Assembly (NCBI GenBank): GCA_046497275.1
Contig: JAWOFX010000090.1
Location: 1-21,711, forward strand
Direction: 5' to 3'
Length of the DNA: 21,711 nucleotides
Origin: Promethearchaeia archaeon
Lineage (GTDB): Archaea; Asgardarchaeota; Lokiarchaeia; Sigyniarchaeales; SOKP01
In this document: positions 1 through 21,711 of the stretch, piece after piece
Numbering within the stretch: the first letter of the stretch is position 1
Layout of the letters: every line of letters begins with the position of its first letter
Position numbers and translations under genes: made by a program
Notes under the pieces: model-generated
Database searches by the model: none
What the model saw: only the letters and a program-made list of their open reading frames with translations
What the model was told of the DNA's origin: nothing

Positions 1-102
1 TAGACTCCTTTTTTGATAGATATTTTAACTTATAGATTCTAAACTTTTTTAATTTTATTCCTTTCATTAAATTTTATAAATTTCCCTTTTTAGTATAAAT
101 CT

Positions 103-1395
103 TTATGCGTTTTTTGCTGGGATTCTTTTTTTTCCATTCATATAATTACGCAAGACTTTAGGAATGGTAATCGAATGATCTTTATTTTGAAAGTTTTCTA
201 ATATGCAACAAATAGTTCTCTCTGTAGCTATTGCTGTAGAATTTAGAGTATGGACTACATCTTTCTCTTTTTGAGTTCCAACTTTTCCCATTCGTATCTT
301 AAGTTTTCTGGCTTGATAATCTAAGCAATTACTACAGGATACTAACTCTCGATAAGTCTCTGACGCTGGAAACCAAGCTTCTAAATCATATTTTTTAGCA
401 GCATTATCATTTAATTCTCCTGATGCAATACTTACTATTCTATATGGAATTCCTAACTTTTTATAGAGGATTTCTGCATTGCTAATTAATTCCTCGTGGA
501 ATTCCCATGATTGTTCGGGTCTACAAAAGATAAATTGTTCAATTTTTTCAAATTGGTGGACTCTAAATATTCCTAAGGTATCTTTTCCGTGTGAACCTGC
601 CTCTCTCCTAAAACATGAAGAGATTCCGGCATATTTAAGGGGAAGTTGATCAGGATCAAGAATTTCATCATAATGATAAGCAGCTAACGTTTGTTCTGAT
701 GTAGCGATCATATAGAGATCTTCATCTTGTATCTTATACAATTGTTCTTCAAAATCCGCAAGTTCTGCGGCCGCCTTTATCACCTCATATTTTACAAAAA
801 AAGGTGTCCACATGGGTGTATAGCCCTTTTCTTGGAGTACATCTAAGGCAAATCTTATTAGCGCTAAATTTAATAACGCTAAATCTCCTTTGAGATAATA
901 AAAACGAGATCCTACTACTTCTGATGCTTTCTTAGTATCTGCACCATCTATTAGATCAATAAGATCTACATGTGAAACGGGGTTATAATCGAAGCTTGGA
1001 ATATTATCAGTTTCTCGAATAATTTTATTATCATCTTCAGTTTCTCCTATTGGTACAGTATCATGGATAATATTTCCAACAATATATCTGAATTCTTCTC
1101 TTTTTTTTAAAAATTCCTCCGCTTTCACCTCTAATGCTTCAATCTCCTCTTTAATAGCCGCAGATTCATTGATAGCATTTTCAGCTTCTTTATCTTTAAT
1201 ATTTTTTTTATATTCTGCAATAGAATGAGATATCTTATTTCGTTTTTCTCGTAAGCTCTGTAATTTTCCTAAAACTTCTCTCCACTTAACATCATATTCT
1301 AAGACTTTTTTGGCATTTTCCGGATCTTTAAACCGATTCTTTTCTGACTGAATAATTCTTTCAATATCTTCTCTAAAAAGTTCTATATCAAGCAA
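103..1395 (-). CDS. serS: Seryl-tRNA synthetase (standard class II type)
   Basis: 430 aa with N-terminal coiled-coil arm (MLDIELFRED...), ATSEQTL, motif 2 FRREAGSHGKDTLGIFRVHQFEKIE, YDLEAWFP, ELVSCSNCLDYQAR and motif 3 TLNSTAIATERT. TTG start. Confidence 0.97.
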   Translation of the reverse strand: MLDIELFREDIERIIQSEKNRFKDPENAKKVLEYDVKWREVLGKLQSLREKRNKISHSIAEYKKNIKDKEAENAINESAAIKEEIEALEVKAEEFLKKREEFRYIVGNIIHDTVPIGETEDDNKIIRETDNIPSFDYNPVSHVDLIDLIDGADTKKASEVVGSRFYYLKGDLALLNLALIRFALDVLQEKGYTPMWTPFFVKYEVIKAAAELADFEEQLYKIQDEDLYMIATSEQTLAAYHYDEILDPDQLPLKYAGISSCFRREAGSHGKDTLGIFRVHQFEKIEQFIFCRPEQSWEFHEELISNAEILYKKLGIPYRIVSIASGELNDNAAKKYDLEAWFPASETYRELVSCSNCLDYQARKLKIRMGKVGTQKEKDVVHTLNSTAIATERTICCILENFQNKDHSITIPKVLRNYMNGKKRIPAKNA

Positions 1396-1491
1396 GATTA
1401 TCCCGCAATTTTTTTACTGTATTATGAATATTAATTTTTAATTGATTTAATCTAAATACATTATTTTGAATAAAGCTCCTTAAAATAATGA

Positions 1492-1677
1492 TCATTTATG
1501 TTCAATACGTTCATTGATTGTTGAACGCATAAGAGCTGTCCTTACTTTTTTTTTATCGAATCCAACATTTTCTATAATTCGCATTATCTTCATTCTCCGC
1601 GCTTTTCCTTTTAAACCTTCTTCTGCCATAAAATCTCGTGCAAACTCCTCGATTTTATCACTACTTTTCTCTGACAT
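1492..1677 (-). CDS. Small basic hypothetical protein (61 aa), co-oriented with and upstream of serS
   Basis: ATG start, helical-looking charged sequence, occupies otherwise empty space. Ends in TGA. No family recognised. Confidence 0.65.
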   Translation of the reverse strand: MSEKSSDKIEEFARDFMAEEGLKGKARRMKIMRIIENVGFDKKKVRTALMRSTINERIEHK

Positions 1678-1950
1678 ATCTATTTTCTAAAATGATTTCT
1701 AAAATAAAAAATTTAATGAGATTTTAGATTATTTTCTCTATTTCTCTAATTCTTACAGAAAACTTAATACTCCTCATAATAAAAATCTAAAAAATTTAAT
1801 TTGTATCCATAATAATATCTCATTTTGATCATTCACTTCTTAGATATCGTTAATCTAACTTTCATAATCAGAAAAAATAAATTGATTCTACAATTTTTTC
1901 AATCAAGAAAAAATAATAATTATACCTTAAAATTTATGGTGATTTTTGAA

Positions 1951-1955
1951 GGGGA
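1951..1955 (+). promoter_or_regulatory. Putative ribosome-binding site of hdrA
   Basis: GGGGA 5 nt upstream of TTG at 1961. A GGTGA is also present at 1938-1942. Confidence 0.45.
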
Positions 1956-1960
1956 TTAAA

Positions 1961-3964
1961 TTGTCTGATGATAAACAGACCAAGGAAGAGATTAGAATAG
2001 GAGTTTACGTTTGTGAATGAGGTGTTAATATTGGTGCTACTGTTGATTGCGAAGCGGTAAGGGACTTTATTGAGGGGCAACCAAACGTGGTTGTTGCGAG
2101 AACCAATAAATTTACGTGTAGTGATCCCGGTCAGCAAGTTATTAGAAATGACATTTTAGAATTAGATCTTAACAGAATAGTTGTTGCGGCCTGCACTCCT
2201 AAAATTCATGAACCAACCTATAGAGCAGTATTAATTGAAGCGGGTCTTAGTCCTTATTATTTCCAAATGGTTAATATTAGAGAGCAATGTTCTTTCGTTC
2301 ATGCTGATGATAAGGAAAATGCTACAAAAAAGGCGATAAGACTTGTCATCGGAGGGATTAATCGTGCGAGAGAATTAGAAAATATTCCTCGTATAGAAAT
2401 TCCAATCGAAAATTCAGTTCTTGTCGTTGGTGCGGGAATTGCTGGAATGAATGCTGCCCTAGATTTAGCTAGTCAAGGTATAAAGGTTTATTTGGTTGAG
2501 AAAGAGGCCACCATTGGTGGAAAAATGGCACAATTAGACCGAATATTTCCTACTGATGATTGTGGGATCTGAGTATTGGCTCCAATAATGGTAAATGCAT
2601 CAAAACATCCGAATATTGAATTAATAACATATAGTGATATAATAGAATTTAGTGGTATTACAGGCAGTTATAATGTGAGGATAAGAAAAAATCCACGATA
2701 TGTTGATCCTGATAAATGCACTGGCTGTGGATTATGTACAACTAAATGTCCGATTAGTATGCCTAATGAATTTGATAGAGGTATCGGTGAACGGGGAGCA
2801 ATATATATTCCATTTCCACAAGCAGTTCCGAAACTAGCATTAATTGATAAAGAAGCGTGTATCGAATGTAAATCATGTGAGCGTACATGTCCCGGGGAGG
2901 CTATAGATTTTGAACAAGAGCCGGAATATGTTGATATAAAGGTTGGGGCTGTTATTATTGCGACTGGTTGGGATGAATATCCTATTTGGGAGTCAAATGA
3001 ATATAAATATGGTATTTATCCTGATGTAATTACTCAAATTGAATTAGAAAGGATGCTCAGTCCAATAGGACCTACTGATGGTCATGTCCATAGAATATCT
3101 GACGGTAAAATACCCAAAAAAGTTGCGATGATACAATGTGTTGGATCCAGAACGTTGAGAGGTAATCAATATTGTTCTGCTGTGTGTTGTAATGTAGCCC
3201 TAAAGAACTCTCAATTGTTAAAGCAAGAATACCCCGAAATTGAGGTTATGATATTTTATATTGACATTCGATCGCCGGATAAAGGCAATGAAGAATATTA
3301 TCGAAAGATACGGGAAGCAAATATTTCTTTTATAAAAGGAAAGCCTGGTGATATTAAATTAAATGAAGATGGTACAATGAGATTATTCTATGATAATGCG
3401 TTATTAGATGAAGTAACACATGTGGATGTAGACCTAGTAATCTTATCTACTGGAATTATTCCATCGAAAGGTACACATCAAATAATAGAGACTATGGGAT
3501 TAAGTAGTGGCCCGAATGGATTTTTATCTGAAATTCATGGATGTTTAAAACCACAAGAAACAGATAATATTGGTATTTATATTTGTGGATGCGCTGCTGG
3601 ACCTAAAAGTATTCCATATTCAGTATCAACAGCATTAGCTGCTGCGAGTAAAGCTTCAACCCTTCTTTCTAATGATACATATAGCCAAGAATTAATCATA
3701 GCAGAAGTTAATGAAGATCTATGCATGGGTTGTCATAGATGTGAAAAAGTATGTTACTATGATGCAATTAAAGTTGGAGAGAATGATATCGCGGAAGTGA
3801 ACGAATTAAAGTGCAAAGGATGTGGCGCATGTGTAACTTCTTGCCCAGCAAGAGCTATTGATATAAAATATTATCGAGAAAGACAATTTGAACAGGAAAT
3901 CAAGGGATTAGCTATGGCTGAATCAATTCCAATTAAAGAAACGAAAGCTATAGCAGAAAAATAA
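1961..3964 (+). CDS. hdrA: Heterodisulfide reductase subunit A (FAD/Fe-S electron-bifurcating flavoprotein), selenoprotein with two in-frame UGA codons (Sec20 at 2018-2020, Sec205 at 2573-2575), 667 aa
   Basis: Reading through the TGAs gives one frame: MSDDKQTKEEIRIGVYVCE-U-GVNIGATVD (HdrA N-terminal RIGVYVCxCG motif), ACTP, EQC, VVGAGIAG FAD motif, FPTDDCGI-U-VLAPIM (HdrA FPTxDCxxC motif), four ferredoxin-type CxxCxxCxxxC motifs, QCVGSR and YCSAVCC. Track ORFs 2087-2572 and 2576-3964 are in the same frame, separated only by TGA. Confidence 0.95.
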
Positions 3965-3971
3965 ACAAGTT

Positions 3972-3977
3972 GGTGAG
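3972..3977 (+). promoter_or_regulatory. Ribosome-binding site of mvhD
   Basis: GGTGAG 5 nt before ATG at 3983, within the 18-nt hdrA-mvhD spacer. This is an archaeal-type SD motif. Confidence 0.7.
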
Positions 3978-3982
3978 TATAA

Positions 3983-4402
3983 ATGTCAAAAGATAATAAA
4001 AAGAGAAATATAATTGCTTTTGCGTGCGATAAATGAGGGTACGCAGCCGCAGATTTGACGGGCACTACGAGAAAGTCGTATGATACTGATGTGAATATAA
4101 TTCGAGTCAGATGTACAGGAAGAGTTGGAATTCATTTAATTATGGATTGTTTTTTGAACGGTGCTGACGGAGTAGCCATTATTTCTTGACAAGAAGGAGA
4201 ATGCGAATTTGGAAATGGTAATATGGTCACCTATAAACATCTATCAATGTTAAAAAAAATATTTGATCATTTAGGAATTTCTGATGAGAGAATTCAGCAA
4301 TATTTTTGTTCAGCAGCCGATGTTGAGAAATTTGTAAATTCAGTGAAAGATATTCATAAGAGGATTCACAAACTACCTCCTATATCTAAGAAAACCGAAT
4401 AG
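3983..4402 (+). CDS. mvhD: MvhD/VhuD [2Fe-2S] hydrogenase/Hdr adaptor subunit, selenoprotein with two in-frame UGA codons (Sec18 at 4034-4036, Sec69 at 4187-4189), 139 aa; missing from the ORF track
   Basis: Manual translation: MSKDNKKRNIIAFACDK-U-GYAAADLTGTTRKSYDTDVNIIRVRCTGRVGIHLIMDCFLNGADGVAIIS-U-QEGECEFGNGNMVTYKHLSMLKKIFDHLGISDERIQQYFCSAADVEKFVNSVKDIHKRIHKLPPISKKTE-TAG. This matches the MvhD pattern CxxCxYxxAD...RVxCxGR...GADGV...xCxxGxC. Confidence 0.95.
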
Positions 4403-4464
4403 GATGAATCTTTCGAATAAATTTTAGTCGTAAAGATGACAGCCTCGCAAGGGTTATTTCGGTT
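4393..4464 (+). promoter_or_regulatory. Putative SECIS element of eukaryote-like (AUGA/GA kink-turn core) type
   Basis: AUGA at 4404-4407 and GA at 4438-4439. Helix AUCUUU (4408-4413) pairs with AAAGAU (4432-4437), then CGA (4414-4416) with UCG (4428-4430). AAA at 4419-4421 in the apical part. Lower helix AACCGAA (4393-4399) pairs with UUCGGUU (4458-4464). Located immediately after the stop of a two-UGA gene. Confidence 0.8.
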
Positions 4465-4519
4465 ATGAACTTTTTCATGATATTAAGTTTAAGAATTAAA
4501 AAATGTTTAAATACGAATT

Positions 4520-6022
4520 ATGAGCAATAAGGGAAGTAATGAGATAATTTTTTCAAGGAAATTCTTCAAAGCTATTATGCAAACTTTAGATTCATATAAA
4601 GTTCGAGCGTTAATTGATGCTAAAGAAGATATCATTGAAGTAGGTATCTATTCCGAAGCTCAGTATTTCAATATCTTATTTGAATTGATTGATGAAGAGA
4701 AATTAAAATATGAATTGTATGAGTATCTTAAAGAACAAGGAGAAGCTGATATTTCTCAATTAGAAATGTTTGCAAAACATAAAGATATTCGACTTAATAA
4801 AACCCTAAGTTTGTGCTATCTTTTAGAAAGAGAAGGATTAATCAATATTGAAGAAATATATGAAAAAAGCAAAAACTCTGAAGAAGAAACTTTACAAATA
4901 TTTAAAAATTTTAATTTTTCAGTAAATAATGTTGATATTACATCGATTAAACCAATTTATGAACCAGTACAAATCATATTTGACTCAAATATATGTTCGG
5001 GTTGTGGATTGTGTGCGGGTATATGTCCCATGAATTGTATTACCATAAATAATGGTTTTGGAGAAATCGATGATGATAAATGTATACGATGTGGATTATG
5101 TTATTATGTTTGTCCTCGTACTTATCTCCCAGTAAAACTTCTCAATATATATCAAGATGATGCTTCTGAAGTTAAGAATTATAGTAAAATTGGTGTTTAT
5201 AAAGAAGCATACAGTGCAAGAACGAAAATAGATGAAATAAAAGAAGTATGTCAAGATGGAGGAGTATCAAGCACTTGTTTATATTATCTTTTAGAAAATA
5301 ACAAAATAGATCTCGCAATAGGAGCAAAGATGGGAGAGAAGTTATGGTGCCCCGAACCAACTCTAATTAAAGATAAAAAAGATATAATTGAAACTGCTGG
5401 AACCAAATATGTTAACAATCCAAATCTAAAATTGTTGAATGAGATTGATCCAGAGAAAAAAGTAGCGATAGTTGGAGTACCATGTATGATGCAAGCTCTG
5501 TTAAAGTCAAAAATATATGATATTAATATTCCCCTACTGAATAACATCCAATATCGTATTGGGATTTTTTGTATGGAGTCCTTTCCTTATGAAGAGGGAT
5601 TTTTGAAGATTTGTGAGAGATTAAATGTTGAGGTTAATGATGTAAAAAAGACCGATATCAATAAAGGAAAATTCTTTGTGTATACTAAAAATGGTGAAGA
5701 ACTCAATGTTCCAATTAAAGAAGTCACAAATTTGGCAAGAGAAGATTGTGAGGTGTGTTATGATCTCACATCTGAATCTGCAGATATTTCAATAGGGTCG
5801 ATTGGAGCTCCTTCAGGATGGAATGTTGTATTAGTAAGAAATGAAAGAGGAAAAGAATTATATGACGCTTTAATAGAAAATGGTCTCATTGAATCAAAAC
5901 CTATCGAAGAAGTCAAGCCTGGACTCCCTCTTCTCCTAAAAATTGCTAACAGTAAAAAAAATAAAAGTTCTAAACATATTTTAAAAAAGATAGAAAATGA
6001 AAAAAGATATCCGTATTATTAA
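4520..6022 (+). CDS. FrhB/FdhB-family F420-binding FAD oxidoreductase subunit with a 2x[4Fe-4S] ferredoxin domain and an extra N-terminal domain of about 150 aa
   Basis: CSGCGLCAGICP and CIRCGLCYYVCP, then FrhB-type motifs QDGGVSST, AGTKY, VAIVGVPC, IGIFCMESF, CEVCYD and DISIGSIGAPSGW. Confidence 0.88.
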   Translation: MSNKGSNEIIFSRKFFKAIMQTLDSYKVRALIDAKEDIIEVGIYSEAQYFNILFELIDEEKLKYELYEYLKEQGEADISQLEMFAKHKDIRLNKTLSLCYLLEREGLINIEEIYEKSKNSEEETLQIFKNFNFSVNNVDITSIKPIYEPVQIIFDSNICSGCGLCAGICPMNCITINNGFGEIDDDKCIRCGLCYYVCPRTYLPVKLLNIYQDDASEVKNYSKIGVYKEAYSARTKIDEIKEVCQDGGVSSTCLYYLLENNKIDLAIGAKMGEKLWCPEPTLIKDKKDIIETAGTKYVNNPNLKLLNEIDPEKKVAIVGVPCMMQALLKSKIYDINIPLLNNIQYRIGIFCMESFPYEEGFLKICERLNVEVNDVKKTDINKGKFFVYTKNGEELNVPIKEVTNLAREDCEVCYDLTSESADISIGSIGAPSGWNVVLVRNERGKELYDALIENGLIESKPIEEVKPGLPLLLKIANSKKNKSSKHILKKIENEKRYPYY

Positions 6023-6138
6023 ATCTTTTTTTATTATGATTCTCTCCTTCTTCTAAGATTTCAAGGGGTAAAATAAAAAAATTAATATTTTGTTCTATAT
6101 TATATTTGATTATACTATTAATTTGAAGGTTAAAAATT

Positions 6139-6660
6139 ATGAGTGAATCGCCAATACGACCACCTAATTTCAAGGAACAGGTTTTCTTTCGAGAATTACG
6201 TACAAGAGTCGATGGAAATGCCAAACTTGAATATGGACTCACCCAAATCAAAGGAATCGGGAGCAGATTTGCTCAAGCTGTTGTGAGAGCATCAAAAATC
6301 GATCCAAACACTCGCATTGGAGCACTTTCCGAAAAGGAAGTCTCCCTACTTGAGGAAGTTATTAAGAATCCTGTTCAAAATGGAGTTCCTACTTGGATGG
6401 TCAATCGAAAAAAAGATTTGAAAACAGGAGAAGATAGACATGTTCTTGGCAACGAATTGGAAATTACGGTGAAACGAGATATTGATAGAATGAAAAAGAT
6501 TAGAAGCTATAAAGGCATTCGTCATCAATTTGGACTTAAAGTACGCGGTCAAAGAACTAAAAGTACAGGTCGTCATGGTTTAGTTATCGGTGTACAGAGA
6601 AAGAGAATTAAAGCCCAAATGGCAAAAAAGAGAAAAGAAAAGAAGAAGGAGGAGAAATAA
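6139..6660 (+). CDS. rps13: 30S ribosomal protein S13 (uS13), archaeal type
   Basis: LTQIKGIGSRFA, VPTWMVNRKKD and SYKGIRHQFGLKVRGQRTKSTGR. Confidence 0.97.
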   Translation: MSESPIRPPNFKEQVFFRELRTRVDGNAKLEYGLTQIKGIGSRFAQAVVRASKIDPNTRIGALSEKEVSLLEEVIKNPVQNGVPTWMVNRKKDLKTGEDRHVLGNELEITVKRDIDRMKKIRSYKGIRHQFGLKVRGQRTKSTGRHGLVIGVQRKRIKAQMAKKRKEKKKEEK

Positions 6661-6664
6661 ATAG

Positions 6665-7165
6665 ATGGGAGATCCACGTAGAATTAAGAAAAAATTTAAA
6701 AAACCAAAACATCCATTTCAAAAAGATAGAATGATTGAAGAACTTGAATTTATTGGAAAATATGGTTTACGTAATAAACGTGAATTCTGGAAGATGCGTT
6801 CTAAATTGGGTAGATGGCGTCAACGGGCTCGATACTCACGAACTCTTCCTGCAGAACAAGCTACTGAAGTTCAACAAACCCTTATTAAAAAATTAACACG
6901 TTTAGGTGTTCTTAGTCCTGAATCTACATTTGAAGATATTTTACGTTTAACCGTAGAAGATCTGCTTAAAAGAAGACTTCAAACTCTGGTATTTGAAAAA
7001 GGATTAGCGAAAAGTGTATATCACGCACGTCAATTAATTGTTCACAAACATATACAAGTTGGAAATAAACGAATCAATTCTCCTTCATATTTAGTAAAAA
7101 GAGAAGAAGAGGATCTAATACAATTTGCACCAACAAGTCCATTCGTATCCGCATCTGCGGCATAA
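6665..7165 (+). CDS. rps4: 30S ribosomal protein S4 (uS4), archaeal type
   Basis: MGDPRRIKKKF..PKHPF, YGLRNKRE and the S4 domain RRLQTLVFEKGLAKSVYHARQLIVHKHI. Starts 4 nt after the rps13 stop. Confidence 0.97.
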   Translation: MGDPRRIKKKFKKPKHPFQKDRMIEELEFIGKYGLRNKREFWKMRSKLGRWRQRARYSRTLPAEQATEVQQTLIKKLTRLGVLSPESTFEDILRLTVEDLLKRRLQTLVFEKGLAKSVYHARQLIVHKHIQVGNKRINSPSYLVKREEEDLIQFAPTSPFVSASAA

Positions 7166-7380
7166 AATTTTTGTGAGTTTAATATTTTTAAATAAAAATT
7201 TATTCTCCTAAATTTATCTCTCTTTGTTCTAATTAATTCAAATTATTTATTAAAAATTATAATTTGATTATTTTATTCTAAATCTAAAATTTCATAAAAA
7301 TTGGGCTAAAAACCCTTTATAAATCCTCATAGCATAATATGATCCATCTTAAAATATTTAATTAAATCAGAGGTGATAAT

Positions 7381-7575
7381 ATGGAAGATATAATGAAATT
7401 AGAGATACATGGCTCAGTAATGTTGATTACTGGAATTATCTTAGTGTTAATTTGGTCATATTTTGGCTCTCAATGGTGGTCTTCCGTTTTTGGCTTTCTT
7501 GCACTCTTCTTTCTCATCGAGGCTGTCTGGCATTACGGAGTTGCTGATTATAAGAGAGTCAAAAAGGAATCTTGA
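7381..7575 (+). CDS. Small membrane protein (64 aa, two predicted TM helices)
   Basis: Two hydrophobic stretches and GAGGTGA upstream of the ATG. Ends in TGA. An internal ATG (codon 5) is an alternative start. Confidence 0.65.
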   Translation: MEDIMKLEIHGSVMLITGIILVLIWSYFGSQWWSSVFGFLALFFLIEAVWHYGVADYKRVKKES

Positions 7576-7596
7576 AAAAAATAAAAAGAAAAAAAA
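7575..7596 (-). terminator. Oligo-T tract, putative archaeal intrinsic terminator of the 7613-7843 gene
   Basis: A-rich run on + (T-rich on -) in the gap between two convergent small genes. Confidence 0.35.
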
Positions 7597-7612
7597 TCTT
7601 AAAATTTGAGGA

Positions 7613-7843
7613 CTATATTCCCCTATATTTAATTCCAATAAAGAAAAGTAACCACGAGAGGAAAATTAAAACTAATGCGATTGTAACCCAAAGTTGTTCT
7701 GCTGTTAATCCCGGAACCGTAATAGTTTGTAAACTACTCCAGATTTCTGGTATCCAATATATTGAGACAACTAAAAGAAATCCAAGGGCTAAAAGTAAAA
7801 AAGAAACTACAACTGTAATTTTCTTAGGTGGAGAGTAACCCAT
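7613..7843 (-). CDS. Small membrane protein (76 aa, two predicted TM helices)
   Basis: MGYSPPKKITVVVSFLLLALG...WLLFFIGIKYRGI, two long hydrophobic segments with basic termini. Confidence 0.7.
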   Translation of the reverse strand: MGYSPPKKITVVVSFLLLALGFLLVVSIYWIPEIWSSLQTITVPGLTAEQLWVTIALVLIFLSWLLFFIGIKYRGI

Positions 7844-8014
7844 TTATTTATTTTCACCTTATTTTTTCTATTATTAGTTATTTATGATTAAGTAATTTAA
7901 AAATTATATTTAAAAACATATAAATATTCTCATGAATAATAAAACTAATATTTTAGAATATATTTTAATATTCAACTAATCATAATTGAATCAATTAATT
8001 AAAGTTGTGAAAAT

Positions 8015-8410
8015 ATGGCTCAAGCAGATGAACGTTTCGCGATCGTCCATATCTATAGTAGTTATAACAATACTCTTGTAACCGCCACCGATTTAAGTGG
8101 GGCCGAAACATTTGCTAAATGTTCAGGTGGTATGGTAGTAAAGGCAGATCGTGATGAATCAAATCCTTATGCTGCGATGCAATGTGGATTTCGAGTGGCA
8201 AGTACGCTGAAAGATTTGGGAATTTTTTCAGTTCATATTAAAGTAAGGGCACCAGGGGGGAATAAATCTCAAACACCTGGTCCAGGAGCTCAAGCATGTA
8301 TTAGAGCTTTAGCACGTTCTGGACTTAGAGTCGGAAGAATAGAGGAAGTGACTCCAAAATCACACGACCATTGTCGTAGAAAGGGTGGTCATCGCGGAAG
8401 AAGAGTATAA
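8015..8410 (+). CDS. rps11: 30S ribosomal protein S11 (uS11), archaeal type
   Basis: [45 protein letters not shown] and [11 protein letters not shown]. Confidence 0.97.
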
Positions 8411-8666
8411 GGTTCTAAGTTTGTGTATTCTCATTTTTAATTAAGTATAAAATATGAAGATTTTAAAATAATAACTTCATTAAGAAAATATTTCTCCGTT
8501 TTTCTTTTGGACTTTTACTTCTAGATGGTTCTTTAAAAAATCTCATATTTTTTAATATGTAATGGTAATACTTATTGTGTATATCACACAAAAATAAATT
8601 GGTAATTAATTTATATTATAAATAGATACAAATTAATAGAACCAATCTTATTCAGATTGGATTTTT

Positions 8667-10445
8667 ATGAGTAAAATGGAGAAAAATCGCCCTATTATTG
8701 AAGAAATTAAGGATATTTATCATTATTTGACGGAAGGAGAGCCAAATCCAGATGATGAAATTGAAGCTCAAAAAGAATTAACTGAAAAATTTGAAAAATT
8801 AAAAGAATATAATGAGTTTCCAGATAAAAAGTCCCTTATCGAAGAGATCATAGCAAAATTAAAAGAGTGGGATACATTAGAATACTGGTTTATAGAGACG
8901 CCCTTGCCTAAAAAAATAGATGAATTATTACAAATCAAAAAGGAAGAGCAAACAGAAGAATCGGAATTAGAATTAGAAGAGAAAAGTAGAAAAAAATCTG
9001 AAGTTGATATATCTGAAATTATGTCTCAATTATCTGAACAATTTAAAGGGGAAATTGATACACTAAGAGAAGAAATCGATTCACTGAAAAATGAAATTAA
9101 AAATAAAGAGGATATCATCCAGACTATTAAAAGTAAAAAACAAGTAAAAAAAATCACTCCTAAAAAAGAAGGAACCTCTAAATTGCCTCCTTTAGAAATT
9201 CATTTACCGGCCGTTAAAAAAGCAGAAGAAAAAATTATGAAAGAGGCAGGAATTAGTGAGAAACAGGTTCAACGGGGTGAAGATCAAAGTAGTATCGAAT
9301 CAGTAGAAAATGAATTGTTAGACAGAGAAACGAAGCTACAGAAAAAACAAGAACAGTATAAAGAAAAATTAGAAGTCTCTTTACAGCAATTAAAAGCTAG
9401 TAAAAAGGAACAAACAGAAGAAAGAGAAGAGTTTATTGAAGTACAAGATGAAGTTATCCTGGAAAAACCTATAGAAAAACCAGAAACTGAATCTTTTAAG
9501 GAAGTAGAAATGGAAACAACTCAAAAATCTCTAGAAGAGCATTTAGTTGAGGAGAATCTCTCAGAAACAGAAGAATATAAAATTAAGAAACCAGAACTAA
9601 AAGAAAGTGAACTGTCTCCAACTAGTAAGGAAAAACAAGAGATCCAAGAACAAGAGTTAACCACCATTCCAACAAATGAAGTGTGGGAAGAAGAAAATGT
9701 GGTGACCCCCCCTCCAACAAAGCCCACTGTGTCCACAACACCTCCTACCCCTCCTCGAAAAACTATTCCTTCAAAACCTGCCCAAACTTCCGAAAAATCT
9801 TTTTCTGAACAAGAACACCATATTCCTCAGAATATTGAACAAGAAGATATGCCAAAAACACTGCCTCCAAAAAAACCAACTATATCCACTATGGCCGTTG
9901 AGGAACCCGTCAATAAGGAACTGAAACAGATGCCAGAGAAACCTCCAAAAATGAAAAGTATTGCCGAAGTCGAAGTAGAAGAAACAGAAATGCCATCTCA
10001 AGAGCCCTTAAAAACTGATTTATTTAGTGTATTCTCTTCAATGGGGAAGAAAAATGAGTCAAAACCTAAGGAAAAACCTAATCTTGAATCGATAAAAAGC
10101 TTTATACCGGGGGGAATAGAGGAAAAAAATGTTGAAAAACCTCCTGTCGAACCTCCTAAGAAAGATATTACTCCAGAACCTCCAGAAGAGGACTATTCAG
10201 AAGAAATAGAATCAAAAAGCATTGAAGAATTACCTAAGGATAAGGATGCATTATATCAAGAATTAATTGCATTAGAGGGTAAAAGATATAGTTTAGAAAA
10301 GTCTTTTAAGGAATTAGAAAAAAGATATAATAAAGGGAGCATTGACGAGCATGAATTTAAATCCGAGGGAGAAAAATTAAAAGATAGTTTAAACGAAATC
10401 ACTAGAAGAATTACTAACATACGAAGAATAGTAGCGAGTATGTAA
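8667..10445 (+). CDS. Hypothetical 592-aa acidic protein: helical N-terminus, coiled coil, long Glu/Lys/Pro-rich low-complexity linker, helical C-terminal domain
   Basis: Long open frame with typical purine-rich codon usage. Composition seen directly. No family recognised with confidence. Confidence 0.85.
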   Translation: MSKMEKNRPIIEEIKDIYHYLTEGEPNPDDEIEAQKELTEKFEKLKEYNEFPDKKSLIEEIIAKLKEWDTLEYWFIETPLPKKIDELLQIKKEEQTEESELELEEKSRKKSEVDISEIMSQLSEQFKGEIDTLREEIDSLKNEIKNKEDIIQTIKSKKQVKKITPKKEGTSKLPPLEIHLPAVKKAEEKIMKEAGISEKQVQRGEDQSSIESVENELLDRETKLQKKQEQYKEKLEVSLQQLKASKKEQTEEREEFIEVQDEVILEKPIEKPETESFKEVEMETTQKSLEEHLVEENLSETEEYKIKKPELKESELSPTSKEKQEIQEQELTTIPTNEVWEEENVVTPPPTKPTVSTTPPTPPRKTIPSKPAQTSEKSFSEQEHHIPQNIEQEDMPKTLPPKKPTISTMAVEEPVNKELKQMPEKPPKMKSIAEVEVEETEMPSQEPLKTDLFSVFSSMGKKNESKPKEKPNLESIKSFIPGGIEEKNVEKPPVEPPKKDITPEPPEEDYSEEIESKSIEELPKDKDALYQELIALEGKRYSLEKSFKELEKRYNKGSIDEHEFKSEGEKLKDSLNEITRRITNIRRIVASM

Positions 10446-10508
10446 TTGAGAACTAAATTATTCCTGATTATGAAAAACACTAAATCTATTTTGTAGGTTT
10501 AAGATTGA

Positions 10509-11267
10509 CTATTTTATTTTGAAGACCGAAGGCCTTTCTCTTTTATGTTGAGTAGATTGGATCATTTTCTTAACTTTTTCAACTTTTTTAGAATTTAAAT
10601 TATCCATAGTTAATCCATAGTCCATTCGATATATTATTTCATCTAATGTATCATAAGTCATTCCGATTTCATCTTCATCGGTTTGTCCTCTCCATAAACC
10701 CGCAGAGGGAGGCTTATTGATGATATTATTAGGTACTCCTAATTCTTTTGCAAGTTCTTTTACTTCACATTTATATAAATCTCCAATGGGTTCGAAATCT
10801 ACTCCACCATCACCGTACTTCGTGAAGTAGCCTATAACAATCTCCGTCCTGTTCCCCGTCCCAGCTACTAAAACATTACCTTTTGATTGACCAATAAAGT
10901 AAAGCGCAGTCATTCTAAGCCTAGGTTTAATATTCCCCAAAGATAATTTAGTTGGATGGATTTTAGAGGGAAAATTTTTTATAAATTCTTTATAGGTTGA
11001 AGTTAAATTGATTTTTAAAAATTCTAATTCTAATTGATTCGCTAATACTTCTGCATCTTCAATATCTTCTTGAAGAGATTCACAAGGTAAACTAACCCCT
11101 ATAACTTTCTCATTTCCTAATGCATTTACGCATAAGGCTGCTGTAACAGAACTATCAATGCCTCCACTCAACCCTATTACAACTCCTTCAGATTTTGCGG
11201 ATTCAACATATTCCTTAATCCATTCTTGAATTTTAAAACTCAATTCTTTGACATTAAGAGATCTCAT
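10509..11267 (-). CDS. nadE: NH3-dependent NAD+ synthetase
   Basis: PP-loop VVIGLSGGIDSSV, GNIKPRLRM, GTGNRTE, GYFTKYGDG, PIGDLYKCEV, KPPSAGLWRGQTDE and QHKR. No glutaminase domain. Confidence 0.96.
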   Translation of the reverse strand: MRSLNVKELSFKIQEWIKEYVESAKSEGVVIGLSGGIDSSVTAALCVNALGNEKVIGVSLPCESLQEDIEDAEVLANQLELEFLKINLTSTYKEFIKNFPSKIHPTKLSLGNIKPRLRMTALYFIGQSKGNVLVAGTGNRTEIVIGYFTKYGDGGVDFEPIGDLYKCEVKELAKELGVPNNIINKPPSAGLWRGQTDEDEIGMTYDTLDEIIYRMDYGLTMDNLNSKKVEKVKKMIQSTQHKRERPSVFKIK

Positions 11268-11408
11268 AACTAAATTTTTTTGAATTAATTATCTTTTTTT
11301 AATTAAATATTTCAAATAAAAGTAATTTAGATCATTTAGGATTTTGAAACCTTTTTAACATTTCATTATTATTATATATATCAAAACAAATGGAAAAGAG
11401 GATTTTAT

Positions 11409-11825
11409 ATGAGTGAAGAATTTAAGAGTTTAGTTGACGAATCATTTAAAAGAAAAATTGCCACCATTTGGATTTATACAGATGATTATATTTATGGAAT
11501 GATGCCTGCTGATGAGGAGGGTAATCGCTGGACTGAAGTCTCCTACACTTTTGAGATGGATGATCCTTTAAGAACAAAAGAAAGAGGTGCTGATTTATCC
11601 TATCAATTTCTATTTGAAGAATTAGAAAAGGGAGTCTCTTTTTATATTAAGGATTTTAATGTGAATAATTTAAAAAATTTTGCTGATTCAATCAGTTCGA
11701 AATCAGGACCAGAAAAGGTTAAAGCTTTGATAATGGAATTAATTAATAATCCTGAAAAATATTCAGAGAATTTGCCAATAGTTAAATCTAAAGATGAGAG
11801 TAATATATTGAAACAAAAAGTCTAA
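11409..11825 (+). CDS. Hypothetical protein (138 aa)
   Basis: ATG with upstream GAGGA, globular-looking sequence. No family recognised. Confidence 0.75.
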   Translation: MSEEFKSLVDESFKRKIATIWIYTDDYIYGMMPADEEGNRWTEVSYTFEMDDPLRTKERGADLSYQFLFEELEKGVSFYIKDFNVNNLKNFADSISSKSGPEKVKALIMELINNPEKYSENLPIVKSKDESNILKQKV

Positions 11826-11894
11826 TATCTTATTTTTTTATTACAATTTTCCTTTCTTTCATAAATTAATAGTATCAATAACTATCTTTAAAAA

Positions 11895-12395
11895 CTAGCC
11901 ATACATTTCATCCCTACGAGGATAATTCTTTCTGAATTTCTCGTCAACTTTTTTGGCCATTTGATATCCTAAGTTTGAATTTCTCTCTTTAATTATCTTT
12001 TTAAAGTAATCTCCTTCTTTTTGAGAATATTTTTCTATTCCACTTGCGATTATATTTTGATTTTTATTAATTGGTACGACCATCCCAAATAAGTTTATCA
12101 TATCTTCTTTCGATAATTTCTTACCGTATGTCTCTTTATCGATATCCTTATCAAGATTACGAACCACAGTTCCCATTGAAAGTGCTGAAAATGGACTTAA
12201 TTGTTTTGACTTCAGCCAAAATGTATTGGGTTTTTTAGCGATAAAGGTATCTTTATTTCCTTTCTCATCTCGTGATCCTAGGATCCTCCAATCTTTCGAA
12301 TCTTTATCATATTCTTTTTTCATTTTTTTTACGATATTTGAGATTGGAGCAACTCCGTGATAATCCTCATCTTCTTCTTTATCATCTTTTCTCAT
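11895..12395 (-). CDS. Hypothetical protein (166 aa)
   Basis: Open frame convergent with 11409-11825, charged and globular. No family recognised. Confidence 0.75.
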   Translation of the reverse strand: MRKDDKEEDEDYHGVAPISNIVKKMKKEYDKDSKDWRILGSRDEKGNKDTFIAKKPNTFWLKSKQLSPFSALSMGTVVRNLDKDIDKETYGKKLSKEDMINLFGMVVPINKNQNIIASGIEKYSQKEGDYFKKIIKERNSNLGYQMAKKVDEKFRKNYPRRDEMYG

Positions 12396-12555
12396 ATCTT
12401 CAATTATATTTAATAAATAAAAATATAAAAACTTAAAGAATAATACATATAATCAAGTTTGTAGGTTTAACTTATATCTTAATAGAGATTGTAATTTTCA
12501 TCTAAATTGATTACAATTATTAATTAAATGAATCAGAAATATCAAAGAGAAACTT

Positions 12556-14427
12556 TTGAAAAATATAGAATCTGATATGGAAAAATTGCTAAAACAATTA
12601 GAAAAGCTTATTTCTCAGAAGAAATATAGTAAAGCAAATTATATTCTTCACAAGATAGATTTACGAGAGGAAAGATTCTTAAAAAATTACTTAAATCGTA
12701 AACAAGAAGGAGTCTATTACACAGACTCAAACTTATCACATTTTATTTTCCAAAAAACATTACTATTATATCTAAATAAGAGATTAAGATTAAAATTAAG
12801 GGACATAAGTGATATTTATAATCTGGATAAAAATCTAAAGGTTAAAATAGATAATATTCTCAAAAAACTTACAATTTGTGATCCAACCTGTGGCTCGGGT
12901 AATTTTTTAGTAAATGCAGCAGAAATCCTCTTTTCAATTCTTAATGAAATTAATAGAGAAAGAGACAACGTTGAAATCAAAACTCAAATTCTTAAAAATC
13001 TCTATGGATTTGACATTAATGAATCTTCGCTCACGCTTTCTAAATTAAAGTTATTAAGATGGTTTTTTAATAGACAATATGATAACTTTTCAGAAATTAA
13101 ATCCCTACTAGATTCAAATTTACAGAAAAAAAACAGTCTTTTAGATTCTGAACTCTCTGAATTTGATATAGAAGGAAACAAATTAGATATAATCATTGGA
13201 AATCCTCCATATGGAAATATCCTAACTGATAAAGAGAAGAAAGTATTAAAAGAACACAATATCTATTTTCAAGATGTTTATTGCGCTTATCTATTAAAAG
13301 CCTTGGAATTATGTAAGGGAGTGATTGGATTCCTGGTTCCAAAAAGTTTTCTTTTAAGACAAAGCTACGTAAATTTTCGTAATAAATTGTTATCTCAATC
13401 AAATTTATTGCGAATATATGATTTGGGCTCAGACATTTTTAAAGATGCTACAAATGAAGTTCAGATTTTAATTTACTCTAATAAACAGAAAAATCAACAA
13501 GATCTAGTAATTTATGATTATCCAGATAAAAAGAATATAACATTTCAAAATCAATATTTTGATGACCTAAATGTTTGTTTTAACCCTGCTTGTCCATTAA
13601 ATGATAAAGCAAAAAAGTTCTATGTATATACTCATAAAGATAAATGCTCATATTGTTCCAATTCTACAAAGCCCTTAAATCGCGTAAGAGTGAAAGTTAC
13701 TAAGAAAATCTTTAATATAATCAATAGAATTGAGAGAAAAGGGGACCTAAACTATTTGAGCGTGAAGGATTACCCCAAGTTTATAAGAGGAGAGGAAGCT
13801 AAAGGATTATCGATAATCAAAAGAGCACTTAAAGAAAAAACTCAAGGATCATGTTTTTTTATAGATGCAAAACGAGATTTTGAATATTTTTACTTTAAAA
13901 AATCACAGAAATTTGACCTAGATAAAGTAGATGAAGACTTACTTAAAGGAGAAAATAAAGAATATTACCAAGGATCGAAGTTGTTAATAAAACATAATAA
14001 TATCTATCCCGAAGCACTTTATACTAGGAAAGATACTTGTTTTACTTCTTCAATCTATTCCTTACTTTATGAAGATCCGAATGAATTAATGTTTCTCTGC
14101 GGATTATTAAATTCAATATTAATTCAATTTTATACAATCTATGGTATTAATAATCAAAAAGGAACCACTATTAATTTAAATCAATATATGATTAGACATC
14201 TCCCCATCATCAATGTTCAAAAAGATAAAAGAGAGGAGATTTCTAAACTAGTTGAACTGATCACGTATGATTTAGATATAAATGAAAAATTAAATCAGCG
14301 TACGATAAGTTTTGTTAAAAAATTAAATGATTGTGTATTTAATTTATATTCTATGAATGAGGGAGATCAAGCATTAATGAAAGCCAAAGTAAAATTATTT
14401 AATCCTTACTTCGATTTGATTTACTAA
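12556..14427 (+). CDS. Amino-DNA methyltransferase, gamma class (Eco57I/TaqI-like, likely m6A), with C-terminal TaqI_C-like target-recognition region
   Basis: SAM motif I ICDPTCGSGNFL, LYGFDIN, catalytic motif IV IIGNPPY, GFLVPKSFL and C-terminal LCGLLNSILIQFY...LPI. Start could be TTG 12556 or ATG 12577. Confidence 0.88.
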   Translation: MKNIESDMEKLLKQLEKLISQKKYSKANYILHKIDLREERFLKNYLNRKQEGVYYTDSNLSHFIFQKTLLLYLNKRLRLKLRDISDIYNLDKNLKVKIDNILKKLTICDPTCGSGNFLVNAAEILFSILNEINRERDNVEIKTQILKNLYGFDINESSLTLSKLKLLRWFFNRQYDNFSEIKSLLDSNLQKKNSLLDSELSEFDIEGNKLDIIIGNPPYGNILTDKEKKVLKEHNIYFQDVYCAYLLKALELCKGVIGFLVPKSFLLRQSYVNFRNKLLSQSNLLRIYDLGSDIFKDATNEVQILIYSNKQKNQQDLVIYDYPDKKNITFQNQYFDDLNVCFNPACPLNDKAKKFYVYTHKDKCSYCSNSTKPLNRVRVKVTKKIFNIINRIERKGDLNYLSVKDYPKFIRGEEAKGLSIIKRALKEKTQGSCFFIDAKRDFEYFYFKKSQKFDLDKVDEDLLKGENKEYYQGSKLLIKHNNIYPEALYTRKDTCFTSSIYSLLYEDPNELMFLCGLLNSILIQFYTIYGINNQKGTTINLNQYMIRHLPIINVQKDKREEISKLVELITYDLDINEKLNQRTISFVKKLNDCVFNLYSMNEGDQALMKAKVKLFNPYFDLIY

Positions 14428-14461
14428 CTTTTATATAAATAAAAGTGATAATTAAAGCTTA

Positions 14462-14989
14462 ATGAATTATTCCGATTTTAGACAATCTGAATTTTTTAAA
14501 TTCTTCAATTTAATGGAACAATCATCAATAAAAGTTGATATAGATCAAAAAAAACTATATTTTAAAACAGGTGGATTTCAAGAACATATAGATATCTATC
14601 TTTATGTAAATAATAATTATCTAATCACACAAAGTGAATTATATCTTGATAGGAAATGGATTGGTAACACAAAATCTATAAATCCATTTGGTATTGATAT
14701 TTCTAAGAGTTTTATTGATTTATTTATACCAGAGGACCCTGAGAAAGAATTTAAAAAACATCTAGTTCATTATTTATTCAATTTAAGAGGAGATGAACAA
14801 GTCGTTATTCCACTGCACAGAGCATTTATCGATTTTGAAGAATCAGTACCAGAAATAGTCCCTTTTTTGAATGTCTATCGCAATAATAAGAACAAAATAA
14901 AAAAAACTACGCAAAATTATAATCTGATTATGGAGAATATAATTCAAAACCAAAAAGATCGCCTTTTAATAAGAATTGATTCATATTAA
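14462..14989 (+). CDS. Hypothetical protein (175 aa)
   Basis: ORF 34 nt downstream of the methyltransferase on the same strand. No nuclease motif recognised. Confidence 0.75.
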   Translation: MNYSDFRQSEFFKFFNLMEQSSIKVDIDQKKLYFKTGGFQEHIDIYLYVNNNYLITQSELYLDRKWIGNTKSINPFGIDISKSFIDLFIPEDPEKEFKKHLVHYLFNLRGDEQVVIPLHRAFIDFEESVPEIVPFLNVYRNNKNKIKKTTQNYNLIMENIIQNQKDRLLIRIDSY

Positions 14990-15069
14990 GATGATTTTTC
15001 AAATGAATGAGAATTATAAATATTAAACTAAGAAATAATTTTACTAATATTTTATGATAAAGAAGTGAG

Positions 15070-15906
15070 TTGATTATTATATCAAAAATAGATTTAAGTT
15101 CAATAGGAGAAACGAAAGAGGCAACATTTGAATATGATTGGAAAATGAGTGTTTTATATAATTTAGGAATTGGTGCACAAGCAGAAGATTTACATTTTGT
15201 TTATGAAAATACAAAAGGGGGATTAAAAGTTTTTCCGAGTTTTGCCACGATTGTAGGGTCAAGTGCATTACTTTTCCCTAAAGGAACGGATTTTGTTCAC
15301 TTATTGCATGGTGAGCAGTTGATTCGACTTTATCGTCCTTTCGAACCTGAGGGAATTATTAATACTAAAGCTGTTATAGAACATATCTATGATAAAGGTA
15401 AAGCGGCAGTAATACATACTAAAATTTCTGGATCTTCACCCGAAGGTGAGCATATATTTGATACTAAATACGTGTTCTTCGTTGTTGGATCTGGAGGATT
15501 TGGCGGTGATCCGGGACCAAAAACAGAATCTATAATCCCTCCCACAGGTAAAAAACCAGATTTTAGTTTTTCTTATCAGACTAGCCCAAATCAAGCAGCA
15601 TTGTATCGGTTAAATGGAGATTTAAACCCTCTTCATATAGATCCGAAATTTGCTAAAATGGCGGGTCAACCAAAACCAATACTTCATGGCTTATGTACTT
15701 ATGGGATTGCTATACGTGCTATTATGTATGGACTATGCGATGGTGATGTTTCCCGACTCAAAGAATTTAATGCAAGATTTAAAGATGTCGTGTTTCCTGG
15801 CGATCTTCTCATTACTGAAGGCTGGGAAGATAATGGACGCTATATAATTCAAGTAAGAAAGGAAGACACAGTAGTCTTAGGAAATGCTTATGCTAAGGTG
15901 AAATAA
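15070..15906 (+). CDS. Double hot-dog (R)-specific enoyl-CoA hydratase 2 (MaoC / MFE-2 hydratase family)
   Basis: LYNLGIGA, VFPSFATI, LLHGEQ, hydratase-2 motif YRLNGDLNPLHIDP, PILHGLCTYG and VVFPGD. TTG start uncertain. Confidence 0.92.
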   Translation: MIIISKIDLSSIGETKEATFEYDWKMSVLYNLGIGAQAEDLHFVYENTKGGLKVFPSFATIVGSSALLFPKGTDFVHLLHGEQLIRLYRPFEPEGIINTKAVIEHIYDKGKAAVIHTKISGSSPEGEHIFDTKYVFFVVGSGGFGGDPGPKTESIIPPTGKKPDFSFSYQTSPNQAALYRLNGDLNPLHIDPKFAKMAGQPKPILHGLCTYGIAIRAIMYGLCDGDVSRLKEFNARFKDVVFPGDLLITEGWEDNGRYIIQVRKEDTVVLGNAYAKVK

Positions 15907-15929
15907 TAACTATTTCATTTGTCATCTTT

Positions 15930-16331
15930 TTATCTTCCAATTAATTTTTTTTTACCTCTCTTTTTCAATATTAATAGAAATGAATAAAATAAATATCCCA
16001 ATAACAAACCCAATATGTCAAAAAAAAAGTCTATTACATCAAAATATCTGTTTGGTACAAAATATTGATGGATTTCATCTGAGAGGGCAAAAAAACATAA
16101 AAAGATGATGATATATTTATTCTTTACTTTTTGAGAAAACCCAAAAAAAATTAACAATCCAAAAACAGCAAATTCGATAATATGTAACATATAATTAATA
16201 TCAAACAGATCTATTTGAGGGGGTTCAATTGATTTTGGAATGCTTATAGAAGATAATATGATTATAAAGACTCCAAAAGCAATTCCGGGTAAAGCTTTTA
16301 CTACATCAAATAAAGACCATTGATTCTCCAT
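15930..16331 (-). CDS. VanZ-family membrane protein
   Basis: LHIIEFAVFG...ALSDEIHQYFVPNRYFDVIDFFFDILG, the VanZ H..EF / DE.HQ..P.R..D signature. Confidence 0.85.
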   Translation of the reverse strand: MENQWSLFDVVKALPGIAFGVFIIILSSISIPKSIEPPQIDLFDINYMLHIIEFAVFGLLIFFGFSQKVKNKYIIIFLCFFALSDEIHQYFVPNRYFDVIDFFFDILGLLLGYLFYSFLLILKKRGKKKLIGR

Positions 16332-16477
16332 AATTAATATAAAGGGATTATTTTTACAAATTCTTTTATGACTATTTTTAATGTTATTAAAAATAATTTA
16401 TAACTCTTAGTTAAATTTGATTTGTAGATACACAAATAAAACAAATAAAAAAAAACCTTTTTTCCTTAGAGTTATTA

Positions 16478-17188
16478 TTAGTAGAGAAGAATTATTCTTA
16501 TCGCAATAAAGAAAATAACTTGAATTACGACAAACCAGGGACTATGAGGGCTTTCTTCTAATTTAATCCTTTCTTCTTTAGGAATTAATAAGAAAGTTAA
16601 TGCAAATAGAAAGGATATTGTAAACCATGCGATATAGTTTTGAATTGGGATATTATAAGGATTGCTAGTTACTGTCCAAGTCCAATAATCTAATCCAACT
16701 GCCGCTGGCTCTAATATAAAATCAAATAGTGTCGCCAAACTAGCAGTTAAAACTGCGATCAAGATAATATTTATCTTTATACTTATTTCTAAATTAAATA
16801 ATTCCTTAACTAACCATTCTGAAAATAATACTAATGAAAAAATAATGAATACCCAATTCAGACCAATTACAACTGGAACATTTAATAACTTAAGTCCAAG
16901 TCCATCACCATAATAGTAGGGACCAAAAATAAAACCTGTTGAAGCGCCAATAACCTCTAAAGAAAAGGTCACTATATACGCTATTAATATCCATGCGACA
17001 ACATATTTATATTTTAAACTTTTATAAATAGCCCAAATACCAGAAATCAACAATACATAGGGAGTCAACACAACCATGAACGGATAAGTCAAGTCCCATA
17101 CATGCCAAATAATTCCTACTATGAAAAATATAAATAAAATTAGCGTTTGAAATTTCCAGTCTGATAATTTTATGTTTTTTTTATTCAT
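16478..17188 (-). CDS. cruF: CruF-like carotenoid 1,2-hydratase (carotenoid biosynthesis membrane protein, DUF422 type)
   Basis: EVIGASTGFIFGPYYYG, VPVVIGLNW, LFDFILEPAA and IPIQNYIAW. Start reassigned to ATG 17188, which has GGTGAG 4 nt upstream and lies 1 nt after the desaturase stop. The track start at 17212 overlaps the upstream gene. Confidence 0.82.
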   Translation of the reverse strand: MNKKNIKLSDWKFQTLILFIFFIVGIIWHVWDLTYPFMVVLTPYVLLISGIWAIYKSLKYKYVVAWILIAYIVTFSLEVIGASTGFIFGPYYYGDGLGLKLLNVPVVIGLNWVFIIFSLVLFSEWLVKELFNLEISIKINIILIAVLTASLATLFDFILEPAAVGLDYWTWTVTSNPYNIPIQNYIAWFTISFLFALTFLLIPKEERIKLEESPHSPWFVVIQVIFFIAIRIILLY

Positions 17189-17189
17189 T

Positions 17190-18671
17190 TTACTCACCTG
17201 AATATTTATCAACTAATTCAGCACAAATTTTACCTGATAATAACACAAGAGGCATTCCGCCACCTGGATGAGCGCTCCCTCCACAAAAATATAATCCTTT
17301 TATATCTTTACTCCTATTTCTATGACGCAGAAATGCAGCTTTCGTTGTATTGGAACTTATTCCATATAAACTTCCATGCGTTGAACTTGTTCGTTTTTGT
17401 ATATCAGGCGGGGTAAGAATTCCCTCGGTCACGATATGAGATTTTATGTCTACCCCTAAACGATTGGATAAAAGATTTATAGCTGCTTGTCTTGCTTTGG
17501 AAACTAGTAACTCCCAATCTTGATTATCATCTGCGGGGGCATTCAAAAGTACAAACCAATTTTCGCAATCTTTCGGTGCATCAGAAGGTGTTAATTTTGA
17601 AGTTATATTCACATAGACCGTTGGTTCTTTCGGCATAGTTTTATCTTCAAACATAGCTCGAAATTCAGCGGGGTAATCTGATGAAAAGAAGATATTATTC
17701 ACAGATAACTCTTCAAAAATTCGGTTAATGCCCCAATAAAATACAATACCGCTTGAACTAGGTTCAAGTTTTCTGTATCTTCTTGCTTTTTTTGCATCTG
17801 GTAATTTGAGTAGGTTCTCATAGGTATAGAGAACATCAGCATCAGATATTACTACATCATAATCTTTAAACCCCGATTCTAGCGTAATTCCACTTATTTT
17901 CTTTTTTTTCATGTTAATCTTTTTGACTTTCTCTCCAAAATAGAATTGAACACCTAAATCTTCTGCCGCTTTATGTAGTTTTTTGGGAATTTCATATATC
18001 CCCTCTTTTATTCCATAACCACCACCATTGTATTCAACAAATGGTATAATTAACATTGTTGCTGGAGTTTGATATGGATCTGATCCATTATAAGTTGCAT
18101 ATCTGTTAAAAAGCTGAATTAAACGAGGGTCTTCAAAAAATTTTGAGTTAATTTTATTTAATGTGCTAAATGGATGGATTCCCGCGAAACGTATCAATTT
18201 AGAAAGCGTAGATAACTTCAATAACGTGCGAACTTCATGAATAGGTTTTGTGAGAAATAACTCTCCTCCCAGTTTGTATGCTTTTTCTGCTTCTTTCAAG
18301 TATTTTTTCAAAGATTTTTGACTACCTTCATATATCTTTTTTAGTTCAGTCCCGAATTTTTCCAAGTCGGACCAAGCTTTAAGATAACTGCCATCTGAGA
18401 GATAATATGTACAGATTTCTTTCAATTTGATTATTGTAAGTTCCTGATCAATTTCTTTTCCCGCAGTTTGAAAGACATCCTCAAAAACCCACGGCATAGT
18501 TACTAATGAGGGTCCGATGTCAAACCGATATCCATCCAGATATTCTTCAGCTGCTTTACCGCCGGGAAAGGATTGAGCTTCATATACATATACATCCCAA
18601 CCTATTGATTTTAAATATATCGATGCTGATAATCCTCCCAGTCCAGCTCCAACGATTGCAGCTTTATTCAT
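17190..18671 (-). CDS. crtD: Phytoene-desaturase-family flavoprotein, most like 1-hydroxycarotenoid 3,4-desaturase CrtD
   Basis: FAD motif IVGAGLGG, YRFDIGPSLVTMP, QLFNRYATYNGSDPY, GSLYGISSN..AAFLRH and LYFCGGSAHPGGGMPL. These motifs recall bacterial CrtD more than CrtI (judged from memory). Confidence 0.8.
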   Translation of the reverse strand: MNKAAIVGAGLGGLSASIYLKSIGWDVYVYEAQSFPGGKAAEEYLDGYRFDIGPSLVTMPWVFEDVFQTAGKEIDQELTIIKLKEICTYYLSDGSYLKAWSDLEKFGTELKKIYEGSQKSLKKYLKEAEKAYKLGGELFLTKPIHEVRTLLKLSTLSKLIRFAGIHPFSTLNKINSKFFEDPRLIQLFNRYATYNGSDPYQTPATMLIIPFVEYNGGGYGIKEGIYEIPKKLHKAAEDLGVQFYFGEKVKKINMKKKKISGITLESGFKDYDVVISDADVLYTYENLLKLPDAKKARRYRKLEPSSSGIVFYWGINRIFEELSVNNIFFSSDYPAEFRAMFEDKTMPKEPTVYVNITSKLTPSDAPKDCENWFVLLNAPADDNQDWELLVSKARQAAINLLSNRLGVDIKSHIVTEGILTPPDIQKRTSSTHGSLYGISSNTTKAAFLRHRNRSKDIKGLYFCGGSAHPGGGMPLVLLSGKICAELVDKYSGE

Positions 18672-18672
18672 A

Positions 18673-19359
18673 TTATTTAGCCCCTTTTATGCTAAATCTT
18701 TCTCTAAAGAGAAAATAAAACAACATAGAAAGACTGATAAGAGAAAAGCTATAAAAGAAATCTTCAATTGGAATAGAGATCACTCTGAATCCAATGATCG
18801 CATCCGGATTATATAAAACAATTGGTAAATAAGTAAATATACCATTAAAGATTAAAAAAGGAATATAAGTCAGGATTAATGCGACTAAAGTCCATTTTGA
18901 AGTGAATTTTTCATATCCAAATAAACTAATTAAAAGCATTGTTATTAAAAATACTATTCCCATTAATACTGTATATCCTTTTTTAAAAAAGAATATTAAA
19001 GGTAAAATCCCTATTAATCCGATAGTAAAGAAAATATATTTGGAAAACCTTAGTTTTTTATCTTTTGTATATGCTCTAACACATTCATAGATGAAAATTG
19101 TAGCGTATGGAACAGCAATGAAAAAAACCCACTCACCGATAGGTAACCCCAATATCTTTAAAGTCCCTGCATAAATTTCCGAAAAAGACCAATGACCTAG
19201 TTCTGTTACTATCACATCCCAAATTATAAATGTTGTGCTAACAACAAGCATGCTCAATAACAATGGAGGCCATCTACGCCAAAAAGCCACCTTTTTATCA
19301 AAGGATAATAGCAAAGGACCTATTATCACCGCGAAATTTAACCAAAAATATAGGTTCAT
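18673..19359 (-). CDS. crtY: Membrane-type lycopene cyclase (two fused CrtYc/Yd-like domains)
   Basis: Two repeats of the cyclase domain: WDVIVTELGHWSF...LGLPIGEWVFF and FNGIFTYLPIVLYN...SIPIEDFFYSF. Stop is 1 nt from the desaturase ATG. Confidence 0.85.
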   Translation of the reverse strand: MNLYFWLNFAVIIGPLLLSFDKKVAFWRRWPPLLLSMLVVSTTFIIWDVIVTELGHWSFSEIYAGTLKILGLPIGEWVFFIAVPYATIFIYECVRAYTKDKKLRFSKYIFFTIGLIGILPLIFFFKKGYTVLMGIVFLITMLLISLFGYEKFTSKWTLVALILTYIPFLIFNGIFTYLPIVLYNPDAIIGFRVISIPIEDFFYSFSLISLSMLFYFLFRERFSIKGAK

Positions 19360-19829
19360 TTTACATCAACATTGAAAAGTTAGAATTTTATGAAAAATAA
19401 TACAAAGGAAATATAAAAAGTATTCGTTAATGATTAATAATTGTAAAAGAAAATAAAAATCAACAATTCTCTATTGGTCAATTTGATTATTTAAAATTTT
19501 TAGATAAAAATGGAGATATAAAATCAATTTCCATAAGAAATCTTCAATCTATAAAAGTTTAATTCTTAATAATTTTATAGAGAACAACTTAAGAATTTTA
19601 AAGCTATTATTTTTTAAGTTAATTTCTATATAAATTAAAACCAAAACTCTTCCAAATAATTCTATTTTATTACACTTAATTAATGTGCGAATTTACACAT
19701 ACACTTAAATATGAATAGAAATAAGATAATGATAACTTTAGCAATATTTAATGGTTTGTAAAAATAATCTACTGGAAGAAGCATCCCAAATAAATACTTC
19801 TGAATTAATAATAAAAAAAGAGTGGAAAA

Positions 19830-20330
19830 ATGGATCCTCTCCTAACTCATGATAAAAATTCAAAAAAATCAAATCCGTCTAATAATGATAGTATAGACAA
19901 AAGAGCCAAAGAATTATTAAAAGAAACCAAAGTTCTAAATCTCGCAAAATTAGCAAATATGTTAGTCAGTTTATTTGGATTAGAAGATGGATTTAAGAAA
20001 ATCACAAAGAGAGAAGGTCAAGAAGTTGAACTATATATCCCCGCTTTTGAGGGGTATTTAAATTTTCCACTTGTAAAAAAAAAAGATAATTTCGAATGTA
20101 GAGCAGAACGTGCTAATGATCCAGTAGCAACTGTGATAATAAATGTAGAGGAAGATAAAGTTTTAAAGGTTTTTAGTGAAATTATAAGAAGTAAAGCAAA
20201 TTTATCTGGACTTATCAAACTAGTTCCAAAAATTCTCTTAAGAAAAATAAAAATAAAAGGCTCATTAATGGCTGCATTAAGCCTTGTGAAATGCCTCATG
20301 ATTGGGAAAAATAAAATATACAAAAAATAA
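19830..20330 (+). CDS. Hypothetical protein, possible SCP2-like lipid-binding fold
   Basis: Beta-rich core then ...RKIKIKGSLMAALSL, resembling the kikikG...al.l end of SCP2 domains. Weak recognition only. Confidence 0.5.
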   Translation: MDPLLTHDKNSKKSNPSNNDSIDKRAKELLKETKVLNLAKLANMLVSLFGLEDGFKKITKREGQEVELYIPAFEGYLNFPLVKKKDNFECRAERANDPVATVIINVEEDKVLKVFSEIIRSKANLSGLIKLVPKILLRKIKIKGSLMAALSLVKCLMIGKNKIYKK

Positions 20331-20343
20331 ATTTAGAGTAGAG

Positions 20344-21486
20344 ATGACTCAATTAAACAATGATTCTTTTTTAGAAATCGCGGAAAAGATACCAAATCAA
20401 TATATTGAAAATAGCGATAAAAAAATCGCAGGATATTATTGTACTTATATTCCAGAGGAATTATTAGATGCTGCAGGTTTATTTCCCTATCGGATAAGAG
20501 CGACTGGTAATGCTGATACTGATAAAGCAGATACCTATATGGTTCGATTCACTTGCTCTTTTGTTAGAAGCACCCTAAATCTTGCGTTAGAAGGGGTTTA
20601 TGATTTCTTGGATGGATTATTCATATGCAATAGCTGTGATCATAGTAGAAGGATGTATGAAATTTATGATATGGTTGTATTTAAGCGTAAAGGCTTCAAC
20701 AAAAAAGTACCTAGATTTTATATTTCAATACCTCATATTCTTTCTGAAGAAGGCTTAGAGTGGTTTTTAGGTGAAATTTATGAACTTAAAGATAATATAG
20801 AAAAAGCTTATGAAATAAAAATAACTGATGATGCTTTGGTTAAATCTATAGAATTGTATAATAGAAATCGAGAACTAATGAGAAAGATTAATGAATTAAG
20901 ATTATTAGATTCACCAAAATTGACGGGAAGCGAAGCCTTAAAGATATCTATGGCAAATACATCTGTACCAAAAGAAGTTGCTAATCAAGAATTAGAGAGA
21001 TTATTGGAAATATATAATTATAAAGATGGAATAGAAACACAAGGTAAGAAGAGAATTTTATTATTGGGAAGCGTTGTGGATAATACTCAATTCACACAAT
21101 TAATTGAAAGTGCAAATGCAATTATTATATCAGACAACCTTTGTTTCGGAAATAAGGTAATTATTGATGATGTAGAGAGAAATGAATCAGAATCCCCATT
21201 GGAGAGTATTACTAGACGACTATATTATCGCTTATCTTGCCCCAGAATGATGCAAGATCATCAAAGAAGGCTTGATTTCGTTAAAAATGAAATTAAGAAG
21301 GGAAAAATTGATGGCGTTCTTTTACAACGTATCAATAATTGTGATTTGCATGGATGTGACAATATGTTGTTTGAACATGAATTAAAAAAATTAGAAATCC
21401 CTGTTTTCAATTTAGATAGAGAGAATTTCCAGTCAGATACAAACAGATTACAGACTCGTATTGAAGCTTTTTTAGAAATGATTTAA
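20344..21486 (+). CDS. 2-hydroxyacyl-CoA dehydratase subunit (HgdB/FldC/BcrB-BadD family)
   Basis: GYYCTYIPEELLDAAG, FTCSFVRS, CNSCDHSRR, DNLCFG, SCPRM, CDLHGCD and RLQTRIEAFLEMI. ATG 20344 is preferred because it avoids the overlap of the track start at 20302. Confidence 0.9.
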   Translation: MTQLNNDSFLEIAEKIPNQYIENSDKKIAGYYCTYIPEELLDAAGLFPYRIRATGNADTDKADTYMVRFTCSFVRSTLNLALEGVYDFLDGLFICNSCDHSRRMYEIYDMVVFKRKGFNKKVPRFYISIPHILSEEGLEWFLGEIYELKDNIEKAYEIKITDDALVKSIELYNRNRELMRKINELRLLDSPKLTGSEALKISMANTSVPKEVANQELERLLEIYNYKDGIETQGKKRILLLGSVVDNTQFTQLIESANAIIISDNLCFGNKVIIDDVERNESESPLESITRRLYYRLSCPRMMQDHQRRLDFVKNEIKKGKIDGVLLQRINNCDLHGCDNMLFEHELKKLEIPVFNLDRENFQSDTNRLQTRIEAFLEMI

Positions 21487-21527
21487 TAAAAAATATATAA
21501 TAATCAATTAAAAATAGGTAATTTAAA

Positions 21528-21711
21528 GTGGCCATAGGAAAAGCAGAAATTAATAATAAGGAAAATAAAGTAATTCCATATGAAATGGTTTTGAAAAGTA
21601 TAGCCTCTACTAGAGAACTAGTTGAGAGAATCCTTCCTGAAGGAGAGATTGAATCACTTAAAATTGGAGCAAAAGCAATTGAAGAAGTAGTTAAAGAATC
21701 AATTGAAAAAG
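21528..21711 (+). CDS. 5' part of an ORF truncated by the window edge, possibly the partner dehydratase subunit
   Basis: Open frame from GTG 21528 (alternative ATG 21585) to the end: MAIGKAEINNKENKVIPYEMVLKSIASTRELVERILPEGEIESLKIGAKAIEEVVKESIEK. Function guessed from context only. Confidence 0.55.
   Translation, partial: MAIGKAEINNKENKVIPYEMVLKSIASTRELVERILPEGEIESLKIGAKAIEEVVKESIEK

Follow-up and report, generated by a model that had tools for sequence, protein, structure and literature searches.

In a Promethearchaeia archaeon, the TGA at positions 2018-2020 of the stretch of DNA analysed here (21,711 nucleotides, GCA_046497275.1 JAWOFX010000090.1:1-21711, hereafter the window) is best read as a selenocysteine (Sec) codon, placing Sec20 near the N-terminus of a HdrA that carries two such residues. 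The overall reading, to which we attach a probability of about 0.88, is that Sec20 and the canonical Sec204 depend on a lokiSECIS element shared with the downstream gene vhuD, and that both residues likely lie at one metal site. A preliminary description of this DNA, made from the sequence, had proposed Sec instead of a stop at this codon and a HdrA with two Sec, and both proposals are borne out: the TGA is kept in orthologues, the protein is conserved on both sides of it, a SECIS and the machinery for its use are present, and the translation contains U20 and U204. The named relatives are Promethearchaeota or Promethearchaeia metagenome-assembled genomes (Lokiarchaeota), and the window genome itself belongs to the Promethearchaeota (Lokiarchaeota). 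The window hdrA is one more orthologue of a known Asgard multi-Sec feature.

With TGA translated as U, the codons TGT GAA TGA GGT at 2012-2023 lie within R-I-G-V-Y-V-C-E-U-G-V-N-I-G, and residue 204 closes the string F-P-T-D-D-C-G-I-U. Comparison of the protein with the PDB by phmmer covers residues about 10-650 and returns 9SFI_A (E 2e-213), 8RVU (9e-207), 5ODC (4e-206) and 7BKB (6e-157), and its Pfam matches are four Fer4 domains and FAD/NAD Rossmann domains. The translation holds the full motif set of the type I five-domain HdrA, namely four N-domain Cys columns, the FAD-binding GxGxxG and D-C-x-x-C, along with a C-x-x-x-C-C cluster motif and the inserted and C-terminal 2x[4Fe-4S] ferredoxin domains; two Cys columns of the set are taken by Sec. 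Full-length homology to characterised HdrA identifies the predicted protein as HdrA in its type I five-domain form. The NCBIfam HdrA models score it at 602-826 bits, all under their curated cut-offs of 1100-1400 bits; these models are 762-777 positions long, and positions 1-642 of the HdrA2 model match the window HdrA and positions 644-775 match VhuD.

The N-terminal motif of solved HdrA structures is C-x-C-G, as in V-C-Y-C-G of M. maripaludis (9SFI) and V-C-H-C-G of M. marburgensis (8RVU). As already suggested in the preliminary description, Sec20 would substitute the second Cys of this invariant motif, judging from the aligned sequences. That description had also recognised the classical FPTxDCxxU site further downstream, and the site is indeed there, although its coordinate of 2573 was three bases off and the codon occupies 2570-2572. 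The features of the locus are collected in Table 1.

Table 1. Features around hdrA and vhuD, with positions counted from the first nucleotide of the window.
Feature	Position	Strand	Details and basis
Shine-Dalgarno-like AGGGGAT	1950..1956	+	4 nt upstream of the TTG start; direct sequence reading
hdrA, 667 codons	1961..3964	+	TTG start 1961, TAA stop 3962-3964, two in-frame TGA; translation
Cys18 (TGT)	2012..2014	+	Opening residue of the C-x-U motif; Sec in none of the homologues examined
TGA, Sec20, hdrA codon 20	2018..2020	+	Corresponds to Cys13 in 5ODC and Cys21 in 8RVY (structural register)
TGA, Sec204, hdrA codon 204	2570..2572	+	Canonical HdrA Sec site; Cys197 of 5ODC, Sec197 of M. maripaludis 9SFI (PMC13518236)
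vhuD/mvhD, 139 codons, TAG stop	3983..4402	+	Pfam FlpD 134 bits; NCBIfam VhuD 129 bits, under the curated cut-off of 215
TGA, U18 of vhuD	4034-4036	+	C-D-K-U-G; translation
TGA, U69 of vhuD	4187-4189	+	S-U-Q-E-G-E-C; translation
Extended SECIS region	4392..4474	+	Lower stem CCGAA 4395-4399 with TTCGG about 4463-4467; by eye in the 20-orthologue alignment
lokiSECIS core	4404..4439	+	ATGA 4404-4407, stem 4409-4416/4428-4436, TGA 4437-4439 supplying the 3' G-A
frhB-family gene, N-terminal 2x[4Fe-4S] part	4520..6022	+	Pfam FrhB_FdhB_N and _C, Fer4; NCBIfam PRK09325, 287 bits

Among the larger ORFs of the window that were scanned, a scan that was not exhaustive, none has a Pfam match to hdrB or hdrC, so the functional claim is limited to an HdrA-family bifurcating module. 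The frhB-family gene, which is co-oriented with hdrA and vhuD, is a possible candidate for the electron-input partner of such a module. Elsewhere in the window, an ORF spanning 20284-21486 has two TGAs in its upstream part but proves to be an ordinary HGD-D gene that starts at 20302.

The conservation of the N-terminal TGA was followed across the phylum by searching residues 1-240 against 400 of its genomes, and nearly all of the best ~150 matches listed have two in-frame TGAs within this stretch. All 30 of the best orthologue loci have a TGA at the Sec20 column and a second one at D-C-G-I-U, and each of the 30 has an ATG, TTG or GTG start 9-12 codons before the N-terminal TGA, within a conserved N-terminus (M/L/V-S-D/E-K-Q-T) found at the same place as in the window hdrA. 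A true start downstream of 2020 had been named in the preliminary description as something that could undo its reading, as had relatives without UGA or Cys at this column; the start proves to lie upstream of the TGA in all orthologues, and column 20 contains only TGA or Cys. In the 80 named loci, every orthologue-type locus that covers the N-terminus has TGA20 (49 loci, with either Sec20 and Sec204 or Sec20, Sec78 and Sec204), and TGA20 is present in 64/64 unique orthologue segments, these having been chosen by their C-x-U motif. Across these segments, 31 of the 32 flanking codons vary at their third position while the amino acids are conserved, R-I-G-V-Y-V-C-x-U-G-V-N-I-G being at least 97% conserved at most positions, and the neighbouring Cys18 is encoded by TGT in 42 and by TGC in 22. 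Altogether, UGA20 has been retained over a long time, being present in about 80 distinct sequences from Asgard archaea whose protein identity falls to ~45%, and its recurrence is far beyond chance.

A wider alignment of 176 HdrA loci (164 unique sequences) combined the paralogues of the window genome with 29 orthologues, with loci from 15 genomes that each represent another family of the phylum, and with the 80 named loci (23 of them bacterial); it was scored at sites 18/20/53/78/201/204. The commonest pattern is that of the window protein, C-U-C-C-C-U, with 79 unique sequences, followed by C-C-C-C-C-C with 72; the rest are C-U-C-U-C-U (6 unique sequences), C-U-U-U-C-U (3), C-C-C-C-C-U (2, one Asgard and one from the Chloroflexota), C-C-U-C-C-U (1) and C-C-C-C-S-E (1), the last being without the canonical Cys pair. 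Columns 18 and 201 have Sec in none of the 164 unique sequences, and relatives show further Sec columns at 53, 78, 253 and 306. All 23 sampled bacterial HdrAs have C-x-C at the N-terminus, and 22 of them are Cys throughout, the remaining one being the Chloroflexota protein with Sec at 204 only. In the Asgard Sec-HdrAs of this table, Sec20 mostly occurs with Sec204; M. maripaludis HdrA (9SFI) has C-Y-C at the N-terminal site and Sec only at 197.

Within the window genome itself there are four Sec-type hdrA genes (on contigs C24, C109, C124 and C171), all four of which combine C-x-U with the canonical U; three of the four add a U at column 78 and one adds a U at column 253. Each is accompanied by a vhuD with two TGA codons and a SECIS, and two Cys-type hdrA paralogues of the genome carry C-x-C. 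The 90 Asgard Sec-HdrAs sampled were all placed in one clade by a quick maximum-likelihood analysis (SH-aLRT 96), and only two of its members, which form one small branch (L134 and L136), have Cys at column 20. By parsimony, Sec20 and Sec204 both look ancestral to the Asgard Sec-HdrA clade. Since a single clade is involved and not repeated independent gains, the co-occurrence of the two residues mostly reflects shared ancestry, and as evidence for their functional coupling it is weak.

The same results bear on why the codon stands so early in the gene. The preliminary description had put forward an early selenium checkpoint, a truncation after 19 codons that aborts synthesis cheaply. On such a view UGA20 would have been selected because, when Sec-tRNA is scarce, a stop there spares the cell the 203-residue fragment that would end at the second UGA. 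Failed recoding at UGA20 would indeed release no more than 19 residues, vhuD likewise has its first UGA early, and the Cys-only HdrA paralogues of the genome could serve as low-selenium back-ups. However, the position of UGA20 is that of a Cys column invariant across the HdrA family and hence set by structure, an N-terminal checkpoint would leave the Sec at 53, 78, 253 and 306 of relatives unexplained, and the Sec20 trait traces to one ancestor. With the position dictated by an invariant column inherited in one clade, and with no sign of selection for early termination, the proposal is not upheld; selection for a checkpoint appears improbable, and a checkpoint effect of UGA20 would be a by-product at best.

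How the UGA codons might be recoded is suggested by what follows hdrA. The spacer between hdrA and vhuD is 18 nt, from which it may be inferred that the two genes share one mRNA, and the lokiSECIS core begins directly after the TAG of vhuD. One unpaired base separates its ATGA from a stem of 8 bp with one bulged base, which is closed by an 11-nt A-rich apical loop at 4417-4427 (A-U-A-A-A...). In an alignment of 20 orthologues, the ATGA and the AAA of the loop are invariant and compensatory changes occur at 8/8 stem pairs; a second small hairpin can be made out by eye between the 3' GA of the SECIS and the lower stem. The 3' side varies among orthologues (UGA, AGA, GGA, UAA, GAA or AAA), which matches the AUGA_GA and AUGA_AA variants of SECIS reported earlier (PMC11227280). 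From these sequence features, the element is classified as a lokiSECIS, an Asgard type I eSECIS-like element. A scan of the window with Rfam at gathering thresholds gives no match, SECIS included, and since the Rfam SECIS families miss the element, a covariance model of our own was built from the 20-orthologue alignment. This model scores 63.6 bits at 4404-4439, its sole strong match in the window; when run over the whole window it gives no further SECIS at the start of hdrA, all other matches being noise-like at 15.9 bits or less. Across the genome it has six to eight matches, including those behind two other hdrA-vhuD pairs (C109 and C171).

The genome also encodes what is needed to use such an element. 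A tRNA-Sec (49.4 bits, above the Rfam cut-off) adjoins the gene for SepSecS (381 bits), SelD is found at 173 bits and itself has one in-frame TGA, and a PSTK/KTI12-family match (118 bits) contains one in-frame TAG. A SelB-like candidate for EFSec, which reaches 234 bits with the bacterial SelB model and falls just short of its 242-bit cut-off, lies near a second tRNA-Sec copy at a contig end; within the window, ARAGORN finds no tRNA. Se insertion at the UGA codons is inferred from the codon, its conservation, the SECIS and these machinery genes. On the mechanism proposed here, four UGA codons (hdrA 20 and 204, vhuD 18 and 69) would be recoded through the single eukaryote-like lokiSECIS after the vhuD stop, which would act on UGA20 from about 2.4 kb downstream.

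A more conventional reading would take TGA20 as a true stop or an error, with the protein starting at GTG 2087 or the gene being broken. Standard gene callers do split hdrA into 2087-2572 and 2576-3964, and the silence of Rfam agrees with them. Such a reading is difficult to reconcile with the retention of TGA20 in so many divergent Asgard sequences, with protein conservation and synonymous variation on both sides of it, or with a covarying SECIS and the full Sec machinery in the genome; moreover, a start at GTG 2087 would cost the N-domain its beta-1 strand and half of its four invariant Cys. A stop or an error at TGA20 is accordingly regarded as very unlikely. Genome-wide reassignment of TGA (to Trp, Gly or Cys, for example) is likewise very unlikely, for although all 18 main ORFs of the window stop at codons other than TGA, the 16 other than hdrA and vhuD, which hold all four, have no in-frame TGA, the in-frame TGAs align solely with Cys columns, the neighbouring Cys18 uses TGT or TGC, and a dedicated tRNA-Sec, SepSecS, PSTK/KTI12-family match, SelD and SECIS are at hand.

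If TGA20 encodes Sec, as preferred here, the next question concerns where Sec20 lies relative to Sec204. An AlphaFold model of residues 10-135 (pLDDT 95) superposes on residues 3-128 of 5ODC (Z 22.5) and 11-136 of 8RVY, overall with Z 22-25, an rmsd of ~0.9 Å and no gaps, and the resulting register equates Sec20 with the Cys residues given in Table 1 and Sec204 with Cys205 of M. marburgensis as well as Cys197 of 5ODC. In this N-domain model, the invariant Cys columns 18/20, 53 and 78 lie at the C-terminal ends of beta-1, beta-2 and beta-3, the face on which flavodoxin-like folds usually hold their cofactor.

The N-domain of HdrA has a single [4Fe-4S] cluster, designated HA3 or A3, whose ligands in the crystal are N-domain Cys residues and Cys197 of the partner protomer (PMC9012536); as only three N-domain Cys are used beside Cys197', the invariant set of four in this domain includes one non-ligand in the crystal state. 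In cryo-EM states HA3 is a mobile shuttle cluster (PMC13580544), and in M. maripaludis Sec197 sits between A3 and FAD, with density for a Se-S bond (PMC13518236). Because the canonical site, as Cys197, provides a ligand to the partner subunit's N-terminal [4Fe-4S] cluster, both Sec sites concern the same cluster, and from this comparison of structures Sec20 and Sec204 probably converge on one HA3 cluster across the dimer interface. The cryo-EM view of the Cys202/Cys205 pair (201/204 here) is of 'additional' cysteines that bind an unknown ligand and are not HA3 ligands (PMC13580544), so the convergence on one cluster may hold in one conformational state only. As to whether the two sites meet at the same N-terminal cluster, a point the preliminary description had raised, the answer is thus affirmative as far as both concern HA3 via Cys197 (PMC9012536), with Sec20 placed there by its register to Cys13 and its secondary-structure position.

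In mechanistic terms, Sec20 would lie in the loop after beta-1 of the flavodoxin-like N-domain that carries the mobile HA3, in the low-potential branch of bifurcation, and could bind the cluster directly as a selenolate or stand next to it as a redox-active residue. Sec204, at the position of the HA3 ligand Cys197, would reach it from the partner protomer, such that the two Sec meet at one metal site, and the pair would have been inherited jointly from the ancestor of the one Asgard Sec-HdrA clade. A stricter version, in which the HA3 ligands are exactly columns 20, 53 and 78 plus the partner's 204 (197 of 5ODC) and the window protein has two Se ligands, is suggested by the fact that Sec in the N-terminal half of Asgard HdrA occurs only at 20, 53, 78 and 204 and never at Cys18 or Cys201; it is offered tentatively and is considered somewhat unlikely. 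If true, the C-U-U-U-C-U HdrAs of Asgard archaea would hold a [4Fe-4S] cluster bound wholly by selenolates, and selenolate ligation would be a natural tuning of the low-potential branch of electron bifurcation. An alignment of the HdrA N-domain with VhuD by hhalign (probability 11%, E 0.0027) pairs HdrA C53 with VhuD C44 and HdrA C78 with VhuD U69, a parallel between Sec columns of the two proteins that is suggestive and too weak to claim.

Much of this system has been described before. Mariotti et al. (2016; PMC4989117) describe HdrA of Lokiarchaeota in which Sec can occupy five positions, all in conserved Cys columns, with no more than four Sec in any one gene; they further report vhuD always downstream of hdrA, UAA or UAG as the hdrA stop, and a single lokiSECIS after vhuD that serves up to six UGAs over about 2 kb. 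Such a span requires a UGA near the hdrA start, and the Sec20 site was almost certainly covered by that description, with a small doubt as to whether column 20 is named. Our four non-ferredoxin Sec columns (20, 53, 78 and 204), together with sites in the ferredoxin motifs and a maximum of four to five Sec in a gene, fit the count given there. Like the Loki multi-Sec HdrA, the window protein has the canonical Sec and an extra Sec at a conserved Cys column, together with a two-Sec vhuD, here after an 18-nt gap; the gene ends in TAA, the UGA codons are spread over about 2.2 kb, and vhuD is followed by a single SECIS that combines the AUGA...GA core with a ~9-bp stem and an A-rich loop of 11 nt. 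Against that account nothing essential differs, the window copy being a minimal two-Sec version and its same-genome paralogues having three or four. The 2016 paper also states that the Sec sites are not cluster ligands, a statement that predates the 2017 structure and is now out of date, since that structure has at least Cys197 as a ligand. Further, a survey of 1439 Asgard selenoprotein sequences found HdrA and FrhD/VhuD to be the most numerous (Huang et al., 2024; PMC11227280).

The closest solved homologue, M. maripaludis HdrA (9SFI), shares the domain order, F-P-T-D-D-C-x-x-U with Sec 197 (204 here) and a two-Sec vhuD; it differs in having Cys at the N-terminal site and thus a single Sec. 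The system of Methanococcales and Methanopyrus also differs in its euryarchaeal-type SECIS and in being part of the methanogenic Hdr-Vhu-Fwd assembly (PMC13518236). The Cys-type HdrAs of HdrABC-MvhAGD and related complexes that were compared, from M. thermolithotrophicus (5ODC), M. marburgensis (8RVY) and M. hungatei (7BKB), have superposable N-domains (Z 22-25, rmsd 0.9-1.0 Å, 43-57% identity) and share the four invariant N-domain Cys columns, the D-C-x-x-C pair and all cluster motifs, but are Cys throughout.

For annotation, reading UGA20 and UGA204 as Sec yields a complete HdrA, whereas standard gene callers fragment the gene and drop its N-terminal Fe-S domain. Biologically, the window repeats a published Asgard peculiarity, with several Sec per HdrA and one eukaryote-like SECIS whose reach exceeds 2 kb and extends into the preceding gene. 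What goes beyond the 2016 description is that the recurrent Sec columns 20, 53, 78 and 204 map to the mobile HA3 pocket, and recent cryo-EM work makes HA3 central to how electron bifurcation is gated. Should Sec be a ligand of HA3 or exchange there, the Asgard HdrAs would constitute a natural experiment on the selenium tuning of a bifurcating enzyme.

The copy of hdrA in the window is accompanied, in the same assembly, by three further Sec-type hdrA genes (see table), each of which is followed 3' by a two-Sec vhuD and then a lokiSECIS-like hairpin, and it is the window copy that has the fewest Sec of the four. Across the HdrA homologues surveyed, and numbering by the residues of the window copy, Sec in the N-terminal half is confined to columns 20, 53, 78 and 204, and it never occurs at Cys18 or Cys201. 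Some homologues among L207-L210 and L213, which are contigs from uncultured archaeon and Promethearchaeota MAGs, combine Sec at all four columns, with an extra Sec at column 306 in L209. HdrA of another relative (L134, genome G135) has Cys at column 20, yet Sec at 53 and 204.

Features in the window and on other contigs (C) of the same assembly
Feature	Location	Strand	Remarks
FrhB-family gene	window 4520-6022	+	directly 3' of SECIS
592-residue ORF	window 8667-10445	+	flanked by ribosomal protein genes and NAD synthase gene
tRNA-Sec	C33:11-129		
tRNA-Sec	C165:63-181		same match as on C33
SepSecS	C33:2270-3427		
SelB-like	C165:3461-4498		SelB/EFSec-like
Best PSTK/KTI12 match	C60:806-1600		118 bits
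Sec-type hdrA paralogue	C109:18799-20715	-	3 Sec (20, 78, 204)
Sec-type hdrA paralogue	C124:11956-13896	-	4 Sec (20, 78, 204, 253)
Sec-type hdrA paralogue	C171:5216-7168	+	3 Sec (20, 78, 204)

Genes for the Sec machinery are present in the assembly as well. The identical tRNA-Sec match lies at two contig ends, flanked in one case by SepSecS and in the other by the SelB/EFSec-like gene, and these ends are probably a single Sec-machinery locus broken by assembly. The best PSTK/KTI12 match contains one in-frame TAG.

Around the SECIS (window 4392-4474), two elements lie outside the published core. In one, CCGAA and TTCGG form a lower stem that is conserved; the other, between the 3' G-A and this stem, is a second small hairpin, whose two strands, judged by eye, change in step across orthologues. 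None of the 18 main ORFs of the window stops at TGA (TAA 16, TAG 2), which is consistent with an AT-rich genome and with the avoidance of UGA stops by hdrA upstream of a shared SECIS, as described by Mariotti et al. (2016; PMC4989117). The neighbouring FrhB-family gene encodes an N-terminal extension of ~220 residues that includes a 2x[4Fe-4S] part. Non-exhaustive Pfam scans of the window found no hdrB/C or hydrogenase large or small subunit genes, and the 592-residue ORF has no Pfam match.

Five contigs, L197 (DATKTW010000119.1), L169, L172, L177 and L182, carry the labels Nanopelagicaceae bacterium, Hodarchaeota, Odinarchaeota, Thorarchaeota and Hermodarchaeota. Their hdrA genes are 71-76% identical to that of the window and nested among orthologues of this Promethearchaeota gene; the records are likely mislabelled or contaminated MAGs.

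The C-x-x-U-G of VhuD is similar to the C-x-U-G of HdrA. In a weak profile alignment of the two (window 1988-2365 against 3983-4402), HdrA Cys53 is paired with VhuD Cys44, and column 78, which is Sec in the paralogues, with VhuD Sec69. The Sec columns of HdrA and VhuD may be parallel, in two related domains.

Follow-up and report, generated by a model that had tools for sequence, protein, structure and literature searches.

Some archaea encode a protein of the FrhB family beside a HdrA-MvhD pair, at a locus that carries neither HdrBC nor the catalytic subunit of a hydrogenase or formate dehydrogenase. For one such locus, in a Lokiarchaeia-type (Asgard) archaeon, an earlier note on the DNA proposed an F420H2-linked bifurcating complex, which raises two questions: whether the FrhB-like protein connects F420 to HdrA-MvhD, and whether the three proteins could bifurcate electrons by themselves. 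The window, that is the whole stretch of DNA analyzed here, is 21,711 nt long and is the entire 21.7 kb contig C24, so that absence of a gene from it tells little about the genome.

Gene content and selenocysteine

The three co-oriented genes described in the earlier note were recovered, together with an RNA structure, all on the plus strand within positions 1961-6022:

1961..3964, plus strand: hdrA, 667 aa, full-length alignment to solved HdrA
3983..4402, plus strand: mvhD/vhuD, the [2Fe-2S] connector subunit, 139 aa, PF02662 (FlpD)
4393..4464, plus strand: lokiSECIS-type RNA structure, from alignment and covariation, overlapping the mvhD stop codon
4520..6022, plus strand: frhB-like gene, 500 aa, with FrhB_FdhB_N, FrhB_FdhB_C and Fer4 (Pfam)

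The hdrA stop codon lies 18 nt from the mvhD start. Between mvhD and the frhB-like gene lie 117 nt, AT-rich beyond the SECIS, in which a Shine-Dalgarno motif is not evident; given this gap, a separate promoter for the frhB-like gene is possible. Whole-genome family searches placed no CCG/HdrB, NiFe large-subunit or molybdopterin match on the contig, and Pfam scans revealed no hdrB/C, mvhA/G or fdhA among the remaining window ORFs, as the earlier note had also read.

Judged from its alignments, HdrA is a full-length heterodisulfide-reductase subunit A, the bifurcating flavoprotein. Its four-domain architecture is complete, with the GxGxxG motif for FAD binding and the Cys motifs for Fe-S clusters, and it keeps the cluster motif of the thioredoxin-reductase domain, from which HdrC is fed in solved complexes. 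Residues 11-652 align with 9sfi_A, 8rvu_a and 5odc_A at E-values of about 1e-206 to 1e-213 (positions 4-651 of 9sfi_A, E = 2e-213). The NCBIfam scores of 826, 607 and 602 bits fall under the equivalog cut-offs (1100 for HdrA2, 1300 and 1400 for HdrA), and these models of 762-777 positions include an MvhD-like end that is a separate gene here. The hdrA start codon is TTG, preceded by a GGGG Shine-Dalgarno-like motif, and HdrA identity among orthologs is 69-85%. MvhD scores 134 bits against Pfam FlpD (PF02662; cut-off 22.3) and 129 bits against NCBIfam VhuD, below the cut-off of 215.

The pair is selenium-rich, as had been supposed, with two in-frame TGA/Sec codons in each gene: codon 20 (2018-2020) and the canonical codon 204 (2570-2572) in hdrA, and codons 18 (4034-4036) and 69 (4187-4189) in mvhD, the latter two being VhuD-like in lying about 50 codons apart. 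All four codons are kept in 14/14 orthologs, with a spacing of 51 codons in mvhD, and no Cys-type HdrA/MvhD pair occurs among these 14, all of which have TGA at these sites. The SECIS is presumably shared by the four UGA codons. Its outer stem and AUGA core lead into a helix of about 9 bp, which carries an A-rich apical loop and has GA on the 3' side; a second, small hairpin is also present. Across 15 loci, 12 of its 16 consensus pairs show compensatory changes. An Rfam scan of the window at gathering threshold gave no match, and the element was detected through the alignment instead. ARAGORN, which recovered only 13-19 tRNAs in this MAG, did not find a tRNA-Sec, and two tRNA-Sec candidates score just above the Rfam RF01852 cut-off. 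Sec-containing HdrA-VhuD gene pairs with a single shared lokiSECIS have been published for Lokiarchaeota (Mariotti et al. 2016, PMC4989117). In location, core and stem our element fits the lokiSECIS described in that paper, and hdrA-mvhD fits the pairs described there in its multi-Sec HdrA including the canonical site, two-Sec VhuD, very short gap and one SECIS after vhuD. The passages searched in that paper contain no occurrence of 'FrhB', and what our analysis adds is the downstream partner and its conservation.

The FrhB-like protein and its linkage to hdrA-mvhD

The third protein carries the FAD/[4Fe-4S] module of the FrhB/FdhB family, to which it belongs. It consists of an N-terminal helical and winged-helix domain (about residues 10-140), a 2x[4Fe-4S] ferredoxin domain (about residues 150-205), an F420-reductase (FrhB) core (residues 224-492) and a conserved C-terminal tail whose last residues include Arg496, Pro498 and Tyr500. 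The core scores 212 bits against FrhB 3zfs_C at about 45% identity, and over residues 152-488 the protein matches 8riu_B and 8rja_E, subunits that reduce F420. With an AF2 model (pLDDT 83), Foldseek returned TM-scores of 0.84 to 8riu_B and 0.92 to FrhB 9r51_B. The eight ferredoxin-domain Cys and four core Cys (C322, C351, C410, C413) are invariant in 16 homologs. The protein is not FrhB proper, the beta subunit of the Frh hydrogenase FrhABG: it reaches 287 bits against NCBIfam PRK09325 (cut-off 269) and only 255 bits against TIGR03289, the FrhB proper equivalog (cut-off 331.5), and FrhA/FrhG partners were not found. It also falls outside the FdhB/ElpB clade, scoring only about 65 bits against the chains 8rvu_E, 9t1s_M and 7bkb_E, so its docking geometry may differ from theirs. 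Its N-terminal domain has a winged-helix fold resembling MarR and MecI (Z 8-9) with sub-threshold matches only in Pfam, is acidic in 16/16 homologs (pI 4.4-5.9), and in a search of 1.84 billion representatives was fused solely to this FrhB type. The FrhB family at large includes non-F420 enzymes too, for instance HCAR (5dqr).

The survey of gene order suggested in the earlier note found the triad adjacent in 20/20 loci examined. The SerRS and S13-S4-S11 genes that flank the triad are equally syntenic across the 14 orthologous loci, so this conservation alone is weak evidence; hdrA-mvhD-frhB order is also kept in 6/6 other-family or paralogous-type loci, where the flanks are different. Linked hdrB/C was found in 0/14 orthologous loci. 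The genome encodes 12 HdrA-MvhD sets and 8 FrhB paralogs; 6 of the 8 follow one of the 12 mvhD genes at a distance of no more than 4 kb, a placement that by our own estimate would occur by chance at about 2-3% per gene. The closest paralogs of HdrA (51%) and FrhB (41%) both sit in one second triad, on contig C109, which suggests duplication as a block; next after this triad comes an HdrD-like Fer4+CCG gene. In six same-family genomes without this FrhB, SerRS gave no match at E<=1e-60; anchoring of the locus having thus found nothing, we judged co-absence by HdrA identity, and the best HdrA match of only 43-46% means that the orthologous HdrA is absent too. Most likely, then, the three genes are one functional unit in a family of Lokiarchaeia-type Asgard archaea.

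A possible F420 arm and its alternatives

The genes for F420 biosynthesis that the earlier note proposed to look for are present (CofH/G, CofD, CofE), as is F420-dependent Mtd, and together with the identity of the core to FrhB they suggest that the FrhB-like protein binds and turns over F420. A genome-wide family search did not find the large subunit of an Frh-type hydrogenase (FrhA). The search yielded just two NiFe large subunits, which belong to two vhu/mvhG-A-hdrC-hdrB clusters (C44:69883-74229 and C100:67606-71840) that lack hdrA and mvhD; one of the clusters contains a Sec-containing VhuU-like ORF. The description of the module as lacking HdrBC and hydrogenase thus holds at the locus but not genome-wide. 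Because the two clusters have no hdrA or mvhD of their own, HdrBC partners can be supplied in trans; among the hdrC-hdrB pairs encoded away from this contig, these two are without hdrA. In methanogens, too, hdrA is commonly unlinked to hdrBC. With Mtd and F420 present, Frh not found, 12 HdrA-MvhD sets and six of eight FrhB proteins beside mvhD, the triads stand out as candidates to connect the F420, ferredoxin, H2 and thiol/disulfide pools of Lokiarchaeia.

We put at roughly 75% the probability that the FrhB-type protein reacts with F420 and is a working partner of this HdrA-MvhD pair. HdrA (FAD, six Fe-S clusters, two selenocysteines) and MvhD ([2Fe-2S], two selenocysteines) would form a bifurcating core with its connector, onto which the 500-aa protein would plug as an F420 oxidoreductase arm. 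F420H2 would donate a hydride to the FAD of the FrhB-type protein, from which electrons would run by way of that protein's [4Fe-4S] cluster and both ferredoxin-domain clusters to HdrA/MvhD and the bifurcating FAD, or travel in reverse. The acidic winged-helix domain may serve for docking or as a scaffold, standing in for the absent ElpA/FdhA subunit. A complex predicted from alignments of HdrA residues 206-667 and the full FrhB-like protein scored 0.04 and 0.00 against a mark of 0.32, values that speak neither for nor against contact between the two. Bifurcation requires a third, high-potential partner, and the three genes do not supply one. That branch would be an HdrC-HdrB pair acting in trans, from one of the vhu/mvhG-A-hdrC-hdrB clusters, presumably on a disulfide; the same kind of core could then take electrons from either F420H2 or H2. 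With hdrB/C unlinked in all 14 orthologous loci, the trans partner can only be inferred, and we advance the whole mechanism, HdrBC included, tentatively and at somewhat less than even odds. What the earlier note proposed is therefore upheld in part: synteny, F420 genes and the FrhB-type core favor a link from F420 to HdrA-MvhD, and nothing that the earlier note had named as refuting it was observed, whereas bifurcation would need a partner beyond the trio and the idea is not new in kind.

A truly stand-alone trio, having no third partner, would be simpler as a non-bifurcating ferredoxin:F420 oxidoreductase. Reduced ferredoxin would then feed the ferredoxin domains of HdrA, with electrons moving on via MvhD and FrhB to F420; the F420H2 so formed would serve Mtd/Mer of the H4MPT Wood-Ljungdahl pathway. 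The lack of hdrBC at every orthologous locus fits such an enzyme, the same model has been put forward for frhB-hdrA-mvhD of Korarchaeia (PMC10667645), and an archaeon that makes F420 and has Mtd, with Frh not found, needs a route to F420H2. However, a complete, highly conserved (73-85% identity among orthologs) and costly selenium-dependent bifurcating HdrA exceeds what a simple wire from ferredoxin to F420 calls for, the cluster motif that feeds HdrC is kept, and an HdrD-like CCG protein is encoded next to the sister triad on C109; we therefore regard this reading as unlikely. Alternatively, the trio could substitute for an F420-reducing hydrogenase, with a Vhu/Mvh hydrogenase docking on MvhD in trans, the FrhB-type protein as acceptor arm and H2 reducing F420; ferredoxin might be co-reduced by bifurcation, F420 being the higher-potential acceptor that replaces HdrBC. 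That the only NiFe hydrogenases found are two of Vhu/Mvh type in clusters without mvhD and hdrA, one with the Sec-containing ORF, and that FrhA was not found despite F420 use, speak for this arrangement. It is nevertheless improbable, as FdhB/ElpB take the MvhAG donor arm in all solved complexes (PMC12350162), which leads us to expect competition rather than co-binding, and the gap in potential between H2, F420 and ferredoxin is small by our estimate from standard potentials.

In a stronger form, a self-contained, HdrBC-independent trio with Vhu/Mvh in trans would let H2 reduce F420 and ferredoxin together, the winged-helix domain creating a new docking site. We hold this to be highly doubtful; if true, the H2-driven trio would fill the place of the missing F420-reducing hydrogenase in Lokiarchaeia and would represent a new type of flavin-based bifurcation, with F420 rather than heterodisulfide as the high-potential acceptor. 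It is also conceivable that the FrhB-like protein is no subunit of HdrA-MvhD but an independent F420 enzyme or a redox-sensing winged-helix DNA-binding regulator. The 117-nt gap leaves room for its own promoter, the N-terminal fold recalls MarR and MecI, and in close relatives the flanking housekeeping genes are as syntenic as the triad. Yet the adjacency recurs in independent contexts, two paralogous lineages and several families, the genes are absent together, the acidity of the domain makes it an unlikely DNA binder, and among the representatives searched the domain was found fused to this FrhB type only, all of which leave this reading a very slim chance.

Comparison with known systems

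An F420 arm of the FrhB family on Hdr is established in methanogens, and our trio is most likely a lineage-specific variant of that system, so that the gain lies in physiology and diversity rather than in a new mechanism. The Elp-Hdr complex of Methanothermobacter marburgensis (ElpABC-HdrABC; PDB 8RVU) has been demonstrated (PMC12350162). Both have an FrhB-family flavoprotein that feeds, or here would feed, a canonical HdrA via Fe-S clusters and an MvhD-type [2Fe-2S] subunit, and a donor module encoded apart from hdrBC; in Elp-Hdr the flavoprotein oxidizes F420H2, as it would in the trio. The F420 subunit of the trio belongs to the FrhB/F420-reductase clade and not to FdhB/ElpB (212 versus about 65 bits), it has an N-terminal winged-helix and ferredoxin domain, no ElpA-like gene lies at the locus, HdrA and MvhD are selenoproteins, and the host is an Asgard archaeon. 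With an MvhD homolog but the wrong clade and no FdhA/ElpA, the trio is not a member of the Elp/Fdh-type donor arms, though it may work like one. In Fdh-Hdr-Fmd of Methanospirillum hungatei (PDB 7BKB), a path from FdhB through MvhD to HdrA and F420H2-dependent bifurcation activity have been reported (PMC12350162); the trio differs in having no FdhA catalytic subunit and in its FrhB clade.

Structurally and architecturally, residues 150-490 of the FrhB-like protein are best matched by the F420-reductase modules of Ca. Ethanoperedens thermophilum, the CODH zeta subunit (8RIU_B) and FwdI of Fwd (8RJA_E) (PMC11493965). These share the 2x[4Fe-4S] ferredoxin domain, which anchors to the partner in those enzymes, and the FAD/[4Fe-4S] F420-reductase domain; however, their partner is CODH or Fwd, not HdrA-MvhD, and they have no winged-helix domain. 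Closest in gene content are the frhB-hdrA-mvhD clusters predicted in Korarchaeia (PMC10667645) and the HdrA clusters with only FdhB predicted in ANME-1 (PMC9012536), which have the same three components and for which a link between F420 and HdrA has likewise been proposed, with no catalytic FdhA or hydrogenase involved. Both are genomic predictions only, from other phyla, with neither a winged-helix fusion nor Sec reported. We found no description of the triad in Lokiarchaeia in the open-access literature. Asgard archaea figure centrally in models of eukaryote origin that rely on hydrogen and electron exchange between partners, and this selenoprotein triad with its lineage-specific winged-helix FrhB offers a defined set of three proteins to express or to purify in native form. 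HdrA and MvhD are, finally, colinear with the fused HdrA2 of Methanosarcina acetivorans, their best NCBIfam match (826 and 121 bits; below the cut-off of 1100). HdrA2B2C2 is described as ferredoxin- and F420H2-dependent and bifurcating (PMC5296606); it differs from the trio in that HdrA2 is a fusion, its gene accompanies hdrB2C2 and an FrhB subunit is absent.

Genes and selenocysteine codons of the locus

The window spans contig C24 from end to end; the contig belongs to a genome (G000) of 3.85 Mb in 188 contigs that is 98.9% complete. Once in-frame TGA is read as selenocysteine (Sec), three co-oriented genes are found at the locus, just as the earlier note had claimed, and their identities as hdrA, mvhD and an frhB-like gene are upheld by both Pfam and NCBIfam:

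1961-3964, + strand: hdrA, 667 aa, TTG start with a GGGG-type Shine-Dalgarno motif 5' of it, Sec codons 20 and 204
3983-4402, + strand: mvhD, 139 aa, Sec codons 18 and 69
4520-6022, + strand: FrhB-family gene, 500 aa (product P0001)

HdrA aligns end to end with a solved methanogen HdrA (9sfi_A, E 2e-213). A seryl-tRNA synthetase gene and a conserved 61-aa ORF lie 5' of the triad and are divergent from it, while the genes for ribosomal proteins S13, S4 and S11 follow on its 3' side. Family searches of the whole genome placed no CCG/HdrB, NiFe large-subunit or molybdopterin match on C24, bearing out the note's statement that hdrB, hydrogenase and fdhA are missing from the window.

All four TGA codons of hdrA-mvhD occupy identical positions in every one of the 14 orthologous loci, all from Promethearchaeota/Lokiarchaeia-type MAGs. 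A conserved RNA structure at 4393-4464, in the 117-nt gap 3' of mvhD, has an outer stem and a ~9-bp stem with an A-rich apical loop, the latter stem flanked by an AUGA core and a 3' GA, with compensatory changes in 12 of its 16 consensus pairs. This structure matches the lokiSECIS published for Lokiarchaeota (PMC4989117), which Mariotti et al. saw nowhere but downstream of VhuD and suggested as the element for HdrA as well as VhuD; the Sec-containing HdrA-VhuD pair and its SECIS are already in the literature (PMC4989117). Candidates for tRNA-Sec in the genome score just over the Rfam cut-off. By alignment to the solved HdrA and from published text, Sec20 of HdrA (2018-2020) falls on the N-terminal C-x-C-G motif and Sec204 (2570-2572) would be the canonical ligand of the other protomer's N-terminal cluster. 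If so, Sec20 and Sec204 may provide selenolates to one and the same [4Fe-4S] cluster in the low-potential branch.

Linkage of hdrA, mvhD and frhB across genomes

The gene order SerRS, orf61, hdrA, mvhD, frhB, S13, S4, S11 is kept in all 14 orthologous loci (orf61 where the upstream flank is covered), with identities of 57-73% for FrhB and 73-85% for HdrA. Because the housekeeping flanks are as conserved as the triad, we also looked for the triad in other surroundings. Among 301 sampled genomes of the phylum, 62 of the 68 from the window's family have the 500-aa FrhB type, most of these carriers in two copies; beyond this family it was found in only 3 others. At six loci, each either from one of those further families or a paralogous-type locus of another genus, hdrA-mvhD without exception stands directly 5' of frhB and the flanks differ. 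G000 has 12 mvhD genes, and for 6 of its 8 FrhB paralogs one of these lies ≤4 kb upstream, a proximity whose chance we estimate at ~2-3% per gene. The nearest paralogs of HdrA (51%) and FrhB (41%) share a second triad on contig C109, which suggests that the triad was duplicated as a block. Further, the best HdrA match in the six family genomes without the 500-aa FrhB is just 43-46%, so the orthologous HdrA is missing along with FrhB. On these comparative grounds, a functional, as distinct from physical, coupling of the three genes is well supported.

The FrhB-like protein

Residues 224-492 of the FrhB-like protein share ~45% identity with FrhB of the Frh hydrogenase (3zfs_C, 212 bits), and residues 152-488 match the F420-reducing subunits of CODH (8riu_B) and Fwd (8rja_E) from Ca. 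Ethanoperedens. Scores against FdhB/ElpB chains reach only ~65 bits and against HCAR 48. A Foldseek search with the AF2 model (pLDDT 83) returned a ranking identical to that of the sequence search, and eight ferredoxin-domain and four core cysteines are invariant in 16 homologs. A score over the NCBIfam subfamily cut-off and under the frhB equivalog cut-off, together with our finding no FrhA in the genome, marks the protein at the sequence level as a module of the F420-reductase type rather than part of a hydrogenase.

Residues ~58-140 adopt a winged-helix fold, with MecI, MarR and the ESCRT-II WH domain as structural matches at Z 8-9. In every homolog the domain is acidic (pI 4.4-5.9), and this acidity speaks against a role in binding DNA. 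Searching 1.84 billion proteins with a profile built on the N-terminal domain retrieved only 29 representatives, all of them fragments or FrhB proteins of ~480-500 aa. Judged by this distribution the winged-helix-FrhB fusion is lineage-specific, and we found no description of it in the searchable literature. At the other end of the protein, residues 486-500 form a conserved basic tail in which Arg496, Pro498 and the last residue, Tyr500, are nearly invariant among full-length homologs; this tail may be a docking peptide.

Possible roles of the triad and its genomic setting

Elp-Hdr oxidises F420H2 at an FrhB-family subunit, from which electrons reach the bifurcating FAD by way of Fe-S clusters and an MvhD homolog (PMC12350162), and the N-terminal ferredoxin domain of F420-reductase modules serves as an anchor to the partner (PMC11493965). 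By analogy with this path and mode of anchoring, we take the FrhB-like protein as a putative F420 arm of the HdrA-MvhD core. F420-dependent Hdr donor arms have already been demonstrated in methanogens and HdrA-MvhD-FrhB triads have been predicted for Korarchaeia and ANME-1; for Lokiarchaeia, our search of the available literature turned up no account of the triad. The genes for F420 biosynthesis were looked for elsewhere in the genome and found, namely CofD, two copies of CofE, and CofH, which scores over its cut-off and has a CofG-like protein encoded next to it, and the genome also encodes Mtd and a Mer-like protein under its cut-off.

For bifurcation the triad would need a high-potential branch, most economically supplied by HdrCB acting in trans. 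The NiFe large subunits of the genome occur only in two clusters:

C44:69883-74229: vhu/mvhG-A-hdrC-hdrB, without hdrA or mvhD
C100:67606-71840: vhu/mvhG-A-hdrC-hdrB, without hdrA or mvhD

The C44 cluster has, between vhuA and hdrC, a VhuU-like ORF that contains Sec (in-frame TGA; motif D-C-U-L-S-C-A-A-H), and a third hdrC-hdrB pair adjoins another hdrA. The lack of HdrBC, as first noted, holds for the triad locus and fails for the organism: with hdrC-hdrB present elsewhere, it is a trait of the locus. This genome clearly keeps the genes of HdrA-MvhD cores separate from those of HdrCB/hydrogenase modules, as methanogens often do.

We tentatively favor the scheme as a whole, an F420 arm on HdrA-MvhD with HdrCB in trans, at a probability of roughly 0.4. 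Its main rival, in which the triad would work as a stand-alone Fd:F420 oxidoreductase, has already been proposed for Korarchaeia (PMC10667645) and seems to us somewhat unlikely here. A triad joined in trans by a hydrogenase in an H2:F420 role is more doubtful still, because FrhB-family arms and MvhAG occupy one same site in solved complexes.

Hdr-type genes are numerous in this genome, with 12 FlpD/MvhD matches and ~24 CCG-domain proteins. The small-subunit genes of the C44 and C100 clusters are unusually long (443 and 492 aa). Two further regions were observed:

C100:39017-50977: three tandem copies of a unit that consists of a ~1000-aa double-HdrA gene and an MvhD-containing gene, adjoining hdrC-hdrB, with FrhB 3.6 kb downstream
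C109:10792-20709: paralogous supercluster of, in sequence, HdrA(Sec), MvhD(Sec), winged-helix FrhB (500 aa), FrhB (369 aa), an HdrD-like Fer4+2xCCG protein (423 aa), tandem HdrA (992 aa) and MvhD

Near the supercluster, on the other strand, are genes for an FrhB (496 aa) and a RagA/Gtr1-like small GTPase.

Other genes of the window also drew attention:

1492-1677, - strand: 61-aa ORF, divergent, between SerRS and hdrA
8667-10445, + strand: 592-aa ORF between the ribosomal-protein genes and NAD synthase
16478-19359, - strand: three adjacent carotenoid-like genes (lycopene-cyclase domain protein; amine-oxidase/CrtD-like desaturase; Caroten_synth family protein)

The 61-aa ORF keeps its position, at 58-78% identity, in the orthologous loci with the upstream flank covered; its sole domain match is a sub-threshold PaaX-type HTH (E 0.003) and it may encode a small protein that regulates either SerRS or the hdrA operon. 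The 592-aa ORF had no Pfam match. The carotenoid-like genes were unexpected beside the anaerobic-type redox gene set of this organism.

Follow-up and report, generated by a model that had tools for sequence, protein, structure and literature searches.

A probable SECIS element of the lokiSECIS class behind the hdrA-vhuD genes of a Promethearchaeia archaeon, set on a covarying three-way junction

The hdrA-vhuD locus

The window, that is the whole stretch of DNA analysed, comprises 21,711 nucleotides (contig C24 in the numbering used here) of a Promethearchaeia archaeon; Lokiarchaeia are now named Promethearchaeia. Its genome, assembled in 188 contigs, comprises 3.85 Mb at 30.4% GC. Two adjacent genes with in-frame UGA codons and an RNA element that overlaps the end of the second gene were located on the forward strand as follows.

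1946-3964 (+): hdrA, heterodisulfide reductase subunit A-like (translation with TGA read as U)
2018-2020 and 2570-2572 (+): the two in-frame UGA (Sec) codons of hdrA (translation with TGA read as U)
3983-4402 (+): vhuD/mvhD/frhD, 139 aa, stop codon UAG at 4400-4402 (translation)
4034-4036 and 4187-4189 (+): the two in-frame UGA (Sec) codons of vhuD (translation)
4393-4464 (+): whole probable SECIS element, a three-way junction of 72 nt (minimum-free-energy fold, covariance model, covariation)
4393-4399 (+): 5' strand of the lower helix (helix I), AACCGAA, inside the last vhuD codons and paired with 4458-4464
4404-4407 (+): AUGA, 5' half of the core, with G4406 and A4407 for sheared pairs; begins 1 nt past the vhuD stop
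4408-4416 (+): 5' arm of the upper stem, 9 nt (fold, RNAalifold, covariation)
4417-4427 (+): apical loop of 11 nt, AUAAAUUUUAG, with the A-rich start AUAAA and the end AG
4428-4437 (+): 3' arm of the upper stem, 10 nt, with U4431 bulged
4438-4440 (+): GA, 3' half of the core, then C4440
4441-4455 (+): side hairpin of 5 bp with the pentaloop CGCAA, on the non-bulged strand between GA-C and the lower helix
4458-4464 (+): 3' strand of the lower helix, UUCGGUU (minimum-free-energy fold, covariation)

The hdrA product was assigned to HdrA2 (E 1.5e-235) and the vhuD product matched the VhuD model (E 1e-37), both with NCBIfam. The hdrA gene carries no SECIS of its own, and the spacer between it and vhuD is 18 nt. 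The four UGA codons lie 215, 368, 1832 and 2384 nt 5' of the SECIS core. Orthologs of vhuD with two TGA codons were found by six-frame search in more than 20 genomes. A 500-aa protein of the FrhB/FdhB family with 4Fe-4S domains is encoded 3' of vhuD at window 4520-6022 (+), and an frhB-like gene also stands 3' of vhuD in a paralogous locus on contig C109 (L002:440-1942 (-)); the order hdrA-vhuD-frhB-like is conserved at both places and the SECIS occupies the spacer.

Structure of the element

The element is made up of the lower helix, a kink-turn-type core carrying the upper stem with its apical loop, and the side hairpin. The first-pass annotation had proposed A-UGAA (4404-4408) opposite UGAC (4437-4440) with potential tandem G.A pairs, a following helix of 9 bp with one bulged U, and an AAA 10 nt after the quartet. 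Inspection of the sequence confirmed the bases, which allow tandem pairs G4406.A4439 and A4407.G4438, and the AAA was found at 4419-4421, 10 nt from the last quartet base. The 9-bp hairpin with its bulge was also the minimum-free-energy structure given by RNAfold. Its lower pairs are A4408-U4437, U4409-A4436, C4410-G4435, U4411-A4434, U4412-A4433 and U4413-A4432, and above the bulged U4431 follow C4414-G4430, G4415-C4429 and A4416-U4428. The loop between the lower helix and G4406 on the 5' side has 6 nt.

The folding energy (-12.4 kcal/mol) was not above that of shuffled sequences (z = +0.34) and is uninformative. The Rfam search returned no family at the site, neither at the gathering threshold nor at E up to 10 on the region 3800-4700; weak snoRNA-like matches elsewhere had E above 1 and were taken as chance. 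Directly 3' of the SECIS, a small hairpin AUGAA/UUCAU with flanking pairs was observed at window 4463-4482. It contains the T-run 4471-4475, shares two bases with the 3' end of the lower helix and may be a transcript-end signal.

Conservation and covariation in orthologous loci

To collect orthologs, 40 related genomes were searched in all six frames with the VhuD protein; the orthologs in genomes of the family showed 60-85% identity, mostly with two in-frame TGAs. The sequences 3' of each ortholog's stop from 23 orthologous loci of the same family were aligned. The alignment used (A2) was built from trimmed sequences; an earlier MAFFT alignment of untrimmed sequences (A1) had the lower helix out of register, and because of this RNAalifold missed that helix in A1.

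The first-pass annotation had made its reading depend on conservation of the core in orthologous loci, and the core was retained. AUG, the AAA of the loop (4419-4421) and the UAG closing the loop (4425-4427) are invariant, the full AUGA is kept in 22 of the 23 orthologs, and the 3' dinucleotide is GA (11) or AA (12) in all 23, followed by C in 21. For these dinucleotide counts three rows were re-anchored on the second ATGA; the automatic counters gave AA 12, GA 8 and AG 3. One ortholog, at L025:1912-1988 (+) in genome G024, has AUGC in place of AUGA, a loop of 12 nt and a single in-frame TGA in vhuD, and its coding sequence extends into the apical loop; this element may be decaying or a variant. 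The extra base that forms the bulged U is unique to the window sequence among the 23 orthologs.

The upper stem was recovered de novo by RNAalifold, with two-sided changes at each of its nine pairs. In 9 of 23 orthologs the bases of the first pair do not match, as expected for the N.N position of a UGAN/NGAN quartet. The lower helix showed changes on both sides at four of six pairs (UA/AU, CG/GC, GC/AU) and the side hairpin at five of six; in the loop of the latter G4447 is invariant and C4448 nearly so. For the complete three-helix structure, supplied as input, 89.4% of cells were paired and two-sided changes occurred at 18 of 21 pairs. The annotation had suggested a covariation analysis of Asgard hdrA-mvhD loci, and covariation was found in these orthologs. 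None of 500 column shuffles attained any of the five measures, and sliding the 3' partners by one column as a control lowered the pairing to 52-59%. A second, model-fitted alignment (A3) agreed on both extra helices; it overlaps A2 and is not independent of it, at least one row being the same contig (L036 = L007).

Occurrence of the element in the genome and the family

The genome was scanned with a strict pattern consisting of ATGA, 9 bp, an 11-nt loop with at least three A in the first five positions and a final G, and then GA or AA. The 3.85-Mb genome yielded 12 matches; ten shuffled versions yielded 0-2. This pattern replaced a looser scan (loops of 9-13 nt, any bulge) which had yielded 127 raw matches, with positions often counted several times. 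Within the window a fixed-length pattern found one non-pairing chance match at 21580-21614; the bulge kept it from recognising the real element. From the ortholog alignment a covariance model (R1) was derived, which matched the window at 4392-4465 with 63 bits and gave at least eight matches at E<1e-4 in the genome, with 150 of about 8000 candidates scored. The paralogous elements outside its training set scored E 1e-13 to 1e-5. R1 omits the diverged elements of the C124 type and that of C185, whose copies in this genome are recovered by the strict pattern.

The same element was found 3' of at least ten other UGA-containing genes in the genome. The annotation had proposed to look for the core behind other UGA genes such as selD and vhuU, and it was present behind both on searching with the strict pattern and R1 and inspecting the context. 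The principal loci are listed below.

C24, C171, C109 and C124: four hdrA-vhuD pairs; hdrA has 2-4 Sec codons and vhuD has two in every pair
C44:71331-71405 (-) and C100:67329-67403 (-): two vhuU genes with the motif DCULSCAAH, terminal UGA identical with the UGA inside the AUGA core
C114, SECIS at L073:330-412 (-): selD with one Sec codon and a longer, type II-like SECIS
L079:214-696 (-), SECIS at C118:75927-76002 (-): ORF of 160 aa in which two in-frame UGA codons stand side by side (motif GCUU), no Pfam family
L005:4629-5006 (+), C185:8328-9309 region: ORF of 126 aa with one in-frame UGA (motif STUTTFFCG), no Pfam family
L001:2035-2235 (-), SECIS at C100:58455-58523 (-), 56 bits: predicted membrane protein of 66 aa with one in-frame UGA (motif PSGUAY), no Pfam family

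AUGA and GA are present in all 12 elements of this genome. In the two vhuU genes the stop codon and the recoding signal overlap. The 160-aa ORF on C118 is followed 11 nt downstream by a full three-helix SECIS (R1 E 3e-5) and may represent a selenoprotein family missing from the published Asgard lists. The stop codon UGA of the 126-aa ORF on C185 is the UGA of the AUGA core. About 570 nt further downstream in C185 (L005:5364-5610 (+)) a second, similar SECIS follows a 71-aa ORF without Sec codon; this copy and the element on C167 are the two for which the upstream ORF has no obvious Sec codon. The SECIS at C171:7651-7722 (+) is nearly identical to that of the window while the VhuD proteins are only about 39% identical, which suggests constraint on the RNA element, or its exchange.

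The side hairpin with a loop of 5 nt, mostly YGCRN, was seen 3' of GA in every SECIS of this genome that was inspected, selD included. In the selD SECIS the lower helix has 8 bp, the stem after AUGA is short and the apical region contains a mini-stem; the side hairpin of this SECIS has the CGCAA loop of the window element. The stems of the side hairpins are unrelated between elements (for example GCCU/AGGU, AAUGG/CCAUU and CACC/GGUG), and in other families of the order loci with higher GC carry the hairpin as well.

Beyond this genome, each of the 24 family genomes gave R1 matches, 2-9 per genome; of 16 genomes belonging to the order's other families, 2 gave matches. Comparison of coordinates placed R1 matches within about 150 nt 3' of most vhuD paralogs with two TGA codons, and no R1 match lay beside any of the ten vhuD homologs without TGA that were checked.

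Selenocysteine machinery

The ends of contigs C33 and C165 matched the Rfam model for tRNA-Sec with 49.4 bits (cut-off 47); ARAGORN reported no tRNA-Sec in the genome. The match (C33:11-129 (+) and C165:63-181 (-)) has 119 nt against the 91 positions of the model; an intron or a long variable arm may account for the excess. SepSecS is encoded on C33 at 2 kb from the tRNA-Sec, and an EFSec-like GTPase on C165 at 3 kb from it, scoring 233.9 bits with the bacterial SelB model, just under the cut-off. Since the tRNA-Sec match stands at both contig ends, the two contigs with SepSecS and the EFSec-like GTPase probably connect to form a single Sec-machinery cluster. With its in-frame TGA, SelD is a selenoprotein too. 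No SBP2-like protein was found in the genome, a whole-genome search with PF01248 giving two proteins only, L7Ae on C43 and L30e on C83. Candidate partners for binding the element are L7Ae, L30e, EFSec or another protein, and the data do not discriminate among them.

Relation to known SECIS classes

In the lokiSECIS class of Mariotti et al. 2016 (PMC4989117), AUGA stands before a stem of 9 bp. The apical loop has 11 nt; A predominates among its first five, and it ends in an ultraconserved G that in most cases comes after an A. GA (AA in vhuU) follows the stem, and the element lies near the stop codon. The same paper describes hdrA and vhuD as always adjacent with a single element 3' of vhuD, multi-Sec HdrA proteins and a longer type II-like SECIS variant for SPS, and reports that lokiSECIS escaped detection by existing SECIS models. 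Huang, Xiao and Zhang 2024 (PMC11227280), covering more than 400 Asgard genomes, describe the class in the main text as type I eSECIS-like, with AUGA_AA variants in hdrA/frhD of Lokiarchaeia. The window element has AUGA, the 9-bp stem with the 11-nt loop, the A-rich loop start with final AG, and GA. It is placed just 3' of a UGA-containing gene, with one element for hdrA and vhuD together, and its host has the archaeal/eukaryal Sec machinery (tRNA-Sec, SepSecS, Sec-containing SelD, EFSec-like factor). The multi-Sec HdrA, the lack of SBP2 and the Lokiarchaeia MAG host are likewise shared, and the bulged U in the 3' arm is a difference. The annotation's claim of a eukaryote-type SECIS in an archaeal mRNA is in accordance with these sequence and positional features of lokiSECIS, with their conservation and with the covariation. 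It is very probable that 4393-4464 is the SECIS of a bicistronic hdrA-vhuD selenoprotein unit and a member of the lokiSECIS, or Asgard type I eSECIS-like, class.

The call is correct and the element class is not new, having been in print since 2016 and 2024, with the operon in the 2024 catalogue. The window VhuD is letter for letter an entry of the Huang 2024 supplement (X for Sec), Lokiarchaeia_GCA_004524645_U (PMC11227280). The two-Sec HdrA of the window is contained in the same supplement, also labelled GCA_004524645, with X at both sites, matched on short stretches, and the C171 paralog is listed there as _U_2. The models in the main texts of both papers (PMC4989117, PMC11227280) hold the core, the upper stem and the apical loop only, the lower stem being called variable; the lower helix and the side hairpin, which are lacking in those main-text models, both covary here. 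A three-way junction is absent from the main texts of Mariotti 2016 and Huang 2024, and a full-text literature search on Asgard archaea returned no paper that connects SECIS to a three-way junction.

The eukaryotic SECIS (RF00031, SECIS_1) has in common with the window element the AUGA/GA quartet and the unpaired AAR above helix II. The window element differs in its shorter upper stem, in the conserved UAG at the end of the loop, in the third helix at the core and in starting inside the coding sequence, and neither the gathering threshold nor a limit of E 10 gave a match to RF00031. The eukaryotic element is recognised by SBP2, a protein with an L7Ae domain; the PF01248 proteins of this genome are L7Ae and L30e, and no SBP2 was found. 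The euryarchaeal SECIS of Methanococcales and Methanopyrus (vhuD SECIS) is likewise a 3'-UTR element of the same gene pair. The GAA_A type was rejected, as inspection of 4404-4440 revealed no GAA_A bulge and no three consecutive G-C pairs, the upper stem having only two adjacent ones (4414-4430 and 4415-4429); the dissimilarity to the methanococcal GAA/A-type SECIS pointed out in the annotation is upheld by the missing bulge. A box C/D sRNA was also rejected, the site reading GGAUGAA and GAUGAC rather than RUGAUGA/CUGA, with no C/D family match in Rfam.

Alternative explanations

A kink-turn could arise from the AUGA/GA core, the genome encodes both L7Ae and L30e, and an frhB-like gene lies 3' of vhuD in the window and on C109. 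These points are compatible with a kink-turn protein site which has a job other than recoding, such as control by bound L7Ae or L30e of the stability of the hdrA-vhuD mRNA or of the translation of the frhB-like gene starting at 4520. The element is found, however, behind unrelated genes (vhuU, selD, small ORFs without family) whose sole common trait is an in-frame UGA, it is missing beside the vhuD homologs without TGA that were checked, and most of the other loci have no downstream frhB-like gene. Such a role is considered very improbable.

Still less credit is given to a generic 3'-end hairpin, a terminator or stabiliser, that contains AUGA and GA by accident. The position directly 3' of a stop codon in AT-rich DNA, the T-run 4471-4475 that follows and the ordinary folding energy would suit it. 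A plain terminator, however, needs none of the constraints observed in the 23 orthologs, where AUG and, in the loop, AAA and UAG never vary and the loop keeps its length while the stem drifts with compensation, and the tight association with UGA-containing genes is also against it. A chance match, which short motifs frequent at 30% GC and the 127 raw matches of the looser scan might suggest, is refuted by the conservation data and has almost no probability left, given the 12 strict matches against 0-2 in shuffles, the R1 scores of untrained paralogous elements (E 1e-13 to 1e-5) and the covariation of three helices.

Proposed mode of action

To our knowledge, no experiment in any Asgard archaeon has shown that such elements are needed for UGA recoding. 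The best-supported reading follows the standard scheme for SECIS elements in 3' UTRs, and we infer the following. The element in the mRNA would fold into the AUGA/GA core, probably a kink-turn, with the 9-bp stem and the A-rich 11-nt loop, the core being set on the lower helix with the side hairpin. The folded element would help an EFSec-like factor to deliver Sec-tRNASec to ribosomes standing at the four upstream UGA codons, which would thereby be read as selenocysteine. A ribosome that has reached the UAG stop (4400-4402) would already have melted the lower helix and the element would be inactive there. This inactivity at the true stop would follow because the lower helix lies inside the coding sequence (in vhuU the terminal UGA lies within the core itself), which forces the melting, and the true stop would escape recoding because the arriving ribosome has melted the element.

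A kink-turn has tandem sheared G.A/A.G pairs beside a loop and a canonical helix on the far side, and a k-junction has in addition a third helix in the non-bulged strand. The sequence and the secondary structure are compatible with a kink-turn or a k-junction with a 5' loop of 6 nt, at the level of secondary structure alone. The k-junction of the TPP riboswitch (Wang et al. 2014, PMC4005666) is alike to the window layout in secondary-structure topology only; it has 3 or 4 nt before the G.A pairs against 6 here, from the lower helix to G4406 (PMC4005666), and its function differs from that of the window element. It is conceivable, though doubtful, that the core is a k-junction rather than a simple kink-turn and that the lower helix and the side hairpin are obligatory, either pre-folding the kink without protein or serving as a handle for an archaeal factor that replaces SBP2 (EFSec, L30e/L7Ae or a new protein).

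The locus shows in clean form the RNA signal by which archaeal and eukaryotic Sec decoding are connected, and as an instance of the class it adds little. A single structure of 72 nt apparently serves to recode four UGA codons, spread over two cistrons and as far as 2.4 kb away, without SBP2. The set of UGA-containing ORFs without family that carry the same element, and the comparative evidence that the core is set on a conserved three-way junction beginning inside the coding sequence, may be useful to specialists, and the junction and these ORFs together bear on the question of who recognises the SECIS in archaea.
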